Below, one piece after another: positions 1 to 64,000 of a stretch of DNA of 64,000 nucleotides. This DNA is from Eutreptiella sp. 'Long Island Sound 2002' (lineage: Eukaryota > Protista > Euglenida). The stretch spans positions 195,796,001 to 195,860,000 of the forward strand of contig OZ038378.1 of NCBI GenBank assembly GCA_964036045.1. The letters run 5' to 3'. The notes beneath the pieces are model-generated. The model was given only the letters and a program-made list of their open reading frames with translations, did no database searches and had not been told where the DNA came from. The first letter of the stretch is position 1. The number at the start of each line of letters is the position of its first letter. The translations under genes and the position numbers were made by a program.

Positions 1-1890
1 GCCGCTGTGATTCACCCGTTGACTGCCGTTTAGTGCTGCATTCCGGTAGCCCAGTGCAATTCAATGAGATTTGCTTCCTTTTGTGTGCGGAGCTGAGGGA
101 CACCGCTGCAGTGTCTTTGTGCGTCTGGAGCGTGTGAATGCATCGTGGTCGCAGGCTCAGGGCCCTGAGTGCGCAGCTGTTGCCAGGTGACCAACGGCCC
201 ATCATCCTGCATGGGGAGGCCTTGACACCTCCGCAGGCGGCCTGCCAGGGCTTACCCACTGTGGCCGACCACTCACAATCACTAGGCAGACCCAGGTCAG
301 GTCAGGTCAGGTCAGGTCAGGTATCGCCAGGCACCACCGTCCATAAGCCGGCTATCAAGCGTCCTACGGCAGGACGATTGGCCGAAACACACGCACTCAG
401 GGGCCCAGAGAGGGCACCCTCCGGTAGAGAAGGTAACCTGCCCCAGACGGGGCTTGAGCTGGGGAACTTGGGATGGCAGTGGTGCCTCGGGAGGAGCGCC
501 CCGGATTGGCTGGTCCTGGTGGGGGCCCACGCCGGCCCATCCGACTCGAATTAGGCACACCCGGTCTGCCCGTTGGTCGCCAGAATTCTTGTCTTGCCTG
601 TCCTGCGTTGAGGGGAGAGCTGCAGCCCGATGGTGATGTACAAAGGAGGTGGACCCTGTGGCCCCTGTGGTCAAGATCTCACCCGGCGCTTGAGGGTGCG
701 GCCTCCGTAGGTGACCCTGTCCCTTTGGTGAGGGGCCCCCATTCTCGAGGGGAGGCATGCCACAGACCCCTTTCTCTCGGGCTGTGTGGACCACATTGTT
801 CGGGGCCATGAGTGCGTTGACGCATGATGGAGTTTGTGGGGCTTTCAGGGAACTGCAAAAACTTTGGCTGCGCCGAGCTGCCTCCGACCTTTGCCGTGCC
901 TTTGAACATGCCTGCTACAGGGAACACCCCCCCTCCCCCCCCCCATCCCCATGCAAGACCCCTGCTCGCCCTGCCAAACAGCCACTGCGACCCTTCACCA
1001 GTCCCACTCCGCGCTGGATCTTTGCACGGGCACAGCGATGCTGTTGCATTGAATCAGCACCACGGACAACACAAATGCAGAACCATGACGTCACATTTGT
1101 TGCATGTGCTATCTTGGAAGAGCTACAGGCCCCAATCAAGGATGCTTTTGCTGATCGGCCACAGCTTCTGCTTCTGCTAAGTCTGTTGCCCAATGGTCTA
1201 GACACGTTCCCTGGCATAACACTGCATGTGGGTAGAAATATGGTCCTTGCCCCCGGCCTGTGGTCTGAAATTTTGGGGACCTGGTCCATTGCTTATGTCT
1301 GTGCGTCTACATGCATTTGTCATGCAGACACAGCTCCTCCACCGGTGAGTGCAGCAGCCCCCCCTCCTCCCACGGGGGTGGGGCATTTGGGTGTTCCCCA
1401 AATCTGGGTGGATTGGATCCTCGACCCCCCTCCTCCCACCCTCTGTTGCTAAGCACATCTCTGAACAGCGCTGAAGTCCTACCAGCAAGTAGACATTGCC
1501 ATTGTTGTAGATGGGGTCCGTGAGAGGTGGATGAAAAGGTTTTGGACCTGCAATCGGTTGCAATCTTCGCGCGGACGCCCTCCAGGGTTGCTTCACTCTG
1601 AAGGGGCAGGCTGCAGGGGGCGGAGAGACCGGTTCATCCTGCCTCCAGCCCAGGGGTTTCCACCCATTCCACATCAGACTTCTTATGAGAGAGAGGGGGG
1701 GGGGGCGGGCGGGGGCGGGAGAGAGAGAAAGCGAGAGATAGGGAGAGGGAGAGGGATCGAGATCAAATTGTTAAACAACAGTGTGCCGCGGTGCCTCTGA
1801 CTGAATCGTTCCCGAAGCTCTTGGTCAACAGTCTTGCCAAACAAGGGTCCCTCTTTCAAGAGGGTCCGTTCATATGGTTCGTCTGCGGGC

Positions 1891-2016
1891 AGCACATGTC
1901 TGAACTGACTTCAACACGGTGCTTGTTGTTGTAACGGGCGTATTTGCCGGCCTCTTCTCATACCCTTGTGGATGTACCCCCCGCCCCCACCCCAGCACCC
2001 GTGACCGGTGTTGCTT
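1891..2016 (+). repeat. 126-bp dispersed direct repeat (second copy at 3329-3454)
   Basis: Near-identical AGCACATGTCT...GACCGGTGTTGCTT on either side of FCF1 exon 2377-2580. Confidence 0.9.
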
Positions 2017-2088
2017 TATGCATATCAGGCCTCGCCGTGATACTCTCGTACTGGGTGCTGCGTTAGGGATGGCCATGTGCTCCGTCAC

Positions 2089-2298
2089 AAGGGATATATT
2101 AGAACGGAAGGGGCCTCAGGGAGGTCCCCAGAAGCGGCTAGACAGGCGGTTGGAGGGGGTTGCTGAAGCGGTCGGGGGCGGTTACTATCGGTTACAAATA
2201 CCGTTGAAGCTGGCCTTTGTTGTCAGGGAGACAGTGGCTGGGCATAGACTGGGCGCTCTGGAGGAGGGGGGGGAGACAGGGCTTCCAATGCAGCCCTG
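2089..2298. mobile_element. hAT-type MITE, family A (consensus TIR about CAGGGATGCATTGGAA)
   Basis: Ends AAGGGATATATTAGAA and TTCCAATGCAGCCCTG; flanks TCCGTCAC and TCCGTCCC (7/8 TSD). Confidence 0.8.
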
Positions 2299-2376
2299 TC
2301 CGTCCCCCAGTGACCAGGCACGGGCAGGTCTTCGTCTTCAAGCAGACGCCCGCCCGCACCGCATTCCTCTCCTTAG

Positions 2377-2580
2377 GTCAGCAGCGCCATGTATCTGAAG
2401 TACAACACGGCACTGGGCCCCCCGTACCGCGTGCTGATGGACACCAACTTCATCAACTTCTCGATGCAGGCGAAGATGGACATTGTGATGGGGATGATGG
2501 ACTGCCTGCTGGCCAAGTGCTTCCCGGTCGTGTGCGGGTGCGTGATCGCCGAACTGGAGCGGCTGGGGCCCAAGTTTAAG
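2377..2580 (+). CDS. FCF1: FCF1/UTP24 PIN-domain rRNA-processing nuclease, internal exon (VSSAMYLKYNTALGPPYRVLMDTNFINF...ELERLGPKFK)
   Basis: Diagnostic YNTALGPPYRVLxDTNFINFS motif. Acceptor ccttAG at 2375-2376 and donor AAG|GTTCGG at 2581, both phase 0. The Lys-rich N-terminal exon was not found in 1-2376, so it probably lies upstream of the window. Confidence 0.95.
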
Positions 2581-2835
2581 GTTCGGATCTCAGTCCGCTG
2601 TGCCCTACACTCGCCTCTATTCGGGAAGTAGACGACCCGGCATGGGCCGCTACAAAGGGAAGGGGCAGGTGTTGCCCGGGCGCCTCCCAACGGGGACGTC
2701 GTGCGGTAGGTACGCTGTACCCTTGGCTGTACCGGCTTCCCCCACCGCAGCCGTTCCGGCGGCTGACCGGCGAGGGTGCCGGTTGGTGGGTTGCGTGGGG
2801 GTGGCTCCTGGCCCCCGGCGGCTGGGTCGGGGGGG

Positions 2836-2996
2836 GGCTCCGCGAACGCGGAAACAACACCAGCAAGAGCACCGGCCGCAGCGGCCGACAGAAAGCAGCG
2901 ACCCGACGCAACATGCGAAGGGAAGAACGGGTGACCGTCCAGGGCCCCGTAAAGGAGCAACAACCAGACGGAATGTCACACAGGGGGGGGGGTGCG
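2836..2996 (+). repeat. Abundant dispersed repeat (second copy at 44496-44658) reading TQHAKGRTGD.PGPRK.TTRRNVT
   Basis: Two highly similar copies 42 kb apart. Confidence 0.9.
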
Positions 2997-5889
2997 GGGG
3001 GAGCCGGGGTCTCTCTTCGGAGGAGGCCCGGAGCCGGTCTTCCCTTGCCGCATGTTGTGCTGACTCTGCCACCAGCCGCACACACGTGACAGGACATGGG
3101 GCATGCGCCTCTGGGGACTGGACCAGGCCATTTTGCTTCACGGCCGGGAGGCATGGCCGCCCGGCTGCTGCCCCCCTGCCACCACCACAAGAGGGGCCTG
3201 GCCCATACCCTCGCAGCGAGCCCCACGCAGCACCGGACAGGGCGCTGGGCCTCGCAGCCCAAGTGCATGGTCGCACGCCCCTCGGAGAACTCCCCTGGGG
3301 AGTGTTGTGCTTTTGCAATTGTGAAAGGAGCACATGTCTAAACTGACTTCAACACGGTGCTTGTTGTTGTAACGGGGGTATTTGCCGGCCTCCTCTCATG
3401 CCCTTGTGGATGTACCCCCCGCCCCCACCCCAGCACCCGTGACCGGTGTTGCTTGGATAAGGGTAAAGCATTGGGATGGATGGCCGCGACATTGATTTGG
3501 ATGCCGCTCGCGCGCCCGGCAAACGTTCCCTCAATAGATGATGCTCTACACACCCTGGCAATGAGGAGTCCCCCCCTTCGCAGACCCCCCAGCTTAGCTC
3601 CGGCAGTCTGTCATGGACGCCTGCCACCTCCCTCAGACTTTCGCTGCTGTGGGGTATAGGATAGGCACACTACTGTACCAGGCGCCCCCATCAGCCCTCA
3701 GGTCTGCCTGCCCGTTTGGCATCCAACAGCTCGATAATCATAACAGACAATGGCAATGTGCGCGACCAGAACGATATTTGGTGGTCTTAACTATGTGCCC
3801 CCCCCCCCCAACCTGTTCGGCAAAAATATCGTGCAACAGCAGACAAATATATGTCATGGAGGCGGACAGGCGTACAGCATTTTGTTGCAATAAGGCCAAA
3901 AGGTCTCCTCCCTGCCCAAAACAAAAGACAACACACACACAGAAATGCACGAGCATGCAGGGGTGCGAAAGTAGTAAAGTGCGTGTGTGGGGAGGGGGTG
4001 TTCGCAGTATGTTTCATGAGCCACGACAGTAACTGTATCTCTTGTCTCTGGTAGCGGCCGTGTCCGTGTGGTTGGCTTCTTGCATCCAACACAGCAACTC
4101 CTGCCCCTTTGATTGGCGTAAGACCGAACTCACGTAGACATTTGGCTCTGACCGGGGAGTGACGGGGATGGGTGGGCAGGTGGGTAAGCTGTCGGCAGTG
4201 ACAGCCTGTTTGCTCTTTGTAGGGCCCTAGTGGCCGATCACACAGCGTACTGGTGAACTGCTTCATCCACACGCTCTTGTTTTCCATGCAGATGAAAGAC
4301 GTCTAGGGCTGCCCAGCAGCTCCTGAGGAGTTTTCTTTCGCCGCTCTTCTTGCTTCGTTCTTGCTTGCTGCGGTTCTCACTATGTGTGCCGGGGTGCACA
4401 GAAGGGGCTGTAGGCATGAAAAACAGGAAAAGCAACAGCAAACCAATCCCCAAGGCAGAGCCGAAAAATCCAGGGGTTCGATCTCCCTAACTTTTGGGAA
4501 TGCGTCACAATGGGGGCAGGTCCTTCAAGTCGGCTCTCCAGGGAGCCCAGTGAGCCACCGGGAGCACAGGGTGGAGCGTCCCAGGTGGTCAGAGCCGATG
4601 ATCACAGGTATCCGACTTCCTGAAGTCAAGGGGGGGCGGCAGCACTCAGGAGAGGACGGCCGTGTTCCTTGATCTCAAGGGGTTGCATTGCAGTTGCAAT
4701 GGGGTTCCTGAGGAGGGCGTGCGGCAAAGCCATGCAGGAAAGCAGCAAGAGTTTGTCCCTGATGTATGCCGCTGGCTGCTGGGGAAGTTGGGTTTTCAAC
4801 TCCGGAGGGGGGGGGATCAATACACCCCTCTGGCTAGATTCCTCCCCCCCTCCCCAAAAAGGGCTCAATTGACCCCCCCACCCCCCTAAATCGTCCCCTG
4901 GAGGTGACCCTGACCCAAAAGTCGGCAAAAAAACTTCAAAATGGGATTTTTGGAATCAACGCGCCGAGGGGGTTCAGAAAAGTCATCATTTGCCATAAAT
5001 GTTGTGGGAAATAAGTGACCATTTTCAATGCTAAAGAAAGTAGTTGGCGCCTTCATAATAACTGATTAATGGTCCTGTCAATTCCCCCGAACCCCGCCCC
5101 CCCCCGTTTTGGGGGGCTCTTTCGACCCCCCCCCCCCCCGGAAGTGAAAACTCGACTTCCCCTGGTTCCTGGGGGTGCTTGATTGGGCACATCTGACAAC
5201 CGTCTGTGTGTGTGTGTGGACGTGTGGAGTGAGTCCCTCTCTTTGCCTATCGAGGCCCGGTATCACTGTGATGATGAGCTGGGCTGGTGCCGCTTGCTTG
5301 ACGGTTCGTGAACAACAGTTCTGCGACAACCTCCTGCAGAGGGCAGGCACTACACAGCGGGAATGTCGCGACTCTCACCCTCCAGTGGACCCGGTTTCAT
5401 GCCCGTGACCGACGGTCATTGGAGGGTCATGGGAGGCGGTTGGAGAGAACCGACGGTGGTTGCAGGCTCACCGACGGCGGTTAGCAAGTAACTGATGTCA
5501 CACAGTTGTGTGGATACAAACACAACTGCATGTCTAAACCCTCAGCACTACAAATCCCTCCCTTGCCCTCTGAGAAGTGAAGACCAGTGGTCATGGCAGC
5601 GTACGCAGGACCGGCCATTGTTAACAGCAGCTCAGGGCGCCTTTTGAGTGGACGGCGTTTTGTTTGTCGAAAAACGTCCGGTCCAACAGCCGTCTTTGGC
5701 CCGCAGCCACCGTCGGACGGGCCCGAACGGTTGTCATCCTGCTGCCCCAATATGGGGCTGATGACTGGACGGCCTCTGTCATTGGTGCGGTGCCATGAGA
5801 CGCCGTCCGAGACCGGGATTGGGCACTGGCCGGCGCTGCGCGCGTGGCCTTGTGTTTGGGAGCGCCCACACCCCCTGCGCCCTCGGCAG

Positions 5890-6015
5890 GTGGCGCTGCG
5901 CATTGCGAAGGACCCCCGCATCCAGAGGCTCGTCTGCGACAAGACGTACGCGGACGACTGCATCGTGGCGCGGGTGCAGGCGAGTCCGGTGTACATTGTG
6001 GGCACCAACGACCGG
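5890..6015 (+). CDS. FCF1: FCF1/UTP24 exon (VALRIAKDPRIQRLVCDKTYADDCIVARVQASPVYIVGTNDR)
   Basis: Conserved ALRIAKDPR, YADDC and TND motifs. cAG acceptor at 5888-5889, GT donor at 6016; joins the previous exon in frame. Confidence 0.95.
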
Positions 6016-6710
6016 GTATCCCCTGCCAACTGCACACCGCCCGTCACCACCGTCCCTCAGGCACGGGCACTCGCCGCGATGTCCGGAGGAACGGGGGCCA
6101 ACTTTGCGGTGGGGGCGGCCATTGGTCGGGCAAGTCCCGGTTTCTATTGCTCGGGACCCCCGGTCCACCCCCGTTCCAGGCCCTACAAGTGACGACAGCC
6201 GTTGTGAGGCAAGCAGGGGCTGGCTGAGAAATCGTTTTTTGGGGTGGCCTCTGTTGGGCGTTGGGCGGCCTGGACCATGTCCATGGTCACCATTTGGTGC
6301 CGATAGAAGTGCATGTGACTCTGCGTGGAGCTTTGTAGCACCCGATAGACCCTTCTGGTGGTGCCCACTGGCCCCTAAAAGCGCCATTTGGGCCTTATTT
6401 GCACTCTGATGGTGAATATTGGGGATTCCGGGGAACCGCAGCGACCCTGTCGGCCTGCGAGGGTTTGTGAGTCGCTTGTAGTGGGGTGGTCATGTCTGTG
6501 AAGAGGCATTGCTCCTCCGCAACCCACATTCTTTTTGTTGTGTGTTTTTCCAGCGAATGTTGTTGTGCAAGGGTGAGGGAGAGGGGGGCTATACGTGGGG
6601 CACTGGCCACGGCGCACATGTCGGGACCCGGCAGCAAGGGCCATTGCCCATCGGGAGGGGGCCGGATGCTCTGCAGCCTCCATGGTCCGCATCAGAGGAC
6701 GTGCCCATGT

Positions 6711-6899
6711 CAAGGATGTCTTAGAATGGCTGACAACCGTAGGAGAAGCCCCCTGCCCCCCCTCTGGATCCCCCCCGCCCCAACAGATCAAAATGACCAT
6801 CGTGTGAAAAGACGAAACTTACTGTCAAGAAATGTTTTTTTGGGACACACACTTTTGGGTCTCAGACCCCCTCCCCTCCTCTCTTCTAATACATCCCTG
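6711..6899. mobile_element. hAT-type MITE, family A variant
   Basis: Ends CAAGGATGTCTTAGAA and TTCTAATACATCCCTG; flanks GCCCATGT and GCCCACAT (6/8). Confidence 0.7.
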
Positions 6900-7888
6900 G
6901 CCCACATGTGGCCGGGATGCGCTTTGTTTGGGGGTGTCCGCTGCATTGGGCTGTGTGGGACCTCCCATTTGCAGAGCCACCCACTGGCCGTCGCCTCTCC
7001 CGCCCCTCATTTGGCCCCAGGCAGCCCGAGCCGCCTGCAGGACCAGCGGATGGATTTGCGCATGTCCTGCCCCCCCCCCCCCCAGACAGTCCCAAGATGT
7101 ATCTGCATCCGGGACATCCAGGGGGGGGGTACAGTCCCTGACCCCCACCCCCACCCCCCCCACCCCCTCTAGGGGGCCAAAACGTTGAAAACGTCCCGAC
7201 CACACAAGCCAATATGGAGAAATTGGCTGGCGCCGGAAAATTTTGGTGCCCCATCTGAAGGGGCTGGTAAAACCGGTCACCCCATGTGTTCGTACTCAAA
7301 ATGCTCCGTTTTTTTTGGGGGGCATTTTCTCTGGGCTCCCAAGAAGGCAGGATTTGTGCAGCCATTTCTGATTCCGTCCCCCTGTTGGGGACCCCCAAGA
7401 ATCGACAAGGCACGGGTTATGGAGCCACTTCCTATTTACAGCATACATATATTTTTGCTTTACTTCACTCTTATTGTCCCGTTGTTGTATGCTAACCCTT
7501 AAGGCCACTGCGTCCCTGCCACTATGTTCATAGCACTGTTTATGAGAAATGACACGAAGGGAGACCATTATGAGATGATCGGCAAGTTTGCTTTTGGCGT
7601 GAGTAGACCGCGAGGTGGCTGCACGGGGTGCGTGGGTGTGGATATTGCCTGGACACCACGGTGGTTCAAAGAAAGAGGTGATTTTCGGTCCCAGCCCTCC
7701 TCCTTCAAGGGGCCAAAATGTTTAAGGGGTGTCGGGGTCAAGGACTGCACCTGGGCGCCCCCCAGGCGACATCCCTCGTTGAGGGTAGGGTTGCAGGCGG
7801 GGGGCAAGCGGAACGCCCACCACCCACTTGGTTGCCTGGCATCGACCCCCCAAGTGAAGGTGTGGCCCTTCGTTCCTTGGCCGCACAG

Positions 7889-8026
7889 AATCTGAAGAGG
7901 CGCCTGCGCAAAATTCCGGGTGTGCCCATCATGTACCTCAAGAATCACAAGTACCAGATCGAGCGGCTGCCGGAGGCGTACCTTCAGGACTACAACTACG
8001 CGAGCAAAAGCGGCGGAAAGAAATAG
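7889..8026 (+). CDS. FCF1: FCF1/UTP24 last exon ([28 protein letters not shown]...GGKK*)
   Basis: Conserved [15 protein letters not shown]...IERLP motif. Acceptor cacAG at 7887-7888, stop TAG at 8024-8026. Confidence 0.95.
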
Positions 8027-9119
8027 AGCAGAGCCATGGAATGGAGCATCCGCAGGGAGGCCTTAGACAGGGCGTCGCGGTGCTTTTGTATTGCTGCGGG
8101 TTTAGACGTCCAGCTGTGTTGTACCTACACAACCGTGTGACGTCGGTTTCTCGCCAACCGCCGTTGGTGAACCTCCAACTGCCGTCGGTTACTCTCCAAC
8201 CGCCTCCCGTGACCCTCCAACTACCGTCGTTCACCATCAAACCGGGCCCCGGAGCGTGAGCACTGGCTCACGACGTCTTCGGTCGGGACAGGCGGCAATC
8301 ACCAACGATGCCGTCGGCCCCAACAGTCCGCATGGGTGCCGCATGTGCTCGTGGGCCCATGCGATGCAGCGGTCAGGCACCGCCGCATCTCCGGGGCGCC
8401 CGACGGCGCTTTGCGGTGTCGCATGATGTCCACCGACGACCTCTGGCGGGCCATCCCATCGACGCCCCCCGGGGCATATCCCTCGCAGCATCGCTTGCGG
8501 GCTGCGGGGGATCACTGACTCTCCAGCGCCTAAAATCGCTGCGTTCCTGATCCCCCCCCCCCTCCGCCGCGATGACAGCCGTGGGCAAGCATGTGCAGCC
8601 GTAGCATGCCGCAGCATCCAATTTTTTGAGTTCATGTGTCTGTCTGCCTGTTCCTGCTCTGTTTGCACGGGAGACATTCTGCCTGCCCCATGTCTCCCCA
8701 GTTTGTTTTTATTTGTCTTGTCATGAGTCAGTCATCTGCACCAACAACATCCAGTCAACAGTCAACACCAAGCACACCCATTCGGCCCAACAGTGTTGTG
8801 CATGTTGTCTCTTGTTTGTTAGTTCAATTTCCCACAGATGCGTAGGTACCCACATGTGCAGGTAGAAGCATGCCGCAGCATGCCGCAGCACAAGAAATTT
8901 TTCCAAGGGACCGCACATGCTTGGCCGTGGGGCAGGCGCGGCCAGAGCCTAATGCGGACATTGCGACCTGACCATTGGAGGCCCCGTCTTGTGGACCCCG
9001 ACACAGAGCAGCGGAACAGAGACAGTCCGGGGGCTCCGTTCGCACAACCTCCCAAGGGAAGGGCAGGGGGTGTAGGGACGTGAGGAGGGGCCAGGCAGGG
9101 GGAGGGAGGGCACTGGGGG

Positions 9120-9345
9120 GGCGAGAGGCCGATGGGCACCGCCGCCTGCGGAGGGAGAGTGTCCAAGGGAAGAGCAGGGGTAAGTGGCGAGAGGCCAATG
9201 GGCGCCGCCGCCTGCGGAGGGAGAGTGTCCAAGGGAAGAGCAGGGGTAAGTGGCGAGAGGCCAATGGGCGCCGCCGCCTGCGGAGGGAGAGTGTCCAAGG
9301 GAAGAGCAGGGGTAAGTGGCGAGAGGCCAATGGGCGCCGCCAGCT
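9120..9345 (+). repeat. 66-bp tandem repeat, about 3.3 copies; single related units at about 24615-24740, 31155-31290, 36945-36990 and 60300-60365
   Basis: Unit GGCGAGAGGCCAATGGGCGCCGCCGCCTGCGGAGGGAGAGTGTCCAAGGGAAGAGCAGGGGTAAGT. It explains the 22-aa periodic ORFs in the track. Confidence 0.92.
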
Positions 9346-12300
9346 GCAGACAGCAACACACGGGGCGTCATGCCAAATCCCCCCCCCCCCTATCCTCCTC
9401 CTGCGTCATGTGCCGCACCGCCCCAGCCCCTTCACACGGAGCTGTCCTCAGCGCGAGGGGGTCCGGGGGGACCCCCTGCGCCAACACCACCGCACTGCAC
9501 TGGGGCCCAACGGGGGCCGTGTCGTGTGGTGGTCGCAGTGGAATCAGAACTGAGGCCCTGGACCAGATCTGCACAGACCCGCGCTGACCGTCCGCACCGC
9601 AAACGGTGGCCGTGCGTCTCATGACCGTTCGCGTGGCGGCCCCGAGAGCGCTGCACGCGCCGTGCGCACGGGTCGAGTGTGCGAATGCAGTGGCCCAGGG
9701 GAAGGGGCCCGGGGCCGTTGGTCTGTTTTTGACCCCCGCTGTCTCTCAAAAGCTCCAAAAAGTTGGTTTCAATTGTGGGGGATCTCTGGAGGTCCGGACC
9801 AAAAACTCATTGGGGGATGCGTTTATTGGACATAATAATGGTTTTACAAGGGGTGAAACTAACCATTCCTCCCCTTGGCGTAGGGTACGCGAATAGGCCC
9901 AAGAAGGCCCAAAATGGGGGAATATGTGGCGTCTTCCCTATATACGGGCGGGCGGGGGGGGCGTGCTACGTCCGGGTCTTGTACATGGCGTCCCATCCCC
10001 GTGCCCCACGGACACTGGGCACTGCTGCGGGGCTTTCGCGGACATTGTGGCGCCCGGGGCCGGGAATCGGCGGGCGGGTGCTTAAGGACGTCCCCCCAGC
10101 CCCCCAGGGCTTTGTGCTTGAAGGGGAGGGCGCTCTGGGGGCAAACTCAGAGCAGGTAGCGGTTGGGGCGCACTGTGAAATCGCTAGGGAGGCAGTTACT
10201 AGCGGTTGGAAAGGCGGGTGAGGGTGGTATTGGGGTTTGCGGACGTGCCTTCGGGGAGAGTTGTAGGAGGACCGTTGGGAGGGGAAAGGGGTACCCCCCT
10301 CCCTTAGAGCAAAGCCCCGTGCCAAACCCCCTTTTGAGTGCACTGAATGCTGCACCGGGGGATTCAGCGATGGATCAACAACGTGAGTGCACCGCTCGTC
10401 GCTGGCCCAGAACTCGGTTGTGTACTCCAGAGAAGCTGTTTGGAACGCCCCCCACCGGCCGGTGTGGCCCCCCCCCCCCCTTCCCCCCCCGGCCGTGAAA
10501 GTGGCACGTCGGCGGGAAGGGTCGGCATGTGCCCCACGAGGGCGTTGGGGGGGGACCGGTGTACGCCGCCGTACAGTCACACTCACTGTTTTCGAGTCAT
10601 GTGAGACGTGCGCCGGCGGCAGGCAAAGGGGGAGCACCTGACGCGGCGTGCGCGCGGCGCGGCTGTTAATCGACGTCCATGGGAAGGGTGTCGTGTTGTC
10701 GGTCGGATGCGTCCTCTCGTGCCGGGCCCCTCTGCGGATGTACTTATTTGGGACTTTGAAGGTCTGCGCCGGGCCAAGGGCCCTTTGGGAGATCAAGAAA
10801 GTGAGTGCCAATTGTATTGTGCTCTTGATTGGGCTCTGTTTGTGGGAAGTCGGGGGGAGGGGGGTGTTCATACAATTTTTGTGGCGGAAGTGCTTTGCCC
10901 TCTCCTCAATAGACATCAGGATGTTCCGGGTGCGCAGCGCAAGTACTTGTCCGACCAGCCTCCGGAAGACTGGCCTTGTCCAACACCGCCGTCTTCCCCA
11001 TTTCAATGGGAGGCACGTGAGTTGTGACGCATGTTTTGCGTCTGGCATCCCCCTGCGTGCCCCTCACTCAAGGAGGAAGGTGGGGGGGGGGGGGGGTGCA
11101 CTGACCACACGCAAACCAAAGGGCCAGCAGTCAGTAGGGGGAGAGTGAGAGGGGGAGAGGGGGAGAGTGAGAGGAGCCTGCACCCAGAGTCCACTTGACA
11201 GCCTGGGTCTAGTGAACTTGGTCTGGGCCTGTGGTGACCGGAATAGGGGGCCTGAGGGTCGGTGCCCCTTGAAAGGCGCCCCGTCAGGCGACATGAGACG
11301 GACTGCGGGCGAAGGTGATTGCCATGTGCCTCGTCGATTGGCTCTCCGACCCTCCGCCGCAGCGCCCACACTGGCCCTTCTACACGCCACCACCGATTTC
11401 TGACCCCCCAGTTCATGCAACGCCCCGGCCCCTTCAGTCGTTGTGCTGGCCCCTCGCCCCTGTGGTCCACGCGGGAATGCACAACGGGCGTAAAGGGAAG
11501 GCGTGGGCAGGGTGGCACATGGGGGTATTGTGTGCGCTTAAAGGCAGCGGCCAAGACGAACCCCAGAACAGCCAACGGTGCAAGAGGGGGCTCGAGCCCG
11601 GGTTCTGTGTACCGCCCCTGCCCCCCCAACTCGTGCAATTGTTTGGTGGATAGTGTGGCCAGTGGATCAGCTGTTGAGAGGCTGGCCGATGGCCTATGGA
11701 GGGATGGGGTTCAGGGAACGGACAGGGGTACGTGGGGAGAGCTTTCCAGGTACTGAGGGCCGCCGCCGCCGTCGCATTGAGACCTGCAGTACGTTGTGAT
11801 ATGCCAGAGTGATTCTGGAGGTTGACGACCGTCGTCCATTTGTGGCCAACCTACGGATGGCACATGCACCATGTCAATGTGGGACCCCATTTAAGTCGGT
11901 TCCGGTCTGTAGATGTGGGGCAAGATTCCTGATTTGTTTGCTGCGTCAGGCTGGTGTTTGTTTCTGATTTGGCCGCCGGTCACTGGTTAAGGATGAATGG
12001 GAATACGTGGCATTGAAGCCCGTCACAGCCAAGTGTCCCGATGGTATGGTTTTCTTTGCCGCGCACAAGACCCTGTCTGTGTAAGTCATACGGGGCGTAT
12101 GTACTGCAATGTGTTGGCCCTGCGTCGTACCTTAGATAACGGGAGCGGGGGGCGGTAGAGTTCCATGTGCAGAAGCCCCAAGAACCGAAGCGGAGGGGGA
12201 GGGGAACGATGCTTACACCTCTTCGAGGGACATGGAGCATAATGGAAATACCATGCGCTCTACAGCTGTTCCGGGCTATTGCACGGCCGAGGAAGGTGGA

Positions 12301-13679
12301 TATTTGGTGTGTGTGTGTGTGTGTGCGTGAATGTGTTGCGCATCAGACTTAATGGTGTGTGATGTTGATAGGTCGATGCAAGCACCTCTATTCAAAATAT
12401 TCAAAAGCATCCATGGGGTCGTCCAGCGACCCCCACCACCTGCATCGTGTTAGGCGGGATACCGTGTTGAGATGCTTCCGCTGCCATGGAATGGACACCA
12501 CAGCCACTTTGAAGATGGGCTGGCTGGGATGCCCATCGGACTTAATGAACTATGTGTGTGCCTGCGTGAATAGTCTCAAGGCATTGCTGCCCCAATACCC
12601 AGGCGGTGCCACCCCATAATGCTGGTAGTGTCGCCCTTGTCTTAAGGCAGTGATGCCTTCTTCTAAAGACCATCTTGCGCTCTTCTGAAGGCAGCGCTAC
12701 TAAAGTCCAAAAGCAACGCTGCCGCAATTTGAAAGAAGCGCTGCTGCATTCTACAGGTGGTCTTTGACCAGTTGAAGGCAAGGCTGTGCCATTCTGAGCA
12801 CAATTCAGCCACATTCTGGAGGCAGTGTTGCCCAACCCATAAGCAGCACTGCCCCAATCAACAGGTAGTGCTCTGCTATTCTAGGCTCTGGCATTCTTGG
12901 GGCAGTATTGTGCTGTTTATAGAGAGCGAGACAGAGAGAGAATATGTGTGTGTGGTGAGCATAAGATTTGGTAAAGCATGCATGTGACAGGCATTAGGTC
13001 TAGAAAGTGTGTCATGTACAAAATCATCAAATCGACACATATGAAAGCCTCCACTACCTGCAAAACGGGGCTGCACTGCATTAGGATTGTGATGGCACAA
13101 CCTGCAGATGGTGGCAGCACCACTTTGTAAACGTCTGTGTCTCTCTGTCATAACACATACAGTGGCAGTGGGCAGCGGGCAGGGGGGTGCGGCACTGCTG
13201 CGCCAGGCGACATACAGGACACCCCCCCCCTACTGGCACCGCCTTGGACACAGGGCAAAGCGAGGGCGGCGGGGCTGCGCACCGCAGGAGGGGGGGGGGG
13301 CGGCTCAGCTAAGCAGCCCAAGCGTCACTCGCAGGCGCCGGTAAGCCGAGGCCAGGCCTTCAAGAGAGGATGGGGGCACCCGGACCCCCCCCCCCCCGCT
13401 TCGCGGGCACGAGTGGAGCTGCATGACGCGGCGAGGCGTGGACGCGCAGGGACGGAGGTCACAAAACCCCACCCCACCAGAGGTTCTGGCCCAGGCGAGG
13501 CCCCCAGCTGCGACCCCGGCGGGCGCCTGATAGGACGGCGAACACAATGTACACTGAACTGATTTTGGTGGCGCCTCAGGTGACCACGGGGGCCCTGGAC
13601 CCATGCGGGTCTCCCTCTTTAATATTGTTTTTCCATCTGTCATAACACATACACACACACCTCATTGAGTCCGCTGCCC

Positions 13680-13680
13680 A

Positions 13681-13735
<55 letters not shown>
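13680..13735 (+). repeat. (CA)n microsatellite; another at 62094-62131
   Basis: Read directly. Confidence 0.97.
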
Positions 13736-13738
<3 letters not shown>

Positions 13739-13740
13739 GA

Positions 13741-14228
13741 TCCCCGGCGCACTCAACCGGGCTAAGCGTAGGTCTCACAACCGAAAGGTCATGGGTTCGA
13801 TCCCCGGAGCGGGCATGTTTGGAGGCGGGCGGCGGCAGCCATGCGTCAAGGGCATCCTCTCTGGGGAAATCGCCAAATGAGTAGGCCGTGGAGGCCGCCT
13901 CGCTGCCGCGAGCACCACCAGCTGTGGAAGCCCCAATACACATACAACACACGGGGCAACATGGCGATGACGGGCTCTCACTAATGCCGTGGAGCTGGCC
14001 CGGCGGAAGCCACGGAGCCACCACCCCACTTCCAGGGTGGTCCTGGGGCAGCGAGCCAGGTTCTGGCCCAAGTGCATATCGTCGCACTGGTCGAGGGGCA
14101 ACACAGGGACGCTCTCACACCCCTGGCCTGCACCGTGGGCCTGCTATGATGGGGTAAGCGACCCGACCCGAGGACGCCAGTGTGGCCTATACGGGTCCAA
14201 CCGGGAAGACCTAGTAAAAATGGTACAA

Positions 14229-14240
<12 letters not shown>
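13741..14240 (+). mobile_element. tRNA-derived SINE-like element (tRNA-Met/Val-like head at 13741-13815)
   Basis: Anticodon-like arm GGTCTCACAACC, variable region GAAAGGTC, T-arm GGGTTCGATCCCC and 3' strand AGCGGGCA. The 5' acceptor strand does not pair, so it is not a functional tRNA. (CA)n lies on both sides. Confidence 0.6.
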
Positions 14241-14259
<19 letters not shown>

Positions 14260-14900
14260 TCATTCAGCTTGATACTCAGGTAGTTGTACTTGCCGATGGG
14301 GGAACCACTGCTTGCAGACTGGAGCTGCAGTAGCTCTACTTGCTGAATGGGCTAGCAGTCCATTTGAACTAGGGCAACCATGCCTGCAGAATGGCGTAGG
14401 GCTGCTCTGAAGTGCGATAGTACTACCTCCAGACTTTGGCCGCTCTAGATTTGGAATTGGAACAGGCGCTTTGAGTAGCAAGAGAACCGGCGGGGAGAGC
14501 TTGTTTAACAACGGTTTCGGGCCAGTGGTCTGATTTTGGTGCGACGACTGCTGGGGACGGGGGGCAGAACTCAGGAACAACACGTCCTCCTCAAAGACCC
14601 TAGCTAGCCGGTGGAGGAGGCGGCCTCCTAGGTGTACAAGAGAGCCCTAGGGTGGTAGACTTGCGCTTGGAGTTTGGGTAGGGGTATTTCATGTGGAGCC
14701 GCGTGGAGGATGGTTGAAGTGAGGCACGTAGATGTGTACAAAGAAGAAGTAAGGCGAATGGAGTGTGGGCGGTGTCAGAAAATGTGGTAGTTAATAGTTG
14801 CTTGGTGGAAAGAAAAAGAATAAGAGAAAAAGGATGCCGGTGACGGTAGGTGTGTTTGGAGGTTGAAATACTAGGTTTAGGTGGACCCGACAATATCAAT
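14260..14900 (-). mobile_element. Highly decayed non-LTR retrotransposon RT fragment
   Basis: Minus-strand translation gives VFEEDVLFL (FADD-like) and KYNYLSIKL (KYLGI-like) at RT-like spacing, with stops and frameshifts. Confidence 0.45.
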
Positions 14901-15564
14901 GGCCTAAGGCACAGTGGGATGAGGCGCATCTAACCCCCAATCCCCCTGCTGCCACCGCCCACTAAGCATGACCATTGCTGTACAAGTATGAGGATCCGAC
15001 TCAAAACTTACATAATAAGGAAGACGCTGAGCCTTGTAGAGGTCCGATGGGCAAACATTATATCTCAGTTTGTGGCCTGCTGCCCACTCTGCGGTTTGAA
15101 TTGTTGTTGGGCTCCCAGCCCGGCCGCAAAAAAATTCCGGCGCGCTACAGCCTACCCCCCAGCCTGGCCAGCCCGGCACATGTCAAGTGCAAAAACAAGG
15201 CAGTAGTGCCACGTTTTGTCAAAATTTCCACTCTCTTATGGTTGGGTGCCGCCCGCACAGTGCTTTGCATAATGCTCATTTGCCCAGCACAGAGCAAGTG
15301 CCACCCACGCACCCACAGCATCATGCCTGTGTGTGCTTGCCAGCACTGCTACCTACACCACATCCCTAGCCCCCAACACTGTACTAGTGCCTGCTTGCTT
15401 GACATGGCACGCAGAAAGAGAAAGTGCCTGTCGCATAGTGTTTGTGTTTGCTCACTCGTGATTGCAGATCGCAGTGCTACGCTATTCTAAAGGCGGTGCC
15501 GCCACCTTCCAAAAGGCAGTTGCTATAGGGCTGGGTTGTGGCTACATTCAAGGGGGTGAGGCAT

Positions 15565-15905
15565 GCAAAAACTGTCATCTGGGGGCGTCAAAATGACAGA
15601 AAACGTGTTCATGGGGGTTGGGACGCAAAAACTGTCACCTCGGGATGTCAGGATGACAAAAGGCCCAGGGGGGGGGGGGGAGAAATGTCTAAACTGTCAT
15701 TTGCGGGCGCCAAGGGATCAGAAATCCCATACACTGGGGGGTGAGATATGTAAAACCTGTCACCTGTGGGTGCCAAAATGACATAAATCACCTTCAGAGG
15801 AGGCAAAAAGCTGTCATCTGGACGCATCAGAATGACAAAAACCCCATTCAAGGGGGGTTGGAAATGCAAAAACTGGCATTTGGGGGCACTGGAATGACAG
15901 AAATT
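15565..15905 (+). repeat. Degenerate about 60-bp tandem repeat, 6 units
   Basis: AAAACTGTCA...AATGACA recurs at about 15568, 15628, 15690, 15752, 15808 and 15869. Confidence 0.75.
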
Positions 15906-16595
15906 CTTTGCACGGGGGGGATATCCCCAGGGAGCGTCTCTGCAAGGGAGACGAGGTTGTTTCCAGGAAGCGTTTCCGTCAAGGTGCCCATAGAGGATCC
16001 ACATTTCGAGCCACGCCCTCAACTCTTTGATTTGATTCCTTCCAGATTTTCAACATCTTTGATTTGATTCCTTCCAGATTTTCAACATGGGGTTATCAGA
16101 TTCATGGAGCTTGTCCTGGGGGGTGGGGTGACACCTGAAAAATGTCCGTATTTTGGAAGAGATTTCAGCAGACTCAAAAACCTCGTTGCCCCCTTAGCCT
16201 TTCTCTTGGAGCTAGTCGGGCGCTGAGGGTACCACTCCAGCGCCTTGACGCTGCTCCAGTAGTAGGCCCCATCCTTTCAGAGACTTTTCGACAAATTGAG
16301 GCGGGGGGATGAGGTTGCTGCCGACAATTGGGTGAATTCGGGCAGATTAGAGGGCTCACCCGTAGATGGCGTTGGAACATGGGGCAGCACGGGGTCCTAT
16401 GATCGAGATGTGGCCACGACAGCCAGTGTCTCCACACTCAACGCGGCCAGCCTGGACATTTCCAACCTGCACTTGCTATTTTCCCTCCTGTAGAGGGCCT
16501 CCCAGGCCTAGATACACGGGCCAGGGAGTTTTGGAGCCTCAAATTTCGGAACTGGGTTGTAGTCGGTCCCAATGGGGTGTCCTCAAGGTAAGCCA

Positions 16596-16831
16596 CCGGG
16601 CAAGCTCCAAAGTCATTGCACTCTGAAGTCGAAAGCATGTACCTGGAGCGTAATTTTGCACCCCAAAGTCAAACAACTATTTTGAACTTTCTTCGTTTTT
16701 CAATTGACACTGAGGTGATCAGGCAATTCTTGCCTTTGGACTGCGTTTTTGCATTCCAAAGTGGGGGCAGTATGTACTGCAACTTTAAACTCATATGACT
16801 TTGGAGTGCAATGACTTTGGAGACTCCCCTG
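16596..16831. mobile_element. MITE with TIR core TCCAAAGTCATTGCACTC
   Basis: 16606-16623 is the reverse complement of 16804-16821. The right end terminates in CCCCTG. Confidence 0.6.
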
Positions 16832-17591
16832 TGTGTCGGCGAGCAACCAACCATGCTCGCCGCATATCTTGGGTTGGGGGCACTAGACTCCGGCGTTCCC
16901 AAACCCCGGGTACAGGGTTGTTGGCGCTGGAGGTGCCCCTAGAAACGCCTGATCAGCATGTCGCGGTCAATGCAGGGCAATTTTTTTTTAAGGATATGCT
17001 TGGCTTTTGAGGCCAATACCAGGTCCAAAGTCAGCCGGCGCATGCGCCTGGTCCCTGAGACCATCTAGGTCTCCACCCAAGCCGCTACCAAGGTTATAGC
17101 CCAGGATAGAACCTGAACTGCTACCATGGTACTGGACTGGATCCAGAGCAGAGTAAGACAAGGCAATAGCACTAGCAGCAGACATTTGGGTGTTGGAGTA
17201 ATCCTTAGCAACACATCATAGTGTTCTGAAATCCTTTTACTGAACCTGCCTTAAACAGCAAACTCCTGGATGTAGCACTGTTGTTTGCCTGGAGGCGGCG
17301 GCCCTCATCTCCTCAAGAGGCTCGTCCGCATCATTGAATATAGAAAAGTATGCCAAGAGGCAAGAGGCTTCATGACTGATGGAGATCCCCCCCCCCCTTT
17401 CAAGCTGGTCAATGCTTCCTGACTTCATGGTGCAAGCAACCCAGAACGTGTGCTGGTCAAACACTGTGTGGCGTAATCTAATGGGCTGGCACAAGGCATT
17501 TCAGCACCACTACTACGGTAAGGGGTGTTGTGTCAGCCTCATGTGCATAGTAATCTGCATAGGGCGCACTCTGTTCTACAGACCTTTTTTT

Positions 17592-17906
17592 ATGAACTGG
17601 GCCACGTCCAGTCACCGCAAAAATTGGGTGTTGACGTCTGAGAGGCTCGATGCGCTGCGGACGCAGTCGCTCGTGCAGCTGTGCTCCTCTGCGGGGGCGC
17701 CTACAGTGCCCGACGCCATGCGGCTACAATTGCTGATTCTGCAGTTCAGTGAAATGCAGTTGCTGCGGCTGTGCAACTTGTTTGGGAGGCAGCCGGCCAC
17801 AAAGTTCACGGCGATGATGTATTTCAAGAGATTGTACTTGAGCCACAACACGTGCGCAGTGGTCCCGCAGACCATTGCCATTTGTGCCATTTGGTTGGCA
17901 TCCAAG
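17592..17906 (+). CDS. CCNH: Cyclin H-like transcriptional cyclin, exon 1 (MNWATSSHRKNWVLT...TAMMYFKRLYL...AIWLASK)
   Basis: N-terminal SSHxxxW motif and cyclin box TAxxYFKRxYL...CxxLAxK. Donor AAG|GTATCG at 17907, phase 0. Cyclin C cannot be fully excluded. Confidence 0.82.
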
Positions 17907-18664
17907 GTATCGATGGCATGAGCAGTGTCAGGGGGTAATCTGAATGAACGAGCGGGAGCACATAACGCAGTATGTGTGCGGTGCAAGCATTTGTGTACCA
18001 AAAAAAACAACCCTAACGTTTTGCAGAACCAATTAATTCTTACCATTAGTTGTGTTTTTGGGCAAAAAAGCATTACAAATGATAATTTGATTTTCGGCCT
18101 ATCTCGCTTGTGGACCAGAAAATCCCGCGCAGAAGTGTGTGAATTTTTTTTATTGCTGCATGGTGCGCACAGTTTCCACCAAAGCTCCTCCTCATCCATG
18201 CTGACCAGTTGGATGCCCCCATGGCGATTCTGAAACTGGTTGCAAGCACCACTGTTAACCAATTGATGGAGAAGGTAGGCTGCGCGAGGCCGCTGCTGTC
18301 AGAAAGAGTAGGTTAATGGAAGGGCACAACTGACCCGACGAAGTGAGATTTCTTGGTGGAGGTGACCAATTTGTCTTTTGCAATGAAGTTGGAAGACACA
18401 ACTCCGTACAGCACTTTTGCTACGCCAAGAATATTTTGTAACCATATTGCAGGCTACCTTCAGGATTTTTTTCAACTTTGGCTGATTCCAAATTAAGAGA
18501 AAGGGAGAAAGGGATTCCTCAGAGAGAAACCACCGTAATTTCAAAAGGGTTTCAGAAATGTCGAAAGCGAAGAAAGCGAAAAATCCATAATTTCAAAGAA
18601 AAGACTGCAAAATCGAATCCTGGTATGCCGAATTTTAGCGCCGCCGCCGGCGGCGGCGCCAAAG

Positions 18665-18734
18665 TGGGCAGATTGGGGTTCGAACCGCCGACTGCACGAA
18701 TGCCGGTCGGCTGAGTTACCACTCGGCTGCTACC
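18665..18734 (-). mobile_element. tRNA-like Pol III promoter head (SINE)
   Basis: Minus strand has an A-box-like TAGCAGCCGAGTGG and a B-box GGTTCGAACCCC, but no complete cloverleaf. Confidence 0.5.
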
Positions 18735-20475
18735 TGGATTGTGGCATATGGCCTCCCTGCTGCTTGGGGCCGCATCTGCCACTGACAAAAAACCCAAACT
18801 GTATGTATCTGTCTGACTGCCTGCTTGCTAGCTCAGGGACTGATTGGCTGACTGTCAACCTCTCTTCGAGGTGCACTGCCGAAGGCAATAGAATTTCAAA
18901 GAAAAGACTGCAAAAGTTAAAAAAAAAAGTTTCAGAAAAATTTGAAGGTTCCCACAAGCATTCTGAAAAAATTCCAGAAACAATTCCAAGAGCATGTACT
19001 GGATAGGGCATTTGGGGGTGGTGGGGCAATTTTGCGCATTTTCCTGCAGTTTCGCATTTTTTCTTCCTTGATCTTTACGGTCCACTCACGTTGTGCACCG
19101 TTTGAATTTGAAAGGGAGGTGGTTTTGTTCTCAACCATCTTGAAACTTGTTTTGATGCCTCTTCAGGGGCGTTCCAAGACTTGTTGAGGAGCGTCAGAAG
19201 CGGCACTGGCCGACGACGTATTCCCCGCCCCCCATTGTGCCAGCACAGCCCTGTCGGACCGCGGTGGTTCTGACCGCAGGTTTTGTGGTGAAGACTGCAA
19301 GACGTTTGGGAGTCGGTCGTCATGGTAAAGCGGTGGTGGTGTCTGTGAAGAGCCATTGCTCCTCCGAATATCGTTCCCGCAGCCCACATTCTTTTTTTCT
19401 GTGTTTTTTCAGCGAATGTTGTTGTGATGGGGGCGTGAAACCCCGAGACGCACTTGTGTGTGGGTGGTACCTCAGTACGGCGACCCGGTCTCTCGGTCCT
19501 CTTGCCGGACTTCGGCCGTGCCTGTGCAAGGGCGAGGGGGAGGGGGCGTTGCCGTCATGCGGTGGAACAACGTCCTGGCTTTCATCGCCTGTGTCAATGC
19601 GTTTGAGCTTCAAAATAGAGGGTTTGGGCCCCTCCCCATAATTTCCTCGAAGCGTCTGTGGGCCTGCAGGCATCCCCTGAGCCGGTTACGCGGACAGTAG
19701 CACCGCCACCCAGGCACACAGCCCGGGCAGGCGCCAGGCCAGGGCAGTGCCAGGCGCGCCCTGGGGCCCCTCCAACTGCCATGCCCCGGCGCCGTGGGTG
19801 GTAGGTCCAGCCCAGAGCACCACCCGTGCCCCGAGCAGTCAAGGAGTGCGGAGCAACCCCAACTAATCAGAAAGTACAAATCTATCTATTTACATCAAAC
19901 AAATAATAAAAAAAAACCGATCAAAAATCATTTGAATTTGTTGCATAATTTCTTTTGTAAAATTGTAGGTTCCCAATCCCTAGTCCTTAAAAACTGTAAA
20001 AAACGATTTGTGTGCAATTTTTTTTTCAGCTGAAACTAATTCAAGGTTTTATTACAGAAAAACCCAGTGGCGTGCAGGGCAGGGCTGCCCCCGTGCCCAT
20101 AGCAGTCGTGGGGCGGCCAGCGGCATGTCGGTCGAATTGGAGGCGGCGTGTCCAGGCCGGCAACCCCCCCAACCTCCCCGGCGGGACCTGGAGCACCAGG
20201 CAATACGCTACGCCCCCCCCCCCCCCCAAACACAGGCACGGCGGCATCCCCCTCCCCCGCGTGGGCCACCGCGGGGTACGGGGGCGGTCATTGGTCCGGC
20301 GGGCCTTGGGACCGCACAACCGCGACCCATCCGGCCCCACTGCGTCGCGCAGGTACGGGCGCAGACCGTGGGCCCGTGCGTGCGGATGAGGCCTTGACCC
20401 CCCCCCCCCCGCCAGCACTGCTCTTTTCATGCTTCGCACTGCAGAAATGACATCCGTGTTCTGTTCTGTTGTCAG

Positions 20476-20649
20476 ATCACGGAGCAGTACATGGAGGCCC
20501 CGCTGTACCTCAAAGACGTGGAGATGCGGACCGGAGTGAAGCTGACCCTCGATGACCTGATGGAAGCAGAAAAGTGCCTTCTGAAGGCCCTGGGATTCTC
20601 ACTCCTGATTGTCACCCCCGACATGACCCTCCAATGTGCTCTGGAGCAG
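20476..20649 (+). CDS. CCNH: Cyclin H-like exon 2 (ITEQYMEAP...EAEKCLLKALGFSLLIVTPDMTLQCALEQ)
   Basis: Cyclin box ExxLLxxLxFxL motif. Acceptor gtcAG at 20474-20475. The only phase-compatible donor is CAG|GCATGC, a GC donor at 20650. Confidence 0.82.
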
Positions 20650-20689
20650 GCATGCGGTGCTCAAATGTGTCGAAACTGCCGTGAATTCC

Positions 20690-21420
20690 CAATGACTCCG
20701 AATCGTTCCGTGCTTGTTGCAAATAGTCCCGCATAATTCCGCTTTTTTCTCTCCATGATTCTGATGAATTCTGACTAATCTCGGCTATATTCAGGCTATT
20801 CCGCAGAATTCCGCATAACCCCGCGAAACTCTGCATAATTCCGCATAATTCTGAATAGTTTCGAATAATTTCAGAAATTTCCGGATGTTTCCGAAGCATT
20901 CCATGTAGTGCGGAATAATTCAGCATAATTCCAGGCAATTCGATGTTCTGCATAATTACGAATAAGTTCGCATAATTCCGCATCATCCAGATAACACAGC
21001 ATGATTCAGCACAATTCCACACGCACAGTCCCGCACAGTTCTGCATAATCGCATAATTCCACTTATTTTCCCATGATTCCGCTTACTTCGGAATTGTTCA
21101 GCACAAATCCAGACAATTCTCCATCACTCCAAACAATGCCATACAATTCCGCATGAATTCCAATACTTCCGCCTCATCACGCATTCTTCTGCACAAATCC
21201 ACATAATGTCGCATTCTTTGCAATAGTTCTGCATAATGTTGCAAAATTCTAGACAATTCTACACGATTTCGAATAATCTCGAACAATGCCAATGACTCCA
21301 CACAATTCCGAAATCTTCCACACGATTCCGCACACTTCCGAACGATCCCGACAAAATTCCGAATGATTCCCAACAACGCTGCACAAATGAGCAATTGCGA
21401 ATGACCTCAAACTTCACGTA
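20690..21420 (+). repeat. Degenerate about 10-bp minisatellite (GCATAATTCC-like) filling the cyclin GC-AG intron
   Basis: Dozens of AATTCC/ATAAT units at roughly 10-bp spacing. Confidence 0.85.
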
Positions 21421-21521
21421 TCTGCAGAATTGACATATTTTGGGCGTGGAGTTGCGCACCTTCATTACACTTCAGGTACGCCGCATCACTTGCATTCCGC
21501 ATTTGGCGACACTGTTTTCAG

Positions 21522-21764
21522 GAGCTATTGCCCAACATCGCGCGCTCCCTGCACAATCCCCTGACTGCCCTCGCCGAGAAGTATTTGGAGATTGCGTTCC
21601 TGACGGACGCGGTGCTGCGGCATCCCCCGCAGCTGGTGGCCCTGGGGGCATTGGCGGTGGCGTGTGAGGAGCTGCGAGTGCCCTACGAGACCATCGGCCT
21701 GTGGAAGAGTTGTACGGGGGCGCTGATGACGGAGTTGCATGAGGCGGTGCTGACCATTGTATGA
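21522..21764 (+). CDS. CCNH: Cyclin H-like exon 3 (ELLPNIARS...AFLTDAVLRHPPQLVALGALAVAC...LTIV*)
   Basis: TDAxLxxPPxxxALxAL motif typical of cyclin H. Acceptor ttttcAG at 21520-21521, stop TGA at 21762-21764. Confidence 0.85.
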   Translation, partial: ELLPNIARSLHNPLTALAEKYLEIAFLTDAVLRHPPQLVALGALAVACEELRVPYETIGLWKSCTGALMTELHEAVLTIV

Positions 21765-22014
21765 GCGCACTGTACCGGGGCGGTGGGTGCGTGTGCCCGG
21801 GGCGCACTCGCATTAGGGACGAGCACCCGGTGGGCCCTGTAGGCCCCGTTGGTTTGCCAAGGGACTCGCGCGTGCGCCGGGCGTGCCCCACCGGAAGGGC
21901 CCGCCCCCAAGGGAAGCAGTCGAATGGCCGTACACCGTAGGAGGAGGGGGGTTACCCCCCCCCTTTCGGAACCCCCGATTGGGGTTACCCACTGGGGTTT
22001 TCAACCCAAGGCCC

Positions 22015-23411
22015 AAGGGTGTGTTTGGGGGGGGGGGCGAATGGCGTTAGGCCATTGCAAACAGACTGGGGAAGGGGGTTTTGGCAGCCGGAGGGGGCTC
22101 TGTCTACTTAAAGTTGCCCAACAGACAGCGTCGACGGGGCCCTTGGTCGCCTCAAAGTGCCCAGCTCCTCTCCCCCAACCCCCTCCCTCTCTTCTCTGCA
22201 CCCCGGTGCCCTGTTTGCCCTGTAGCACCGTAGTGTGCTGCCCCTAGTTGAGTTGCCACTATGGGAGTAGCTTGGGGGAGTAGCCCGGGGTGCTGCAAAG
22301 CAGGTGAGGCAGCCAGATAGGGTGTGTACATTAGTAGATCCCTCCCTGCCTCCCTCCCTCCCTCCCCTCATCTCTCTTATTTGCCCGGCGGCACCTAGGG
22401 GGCCCTGGGTGCTTCAAGCTGCCCTAACGTTGTACAGGGGTCCGGGGAGGGGGGGCGCTTAAAGTTGCCCACCATAAGCTGACGGGTCACGTGCTCTATC
22501 CCACATAAATCCCGTGGGTCAGCAAAGCCAATAGGCACCGAACAAAATAAGTGCTTGCTGGTAGGGACATTGAGCAGCCACAGCTTCGCGCCTTGGGTCC
22601 CAGGGAGCCGCCCCTTGCAATGCCCAAACCATCCATCCATCCATCCATCCATCCTCTGGGTGCCTCCACTGCAGGTAGGTGGTCCAGGAACAAGGCAGTG
22701 CTAAGCACGTCCCAAGGACCTCCAGCAATGCCACGTGCCCGGGACTGTGGGAGCAGTGCGCTGAGAGCCACAGCGTGTGACCCCTCAGGGGTCAGTCATG
22801 AAGTGCCCTTGGCCAGCTAGCCCTTCCTGGAAGACAGCCCGTGGCCCTTAGGGGCGCCGTAGGGAGGCAGCACAGCGCCCGCACAGCGGCTGGAGCCTGC
22901 AGACTACCCGACCCATTGCCCCCTGGCGGTCTGCGTGTTGGGCTCCCCTACCCCACCGCCAGGGCCCGGGGCATCGGGCACGCACAACCCCAGGGACAGC
23001 CGACGATGGAGTTAGCAGGTGTACCAACGCCCCCCCCCCAGCCCCACCGACCTGCCCCCCCCCCCCCCACCCACCCCACCACCACCACATGCTGTGAACC
23101 CCCCCCCCCCCCGGACGCCAGTGCTTTGCAGCACCCCGGGCTACTCCCCCAAGCTACTCCCATAGGGGCAACTCAACTAGGGGCAGCACACTGCGGTGCT
23201 ACAGGGCAAACAGGGCACCGGGGTGCAGAGAAGAGAGGGAGGGGGTTGGGGGAGAGGAGCTGGGCACTTTGAGGCGACCAAGGGCCCCGTCGGCGCTGTC
23301 TGTTGGGCAACTTTAAGTAGACGGAGCCCCCTCCGGCTGCCAAAACCCTCTTCCCCAGTCTGTTTGCAACGGCCTAACGCCACCCCCCCCCCCCCCTAAC
23401 ACACACCGCAG
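22015..23411. mobile_element. Foldback-like element, about 1.4 kb, with about 280-bp near-identical inverted arms
   Basis: About 22030-22302 is the reverse complement of about 23121-23397 with few mismatches. Possible flanks CAAGGCCC and CAAGGTCA (6/8). Confidence 0.8.
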
Positions 23412-25350
23412 CAAGGTCACAGCCCGCAGGGTTTACTTAGGCCTTTTTTTGGAGGGGGGGGGCCTGAGGGTAGACCCTATGGGGACCTGGCGTGAGCGGG
23501 CCCGGGGTGGGTGTGGGGTTGGTCTCAAGCTGCTTGGGGTGCCAAACCTCCATCCATGATCCACACCCGGCCACGGGGCTAGGGAGCCGGAGAGGCCCCT
23601 TTGCGTGGCGCGTGCAGTGTTGGGGTTCACCCCGTAGCGGATTCACATTATGATGGCCCCCGGCCTTTCCTTGCAGTTGCCAAGTTTGGGGGCGTGAAGG
23701 GATTTTGTCCATTTGTTGTTTTGTTGCCCCCTTACCAACCTCCAAAATGGCAACGCGGTCGGAGTCAGAGACCGAGGGGCGAAGGTGGTACAACCAAACA
23801 CCTGGTGTGGGTGGTCCTGCGTGTTTAAATCGGGCTGGGGTAGGGGTGGGGCTACGGGCTGCCGTTGGGGCATTAGTCTAGAGAGGAATCCCCTCTGGGA
23901 ACACCCCACATTGCAGGCTTGACTATGTGCTGTAGTGCGTTGGTTGGGGGGTGCCCTAGCTGGTTGGCCTATCAACTCCTCCTCTTCAGAGGGGCAAATG
24001 GGCTGGTCATTGGTAGCACCCCCGAAGGCAGGCCGCCCACGCTCAAAGGGATGCTGCAACCCGGGCCAGAGGCCATGGTGGGTACTAGCCACAGTCAGGG
24101 GCACCCACAGTAGGGGGGTTGGGGCCTGCCGGTGGGCCACACCCTCCAAAGGTCTTGCCGTGCCGCCGGCCCCCGAAACAATCTGTTTACCCTATGGCCG
24201 TGGGATCTATGCTGGGGGGTAGAGCCACAACCACTGAGGAGAGGGTGGGCCTCACATGAGCTGCCGTAGAGGTGCTGGCCGTCTGGGGGGCGGTGGCCCC
24301 CAGACGGTGCTGTGAGGCACAGATGAATAGGGCTGTCTGGGCAGCGGCACCGTACATGGCCATGGGTAGCCGTCACACAAGTGGCACTCCATGAGCCTGG
24401 GGGGGGGGGGGGGGGCTGCCGCTCCAACCAGGGCCATCCCTCAAGACCGGATTTTGGAAGGCGCACCGTTGAGTGGTAACTGATGGCGTTTGGGGGTTGA
24501 TTGACGGTGATTGGGGGGCAACTACGAGCATTCCGGAGCATTCTGAGTATCCCCCACCCCGTGAGTGGAGAGGGAAGGATAGGCCAAGGAGGGAGAGGAA
24601 GGACACAGGGTGGTGAGAGGCCGATGGGCACCACCGCCTACGGAGGGAAAGGGCCTAAGGGAAGGGCAGCGAATGGCGATCGACCAGCGGCGCCGCCAGC
24701 TGTAGATGCGAGCAACACACGATGGCGACATGCCCCCCCCCCCCGTCATGGACGGCCTTGGCTGCAGCACCTGGTATGGGAAGGCCCACGTGAGGGCCAT
24801 GATCGGCCATGGTGGCTGCGTCCAGAAGGGATAGGGAGTGGGCGCCATCCGGATGAAAGAGCGGACACACGGCAGCCCGCATAGTGCCCGGCTGCCACGG
24901 CGTCCGTGGCCAAGGCCTAGGTAGGGGCCCATGATCCCCCATTGCAGCAGCGTAGCCTGCCAAGCCGGGTGTGTGCACCTGTGTGGGCCCAAAAGCATGC
25001 ATCCGGGCATGGAGGGTGCACAAAAGGCCGGTGGCCAAACTGAGGGGAGCTCCCAGAAGGTTTTGGGGAGGGGGATGGGCCTCTGTGACATGGGGCTGTG
25101 AGAAATAGCAATGACTTGAATTCGGGCCGCAAAGTGGCCCGGACGAAAAGCTTTCCCCCATGAACGCACACCTCAAAGTGACCAGCGAGTTGTGTGGGGG
25201 TATCCCCCCCCCCCCCCCCCGACCCCAAGGTATTATCCAGTGTCCCAAAAGAAATGATGCACATCTCAGAGTGACACCTCCCAATCAGGTGTCCTAGAAT
25301 CCTAAGAGACCCCAACAAGTCGGTAGAACGAATCGGCCAAATCACAGAAA

Positions 25351-25522
25351 CCCCACAAATCGGCAAAACAAAATGGCGGAATTCAGAAACCCAACAAATC
25401 GGCAGAAAAAATCGGCCGAATTCAGCCGCCGATTTGGGGGCTGGCATGACCCCATTAGTCCTGGGGCCTCAAAGGCACACAACCAGACTTCAGATTGGCA
25501 CCATGAAGTGTTTTTACTGCCC
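25351..25522 (+). repeat. About 175-bp dispersed repeat; inverted near-identical copy at 30204-30385
   Basis: CCCCACAAATCGGCAAAAC...GTGTTTTTACTGCCC matches the reverse complement of 30204-30385. Confidence 0.9.
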
Positions 25523-26454
25523 ACAAAAAGACGAGCCCGTGGTCCCCTGCCATAGTACTGCACAGGGATCATGTACAGACCGAAAATTTGGTTGCAGATC
25601 AGAGCCGCACACCCACCTAGCACATGAGGAGATGCAAATGGCCAGTCTGTGTGCACTGATCTTCTTCTGGCAGGCTTTGTTTGTGCATGGAAAACCGATT
25701 TTCTCAGCAAGACAGGTGACAAAAAGTGCAAAAAAATTCCGGTCCATAACCAGGCCTGCAGTTCTGAAGCCCTGGGTATATACCCCTAGACCACCACCTC
25801 GCACTGCTACACTACTGCTTAGGAACCATGTACAGACCAAGAGACGAAATTTTTCTTTTGAAAATTGAGACATAATTTGGGCTACTACATGATTCCAACA
25901 ACTGAGCAACCAAAAGGAAGGTGTGCTTGGGCCCTGGGACTGAGATCCAGGTGACTGGGAACCTGTTTTGGCAAAAAATTGGTTCGCCGATTTGTTCGCC
26001 GATTTGTTGGGATTTCTTCCCTGATTTGGGGGCTGGCTTGTAGGGTTGTAGCACCGCAACCTGGGAGCTTTCCCACACAGGGGTTTTCAACAGGAGGGTC
26101 GCAGCTCATCTCCCAACTCCATCAGCTTCAACATCCACAGAGCAGGCAATTTTGGGCGTCGTCTCGGATCCACATGTGGCGCTAGGCGTCTTGTGCCAGA
26201 GGCTTGTTGTTGTTCTTTTCGGCGCTGTCAAAGGTCATCAGTGTGCACACCTCCGCAGGGAAAATGAGGGTTCCATGGGCCCCAAAACACAGCATGTCCA
26301 CCACCGCCCGGGAAGTGGGGCTACCCTTGGCCCAGATAACTGCTCCATTGGGGATGTGGATGAGAATGAGTGGCTGGGGACCAGGTCCACAACCTGCACC
26401 TCACGCCCGGCGTGGGTGCGCGACCCATGGCCCCTCCTCCCCATCCCCCCTTAG

Positions 26455-26679
26455 GCCTGGTTCCTGCCCGCCGAGAAGAAGCAGGTGGCCACGGCGGAGC
26501 TGACTTTCAAGACCCTGAGCCAGGGCGCCACGCCCGCGGCCCCCGGGGGGCCGGAGCCCAAGGTCCCCAAGACCAAAGGCGGTGGGCGGAAGGCCCGCAG
26601 CGACTGGCGGAAGAACGACGCGGTGCTGGTCGCTGTCGGCGAGTTGCTGCCGCACGCGGGTCTCACGGCCTGCCACCAG
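26455..26679 (+). CDS. F-box-like/leucine-rich-repeat protein, first identifiable exon (AWFLPAEKKQVATAELTFK...VGELLPHAGLTACHQ)
   Basis: Pyrimidine-rich acceptor ending TTAG at 26454, donor CAG|GT at 26680, GC3-rich codons. Splices in frame to 29069, giving the F-box-like GELLPHAGLTACHQVNRRFR. Start codon unresolved. Confidence 0.7.
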
Positions 26680-28812
26680 GTCTCTTGCCGCGCCTGTGCC
26701 CCCGTGTGACGCGCGCGCGGCTTTGGGACTGGGGGGGGGGGGGGGGGGGGGCAGGGGGCACAATGGGGAGGGCGTGCGCTGCGTGGGCCCTGCGCGGGCC
26801 TACATTGGAATGGCCGACAACCCCAGGAGGACCCCCACCCCCCCCCGCCCGCTGCCCAGCCGCTGTGAACTGACACAGCGACAGCACAACACAGCCGTTC
26901 CACCCGCCCCGTGTGGCCAGCGGCCCGTGGCTACGGCAGTGGCGCCCCCCGGATGCCTCACGAGGCCGAAGAGGCGACCAGCGCAGCCACACCCAACCAC
27001 ACGGGGGCCGGGTGGCGCGGGTACAAGGACTCAATCCATGCCCATACCCATACCCAGACCGAAGGGACCATCGCGGTAAAACACGAAATTTACAAAAGGG
27101 AACATCTGATCGGGCCATTTTTGGGACGCAACCTTTTGGGTCCCATCCCCCCGGCCAGGGAATCGCTTGAAGGGGGGGTCCCCCCCCCCCCCCCCACACT
27201 CCGGCCCTGACTCTACCCCAAAGGCATCCCTATACCCCCACACCAGCCCCAACCGCATTTCCAACCGCCAGTAACCGCCCCCCCACCGCTTCACATCCCC
27301 TGTGACCGCTCTGCAACCGCTCTGAAATTTCTCTGATCGCACCCCTCGCCTTCAAGCAAAGCCCTGCCGGCCCCCCTCCCCTCTTCCAATGTGAACTTGG
27401 CCCTACGTGCACTGGAAGGGGGTGCCGCACATGACGGGGCCCCAGGGGACAGGGTGCCCCCCACCACCGCTCCTTCGAAAGTGTAGAGGCACGGACGTGA
27501 GCGAAACACGTCGCAAGCGTCGGTACTCAAGCGATCTCCTGAAGGAGCCTAAGGCCTCGGACACTGCCCTGGAACCCGATCGGAGGGGGTGCGTTGCTGG
27601 ACAGCGGGGGGCATGTGTGGCGGTGCCTTCACGGCGCCTTGCGGGACAGCCTGGGCACTGTGTGTCCCGCTGCCGCCGCGCTGAAACGTGGCGTACAGTC
27701 GTGGATGGCAGAGCGATTGTGGGGGGGAGCGACCCCCGCTGATGTATGGCCAAGTAAAAGGGTGCGGGGAACACAAGATCAGGACCGTAGTGCGTTATTT
27801 AGGGCACCAACCGTTAGGTGATGGATGGACTTGTGGCTACCGGACCTTGCATTGGCTTCCGATTTTGACCCAGAAAGAATCATCCACAGATCTGGGTTCC
27901 TTGGATATCAAGTCTAACGCCCCCCCCCCCCCCCAAAATCATTGGGAGAGGGTGCGAAGTGGCTTTGGAGAGGTCCGGTGAGCTGGTGCAGAGGTGGGGC
28001 GGTTGCGGACCCCAGAACCGGACCGAACGCCCGGTGGCGGGCAGCAGCAGCAGGGCATCGGCCGCCCGGCAGCCACAGCACCGCAGGCCACCAACGACGC
28101 CCCCCCCCCCCCTCCCCCACACGCAAGGTGACACGGATGAAAGACAGTAGCGTTAGGGTGCCTTTCTCTGTCTTGTAGCATATAAACACTCTTGTGTTGA
28201 CAGAACAAGGCCAACAGGCGCAGTGATTTGTATGGTAGCACATTTGTATCATATCAATGATCCCTTGGAACTGCCGAACATTGCTGCATATGCATACCAG
28301 GACGTGCATGTGTAGAGCGCTTTGAGACCTGCTTGCGCCCCCCTCCCCCAGTGAGCTGCACCGCGCGCACTACTTTGGGTGATTGGGGTGCCGTGCCGCC
28401 TGTTGCCCGGCATTCGATGTGGGCCGGCGCTGCCCCACGGCCGGCGCTGTGGGGGATCCTGCGGGCCGCCCGGCGTACGGGGCTGCGTGTGGCATGGCCT
28501 GCGGTCCTGGGCCGATGCAAGCGCTGGGTCCACGGCCTTTGACGAACGGAGGTTGACTGACAGGCGCCAGGGACGGATAAAGTAGTGAGGCCATTGTTTT
28601 GGTGGGGATTTGGGGGTAAGGGGGGCTGAGGAGGCCTGAGATGACAACATGACCGTTTCGAAATTGCAATTGTCCGCTGCTTTTTGCTGCGCAGGTACGT
28701 GCCACAGTTGCATGGATTGCTGCTGCCGAACTCCAATAAATCTGCCGGGATTAGGTTGCCCAGGCTATGCACTCCTTCTGCAGCATTGTCATCACCTCTT
28801 AGTCCTCACGGC

Positions 28813-29013
28813 CTACGGGATGCATTTGAAGGGAACGGACCTCAGAGGCAGCCCCAGAGGCGGTCAGCCAGGAGGTTGCCAAAGCGGTTGTGGGCGGTTA
28901 TTGTCGGTTACAAATGCCGTTGAAGCTGGCACTTGGCGTCAGGGGGACAGCGGGCGCCCTGGGCGCCCTGGAGGGGGGGGGGGGGTACCTCACCCCCTTC
29001 CGATGAATCTCTG
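28813..29013. mobile_element. hAT-type MITE, family A
   Basis: Ends ..GGGATGCATTTGAA and TTCCGATGAATCTCTG; flanks CTCACGGC and CTCACGGG (7/8). Internal sequence is similar to 2089-2298 and 61817-61990. Confidence 0.75.
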
Positions 29014-29068
29014 CTCACGGGGCCCGTTTGGGTGTCCGCATGCGCCACCCCCCGCACCCTCTCCGCAG

Positions 29069-29506
29069 GTCAACCGCCGCTTCCGTGCTGCCCTCACGCC
29101 GCTGCTCCGGCGCGTGTGCCACGTCGAGGACCCCGCAGGCCCCGGGCCCCCGGGCCTGAGCCGGGACGTCCACGTCTGCAAGCGCCTGTCGCACCGGTGC
29201 CAGTCCGCGTGCCGCTCGCTGGTGCTGCGCCACGTCCCGCTGCCCCTGCCACTGTGCGGTCTGCTGGGGGCCCGCCTGCGGGGCGCGGCGCTGCAGCAGC
29301 TGTGGCTGGAGGGGAACGGCCTCACCGACGCCCACGGGGCCGATCTGGGGCGCTGGTTGGGCGAGGGTGCGGGGGCGGGCCTGAGGCATGTGACGGTGCG
29401 GGGCAACCCCGACGTGCGGGAGTACGCGTGGCTGCGGGGGCTTGGGGGCGATGGGGCTGAGATGCACGTCGACCTCCAAGGCAACGCTGTGCAGGACGTG
29501 TGCGAG
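29069..29506 (+). CDS. LRR protein exon (VNRRFRAAL...LQQLWLEGNGLTDAHGADLGRWL...LRHVTVRGNP...VDLQGNAVQDVCE)
   Basis: RNI-like LxxLxLxxN repeats. Acceptor cgcAG at 29067-29068, donor GAG|GTAT at 29507; 438 nt, phase 0/0. Confidence 0.85.
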
Positions 29507-29559
29507 GTATGCGCGGCGGGGCGTGCTGCGGGGACGCTTCCCAAGGGTGTGGCAATGCC

Positions 29560-29673
29560 CCCTCCCCTCCCCTCACCTCACCTCCCGTCCCCTCCCCTCA
29601 ACTCACCTCACCTCACCTCCCCTCAACTCATCTCCCCTCCCCTCATCTTCGCTCCCCTCCCCTCCCCTCCACT
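29560..29673 (+). repeat. (CCTCA/CCTCC)n polypyrimidine pentamer tract
   Basis: Read directly; it lies just inside LRR intron 29507-32305. Confidence 0.9.
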
Positions 29674-32305
29674 TCAGCACATGTGTAGACACGGGCACCC
29701 AAAGGCACCCTGCCTCTCAGCAGGCGTGACCTCGGGATCAGGCGTTGTGGTATGTCGGCCCGCCCCGCACCAAAGTAGGGGTGGTGGTAGGCAATCACCA
29801 CTCAGGCACAGACGCCTGCTGCTACGGGCCCCCAGCAAGTCCTGCCCCGACCAGCAGGCGGCCCCAAACCCCGCATCTGGCGGCACCATGAGCACATGGT
29901 GGGTGAGTAGGTGCCCGAGGAGTGCTGTGTAGACAGTTTTGCGCCCACACCCGTCGATCAGGGCGTAGCGCCTGTTCCCCGGTCGACGCACGACCATGGT
30001 CAACAAGTGTGGCCACCCAGAGTGACGTGGCGTAACGTGACGCCAAACACACAAGCACAGAGACCACGCGAAACAAGAGCACGAGCGCTGCGACACACAG
30101 AGCAAACATGAAGCGCACCAACGCCCACCCAGGCACCGGAGACAGCCGCTGGGTTGGTAATGCAGCTGGGGTCCCTATAACTCCCAGATTGGTAACGGGG
30201 CAGGGGCAGTAAAAACACTTCATGGTGCCAATCTGAAGTCTGGTTGTGTGCCTTTGAGGCCCCCAGGACTAATGGGGTCATGCCAGCCCCCAAATTGGCG
30301 GCTGAATTCGGCCAATTTCGCCGACTTTTTCTGCTGATTTGTTGGGTTTCTGAATTCCGCCAATTTGTTTTGCCGATTTGTGGGGGTCCGGCAAATACCA
30401 GTGCAGTGCAATGGTGTGCAGACACAGGCGGTGGTGGCAAGGCCGCACTACAGCGTGTCAACACATGCTGCGCTGTAAACAGAAGCACAGTCACCCACGC
30501 GGAGGCACAAGTCCTCCATCGCAAGGCACAACTCCTCCATTCGAAGGCACAAGTCCTCCCCAGGGAGCCCAAGGGGACACCGACCCCCTGACATGAGCCA
30601 GGCACAGTGGTGGGGCGAAATGTGGAGCAGAAGAACGCACGTAGAGTGAGTGCACAGCAGCACAACCGACACCGCGAGGATTTCTGCCAAAGGGGCAGCC
30701 CCAGCGCCGACAGTGGCCGCTCTGACCGCTCTGACCGCCAAGGCATGAGGATCCCATGGATACCAAAAGCATACGGCTGAACTGCATCCACATCCACATC
30801 CCCTCCCTTTCCGCACAACAAGGTCACACAGTTCAGCTGTCATGCAACTGATGCCTGAACTAGAGGTTCCTAGCTCGAATCCCGTTTGGCCGTTGGAGAC
30901 ATAAGCACGACTGCAACGTCTTAGGTGCTAGGGTGTTTGTGACTGTGCGATCTGGAAGGGATGCCATGAGGGAGAAAGGGTAACTATATGTTGTGGGAAG
31001 GAGGGATGTTTACACAGGTCTTGTACCCAAGGGTTTGCTCTCCTTGGGGAGCATTGTGGGAGGGGGTAAAAGCCACCCCATTCCGGGCAAACCCGCCGTA
31101 AAAATAGCATGCGCTGCGCACACGGCGCGGGTACTCTCCCACACACATAAGGGGGTGAGAGGCCGATGGCCACCGCCTACGGAGGGAAAGGCATCAAAAG
31201 GGAAAGGACACAGGTAGATGGCAAGAGGCCAATAGGTGCTGCCGGCTGCAGACAACAATCCACATTGGCGTGATGCCAACCTCCCCGGGGTCCGTCAAAA
31301 AATTCCATGTTTAAAGGAAAATATTTTTAAGCCTTTTGTGGTCCACACACTCTAGGATCTCAGAATTGCCCCCCTCCCCCCTCTTCTAAAACAAGCCCAA
31401 CAGGGCGTTGTTGGGCATCGCCAGAGGAGGTCCATGGCTGTGAGTGACCTTGGGGCAGGGAAGTGCCGTTGGGGACGCATTTGTGCACCCCCCGGGCAGC
31501 CTGTGAGCCTTAAGACGGGCCACCAAATCCACATCCAAATTCACTGAACCCCCCCCCCCCCCTGCCCCTGTCCCTCCCCTCTTTCCAGGGGGAGTGGGGG
31601 AAGCTGGGGCTGCGTTGCCTAGAAACTGGTGAAACAAAGTGAGTTCAACAGCCAAGACACGCACTGACAGTGAAGGCCATCGGGTGCCAGGGACCACTGA
31701 CCCGGCCCAGAGCAGTCCAGAATGACACCCACGGCGTCTGCATTAAGGACCGCCATTCAGGACTGCTCGCGTCGCAACCGCCGTTGAGTGCCCTCCAACC
31801 TCCGCAAGGCTCTGGTCGGTGGAGAGGTCAGAGCACATGGCTTACAAACCCCCCGGTTCCATTTTGAGCGGCGCTGGGAATACCACCGCGACCTCCGAAC
31901 ACTCCTGAGGGCCCCCAGATCCAGAGTCCGCGCCGGGGGCTTGACACTGACGGTGGGCAACACGCCGCTCATGCCCTGGTACACTTTGCAACCGCCGTCG
32001 GTTATCCTTCAATTGCCGTTGGGCCCCAATCACCGGGCGGGGGGTCGCCGGGCGCCAGCAATACTGTTGTGGTGTCCCGTTAGGGACCACCCGGACCCCG
32101 GCGTATGTCGCATAGCCGTAGCTCGGCTCAGACCGCGTTCAGGCCCATGGGACGCACGTGCCCAGGCTCTGCACGTTCGTCTGACGGGATCCGCCGAGTG
32201 TGCCCAAGGCTGACCCGCATCGACGCACCGCCTCCCAAACCCACGCCCTGCCCCTTCCGCCGGTGGCACCACTGACCCCCCCCTTCCCCTCCCCCTTTTG
32301 AACAG

Positions 32306-32545
32306 GCAGTGCACCACATGTCCCGTTGTGGGGGCATCACCCTGGCCCACAACCCCGTCCCATCCCCCGGTCCGCTGGCCACAAGCCTCAGTGCCTGCCG
32401 CTCCTTGAGTTACCTCGCCTTATGTGCCCTTGGGCTCGCCGACGCGGACCTGCAGACCATACTTGAGGCCCTGAGGACCGCCCAGCCACCCCTGCACACC
32501 CTCCGCCTGGGCAACCCCCACACGATGGGGGGCACGGCCACGCCG
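32306..32545 (+). CDS. LRR protein exon (AVHHMSRCGGITLAHNP...LSYLALCALGLADADL...LHTLRLGNP...ATP)
   Basis: LRR pattern. Acceptor aacAG at 32304-32305, donor CCG|GTATG at 32546; 240 nt, phase 0/0. Confidence 0.82.
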
Positions 32546-32607
32546 GTATGTGAGTGCGTGCCCCCCGCCTCAACCTTCGGACCCTTCGGAGGTCGTTGCA
32601 GCCTGCC

Positions 32608-32805
32608 AAGGGATGCGTTAGAACGGCAGACAACCGCAGGAGGGAGGGGGGTACCCCCTGGGCCCCCTCTCCCCGGGATCCAGGTTTCATAGTGGGGAAA
32701 ATGAAATCTACAAAAAGAAATATTGATTTGAGCCATTTTTAGTACACAAACTTCTGGGTTCCAGACTGCCCCACCCCCCCCTTCCTCTGTTCTAATACAT
32801 CCCTG
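32608..32805. mobile_element. hAT-type MITE, family A variant
   Basis: Ends AAGGGATGCGTTAGAA and TTCTAATACATCCCTG; internal similarity to 6711-6899 and 58040-58230. No clear TSD. Confidence 0.7.
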
Positions 32806-32989
32806 CCTCTCCCCCTCCAATTCTTGGCAATTCCCAAATCAGTTGTGGTGGAGAGCCTCCCCCCCCCCCCCCCCGGTGGTCTGGCAATGATTTCATGCAC
32901 ACCCTCTACCGGCGCTGGCAGGGGAGCAGTGGCTCTCACCGACAAAACTGCATTACCCCCCACCCCCAAACTCCAATCTTCTACGAATG

Positions 32990-33660
32990 ATCTCGGTGAA
33001 CAACAGCAACAACAACACTCGCACAAAAGACATGGTACTGGACGCCCGCCGTGTGACACGGCAAGCGGAAGCCGTTGGGGGATGGCCTTGCGAAACAGTC
33101 TTCCAGAGGGTTCGTCCACACGGTTTGTCTGCGCACACGTCGGACATGACCTGGAAATGGTCCTTGTCTTGTCCTCGCGAGCCAAGGAAGTATTAGAACG
33201 GCCGTACCCTATCGGAGGAGGGGGGGGAACACCCCGAACCCCCTTCCCCTCCGACCAAAGTGACCATCGTGGGAAAAAACGAACTTCACAACAGGGAGAC
33301 TCTGGTCGGCCATTTTTGGTACGCATCCCTGCAAAGGCTGCATAGGTGCCAGCACCGCTGGTGAGCAAATGAGAGCCAGTGGTACCTGAACCATCTGAAT
33401 CTTCTTTTTCCCGTGCACAACTTTTGCAGCGGCGGTCAGCGAAAACCCTTGTGGAGCCAAGAGAGTGTTGACACTTGATATGTGCGTGGCCCTGCCCACA
33501 ACAGTGATCCAGCGTAAGGCATCACACAGTGCCTGGGCACGCACGCCCTCAGGAAACGCACTGGGCAAGGCTCTCTCTGCCTCCTGAAGCACATGGTCTG
33601 GGACCAGATCAGTGATCTCCCGCAGCAAACGTGTGATTCTGGATCGGCAGCACGGATGTA
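32990..33660 (-). pseudogene. Possible tyrosine recombinase relic (DIRS/VIPER/TATE/Crypton-like), split by MITEs
   Basis: TVVGRATHISSV...VHGKKKIQMVQVPL resembles the GxRxxE and GK..K.R.VPL motifs of the YR catalytic domain. The downstream part is degenerate. Confidence 0.4.
33183..33331. mobile_element. Internally deleted family A MITE interrupting a recombinase-like relic
   Basis: Starts CAAGGAAGTATTAGAA and ends GCATCCCTG. No TSD seen. Confidence 0.6.
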
Positions 33661-33709
33661 TATATTGGTGACCGAATTATTTTGGTGGTGTGTGGGGGGG
33701 GGGGGGCGG

Positions 33710-33985
33710 GATGACGAAATGACGATTATGACACTCCTTTGTCCCTTTTATGTAAAAGGGTACTTTTGGCGCCGAAGCCACCGAATTTTTTTCTGAGGGG
33801 CCAAAAGTGGTCCAAAATCTCGAAAAAAATGTGCTTTGCAAAAACGCCATGAGGCCCATCAAAGTCATCAGCGGAACGTGCTGAACGCTAAGATGTATGT
33901 GGCGGGGGCCAAAAATCAACGGTCAAAATTCCTCAAAATTGGCCAAAATTGGCCGGCTGAATTTCGTCATCGTCATTTCGTCATC
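33710..33985. mobile_element. MITE with 17-bp perfect TIR GATGACGAAATGACGAT
   Basis: 33710-33726 is the reverse complement of 33969-33985. The element lies between G-runs. Confidence 0.7.
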
Positions 33986-35106
33986 GGGGCACGGGGGGGG
34001 GATCGGCAGAATCTGCCAAGAGTGAGAAGAGAGAAGCGTCATATGGGGCATGTTCCATGTCTGCAAAGATAGCGCCTGCAAACATGTGACTTGTGATCAC
34101 AGTCTCCATCATGTGACACTTGCTGGATATTGCTGCTAGTCTTGCACAGGGGGACCAATAGCACATGCAGAAACATTCCTGTAGAGCTTCGATCATATGG
34201 TATACGGTGGGACCGCCAAACCCAGCGTATACCTGTCCCAAGCACAAATGACAAAGGCAAGTAACTAGTTTGAGAACAAATGAATGGAGTTGAAAAAGAC
34301 AATATTCTGTTGCGGGCGGGGGTAATTCCATGGGAAAATTTCGTCTTTAATGAACGTGCCGAAATTTCCCCTCGCCAAATTTAGGGGTTTCGGCAGGGCA
34401 GTGAAGATGCCAATGGCACTGCATATTGTGGGTTCATAGTTTTGGAGCAAGTGTTTGGAACAGCAGACTCTTTCAGATGTTGTCAATTTATGCTTCTTTC
34501 AGTGGCAATTTGGCTTGCAGACCTTTCTGATTTTGAACGGGGCAAGGGCCTGCACGTTAGGGTGTGCGTGAGGCAGTTGGGAGCTTTGGGAATTCCGCGC
34601 GTGGCGAAGTTTTACCCCCATGAGACTGTCCCTGGCGAAATAATCCCTGTACAAAAATTTCCCCCTCCCTGTACCTGAGGACTGTGGACAAGTTGCTTGC
34701 CGTGGTGTATCTGTGTTGCGTGAATTCGATGGAAGGTCAAAGATGCATCTTTGAGCGAATGCTGATGGACGAGTATCTCTGATGACGTCACACGAATGGG
34801 CTGGCCGCATGGGTTATGTTCATACTTGGACACAGAGCCACTCTGGCTGAAGAAGATGAGCTGACTGCAAAGTGGGACCGCACGGGTTGCACCTTAGTGC
34901 CCTTGCCGCTCTGGTCTGTTTTTTATATTCCATACGCGGGAACAGTCTCATACAGTTTCATACGTAATGGTAGACCCATGCCCTCTTGCCGAAGTACTGC
35001 CATCTGTGGAGAGTAATCTGCAACTGATATGAAAGAGGGGGCAGGGAAAATAGATGGGGGGAGAGGGGGTGGGGCAAATGTTATATGGTTCTATCTTGTC
35101 CTGATT

Positions 35107-35881
35107 GAGGGAGATATAAGCGCGGTGCGCGCGGTGCACCACGCGGTGCGCGCGCGGTGCATTGGTTTTCCACGTGCGCGTACAACCTTTTCTTTCCCCT
35201 TGTGCTGTTTTCTGCACCTCACCACTATTTGCTCCTCCCTTGTGGTGAGCCCGTGTGCCGTGGCTGCGGGATAGGGCGCCAAGCCAGGTTGCGATGGCTG
35301 TCGCGATGGCGGACAATTGCCACGGGTGCCTCGCCCCTCCCTCTATAGAGAACAAATGAAAAATCAGAGGCACAAAACGTTTTCCGCTGAAGTACGCGCG
35401 TTTTTCGTAGCGAGTCTGTGCGTCCACTGTTAGTCACCTTGTTCTTCCCCTTGTGCGGATCTGAAAGATTTATTTTCCATCTGGTTCCTCCTCTTGTTCT
35501 TCCCGTTGTGCAGACCTGAAAGTGTTTTTCTCATTTGGTTTTTGTCATGGCATCACAGCGAAACGCGAAACGTTCGAAACGGCCCCACAGGCTTGGGCAG
35601 TGGGGCACTAGGCTCTTCAGTCGAGCGGCCGTACCGGAGAGTTCTACATCCTCTTCTTCCTCTTCCTACGGCCCTCCCCTGGCAGGGGGTGTGGGCGGCC
35701 ACAACCACCATTGGTGAGGAGGATGGAGTGGAGGCCTCCGTTGTTGTGTGCTTACCCCTTAGGCCACCGCGTCCTTGCCACCCTGAAAAAATGTGAAAAA
35801 TGCAGGAAAGGGTTGGTAGAAACCTAAGCGCGGTGCGCGCGCGGTGCACCACGCGGTGCGCGCGGTGCGTATATCTCCCTC
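35107..35881. mobile_element. 775-bp TIR element with a 3-bp TSD (PIF/Harbinger- or CACTA-like), non-autonomous
   Basis: TIR GAGGGAGATATA / TATATCTCCCTC with ATT on both flanks. (CGCGGTG)n subterminal arrays at 35120-35160 and 35828-35868. Confidence 0.65.
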
Positions 35882-37066
35882 ATTGTGATGTACTGACGAT
35901 ACTGCTTGCTTCTGCTGCCTTGAGCTCCCCTATCCCGGTCCGTTCGCGGCGTCCATGAGAGAGCATGGAGCCCCCACACCACGTCAAGGTCACCGGCCCC
36001 AGGGTCTGAAGTGGGGTGTGGGGGTTCGGGGGTGGGGGTGGGGGTGGGGGCGCAACGAGGAGGGGGTTTGGGGGCCGTGCAGCGCGAAATGATCAACGTG
36101 ACGTGGCAATCACTTCGAGGTAGCGGCATGCCCCCCCCCCCCCCAACACACCGGCCGCTCCACCCCATTCCCCCCGCCGTTTTACTGAAGGCTTTTGAGT
36201 GGGGCGCAGTGGAGCCGGTCCGCCCCCCCTCCCCCCTTTAGGGCTGCTGGTCCAGCATGGGCTTGGAAGGTTGCCCACGGCAGTCAGCTGCGGGACAGCA
36301 GAGTACTGCCGGGGGGGGGGGGGGGTAATTTCGTGGGAAAATTTCGTCGTTAAGGAAGATGGCGAAAATTTTCCCAGCGAAATCTGGGGGCTTTGGCAGT
36401 GCAGTGTGTGCGTGAGGCAGTGTAAGCTTTGGGATTTGCAAGGGTGCCGAAATTCCCCCCCCCCCGAAATTTCCCCCTCCGAAATAATCCTCGTACGAAA
36501 TTCCCCCCCCCCCCCCAAATGTTTCCAAAAGCGCGCTTCCGAGCTGCCCCACCACCACCACCACTCTTCGACGCACATGCATTAGCCCCACGCATGTGTC
36601 CTGCACCTCCCCCCCCTTTACGTTGGAGATATGGGGGGTATGGCGAGGCCCTTTGCAGAAAGCTTCCACAAAAATGATGGCCTGGATCTCGGTCCGAATC
36701 GATGCATAGTGGCCACAACAGGCCGACCAAGTTCTGACCCCCCCCCCCCCCCATTGCTGGAGTCGGCAAACCCCGCGTGGACTCAGGGTGTGCATCTGGA
36801 TGCCCCTGGTCAAAGGCACGGGCAACAGCCCCGTCTCCGGGACGGCCGACCCCCGGAGTAGTCAAACAGGACAAGTCATCCGGGGGCTCTGTTGACACGA
36901 CCAAAACACGTTCGGGCCCACGGAGGGTCAGAATGAGCAGTGGCAAGAGGCCAATAGGCGCCACCAAAGGCAAACAACCTCAAACCGAGGCCTTGTGCCA
37001 ACCACCCCCTCCCCCGCCAGCCCCCCGTGCCGTGCCGCATGCCCGCATCGGCCCTGTGCTCCTCAG

Positions 37067-37417
37067 GCGTCCCCGGTGAACGTGGTCGCTGGACAGGCGG
37101 CCCCTGCTTTGGGCCACCTCCTGAGCACTGTGCCCAGTCTCCAAGGCCTTGACCTCACAGGCCTCAACCTGCAGTCCGAGCACTACCGCATGGCCCTCAC
37201 TCGCCCTTTGGAGCTCCTGAGCGTCGCTGCCAATCCGCCGGATTTTGCCGATTGTGAGCCTTTGAAGAGCGCCATGAGCCAAGGGACGCTCATTGTCAGC
37301 GCGGGGCAGTGTGCGGAGGCGTGCGGCGGACGGGTCCGCGTGGTGCAGGACGCTCCGGCTCTGGACGCCGCGTTTAGGCGGCGGTTTTGGGACCCTGGGT
37401 ACCGTGGCGGTCTCTGA
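37067..37417 (+). CDS. LRR protein last exon (ASPVNVVAG...LQGLDLTGLNL...RRRFWDPGYRGGL*)
   Basis: LQGLDLTGLNL LRR motif. Acceptor cctcAG at 37065-37066, phase 0; stop TGA at 37415-37417. Confidence 0.8.
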   Translation, partial: ASPVNVVAGQAAPALGHLLSTVPSLQGLDLTGLNLQSEHYRMALTRPLELLSVAANPPDFADCEPLKSAMSQGTLIVSAGQCAEACGGRVRVVQDAPALDAAFRRRFWDPGYRGGL

Positions 37418-37774
37418 ACGCCGATCGGACGCAGGGGCCTTGGGCGATGCGGTGGGTGAAGGTGGGGACTCGGAGCCCCGCGTGTCGTGCCTGTGCGAAA
37501 GCGGGGCCACTCCGCCACCCAAAAAGTGGTGCACGCGGAGTTGGAAAGGGAGGGACAGCAGCTGCAATGATGCGTGGCAGGGCACTGACGACGGTTATAG
37601 GTTTTGCCGGTCACCCGATAGCGACGATGATTGGCGGCGTCGGACTCGGTTGTCCTCCGCACGTCGACGCCATTCCACCATTTGGCCGTATTGTCCTGCA
37701 CAATCGGCGGTCCAAAAGTGCGGTGCTGGGGGCCCTTCGAGCCTTCCCCTCAAGCTGGCCTCTACAGTTCTCTG

Positions 37775-37867
37775 CAATCCTCCACAATCCTCCACAATCC
37801 TCCATAATCCTCCACAATCCTCCACAATCCTCCACAATCCTCCACAATCCTCCACAATCCTCCACAA
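37775..37867 (+). repeat. (TCCACAATCC)n 10-bp tandem array, about 9 units
   Basis: Read directly. Confidence 0.95.
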
Positions 37868-40800
37868 TCCTCCACAGAATGCGATGAAGCATTGCCCCGT
37901 GACCGCCACACGACCACTGCAGCAACCCCAACAACGTGGATGCCAGACCCGCCCCCTCTTTTCCCGCGCCCGGACAGGCACAGGGCGTCTTGGAACAGGC
38001 AACGACTGTACCCACCGCACCACAGCCTGCCACCCCCATTGCAACGACCCGCTGGTGACCACTGCCATTTGCCCACAAAACGTCGTCAGGGAATCGACAC
38101 CCACTGCGCTTCACCGGACGGGCACGCATCGCACCACGACGCCCCCCGGCGCGTCCTCAGCTCAGCAGCGCTCGGCGTCCAGTAGATGGGGGAAGACTGG
38201 GCCACGAATGCCGGACGCTGGAGGCAAGTGCTGTACAGAACGGGAACGCCGTCGCAGCAGCAGCAGCAGCATGAGGGGTCAGAATACAGGAGAGCGTTGG
38301 TCGATACGGGGGACACTGGGCTCTGGACAGTCACAAAAAACAAGGTGCTCAGAGCCACCTCACATTTGTTGGGGAGCGGACCGCACATGGCAGTGCAGAG
38401 GACACACAGATGCCGCGCCGTTGCAGGTAACATGAGCAGAATGGGGGTCGGAAGGCGCACGTCTGCGGGCGAATGGAGGCCACAGGCAATTCGGGTAGAG
38501 ACCCAGGGTCTGAAGAGGCTGTGGGACGGCGGGAAGGGGCGGCGGCGAGTGCGTGTTGCATGCTGCCCGCAGGGCACACGCCGCGGGCAGAGCAGGCCCA
38601 GAGGGCACGCGGGGTGCTGCGCGGAACACTTTCCCTCTGTCTCCTGACCAGAGCCCCATGACTGAACCGGCAACTGCAGTTCATGACTGGCCGCTTGCCG
38701 TTGGCCATGTGCCAGAGGCTGTTGGCTGACCGCCAGGTCTTGCCGCATTCCTGTGGCCCCGTGTAAATCAACGAGAGTTTTTCACGAAGGAGAGCTCTGC
38801 TTCGCTCTTCTCCTGTTTTCAAAACTGGGACGGCGGCGCCCCGGGGGAGGGGGGGGGGGGTTGGGCGCCCCTTTCTGAGTAGCTGTTTTTTTTTTTCGAC
38901 CTTCTTGCGAAAGGAGCCTGGGGCCGCTTTCGGCTCTTGACAAGCTTTTCTTTCGCTCTTGAGAACTGCATGTGCTGCATGTTGTGCTGACATCCCGCCA
39001 ACCAACACCCACAGCGCACACGTCACCATACGGGGGGGGAGCGGGGGGCTGAAGTGCTTCCATTCGTAATTAGCCCAAAGTTGTCGAACACACCATCTGC
39101 GGCGTGGTTCCAGTGGCATTGTTTGTTCTCAGGAGAGGTCTTGGGAATGGGTCATGTTGCAGCCCCCCACCTCCAGCCACCACCTGGCGCCCCACACTCT
39201 GCAGTGCACCGCCAAGCGTTGGCTGGCGACCATCTGTGGGCACGCCTCCACAAAACGCAACCAAACCGCGCGAAACCGAGATTGCCCAAAGGCAAACTCC
39301 TCCGCCTTTGATGGCTTACCCCCACCCCCAGCCCCACCACGGGATTTGCAGGCTTTGGATGTTCTTTGGATCTTTTGGGCTTTGTCGGTGCTTTATGAGA
39401 CTGAGGGGGAAGACAGGGTATGAACTCCCCCTGGGAACCGCCCCGGGGGGTATTTCTCGGTACAATGTTGTTATCGTACAATGCTTTTACACGCGTACCC
39501 ACCCACCCCGCCCGCCGCCGATGGAATTATTTTTCATATCCATTACATGCTCACATGCCCCCCTCAGCATTAATTATGGGGGCAGGTCCTTCCAGATTCA
39601 GGGAGTACCCATTGGGGCCAGCGCAAATGAACATTCTTCCTGAGCTGCAACTGCAACTTGATCCGTCATTATTGCTTTGAGTCTCTCCATAGTATCATTT
39701 TGACCCAAACCTTGCTTGTGCTTTTGTCATGAATTGAGACAGATATTATACACTGGAGTTGCAATACACATTCGAGACATGTTGGATTGCTTTTTTGGTT
39801 GTCGTGGTTCGGTTGCATTAAGGGAATGAGAGGTAGGGAAAGGGTGGGAAGAGGTGAGGGACCCCAGCCCCCTTTTATCCCAAGGAATTCCCCAAAGGAA
39901 TAGGGTGCAAGACCCCTTTTTCCTGAGAAACAAACCCCCCTTTTCCTAGGAATATGGGGTCGGAAAACCCAGGGAATCCAGAACTACCAAAATTGAGTTT
40001 AGGTGCTTATGGGTCCAATTTCAGCAAGACAAATGGTGCAATGGGTGCTGATTATGCACGAACGACGCACAACAGCATTTCAAGGCTACATTGCCAATTG
40101 CACACATCCTATTTGCCTTCCCTACATTTGGGGGAGTCATCCCGCAATGGTTGTCCTAGGTCACCACATAAGGAAGGCCATCCTTAGCTTAGCAGTAGGA
40201 GATATTTGCGGGCTCAGCAGCGGAGCTTTCTACTTATAACGTTGTTTGCTGCAAATCCATTGAACGTCGCATTTTGAGCAAAGTTTGAATGGGAACCTCA
40301 CAATTGAACGAAATTTGAATGTGATCATGGCCTAAGACCCAACATATTTTCACCCCCTCCGTGTCCGCCCCCCCCATTTGTTCTTCCCAGGGGGATGGGG
40401 GGGTCATTTGGTCAACCCCAAGATTTTGTTGTGGGTCACTGTGTCGTCTCAACGGTCCGTGTGTTGTGAGGCACAGCCACTTGCATCCCCTGAACTTTGG
40501 CAGGACACTTTGAATCACCTTCTCTAAAATGGCACCTGATAGCACGACCATTTACCTCTGGGACAAATGTGATGTTCATCCGCTCTGAAGGGGCCCCTGC
40601 TCTGGCAGAGGTCGTCGGACATTTAGGGCATGGTAATGCATATCGCTGCATCATTTATGACCCTCAAGGCAAGACAGTGCTGCACGACTGTGCATCTGTC
40701 CATTGCCTCTCTCTGCCACGTGTTTGCTCTCCACCCCGCCTTACCCACTCAGAGGCTTCATCCTCTACTCAAGCGGAGCAGCGGGCAGCTGTCAACCGCC

Positions 40801-41879
40801 GCCCGAAACAGTCTCTGCACAGCACGCAACTCCGAAGGTGGGACACTTGACGTTCGCAGGCACCCCTTCAGCCCCATTGACTGTTGAAATTTGCCCGGTG
40901 CGTCTGGCGCGCTAACGTACCCTCCTGGTTTGGTGTCGCTGGTGGTACATCAGGCTGGTTGAGCGTCCGTTGGCTTTCCATCGTCTTACCTCACATGCGG
41001 AACATTTGGCCGCTATTGCCCATCAGAGCAGCTCCATTTCCACTCGGGGCAGCCGGCGTTAGGGTGCTGCGGCCAGGCCTGCGTGTGAAGGAGACCGAGG
41101 CCACCGGGTAGTTTTGCAAACGCTTGTTAAAGTAGTCGGCTGCGGGAGCAGAACTGGTGAGGGAGCAGATGGCGGTTGCCGTATGGCTAGATGGGAAGGC
41201 CATCAGTGCGTGGGAGCAGTCATGTTTTCCAAGGTTCAGCTCAAAAGGGCAAGTGGCGAGCCGAGATGTGGAGTAAAGAATAGTGCCATTTCACCCTGCC
41301 GTGTTGTGAATGGCTTTGCACTCACCTGAGTTCTGCCACAACCACCATGACTAGTGTGTTCTTTGCCCCACCTTGGGGCAAACAAAGAGGGGACAGGCGC
41401 CAACAACGGGAGGTACGCCACTACAATAGGGAAGCTGCGACACACGACCCCGGATAGGAGGGTAGAAGGCCAGGGGAACCAAACATGCGGACGATGCAAC
41501 GACGCTTTGCATACTTGACCGTGGACTTCATGGAAGCATGGTACACAAGTATAGTACGGGCCTGCGAGTGGCAGCTGGCCCGCACGCCAATGCCCAACAT
41601 GACCAGGGGTGAGGTGTGGTACCTCATATGCCCAAGACTCACAATGCCGGTGGTCCGGGTGCGCATCGTGGCCGTTGGTGTGTATACCCCGCAGTGTAGC
41701 TGCCACCCACATGGGGTGTGCTGTACACATGGAGAGTGGCAACCGGTTGTGCACATAGACGGGTACCTACATCTTGGTCTCACGGCCGGGCAGATTGCTG
41801 CCCACTGATCACCTAGCGCACTTAATCGCAGCAGCCTCCCGGAGGCGTTGAGGGGTTCAGCACAAGGCCCAGGCACGCA

Positions 41880-44660
41880 GATCCGACAAAATGCAGCACA
41901 GTGCAGCGCAACGCAAATTAGAACAACATAAGGCAGCACGACACCCAAGCACACCGAGCTGACAGAGGCACACAAATGAGATCAGCGCACAAATCTCGTA
42001 GGTAGGCTCCGGGTGCTTGGATTGGGCCCTACCAATGGGTGGGCAGCCCTATCCAAGCACTTTGGAGGTTCCCCGGACTCGGCCCCGACGGAAAGATTGG
42101 CCCTGCCCGGATAGCCGCGGCTACCATGCCTCATGGAGGCAGCACAGCGCACACCCTAGCGCAGCACGCCAGAGCCGACAGAGGCACACAGCGAAACTTG
42201 TTAGCACACGACAGCACGCAACACACAATATAGTAGAACAAAGCAAAGCGGTGTACCACAACAATGGCGGCGGACGGCCACACCACCCGCCGCAAGCACG
42301 AACACCAGCCCAACACCCAACGCCCAGGGTGGGGCCAGACCTACCACACGGGCACTTCACCCACGCACAGCCACCGCCGCCCACAAATAAGGCACGTGCG
42401 CAAGCCTCAAAGGTAGGCCCTAGGGGCTCGAACTCGGCCCCGCCAATGGGTGGGCGGCCCTATCCAAGCACTTCGGAAGTTACCCGACTCGGCCCCGACG
42501 GGGGGAGCGGCCCTGCCTGGGTAGCCGCAACCGCCACATCTCATGGAGGCAGCGTAGCGCACAATGTGGAGGCAACATAGCACACAACGCAGCGCAGCAG
42601 GTCAGAGCCAGCACAGGCACACAATGAAACTCGCTAGCACACGATAGCACACAACACACAGTACAACAGGGCAAAGCAAAGTAGTGTACCACAACAACAG
42701 TGGCGGACAGCCACACCACCCGCCGTGAGCACCAACACCAGCCCAACACCCAATACCCAGCGTAGGGGCCAGACCCACCACACAGGCACTTCACCCACAC
42801 ACAACCACCACCGCCCACAAACAAGGCACGCACGTGGAGCATCACCAAGAGCCCAAGACCCCACACCCCAACGCCAACACGGCGCCCACCACACACGCAA
42901 CAACCAAGGCCACACTAACACACAACATAGAAGGGATGCTTCCCTGATGCACTCCCGGAGCCATCACCATCCCGACCACACCGGGAGGAGAGGGCAACCC
43001 AAACCTAAGTAAGGGGGTCGCCCCCTGTGGGGGGCTGCCGGCCGGCTACGCGGTTGTCCATTGGGCAGCAACCTAAAACATGTACTGCCCGCGAGTAGCT
43101 AAGTTCTGTCACCGGAGCCTAGTGCAGGGGCCTTGGGCACGCTTATGAGACACAGCGTCCAAACCAGTGGTGGTCACTGCACACGACCAACCAGGGGGTG
43201 GACTCACACGAGTCCCTAGCTCCGAGGCGTGGACAGCCCCGAGTGAAGTCCTCAAACGGGGAGCCCCTCAGCAGCCCAAAAAGCAAGAGAGCAACAACGC
43301 ATCACATTCACCCCACAACAACCCCAACAAACACTAGTGACAGGTCAGTTTGTAGATTTGGAGACATGTGCAAAAGTGCCCGGTGCCCCTAGTACCACCC
43401 AACCGCCAGTGGGACAACCCGACAGCCACAATGGGATGCAAGGAGCGACATGCTGCCCCCCGGCGCCGCACACCAGCAGCGGTGAGCGTGCCAGCAAAAG
43501 AAAAAATAGCCCGAAATTGGGAGGAACACAAGCAGCAAAGCAACTAGGCACAGGGTCGCCCCACACACAACAGTGAGACGAGCCCCAACATGACACACAA
43601 CAATACACAAGGGAACCATGAGGTGCGAGCACTGCAGCAACCACCAAATGCGGCACACGCCGAGCGAGCCATCAGCAAACACCCCCCCCCCCCCCCTCCC
43701 TCTACAAGGTGGCCATGTACTCCACAAGGGCGGGGGCTGCACCCCGCGCGCTAGGAGGTGCCCGCCACGGGGATGGCAACAGGCCCATGACCAGCCAACG
43801 GCGCACGGGACAGTCCACGTCGTACGGAGATGTGAAATCCTTGTACGTGGGGGCAGGCGGGTGGGACAGGAGGGGGTGCACAACAGGGGCACCCAGGAGC
43901 GTCAACAGACAGGGGGAGGAGCAACACAAACGCACAGAACGCGGGAGCCACACCAGGAGGGACAAGGGCGAGCACAACAGACAAGGAGGAGGGGCACAGC
44001 GAGCCTAGAGAGGCAACCAGAACAGCGGGAACAGGGAACCAGAATGGACGGGATGGGTGAGCGTGCGCATGGGAGGCAGCGACAACAAAGGGGATGGCCT
44101 GGCCAGCCAGCCCCGCCGCTACCGGGTGCCAGGACAACCCCTGCTCAACCGGCATCAGGTGGGGGGTGTCTCCCGCAGCCTAGATGGGCTGTTTGCGCAA
44201 CAGGAGCAGGAACCCATTAGGGGCAGACCAGCCGTGAGGGACGTGAGTGGGAAAAGGGCATATGGTGGACGGCCGGCACAGCGCGTGGAGGAACAGGGCA
44301 CCTGGGCCTCACGCACACAGAAACACAGCGAGGCAAGCTATGAACGGCCTGTGGACACAGGCGCATGGACAGCAAAAACAGTAAAACGACCCCAGCAACA
44401 ACCAGCACATCCTCAATACGCCAACTATAGGGCGCCGCTGACGCGCAAACGGCACACCATGCCACATTCAGCACAGCCCCAGCACACCATCTACTGGGCT
44501 CCGCGAACGCGGAAACGACACCAGCAAGAGCACCGGCCGCAGCGGCCGGCAGAAAGCAGCAACCTGACGCAACATGCAAAGGGAAGAACGGGTGACTGTC
44601 AAGGGCCCCGTAAAGGAACAACAACCAGACGGAATGTCACACGGGGGGGGGGGGGGGCGG
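41880..44660 (+). repeat. A/C-rich composite repeat block containing a tandem duplication of about 410-430 bp (42001-42410 and 42411-42850)
   Basis: Both units begin GGTAGGC...CCAATGGGTGGGC.GCCCTATCCAAGCAC and are collinear. Strong A+C strand skew. Confidence 0.8.
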
Positions 44661-46799
44661 CATGCCATGCACATGGCATGCAATTTTTTCAACGATTCCT
44701 ACTCACTGTGCCCTGAAATGTGGTACCATTCTCCCCATTTTGTTGTGTGGTGCATAGTTTGCGAGCAAGAGGTTTGGGATCAAGGTTCCAATTTGTGTTG
44801 GTCATTGTGCTTTGTTGTTGAGGTCCACCAAAGGTGCAGTTCTGAACTTTTCCCGGGGAAGGGGGGTGCCTCTTGCTCTACTGGCATGGTGGTAACCTTC
44901 ATCTCCTGGTGATCTGTAATAGGGGGCCAAGATGGAGGCAACGACCCATCCAGCCCATGGGCTATGCTCTTTAATACAATTTCTTTCCTGAACACCTCTT
45001 ACATGTCGAATGGGCATGAGGTGGTATGTACCCTCCTCTCCTCTCAATTTTCCGCCACTCCTCTCAAGTGTATGCAGTTAGCAGTCCACAGACTTTCACG
45101 CGAGGGCTTTCTCAATACAATGGTGTGGAGGAATCACAGTCTTATGCCATCCACAACTTTTCTTTGGGTGCTGTGTGCAACAGCACAGAGCAATAGGCGC
45201 AAACAGAATGCAGCCACACTGGAATGGATCCTGTTAAGCCCTCATAGCATGTGGATGTACTAGTCGATGCATACAACAGTTCTTCGCTCATAGATTTGGT
45301 GATGGTATGTGGTCCACAAGCCATGGACGACTTCAATAGTTTCTCTGGCTTCATGTCCCATGAATGGAGTGGCTACGTCTGAATTGACATATCAGGGCTG
45401 CAAATGGTTTCATCTCCCTCGCCGTATTCAGAGCTAGCCCCATCCCAATAATGGGGCTTGGGGCCAACCCCTTTCAAATAATAGACCGAAAGATTGGCTA
45501 CATCTCCCATGCTGTGTTGGGTTGGGGCATATTCCAAAATATGGCTCGGAATTGACAATGTCTCGCCTGCCACATTGAGACCTACCTAAAACAGAAAAGG
45601 AATTTCCTAGAAATAAAGGCTCCACAGCACCTTTCAAGCACCCAAACTCCAGACCACCACCACCACGAGCACCACAACTATTACAACGCAACAAACCCTG
45701 GAAGTCCTTTTCAACACAATGGTCAACAGCTTTGGATCTATGAGAATCACAAAGCACATTCCACTACTTGGGACGTGTTGCAAACTCCAGGGAATTTGCA
45801 AATACTCGAGGCAAATCCCACCCCCTCCTTCAAGACCCTACCATTTCCAGGGGCAGTACGCCACAATGCAATAAGCAGTGAGACAACCATTCCACTCTAG
45901 CCCAAGATTGTGGGCATGAAATTCAAAAACGGACATGACGCCCCCCCCCCCCCCAGGGCCCCACCATGTCCAAACAACACATAGGTGTTGCACAGGGAGG
46001 GATCCCTTCCCCCCAAGACCCCCAACCCACACCAATGGTGAACAATAAGGTGCAACCAACCTGGGCACTAGTGGTGCTTGGAAAATTTCTTTGGCCTCTG
46101 TGGCCTAGGGCTCAGAAATCCCTCCCCCCCCTCCCCGATTTTTTCCCATTTCCCCCAATTTCTGGTGAGTGGTAAAAGGGGATTCTGACCCCTCCATTTG
46201 TGTGTATTCAAAAATGCCCCCAATGAAACTGAACCCCACCCCCTCTGGACCCCCGTTCCCATGCCGCGGGGCTTGGGGTCTGGAACCGAACAACCCTCCA
46301 TGACATATTGTTTCCTCATTTTTTGCACCATGGATTTCAGTGGCCTAGTTCTTTTCTCCAGTGAGAGAGTTTGCTTCCTGTGCTGTCTGGTAATGGGGAA
46401 TTTTTGTTAGCTTCTGGGCCGAGGCTATAGTTTAGATAGAATGGGGGGGGGGGGGGTTGGATGTAGCTGGTTTGTTTTGTTATTCACCTTTTGACCTTGA
46501 TGCCCACCAACACACACGGTATGCATGCCACAGCCCCACCCTAGATCCGTGATGGGGACCCCTGACAGGCCATGTGGGAGGTTTGGGGGGGCTCGAGCAG
46601 GGGTACGGGATGCTGTCCCAAATGGTGGACAGAGGTAAGGATGGTCTTCAAGGGGGGGAGGTGCTTGAATTATTGCGTGTGTCCCCGTCAGGGCCCAACC
46701 CACAGCCTAAGGCCCCTGAGGATCGAAAACACAGGTCCAAACAGATTCGCCACCTGTCGCAGCAACTGCAGAGCAAGCGCAAGTTATCAGTGCTATTGC

Positions 46800-46824
46800 A
46801 AAACCCCAAAGCCCCCAAAACCCC
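46800..46824 (+). repeat. Telomere-like (A4C4)3 repeat: AAAACCCC AAAGCCCCC AAAACCCC
   Basis: Read directly from the sequence. It differs from perfect (A4C4)3 by one substitution and one extra C, and ends 21 nt before the GST ATG. Confidence 0.75.
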
Positions 46825-46845
46825 GATTCGCTTCAAGCAATTATT

Positions 46846-47634
46846 ATGACGAACGAGTGGCAATCCTTAAAGCGCATGATCTTGGCTGGGTCTGCGCCCA
46901 AACCCGAAGTGAACAAGGCCCACTTCCGCATGTACGGTCACACGCTGTGCCCGTTTGTGAGCCGTGCGCGGTACGCTTTTGCGCTGAAGAAGATCCCCTT
47001 CCAAGATGTGCAAGTCGACCTGAACGAGAAGGCGCAGTGGCACCTGGACTTCAACAACGGGTTCGTGCCTGTGCTGGAGACCCCAGCTGGCGATCTGATC
47101 AAGGAAAGCGGAGTTGTGGCTCAGTTTGCCCACGATTACAGCAGTGAAGGTTTTGATCTGTGGCCCAAGGACCCCACGCAGGCCGCGTTTATGAGGCTGG
47201 AGATGGCAGCGTTCGATGCAACGCTGGGCAACTTCTTCGCGATTTACATGTCGCGTGGGCTTGACGACGAGACGACGGATCGGTTTGGCTCCACTGGCCT
47301 TGTGCAGTGGGAGAATCTTTGTGCCAAGGCCGAGGGCAAGTGGCTGTTTAAGACCGAGGAGCCCAGCATGCTGGACTGCCACGTCGCCGGCTTCATGGAA
47401 TTGCTGTACCTCTACCAGGACGGCGTGTTCAGCAACTGCACTGACCGTCTGGACCTCAAGAACAAGGCACCAAACGTGCTGGCGTACGTTGAGCGTTTTC
47501 GCGCTCATCCGCTGATCCACGAGCACCGCTTCCGCGAGAAAGCTGCCATCGCACACCAAGTGCGCACCCGTGGCTGGAAAGAGGGCGAAAAGTGCCAGCT
47601 CTCCCTGGAGGTCCTCGAGGGGGCCTTCGACTGA
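46846..47634 (+). CDS. Intronless omega-class-like glutathione S-transferase, 262 aa
   Basis: GST N-domain with active-site LCPF (YGHTLCPFVSRAR), cis-Pro motif GFVPVLE and ES motif (LIKESGVV); C-domain capping motif SMLDCH. Uninterrupted ORF with GC3-biased codons, ending in TGA. Confidence 0.93.
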   Translation: MTNEWQSLKRMILAGSAPKPEVNKAHFRMYGHTLCPFVSRARYAFALKKIPFQDVQVDLNEKAQWHLDFNNGFVPVLETPAGDLIKESGVVAQFAHDYSSEGFDLWPKDPTQAAFMRLEMAAFDATLGNFFAIYMSRGLDDETTDRFGSTGLVQWENLCAKAEGKWLFKTEEPSMLDCHVAGFMELLYLYQDGVFSNCTDRLDLKNKAPNVLAYVERFRAHPLIHEHRFREKAAIAHQVRTRGWKEGEKCQLSLEVLEGAFD

Positions 47635-49129
47635 TCCTCATCCGGAGCCATTCTGATGGATGAAAAGCTTAGGAATGTTGTACGTACTGGGCTTCTATTA
47701 TGAAGCCCACATCTACGACAGATCGAGCGAGAATTGAGTATATACCGCCCCCCCCCCCAGATCGCATGGGGCAATGGGGCAGCACGCAAGTTATGGCGGG
47801 AAGCCACGCTTGAGCGGGTGCTTGTTGCGCTGCGAGCAGTGGACCCAAATGCAGCGCCAGGCAGCGATGGATTTACAGGGCCATTGTACAAAAAGCTCTC
47901 CGAGTTTTTCGCACCACCGATGTTGGACATAATACATAATACAGGAAGTTTCCTCTACGGGTCATCTAGGAAGTGTAGGGCGCCTGCCACATTGGATGTG
48001 CGCCTCAGCTTTGATTGGTACAACAACATGCCACTGTCCTGGGGCTTGCCATTCGAATGGACCACTGGCGTGCGGGGGCACTCGCTCTTACGCACCGCAT
48101 TGCGATTTCGCTAAATACGTCTGTCAGTGGTGCAAGAGCAACCATCCCAAGGCACCGCTGCACGTCGTTGCCCTGTGCCCATCCACTGAGAGCCTCAGGC
48201 AGGCGTTTTTCATCTCCTTTGGGGGCAGAACTCTCCCCCAAGGTGAAACACTGGTTCCAAAACAAAGCTGACCAAGGCCAAAAAACACATTTCATCAGAG
48301 GACTGGTGCCAAAAACCCTGAGGTACGCCCTGCTGTCACCAGCAGCATCAGCAGAACAAAAGAAAGCATTTGAGAAAATCATTCCTTCAGGAGAAAGGCA
48401 CTTACACAAGCCATCACAGAGGCAAAAGACTGGATCATCAAACACCCACTGTCCCCACTACCACAGCCATCCACCCGAAATCCATGGCCTGTGGTAGGCG
48501 CATACAGTACATCCATCACCAGACCATCAAAAATCAGCCCGCCAGATTTTCTGAAAAACCTGCCAGACAAAGTACAGCTCACCCCCGCAAACGAAAATCA
48601 AGACCAGAAGCACCCTCACCCAGCAAACGAAGACACAAGCAGCCGAGCCAGAAACACACAAATAACAAGCCCCCTCCACACACCAGACCCAACACCACTA
48701 CACTTTTTCTGACCCACCCCCCCCCAGGACCCCCCTCACAAACACAACAGGGGAAGAGACAGCACAGTCCAGACCCCACCAGGAGCACAGACGGACCCAC
48801 AGTGTGTACACTAACCCAATCTGAGGTGCAGGATGCGTGCTACAGTGAATTTCAGCACTGAGCACCCGCACACAGTACCAGTCCTTGCCAGCACAAAAGT
48901 CGCGTTCCTTTGACAGGTGCAACATGAATCAGGCAGTTGTGTATGTTATTGCATGCAGGCCACGTGCGGTTTAATGTAGTGGCAGCAACCCAAAGCCTGG
49001 GCAACTCGGAAACACTGCAAGGTTTTCCGATTTGCAAAAAGGGCCCAAGGGTGAGCCACAATACAAGTGTACATACGGCAAACGACTCGCATTGCACAGT
49101 GAATGGTGTTCGAATTGATGGGGAATGCA

Positions 49130-49308
49130 ACCCAAAAATTGCAATGAAGCAAAAAAAAGGGTGCCTGCCAGCTGAGTGGTGCCACAGCATGACCAGGTGT
49201 GTGCCTAAGAGCCAAGGCAGCATTTCCGTGAACAATCATAGGACCGTTACTCTGCTCAATTGCAAAAATCAAATGGCTTATAAGCGTGTTGAAACTGGCG
49301 TTGGATAA
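49130..49308 (+). mobile_element. LINE reverse transcriptase N-terminal fragment
   Basis: KKGCLPAEWCHSMTRCVPKSQGSISVNNHRTVTLLNCKNQ matches the non-LTR RT pattern GxxPxxW...IPK...NYRPIxLLN. Confidence 0.75.
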
Positions 49309-49457
49309 CTTGGTTGCGCTTTTTTCCCATCGCCACAGACGAGGTGTGTGAAAGGGCAACAAGGGCAACAGTTTTGCTGGCCCCCAGGGGAAAGGCAAAG
49401 GGCCACACCCCTTGGTACAGGGCTTCACCGCTTGCCCAAGGGGGCCGCCCTCCGGTT

Positions 49458-50128
49458 CAGACCTGTGGTTATAGCCGTGCGGTCTAATGAGGTGCAAGCG
49501 TGCGCAGCCGTGCAGAGGTTATGGTTGCAAGCGTGCGTAGCCGTGCGTCCCCGATGTGCGCAACCGTGCGCAACCTTGTAAGAAAACATTTTTGACCGGA
49601 GAGCCCCTTAGGTGCCGGCCGCGTCCGATGATGGTGTTTATTTGTGTGATGTGCCAGACGTACCGGTACCCAGTATGGAACAAAATTTGTCCGAGGAAAC
49701 CAAAACTGGCAACCAGGAGGGTGACTTCTTATCGTGGCTGGCGAAGTATAAGCCGCAATTGGCAGTTTATGAAGTTCGGTTGCGCCGTGATGGATGGGAT
49801 ACATTACAATCTTTGAGACTTCTTACTCCTGATGACATGGCTGACATGAACATACTCCCTGGACATCGCCGTTTGTTGGTGGACGCGTTGAAGGATTTGT
49901 AATGACTGGTGCTTGACCTGGTGGGGCGCTGACGTACAAATGTTAGCCCGGAACTGACCGGGGGGTCTTGGTAAACAAACAGTACCCTTAAACAGAAATA
50001 CCACCAGCACCAGTAAGGCAACCGTGCGCAACCGTGCGAAGGAATCAGGCGCAAGCGTGCGTAACCGTGCGGCCCCGATGTGCGCAAGCGTGCGTAACCG
50101 TGCGCGCACGGCTATAACCACAGGTCTG
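49458..50128. mobile_element. Non-autonomous hAT-type DNA transposon (671 bp) carrying an ORF
   Basis: Perfect 24-bp TIR CAGACCTGTGGTTATAGCCGTGCG (49458-49481 and 50105-50128). Perfect 8-bp TSD CTCCGGTT (49450-49457 and 50129-50136). Subterminal GCAAGCGTGCG/GCAACCGTGCG motif arrays at both ends. Confidence 0.92.
49675..49902 (+). CDS. 75-aa SAM (sterile alpha motif) domain ORF inside the hAT element
   Basis: FLSWLAKYKPQLAVYEVRLRRDGWDTLQSLRLLTPDDMADMNILPGHRRLLVDALKDL fits the SAM pattern WL...L..Y...(F/L)...G.D.L..L..LT.DD...M.I..GH...L..AL..L. ATG at 49675 follows CAG-T; stop TAA. Confidence 0.8.
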   Translation: MEQNLSEETKTGNQEGDFLSWLAKYKPQLAVYEVRLRRDGWDTLQSLRLLTPDDMADMNILPGHRRLLVDALKDL

Positions 50129-52249
50129 CTCCGGTTGCATTGAGCACTTCGTAAAAAAGTCGTAAACACCACCAATTGTTGCAAAATGGGTGCCCGAATA
50201 GTGGGAAAAATGTACGGGCTGAGAAATAAAAAAATCTGAGCCCATGCATTTTTCCAAAAACTGGGGAAACGTACGGGCTGAATTACAAAACCTCAGCCCG
50301 TACATTTTTCCAATTTTTTCCACCTATCAAAAATGGAGTTTTGCTTGCCCCCGGGGGAATACACAACTTTCACGTGCCGTACCACCGAATCCGTCAGGAG
50401 GTGGGGTGGTTCGGGGGCGGGGGGTCCACCTTATGGGGGGAATAAGTGGCACCAGACCAGAGGAGTCGACCCCAATTGAAATGTGCAGGGATCAATCAAA
50501 TGGAATACTTCCAGAGGGGTCCCATCGGCACCGGGGCAGGGGGGAGGGGGGGGTAGGAGGTGCAGAAAAAAAAAGAAGAGCACAGTCCCGTGGCCCAAGG
50601 AAAGAGTGTCATCCTGTAACTCTGCACAACTTCGACGTGAAAAAGACTGACACTCCCAAACCAACCCAATCACTCGGTGTGCCCAAAACTGCAATCAATA
50701 CTGTCTCTTCTTGTTGCCCGTCCTACTGACCTTGCGCTTCAATGACTAACGGCTATCGGGCCCAGAGCTGGTTGGATGGTCAGGCCAAGTGTGCCCCACG
50801 CACAGCCATGTACAAGCGCGCGCACTAGCGTATAGGTGCATGATCAGAAGACAGGACACGGCGTAAGTGCACGCTCGCTGACGAAAAAGTGTCTGCGCAA
50901 GGCGAATTATTGAGTTTGCGTGATCGCTGACTGAACAGTCTGCAATATCTAATTTGCCTGCCTTTTAGCTATGTTCTGGCAGTGGTGGCGAATCCCTGCA
51001 GCGCATTTGATTAACAACGACTGCGCTGAATGCTTAGCCGACGAGATTCGATGAACATGCTGAGGAGACACTATATTTCAATGGGGAGCGGCGTTTGCAA
51101 ATGTGCACGTGTTGTTCTTATCTGCACGTAGCGCGTATTTTGGTGTGGGACAGAACGATCAGTTTCCTGAAAAAGCAGCCGGATGGAAACAGAAACAAAC
51201 GACACAGAAACAATGCTGGGCAGCCCAAGGGATGATCCAAGAATACTACTTGTTTGTGCTGAACTGTGTGGACATTGGCTGAAACTGCCTTTGCAGGGGC
51301 ATCCAGTATCATGTTACCGACCAAGATTGACCCAATCATAGCATGGCAGCTGGTCCTCTCCTCTGTTGCTGTTCCACCCCTGACCCTCCCCACTACAGAT
51401 GCCAAGGCTGGTGGCTACACCAGGGCCCACATGCATACACAAGGCTTGGGCAGCCGCAGTGCCATGTCTGTGACCACACCACCCGTCCTACCACCCCTCC
51501 TCCATGCCAATGGCCCGGGCCATGTTTCTTCATTTCTTTATGGAAAGGGCCTTGGCAGAGGGCGCCATGTCTCTTACACGGGGGGGCAGGCCGGGGTCAC
51601 AAAGGCTGAGTGCGTATGCCGATGGGTCCTTCCGGATGTGCATACTTGTCCGCCTTTTGACTTTTGAGGAGGGAGTCCCCCTCTTTCTCCCCACCTTTTC
51701 TGTGCCTGACTTCATGGGCAATAGTGGCATACTCACTCTCTGTTGTTGCTTTGGGTTTGTGCTTTCGTGCAAAGGTTGGCTTAGGCTCAGGCAACTTGAG
51801 GATGGTGCTGTGCGCCACATGGGCTCTTATCTATGTTCATTTTTCAGTACCACATGGGCAACGGACAGTCGTGTCTGAGGTGTAGTAGGCGCTGGTACCG
51901 TATTGATGTGTGTGCCCGAGACTTACCCGAGACACCGGTGGGTGGGGGGGAGGGGCATATTTGTTGTTCCACAACGGGACCCGGAAAAGGCACGCTATGG
52001 CACAGGGTGTCAAACGGTCCATCGAGGAGCATTTTGGCTCTGAAGCAACCACGTCTCAAATGTTTGAGCGATCGTAATTGTGTTGGTTTTGTGTCCGGGT
52101 CATTTTATGTGGAGAGAGGCGTGTTCCATGTCAGCGGGCAACAAGTTAGATGTGAGACCCGTTTTAGTCCCCAGTGGTATGTGTCTACACGGAACCATCT
52201 CCTCTTCCCATGATCCGCGCCTTCCTGTTTGCACATTTCAAAGCTCAGC

Positions 52250-52271
52250 ACTCTCCCTTGTTTCTTACCAG
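52250..52271 (+). promoter_or_regulatory. Candidate 3' splice (spliced-leader trans-splice) acceptor for the GNAT gene; equivalent site at 17568-17581 for the cyclin
   Basis: Polypyrimidine tract plus CAG ending exactly 10 nt before the ATG in both genes. Confidence 0.45.
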
Positions 52272-52281
52272 CCCCGCCACT

Positions 52282-52422
52282 ATGGCCGCTGCGCTGCCTG
52301 TCTACCGCTTGGCGGAGCTGAGGGATCTGGATGCCATTTCGGAGATGGAGTCCAAGAGTTACCCTCCGGACGAAAAGGCCACGTATGACAAACTCAAGTA
52401 TCGCATCGAAAACGCGCAAGAC
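52282..52422 (+). CDS. GNAT N-acetyltransferase (AANAT/PAA1-like), exon 1 (MAAALPVYR...ESKSYPPDEKATYDKLKYRIENAQD)
   Basis: E..SYP.DE.A...L..R motif of the arylalkylamine/polyamine acetyltransferase family. Donor GAC|GTATGT at 52423. Confidence 0.88.
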
Positions 52423-53075
52423 GTATGTTGTGGGCCGCCAATTTGCCCCCCACCCCCCACCCCCTCCCTCCGCGAGAGAGGGTGCCGCAAAAGAACCAAT
52501 GGTCTACAGTGACGTGCCCACAGGGGAGCCTGGTTCCGGAACGTCAGACAAGGCTCAGGCCTCTGGAGGTTCTGTCCACACCCCACACCGTTTGCCTGTT
52601 AATAATGGTAACAAGGGCTTGTGTGACCCCCTCCTACACCCCCCTGCAGCACCAGAGGCACACTTGCAGCGCACGCGGGGCATTTTTGAAGCATGTACGC
52701 CAGGGCCTGTTGCTGTGTTGCTGTTGACGGTATGGAAGCTGCCTTTTATTCTTTTGTGCATATTTATTTATTTACGCCACAAATTTCCGCATTTACGAGG
52801 CTGCAGACCCTCTCGCTGCGGCTTTCTTAGGGAACGGGACTCTTTTTCTTCTTTTTGGTCAGTGCGGAAAGTCTTGGGGTTGATGGTTGGCAGTCGGCGG
52901 CGAATCGACGGGTGGTGCTAAAGCGGCGGTTTGCGGTTAAAAATAATAGTTCCCGGATGCCGACGACACCTTGGAATCCCTGACGCGTCGTGTGTGCGTA
53001 GTTGGAGATGGGGATGGCAGATGTCACGAGTGCGTCGCAATGGATGTATCACCTTCACGTGCCGTCGACCCGCAG

Positions 53076-53187
53076 TTTTTTTTAGTGGGTACCATCGATG
53101 GGCAGGTGATGTCCTTCGTGTGCGGCACCCTCACGACTGCAAGTACGCTCACGGATGAGAGCATGGACACTCATGAGGCGAATGGAC
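53076..53187 (+). CDS. GNAT exon 2 (FFLVGTIDGQVMSFVCGTLTTASTLTDESMDTHEANG)
   Basis: FVCGT...LTxESMxxH motif. Acceptor cgcAG at 53074-53075, phase-1 donor C|GTATG at 53188. Confidence 0.88.
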
Positions 53188-54647
53188 GTATGCCGCTTGT
53201 CGCCGGGCCTGCGTCAAAGAGAGGGAAGCCACGAAGGAGTGCGGCGGATGCTGCGGTCGACTCGGGACGGTTGGGACAGCGGTTAGGGAGCGGCGTCCGC
53301 GTCAACGCAACCAGAGTGCCTCTGAAGATCTCAGCACCCCAAAGGGCGGGGGCAGGCCACGGCTTAGCGGAGGAAAGTGCCGATACGGGGGGGGAGGGGG
53401 GGTTGACAGCATGACATGGCACCGCGGCACATCCCTTCCGGGGGGCTGTCATTGCATGCCATGGCGAAAGCTGCGCCCCTCTGCCTTGAGGAATTTTCGA
53501 AAAAGGCTTGGAACCCCCTTTCAGTCTGGCAAATGTTGTTTGCTGGTGTTCTTTTTTTCATGTTGGCTCTTGCACCAAAAAAATTTTCGGCTCTAAAAGC
53601 TCGGCACCCCAAAGGGTGGGGGCAGTTGGGGGGGTGGACCCCCCCCCCCTCTCAAAACGAACTGGGGTTGCCTGAGCGGGTAACGGTGCCGGCGCAGAAG
53701 AATTCGAGTTGCGAGGATGACCCATGACTGCCATCGGTGCTGTTGACCCCAGCCCCTTGGAGGAGGTTCTTTTCAATGGGTCACATGGGGTCGGATTGAG
53801 TCCAAGAACAGCATGACTGTGGAAACATGCACCGCCTTGAGCTTCAGGCAGGCAATCGCTTGAAGGGGCCATCTGAGTCGAGTGGTGCGGATGCCAATCA
53901 TGTGCACAGTAGTTGCCTGACGCGCAGCATTCCTCTGGCTCTGACACCATGTCCAGTAGCTTCCCCGAAACCGACTGCAGTTCTGACAGTAGCTCTAATG
54001 CAGAGGACAGCTCATCGTCCCAGTTCTACTTGTCAACAGACGTTGACTATTTGGACAAATTATTACCGTCTGCAATGATTGCGCAAACGGTAATTATGTG
54101 TTATGTCCGCTACCACATCGCCTTGTGGGACAGTCGTAGTGTTGGACAGCTCTGATCCTTGATTCCGAGAGATTTCTCAAGTGCCTTCTGGTGAGCGGGC
54201 GTCGCCAGCTTGCCATGGCCTGAACCCCCCCCCAAGAAAATTTATTCCCGTTTGAAGAGATTTCGAATGAAGCAAAATTGTGTTTCATATGCCAGTTCAA
54301 ACATTTGGCTCAGCGTGTGAGAGAGTTTTTTGGGGGGAGGGGGGGGGTCAGAGTCCCTTGGTCCAACCCCCTCTCCCCGGGTCGAAACCCCCCCTCCTTC
54401 TCTCTTCAAGGGACGCCCTAGATACCCCTCCTCCCTGGCACTGCAGCCATCCTCCACATCCACGCCGCCAGTAGCCTACACCCCCAGCCACTGCCAACCG
54501 CTTTGTACCGGCTAAGCCCACCCCCCACCTCCGCTGCTCCGCAACAACCGCTTCTCTAACGGCCCCTGTACAGCCCCTGCCGCACCCCTTTCCCTGAAGC
54601 GACCCCACGGCCTCCGACCTGCTACCCCTCGCTCGCTGCCCCTTCAG

Positions 54648-54697
54648 ATCATCTGTGCATTCATTCCGTCGTCGTCGATGCCAACCAGCGGCGAAAG
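54648..54697 (+). CDS. GNAT exon 3, 50 nt ((H)HLCIHSVVVDANQRRK)
   Basis: LCIHSVxV...RRK of motif A. Acceptor cttcAG at 54646-54647; phase 1 in and phase 0 out match both neighbours; donor AAG|GTACC at 54698. Confidence 0.88.
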
Positions 54698-55291
54698 GTA
54701 CCCAGTGCCTCGTTGCGTTCTTCCCTTGATGCGGTTGCCAGTGCAAAGCAAAGAGTCGGTAGACGCGTTTTTGCTGTGTTCCTCGGCGACCCGTGCAGGC
54801 AGGACCAGGGATTTGCTTGACGGGAAGGGGGGGTTTTGGGTGCAGTTCCAGAGCAGCTACGGAGTGGTTACAGGGACTGTGAAAGCGGTTGGAGGGCGGT
54901 TACTGGCGGTTGGAAATGCGGTTGCGGCTGGTGTTGGGGTATGGGAATGCCTTTGGGCCACGGTCAGGGCCGGAGTGTTGGGGTGGACCCCCCCCCCCCC
55001 CTTCAAGCGATTATCTGTGTGTGACCCATGTTGTGTGCCCTGACGGAGGCATTCAGGCCGTGGGCCCTGCCATGCAGCACTGCCCTGTGCCCCTGCTGTG
55101 ATGAGTCCCCCCTGCTCCCCATGTGCCCTGCGACCACGGCAACTGAGAGCCAAAGGAGCGCTTGTGAACGGATGCGGTGGGTGTTAAGACAGTATTGTGG
55201 CGTGCAGGTGGCGCATTGCAACGGCTTATTGACGTTGTCTTTCCTGCTGAATCATGTTGTTTGATAGCAGTTTGGGATACAAGTCATCGTA

Positions 55292-56400
55292 CAGGGAGGG
55301 GGGGGGGGGGTTTCGTCAGGGGACAAGTTCGTGGCGAAAACTTCGTTTTTCAGTTTGGTGTCGAAACTTTCCCCATGACATTTTTTTGCGCAATTGGGGC
55401 TCTTCCTGCTCTTTGTGCGTCCTCCGTGTCCATCCACTTTGCGGGACGATGAAAGTGCTGCGCTGGCACAGTATTTTTTAGCAATTAGGGAATGCCGTGC
55501 ACGCAGTGCGCATGCAGTGCAAAGTTTTGTATGTCGGCAAATACTCGAACCCTAGTTTTGGCCCCTTGGGGGAGCACCTGACGCGGCACACGCGCAGCGC
55601 GTGCGCGGCGCAGAGATCCAGCCTTCTGGCCCACCCAAGCACCCACAGTTCCTACCCCGGGGCCCATCGTCTAGGGATTTTGGGCCTGATCCGTGATACT
55701 CTTGAGTAAGAAATGTCGTTTGTTGCTGTCCATTGAACATCCGCGCTAGATTGGGCAAGATGAGGCGCGTAAGAAATGTCCTTTGTTGCTCTTTGAAGAT
55801 CCCGCCCTCGAAGCTCAGCCCCGGCACGAGGTAGCGGTTGGTGTGGGGCAAACTTGTCGTTGGGCTGCGATACTGTCGGACCCAGCGCTCGTTTCCGTGG
55901 TGTACATCGCTGGAAAGATCCCGTGGGTACGACGGCTATCGCAATATTTGGAGGGGGCAATGGGACCACCCTTTACAAATCTATTCGCATCTTGTTGTAC
56001 CTCACCCAGTTTTGTATTCAGCGCCAGGTTCGCTACCCATCGTATTGCCCTTGGCCCCATGTGCCACCTCATGTGTTGGTTGTTATCTTGTGGGCTTTGC
56101 TGCTTTGCTGTGCTAGCAGACAGGTGGCATGTGATCCTGGGTGAGTTTCCCGGCAGGTGCACGCAGTGCAACAATTTGGCCTTCGTCAGGAAGGGGGTCC
56201 AATGGATAAAGAGTCAATTTCACTGGCCAAAGTTTCATACCACTGATTGTCCACAAGGAACCAAGGATTGGCAGTGTCGAAGTTTCCCCGCGTCTGGTAG
56301 CCCCAAATTGGAGGTGTGTCGAAATTTTCCCCTCATGAAACTTTCCCCGCCGAAGTTGTCCCCAGACGAAGCCCCCCCCCCCCCCGCCCCGCCCCTCTTG
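55292..56400. mobile_element. About 1.1-kb TIR element in GNAT intron 3; related short copies at about 34313-34671 and 36310-36530
   Basis: Left end GGGTTTCGTCAGGGGACAAGTTCG is the inverse of right end CGAAGTTGTCCCCAGACGAAGCCC. The interior is decayed coding-like sequence. Confidence 0.65.
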
Positions 56401-56462
56401 TATCAGATGCAAGCGTAGCGATTCATCTCAGTTGTCCATAGCGTTTCCTCACAAACACATGA

Positions 56463-57653
56463 ACTACCGGAGGGGGGGATATTCTGCGGGGTGGAATTTC
56501 TGTTTAACAAATTCTGTGCGAAATTTTTGTGCGCAATTTGTTTGGTGTTTTTAAGGATTTGCACTGCTATACATTAAGCCTTGCTTTTGTCCACTTGTAC
56601 CACGCCAGAGGATTTGGTTAATGATAATTTGTTCCCGGTTGAAGTCGCAAAAGTACTGAGGTACATACTGGTGTTTGCATGCTCCTTGTGCTGTCCACAC
56701 ATGGCCGCTTTTCGTCTGATCCTTGTGTTAAGCAGTGTGTTTTGTGTTTTGGGAGCAGACATCCTCCTTCAGCTGTGCCTTCTTTTTTGAAACAGCTTCG
56801 TTTTTGGTGACTCCTGATGCAACGATTTCTTGTCCCACGCTCATCACTGTCAAGTGATGCCATACAAGCTGATTTGAAGGCTGCTCATGCCGCTGTTGTT
56901 GCGCGTGCTGCAGCGTAAAAGAAGGCACAGAAGAGGTCGGACGTGTGCTACCAAGCACCAAAAAAGTACTGGTTGCAATGGGGATCGGCAGAAAAGCGGC
57001 AGTCTGTGCTTGTTGTTATGGTTGAAGCACAGTGGGTTCTCAGAACCATTACACAGAAATAGGCAATATTAGGTACCCATTTGTCTCTTTTTTCTGCCCT
57101 GTGCTGGGCCTTTGTGTAGTGTTGCACTTTGTGCCTCTGGGTACACTACCCAGCCGGCGAGTGGCTGGATTCAAAGATTTGTGGTACCCAGCTTTTTGTT
57201 GTTGTTTGTGATTGTGTCCAATGCATGTCATGTGCACTTGTAATGCTGAAAAAGCGCCAGGAAAAGCGCCAGAAGCGCCAGAAAAAGCGCCGAAAGCGCC
57301 AGAAAAGGTTCCAGAGGCGGGCATTGAACCCATGACCCCTCAATTGTAAGCACATGCATGTACCAACTCAGGTATGACATGTCTCTGCCGACACATGGCT
57401 TATTGGTGGTATAGATTCTGAACATATTTTGGTGACTGGGGTCACCACGCAATGCCCTGCTGAGGGTTAATAATGCACAGTCCACCTAGAAAAAACAGCA
57501 ACCATGCAAAGTCGACCATTTCATACTATGACCAATTTCTGGGAACCATACATAATTTGTTCGCTCATTTTTAAGAAATCGTACAGAATTTCTTGCCGCG
57601 GAATTTGTAGATTTAAAATTTGTCAGACACGGAATATCCCCCCCTCCGGTAAT
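56463..57653. mobile_element. About 1.2-kb TIR element in GNAT intron 3
   Basis: TACCGGAGGGGGGGATATTC (56465-56484) is inverted at 57632-57651. Internal (AAAAGCGCCAG)n array at 57249-57305. Confidence 0.65.
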
Positions 57654-57703
57654 GCAGTTTGAAAGATGATTGCGCCCATGTGCCCTGCGCCATGTCTGTA
57701 CAG

Positions 57704-57836
57704 GGCATTGCACTACAAATGCTTAAGCAGTACTTGGCAAGGCTGACAGAGGGGGCGCGGGCCGTCACACAAGTGTCCCTGATCGCCAAGGAGTACGTAA
57801 AGGACCTGTACCTGAAGGCCGGCTTCACCCTCGTCG
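57704..57836 (+). CDS. GNAT exon 4 (GIALQMLKQYL...VSLIAKEYVKDLYLKAGFTLV)
   Basis: Completes RRKGIA (acetyl-CoA loop) and LYxxAGF (motif B). Acceptor tacAG at 57702-57703, phase-1 donor G|GTGTG at 57837. Confidence 0.9.
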
Positions 57837-59728
57837 GTGTGCCGTGCCCCGAGGGATGGCGGGCGTAGGGCGCCATTGCTTGCGGACCTCCTGCGGCCGT
57901 TGCACGTCACGTGGGACAGTGTACCGGCAACCGCAGATGGAGTGCTGGGGGCTGCACAATATGTGGGACGATGTACAAGCGTTTGCACATGAACTGGGAC
58001 AACATACGAGGGATCGCACAGGGGAGAAGGGGGGGGGGACTTTTACAATGGCCGTACACCGTAGGAGGCGGGGGGGGGGGGTGTCACCCCCCCGTGGACC
58101 CCCCCTCAGACCAAAGTGACCATCCTGGGGAAAAACCGACCTTTACAATTGGGAAAAGCTGGTGGGGCCATTTTTGGGACACAAACTTTTGGGTCTCAAC
58201 CCCCCCCCACCCCCTCTAATACTTCCTTGGGGTGGGGGGGGGGGTCATAACATAACGTTACATAGTTCAAGGTGCACGCACATGCTCCGTCTTCCAACAG
58301 AACGGGCCCTGTGTACCACTGATGATCTGTCTCGTTGCGAAGGAGGGCTCCTCCCCTGCGCGCCTGCGGTGCCTGCGGCGCGCCCTGCGGCGTGCAGGTG
58401 TAGCCCTCATGGCCCTGCTTTGCCTCCTCTGAGCGTGCAGTCGCTTCGCATTGGACGGGGGCTCTGGAAGAGGGGCGCAAGTGACAGAACCGCTGCCGCG
58501 GCTAAAGATTTTGGCGCGAAAGGCGCCAGAAGAAGGTGGTTTTCAAAATATGCGTCCCCAAACACATGTGCCGTCAAAATGATCGGCGCGACTTGGGGAT
58601 CATTGGCAGTCACGTATGTTGCCCCCCCCCCCCCCCCACGTAATTAGTGACAGAAAGATAAACACAGCTGATCGTTTGCTCACATGCACATCAAGCCCAG
58701 AGATGTCGCACAGCACCGGAAGGGGGGGTCTCACGCTGGGGCCATACGTACCATGGTCGGTGTCGTGCCGGTTGCAAGTGCGCCGTTTCGGGTTCGCTCC
58801 TCCAGCAAGCCGGCCGGGCATGCAAGTGTGACACTGCTCTGCATGTTGTTTCCGGGTACTTCAGCGCATGATGGGGTGGATTGCCCCCCCCCGCCCCCCG
58901 ACCCCCTTTGGATACTTCTTCATACTCGTGCAGCACCCCGCCCCCAGATCTTTTTGGGTCCCCGTCACCCAAGCCCTGAAGGAAAAAAAGGGGAAGGGGG
59001 GCGTGAGAAAGTGGCTCCGACGGCCTGCCCCCCCCGCGCAGACCTTTTTTCTTCCACCCCTGAACAGGGGGACCGTGTACCAGCGCTCGCACCATCCCCC
59101 GCGATGTGGAATGGGTGGCCCATACCCACGCATGTCTCCGCATACAATGCACAAGGCAGGTCAGATGTATTGGGCACACCCAAATCGGATCAGGAGGCCA
59201 ATATACTTGTTGAACCTGACCACACATTCAACGTGCGCACCTTAACACCTTGTGGCCGTTTATTTATGCCCTGTGTGCGTGCATACATATTACCTCCCTG
59301 CCCGTGCTGCATATATCTCCTTGTTGTTTGCCTGGCAGCAGGGCTCTTGCACATTAAACACATGGCTTGCTGCAACCATTTGAGAACCTGGCAGTTTTAG
59401 CAACAATTGCAATGAAACGTGGCCCTTTTGCGGGCAGCTCAACATGTTGTGGGCCATACAGAAGCAGCAGTAATTCCATTTGTGATTGCAAAAAAAGATT
59501 GTACTTCCGGATACAATTGGAAAAACAAAAAAAACTATTGTGCCTGTGAATACGGCAAAGCAAAAAGCGAAATTTTTCGTTCTGGTGACCCCCCCTGATG
59601 ACCACCGCGTTGACCGCTCTTGGCGACCGTCCGGGCCCCCGCCACTTCTGTGGGTGTTTTCCCGAATGCCCGCAGCCCCCTACGGCCCACGGGTGCCCCT
59701 CTGACTTCCATTTGTATGTGTTGTGCAG

Positions 59729-59754
59729 GCCCCTCCGCCGTCATCCATGGGCAG
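59729..59754 (+). CDS. GNAT micro-exon, 26 nt ((G)PSAVIHGQ)
   Basis: Acceptor tgcAG at 59727-59728, phase 1 matching the previous exon; gives the family motif GPSxVxHG; donor CAG|GT at 59755. The terminal exon was not identified. Confidence 0.8.
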
Positions 59755-60581
59755 GTGTGCGTGCCGTGCGGTGCCCCCCCCCCCCCCCCACAGGCGTGTG
59801 GCCTGGGGGTTTGTGCGAGGGGCCCGGGAGTCCGCCTCCGCCGCGCGCGCCAGCACCGCATGGCACCGCACCGCACCAGAGAGTGAATCGGGGGATAGCC
59901 CCCCTTTTGCCGTTCAGGAAGTGGTGGACAGGCGGTGTGTCGGTTGGCAGTGAAGCGCTGGCAGTGCGCCATCGGGGGTTTGGCGGCCGTTCATAGGGGG
60001 GTCCATCGCCCGCAGTCCGTGCGTCAATCGTAAAGGATTGTTTTTTTTTGTTACAGTTGGGGGGGGGGGGTGCCCCCTCGCGATCCGGGTACATATCCCC
60101 CCCCCCCGCCCCGTTGCTGTTGCCGTCGCTGGTTGTGGTGAGCACCCCCCAGCCTGGGGTCTTCGTGATGACCGCATGCCGGGCACTGATCAGGCCGTCA
60201 GGGGAGGACGCCATGGGCAGAAGTTGCATTCTGGATTCCCACTCAGGCAGGTGGATGCCCGCAGTAGTGCGGATGCCTGCTTGTCATAGCAGAAGGTGCA
60301 AAGGCGAGAGGCCAATAGGCGCCGCCACAGGCTAACGGAGCCAACCACCGAGGCCTTGTGCCAAACCCCCCCCGGCCCCCGCCCTCCGCCCCCCCTCCGA
60401 CGTGCCCTGAGTGCCCCACCAGCCCCCCCCCCCCCCCCAAACACAGGCACGGCGGCATCCCCCTCCCCCGCGTGGGGCACCGCGGGGTACGGGGGCGGTC
60501 AACGGTCCGGCGTCTCCCCCTCCGGGCCCGCCCGCGGGGGTCCAGGCCTCTTCCCATCCGGAAGAGGCCTGGACCCCCCCC

Positions 60582-60795
60582 TAGGGCTTTGCTTGAAGGG
60601 GAGGGGGGCAAACAGGGCAGTTCCAGAGCGATTGCCGAGCGGTCACAGGGGGTGCGACAGCGGTTGGGGCGGTTATTGGCGGCTGGAAATGCGGTTGGGG
60701 CTGGGGTTGGGGTATGGTAATGTCTGTGGGGTAGAGCCAAGGCCGGAGTGTTTGGGGGGGAGCCCCCCTCCCCCCCTCCTTCAAGCGATTCCCTG
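60582..60795. mobile_element. hAT-type MITE, family B (TIR about CAGGGCTTTGCTTGAA); further copies at 10105-10319, 27156-27366 and 54806-55017
   Basis: Ends TAGGGCTTTGCTTGAA and TTCAAGCGATTCCCTG; C8 flanks on both sides. The copies share the internal GCGGTTGGAAATGCGGTTG core. Confidence 0.72.
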
Positions 60796-60814
60796 CCCCC
60801 CCCCCGCGCCGCCT

Positions 60815-61301
60815 CTGGCCACAGTGGCAGCCCCGTTCTGTCGTCCCGCGTTTGGGAGGCGGCGAGAAGGCGGTGCGGTGGGGACTGTGGCGGGCTCTGC
60901 AGGCGGTGCTCCCGGTGCCATCGGCCGGGCAGTCCTCCAGGGGCCCTGGACTCGGGCTCAGGGTGCGGTCCTGCCCCAGCGTGGCCCTGTGGGCGGCGGG
61001 GGGCAGGGGCAGAGGGCTGGCGCATTCTTTGGATTGCCCGGCGGCCGGGCTCGTTGCCCCGTGCCCCTTCTCGGTCCCTGTCCTGCCCGTCCCCGGGGCA
61101 GTGGCGCTCTGATGAACCCGGGCAGGCCCTGGGGCTCTGCGGTGGAGCTTCGCGATGCAGAGCGTATTGACCGGGGCAGCCGTGGCCTGGGACCGGGGGT
61201 TTGGAAGGCGGACCTCGATGTCGAGGCCCACAAGTTGGCCCGTTGCAGCCGCTTTGGGGACTACAGGCGGAGGCAGGGCTTTGATGAGGGCATGGCCTGC
61301 T
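60815..61301 (-). CDS. Probable exon of an unknown minus-strand gene (AGHALIKALPPPVV...LVGLDIEVRLPNP...)
   Basis: Acceptor cccatAG at 61303-61302 on the minus strand and an open GC3-rich frame. No recognisable domain; the lower boundary is uncertain. Confidence 0.4.
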
Positions 61302-62091
61302 CTATGGGAGGTGGGGGGTGGGTGGGTGTCAGGGCACACCCAGCCCCCTCCCCCCGCGGGGGTGGAACATTGTTGGGGTGTTGGTGTTGTGCGGGGGTTG
61401 GGGGTGAACACGCTGTTTGCCCCCTTTTTGCGTTTGGGTGAGTGTCTTGGAGGCCTGGCAGGTGGGTGGGTGTCCAACAGCCCCCCCCCTCCCCTGCCCA
61501 CTGTAGGAGCCAGTCTGGTGGTGTGGCTTTGAGGCCCCCAGGATTACAGGGGCTGTAGCGCCGCAACCCGCCCCGGTAGGTCCCCAGGGCAGGGAAGTGC
61601 TCTGCACGCCCTGGGACCCCTCCAACTGTCCCGAGTGCACCTTGGCCGTGGCGGTGTTGGGTCCAGCCTTCACGGCATCCCATCCTCCAGGTCACAGGGA
61701 CGCACTGCCGTGCCGCCCCACAACCGCGATCGCACAGGGGCAGCAGCGGCGCTCGGCGCAACTGGGGGACCCGCAATGCTTGACCCGCCACACGCAATCC
61801 CCCCCCCCCCAACCCCCAGGTCATCATTGGAAGGGAAGGGACCTCAGAGGCGGCCCCAGAAGCGGTTAGACAGGCGGTTGGAGGAGGTTGCCAAAGCGGT
61901 GGGGGGCGGTTACTGTCAGTAACAAATGCCATTGAAGCTGGCACCTGCTGTCAGGGAGACAGTGGCTGGGCATGTGCATCCGGCCTGGCCTTGGTGGTGG
62001 CGAGGCTTGGGCCCAGGAGCATTGACTTTGCCAGCACCTCGGGGGAGCAGGGCCCAAGGGTACCCTCCACAGGTGGCCCACCTTTCCTCGC

Positions 62092-62131
<40 letters not shown>

Positions 62132-62157
62132 ACAGGACGACGGTGTCTCCCACTCAC

Positions 62158-62299
62158 CAACGCTCTGGTGAGGTCTGCCGGCTGTCGATAGGTTGCTCGG
62201 CTTCGGAAGCGGACAGTCATGTTGTTCAGCCTGTTGGTCGGGTAGGTGAGGATGCCCAGGCCTGAGACTCTGCTCCTGCTGCTGCTCCTGCATGAGGCC
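62158..62299 (-). CDS. Probable 142-nt exon of an unknown minus-strand gene
   Basis: Acceptor gacAG at 62301-62300 and a canonical GTGAGT donor at 62157 on the minus strand. Reading frame ambiguous. Confidence 0.35.
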
Positions 62300-64000
62300 C
62301 TGTCCCAACCCAACCCAACCCAAACACCACTTTCCCCATGGGGGTTGGGATGTTTTTAGGTCTTGTGTATTCCAAAAATCTGAGGCATCCCCTGCCCCCC
62401 GGTGGTCAAGCAAAACCGGCAAATGGAGGGAGGGGGGTATGTTCCATAAACCACTGGTGATGGGTCATCGATCAATATATTTGCTTTTCGTTGGCCATTG
62501 GTCGCTGTACATGTCGATCAAAGTGCTGGTCGGTCACAGATCCAACCACCAGTCCACTGTTGATGTGGCCATTCATCGATCAAATCACAGGTCAGTCACT
62601 AGTCACTGGCCACTGTACCCACTCGGACTTAGTCGCTGGTGACGCTAGCCGCGGATGATTGATCGCATGTCTCTTAATGCCTCTAATCTAGCCATTAGTC
62701 ATTGCACTTGCTGATCTTGTTATGGTCGTGCATTGTGGGAAACACCACACACAAAATTAGAAATGCGGTGGAGATGTGTAACACTTGTTAATCCAGACCC
62801 CTTTGGCCCTGTGGTACACGTCCCCCATTTTCTGGGGCCGTGGCCGCCCTCCAAACTTCACACACATCAGTGTTGGCGGGAGGGGGGTGGGCGCCATCAG
62901 GGTAGTGATGCCGCAAGGATTAATAGTGGGATAGTGGGGTTCTAACCAAGAAAACTACGCATTTTCGCCTGCACTGCTGACAAACAACCTCAAAAAATCC
63001 CATCAACCACAAAAGTAGGTCACACAAAAAATGACAATGGAGAGCGGTTGTACTGCACAGTACCACATATCTAGGGTGACAAGATGTAAATGGTGATCAG
63101 TACCCGGTGGTGGAGAAGTGAGATTCGATTGGTTGCTAGCGAGATCCGTGACTAGTGATTTGATTGGTATGCACAAGTGGGACACTGTAGTGTGCCCATG
63201 CGATCAAGGGGATAGTAGATCCCATATTCCACACCCTCCCTCCTAGACTTGGGGCCCGGGGCTCCCATGTCCAGACCATTGCCGGGCCCCTTGCATCTAA
63301 CCCATGGCATACAAGGCACACTCCACTTGCACCACAACGGGCAAAAAACGTGGAAATTTGGCACCATTGATGCGGTACAATTGGTGATCCGGAACTCCAC
63401 ACACTGTGTCACGGTTACCACATGATTTGCAAAGGAGTTGCGAGACAAATGTTCTGCCCCCCTCCAACATCCCACCCAACACTTACTTGGACCAAGAAGG
63501 AGGGATGTGGCACCCAAAACACCATTGATTTGATCGGCAAGTGCGATGACCAGTGACGAGTTGGTAACACCCCCCCCCCCCTTGTATAAGCTACAGCTTT
63601 GTCCAAGCTATAGCGGGTGTAGGGACCGTATTACTTTGGGTCCAAATTTGATTGGGTACCAAATGTAGTGCGGCCACATAAGACATCGGTTTTGGTGACA
63701 ATTTTGCCAATTACATGGAGTCATGGACACATTTGTTGTGAGTGTTTGCCCACTTGAACTCACATAGCTCTGATTTTGGGTGTATTTGTGCATTATATTC
63801 CCCTTTCTTGCACTAGCTCACCATGCAATCATCTCTTTTTGAACCTGGGCATCTACAGCCTTGTCCAAGCTACAGTAGGCATAGGGACCATATTAATTTG
63901 GGATTTTTTTGCGTAGTTTCTACCAGGGAGGGGGGTACGTTGACCGATGACCTGTGCTTTGATTGGTGACCACAAGATCCGTTGCTTGTGGTGTCATCCA

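Follow-up and report, generated by a model that had tools for sequence, protein, structure and literature searches.

Spirotrich ciliates carry macronuclear nanochromosomes, gene-sized linear DNAs capped by C4A4/G4T4 repeats, in which TAA and TAG are read as sense and TGA as stop. Gene transfers between eukaryotes are known, but these are almost always inferred from phylogeny alone, when a foreign, intact and expressed gene is found nested in a donor clade, and the molecule that carried the gene is unknown. Intronless genes expressed by trans-splicing are also known as spliced-leader-bearing retrogenes of euglenids and dinoflagellates. Here we describe a locus in a Euglena-type alga in which an expressed, intronless gene for a detoxification-type enzyme, an omega-class glutathione transferase (GST), lies next to what is probably the worn chromosome-end repeat of a ciliate nanochromosome. 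The locus shares with nanochromosomes a 5′ C4A4-type repeat, a very short AT-rich leader, a single intronless ORF and a TGA stop, and the homologues of this gene are such molecules. It differs in that it is no longer a free linear molecule, has a degenerate repeat, lacks a 3′ trailer and a G4T4 end, is embedded in a large host chromosome and is expressed by the host's trans-splicing. In comparison with the spliced-leader-bearing retrogenes, it has no genomic leader relic and no poly(A), and the upstream mark is a foreign telomere instead. In comparison with other transfers between eukaryotes, a physical scar of the donor molecule survives, so that the vehicle and the DNA-level route can be named. 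Full-text searches found no report of a nanochromosome, or of any telomere-scarred ciliate gene, captured by another eukaryote.

Results

Anatomy of the locus

We analysed a 64 kb stretch of DNA (hereafter the window) in which the following features were recognized.

46553–46799 (+): left flank, an 82-codon open-frame remnant of the interrupted host sequence, proposed to be the LINE ORF2 linker
46800–46824 (+): worn spirotrich-type telomere repeat, A4C4-A3GC5-A4C4, marking the left end of the captured DNA
46825–46845 (+): 21-nt AT-rich subtelomeric leader, now holding the trans-splice acceptor
46836–46837 (+): AG acceptor for spliced-leader trans-splicing; the mature 5′ UTR is the leader plus CAATTATT
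46846–47634 (+): intact, intronless omega-class GST ORF (262 aa) with the catalytic Cys35 in an LCPF motif
47632–47634 (+): TGA stop at or next to the right junction
47635–48111 (+): right flank, a remnant with a possible LINE ORF2 pre-RT motif (PGSDGFTGPLYKK at 47803–47934), serving as part of the 3′ UTR
47635–49067 (+): about 1.4 kb of unspliced 3′ UTR made of host repeat debris

The repeat, AAAACCCCAAAGCCCCCAAAACCCC, matches (A4C4)3 at 21 of 24 positions without gaps, or differs from it by one substitution and one extra C. The (A4C4)3 pattern with up to three mismatches occurs once in the window on both strands and in 0 of 100 dinucleotide-preserving shuffles. The leader, GATTCGCTTCAAGCAATTATT, has a GC content of 0.33 and is followed by an ATG-to-TGA ORF of 262 codons, in which the Gln codons are CAA (four) and CAG (six) and there is no in-frame TAA or TAG. 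Apart from the complement of the 5′ relic, no G4T4 repeat was present anywhere in the window. The ORF ends ...LEGAFD*, whereas relatives end ...LEGAFEEQ* or ...LEGVFEDL*, 2–4 codons later. The captured DNA was therefore cut within the last few codons, although the exact right boundary is inferred. A search of the window against Rfam gave no hit at gathering thresholds, and nine large ORFs elsewhere in the window had no Pfam family.

The preliminary description had placed the insertion within a dead, L1/Tx1-like LINE, and this setting is only weakly supported. Joining 46799 to 47633 gives one frame (46553–46799 plus 47633–48111) of about 242 codons with a single stop. The stretch at 47803–47934 (..APGSDGFTGPLYKKLSEFFAPPMLDII), which contains a PGxDGFT..Y motif, gave residues 452–496 of human L1 ORF2p as its top five PDB sequence matches, but at non-significant E-values of 0.6–1.4. 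Pfam found no RT or endonuclease in ten flank pieces, a homologue search was blank, a protein-atlas search gave only unnamed clusters and PDB searches of the left and middle pieces found nothing relevant. Searches with blastn and tblastn detected no second copy of either flank in the window. Thus, insertion into a dead LINE is plausible but not demonstrated.

The encoded protein is an intact, constrained omega-class GST

The Pfam families GST_N_2, GST_N_3 and GST_N matched above their cut-offs, and the best sequence matches among solved structures were human GSTO1/2, Leishmania TDR1 and pyrimidodiazepine synthase, although identity to solved members is only about 20–22%. An AlphaFold model built on an alignment of the family was confident (mean pLDDT 93.2, pTM 0.90) and predicts a full two-domain GST fold. 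The top 23 PDB fold matches of this model were all omega-class GSTs, of which the first 13 were human or rat GSTO1, with TM scores of 0.65–0.73 by query length over about 219–263 columns (about 240 columns for the best match, human GSTO1). Leishmania TDR1 was ranked 24th. The residues C35-P36-F37 are invariant in the alignment, and the window protein keeps 43 of 45 positions that are at least 90% conserved among relatives, the same proportion as the relatives themselves. More distant family members (proteins P0041, P0042 and P0046; 510–532 aa) are tandem double GSTs with two matched stretches each, as in Leishmania TDR1.

The nearest relatives lie on nanochromosome-like contigs

The closest proteins in a collection of 5.8 billion sequences were 44–58% identical to the window protein. 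Of 42 family members, the window protein alone lies on a large (1.35 Mb) contig, while the longest contigs of the others are at most 2.8 kb and mostly 0.7–1.2 kb. The contig of the best hit (L001, 925 bp) and four contigs of the next (L002–L005, 989–1033 bp) all begin CCCCAAAACCCCAAAACCCC and end GGGGTTTTGGGGTTTTGGGG. A scan of JGI metagenomes returned 31 further loci, of which 16 have such repeats at one or both contig ends and 29 have one to thirteen in-frame TAA/TAG codons inside the matched region, typically closing with TGA. These characteristics are the signature of spirotrich macronuclear chromosomes. No homologue carries a species name, however, and the label 'spirotrich' rests on C4A4 ends, contig size and codon usage. 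Two telomere-to-telomere contigs, L008 (2068 bp) and L037 (1676 bp), in which the GST fills only part of the molecule (starting at 1165 in L008, and followed by an 841-nt trailer in L037), are probably two-gene nanochromosomes.

In the nanochromosome homologues the first in-frame ATG lies 21–102 nt from the 5′ telomere, and the leaders are AT-rich (GC 0.21–0.25). The window therefore reproduces the donor architecture in the right orientation. Euglenophyte telomeres are TTAGGG, and chlorophyte telomerase makes the Arabidopsis-type repeat, TTTAGGG (PMC3622300). The repeat is therefore not the host's own, nor that of a typical green alga. No donor closer than 58% amino-acid or about 75% nucleotide identity was found.

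Phylogeny

In a tree of 53 sequences, the window GST fell in a clade of 26 with support of 100/99, which holds 12 telomere-bearing sequences and five more with in-frame TAA/TAG, and further telomere-bearing clades branch outside it. After removal of unlabelled ingroup sequences and the Pyramimonas sequences, it fell in a 97/93 clade with six ciliate sequences. Forcing the ingroup ciliate sequences to be one clade without it cost 34.7 log-likelihood units and was rejected (AU P=0.011). A caveat is a tight clade of three standard-code GSTs in the same polytomy, from Pyramimonas obovata (MMETSP1169), Pyramimonas sp. CCMP1952 and one JGI metatranscriptome contig. These sequences have TAG/TAA stops, and no telomeres or C4A4 relics were found on the transcripts. 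A tree joining them to the window protein was 11.6 log-likelihood units worse than the best tree but was not rejected (AU P=0.24). This clade is nested inside the ciliate nanochromosome family and may represent a second ciliate-to-alga transfer or a link to the euglenid plastid donor lineage. The family appears largely confined to ciliate nanochromosomes, plus Pyramimonas and this alga.

Integration and expression

We examined Logan contigs of two DNA samples (X1 and X3) across 44600–50400. A 4363-nt contig of X1 covers 44643–49005 and a 1688-nt contig of X3, an independent sample, covers 45975–47662. Both cross the junctions with no differences, at a depth (about 40 and 28–35, respectively) equal to that of the single-copy flanks in each run, although the left junction is supported only by DNA runs of one study. 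Among contigs of 90% or more likeness, no joint skipped 46800–47633, and no empty-site copy was recovered. Further downstream, DNA contigs in both X1 and X3 join 49444 to 50128, skipping 683 bp, so copies or alleles without this stretch exist. Extremely abundant repeats lie at 44600–44793 and 49256–49449, where summed contig word depth is about 2–4×10^5 and 4–5×10^4, against a single-copy level near 40. The first of these abuts a poly-G tract at 44643–44659, where many contigs break.

RNA contigs from an estuary metatranscriptome (X4) and from a 2015 study of another organism label (X6) both start exactly at 46837. The X4 contig carries ATTTTTTTTC in front, which together with G46837 matches 11 of the 12 conserved 3′ letters of the Euglena gracilis spliced leader, TATTTTTTTTCG (PMC4778363). 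These contigs cross the right junction, and overlapping contigs continue unspliced to 49009–49067, whereas the single-copy upstream stretch at 44794–46733 has zero RNA depth. Further RNA runs hold the sequence. The gene is thus chromosomal, single-copy, transcribed and trans-spliced at the AG inside the foreign leader, with host sequence as its 3′ UTR. The preliminary description had predicted that the protein would nest among spirotrich sequences, that the junctions would be real and that the host leader would be added at the AAG at 46835–46837, and all three predictions were borne out.

Discussion

Our analysis supports, with good though not complete confidence, the capture of the 5′ part of a single-gene macronuclear nanochromosome of a spirotrich ciliate, comprising telomere, short leader and nearly the whole GST ORF, which was integrated as DNA into the nuclear genome of a Euglena gracilis-type alga. 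We infer that it probably entered by end joining at a break inside an old repeat, likely a LINE remnant. By inference, the 25-nt relic corresponds to the 20-bp duplex repeat plus about four bases of a filled-in overhang, joined to a broken host site, while the 3′ trailer and G4T4 end were lost and the ORF now closes at a TGA at the junction. The gene works in the host because the donor copy had no in-frame TAA/TAG, and such copies exist in this family (L001, L002–L005 and L024, another of its loci, have none). An AG in the ciliate leader serves as acceptor for the host's spliced leader, so no imported promoter or 5′ UTR is needed. The product is a cytosolic omega-class (Cys-type) GST, whose enzyme activity is inferred. 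The GC3 of the window GST is 0.76, but ciliate homologues span 0.30–0.79 and amelioration cannot be inferred. No euglenid orthologue of 70–95% identity appeared in the searches, which weakly suggests a lineage-specific event.

An alternative, though unlikely, source of the gene is endosymbiotic transfer from the Pyramimonas-like green-algal plastid ancestor of Euglena, with the C4A4-like motif being coincidental. The Pyramimonas-type homologues are 49% identical to the window protein and their union with it is not excluded by the tree test. However, identity to the ciliate L001 is higher (58%), the best tree does not join them and the Pyramimonas clade is itself nested among telomere-bearing sequences. 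Nor does this reading explain a telomere-type repeat at the position and orientation seen in the nanochromosomes, the lack of introns, or an N-terminus collinear with the ciliate proteins and without any presequence. By inference, a neutral 25-mer would not survive since plastid acquisition. Similarly doubtful is a ciliate gene that arrived by another route, such as reverse transcription of an RNA by the LINE machinery or passage through an intermediate host, such that the motif is not a telomere remnant of the captured molecule. The LINE-like setting is compatible with this route and phylogeny alone says nothing about the vehicle, but there is no poly(A), no 3′ UTR, no spliced-leader relic and no target-site duplication. 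Ordinary ciliate mRNAs do not include the telomere, and the position of the motif matches the DNA molecule.

A processed retrocopy of a native, intron-bearing Euglena GST would account for the lack of introns but is improbable, as there is no poly(A), no host paralogue appears among the 42 family members and all relatives lie on contigs of at most 2.8 kb, mostly of nanochromosome size. Leader-like relics seem enriched in this region, with 12 matches in the window to the 3′ end of the spliced leader (up to two mismatches) against 2.0 expected and a maximum of six in shuffles. None is near the GST, the nearest leader-like 12-mers being at 38887 (TTTTTTTTTTCG) and 52765. Ciliate nanochromosomes are common culture and metagenome contaminants, but contamination or a chimeric assembly is very unlikely and is contradicted by the DNA contigs that cross both junctions at the depth of the flanks and by transcripts in two independent studies that continue 1.4 kb into host DNA, with the euglenid leader tail seen in X4.

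More speculatively, ciliate nanochromosomes may act as a recurrent natural vehicle for gene transfer between eukaryotes. They are tiny, hugely amplified, telomere-protected linear DNAs, each carrying one intron-poor gene, and recipients with spliced-leader trans-splicing, such as euglenids, can express such a captured gene at once. This possibility remains tentative. If correct, this GST, and perhaps the Pyramimonas clade nested in the same ciliate family, would be the first recognized cases, and more telomere-scarred genes would await discovery in this genome.

Here the chromosome-end repeat of the donor survives next to the gene, and this probably identifies both the donor type, a spirotrich ciliate, and the vehicle, a gene-sized macronuclear chromosome. 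The case also shows how the recipient made the gene work, through spliced-leader addition at an AG inside the foreign leader and with host debris as the 3′ UTR. This turns a long-standing question, how foreign eukaryotic DNA enters and becomes expressed, into something directly testable.
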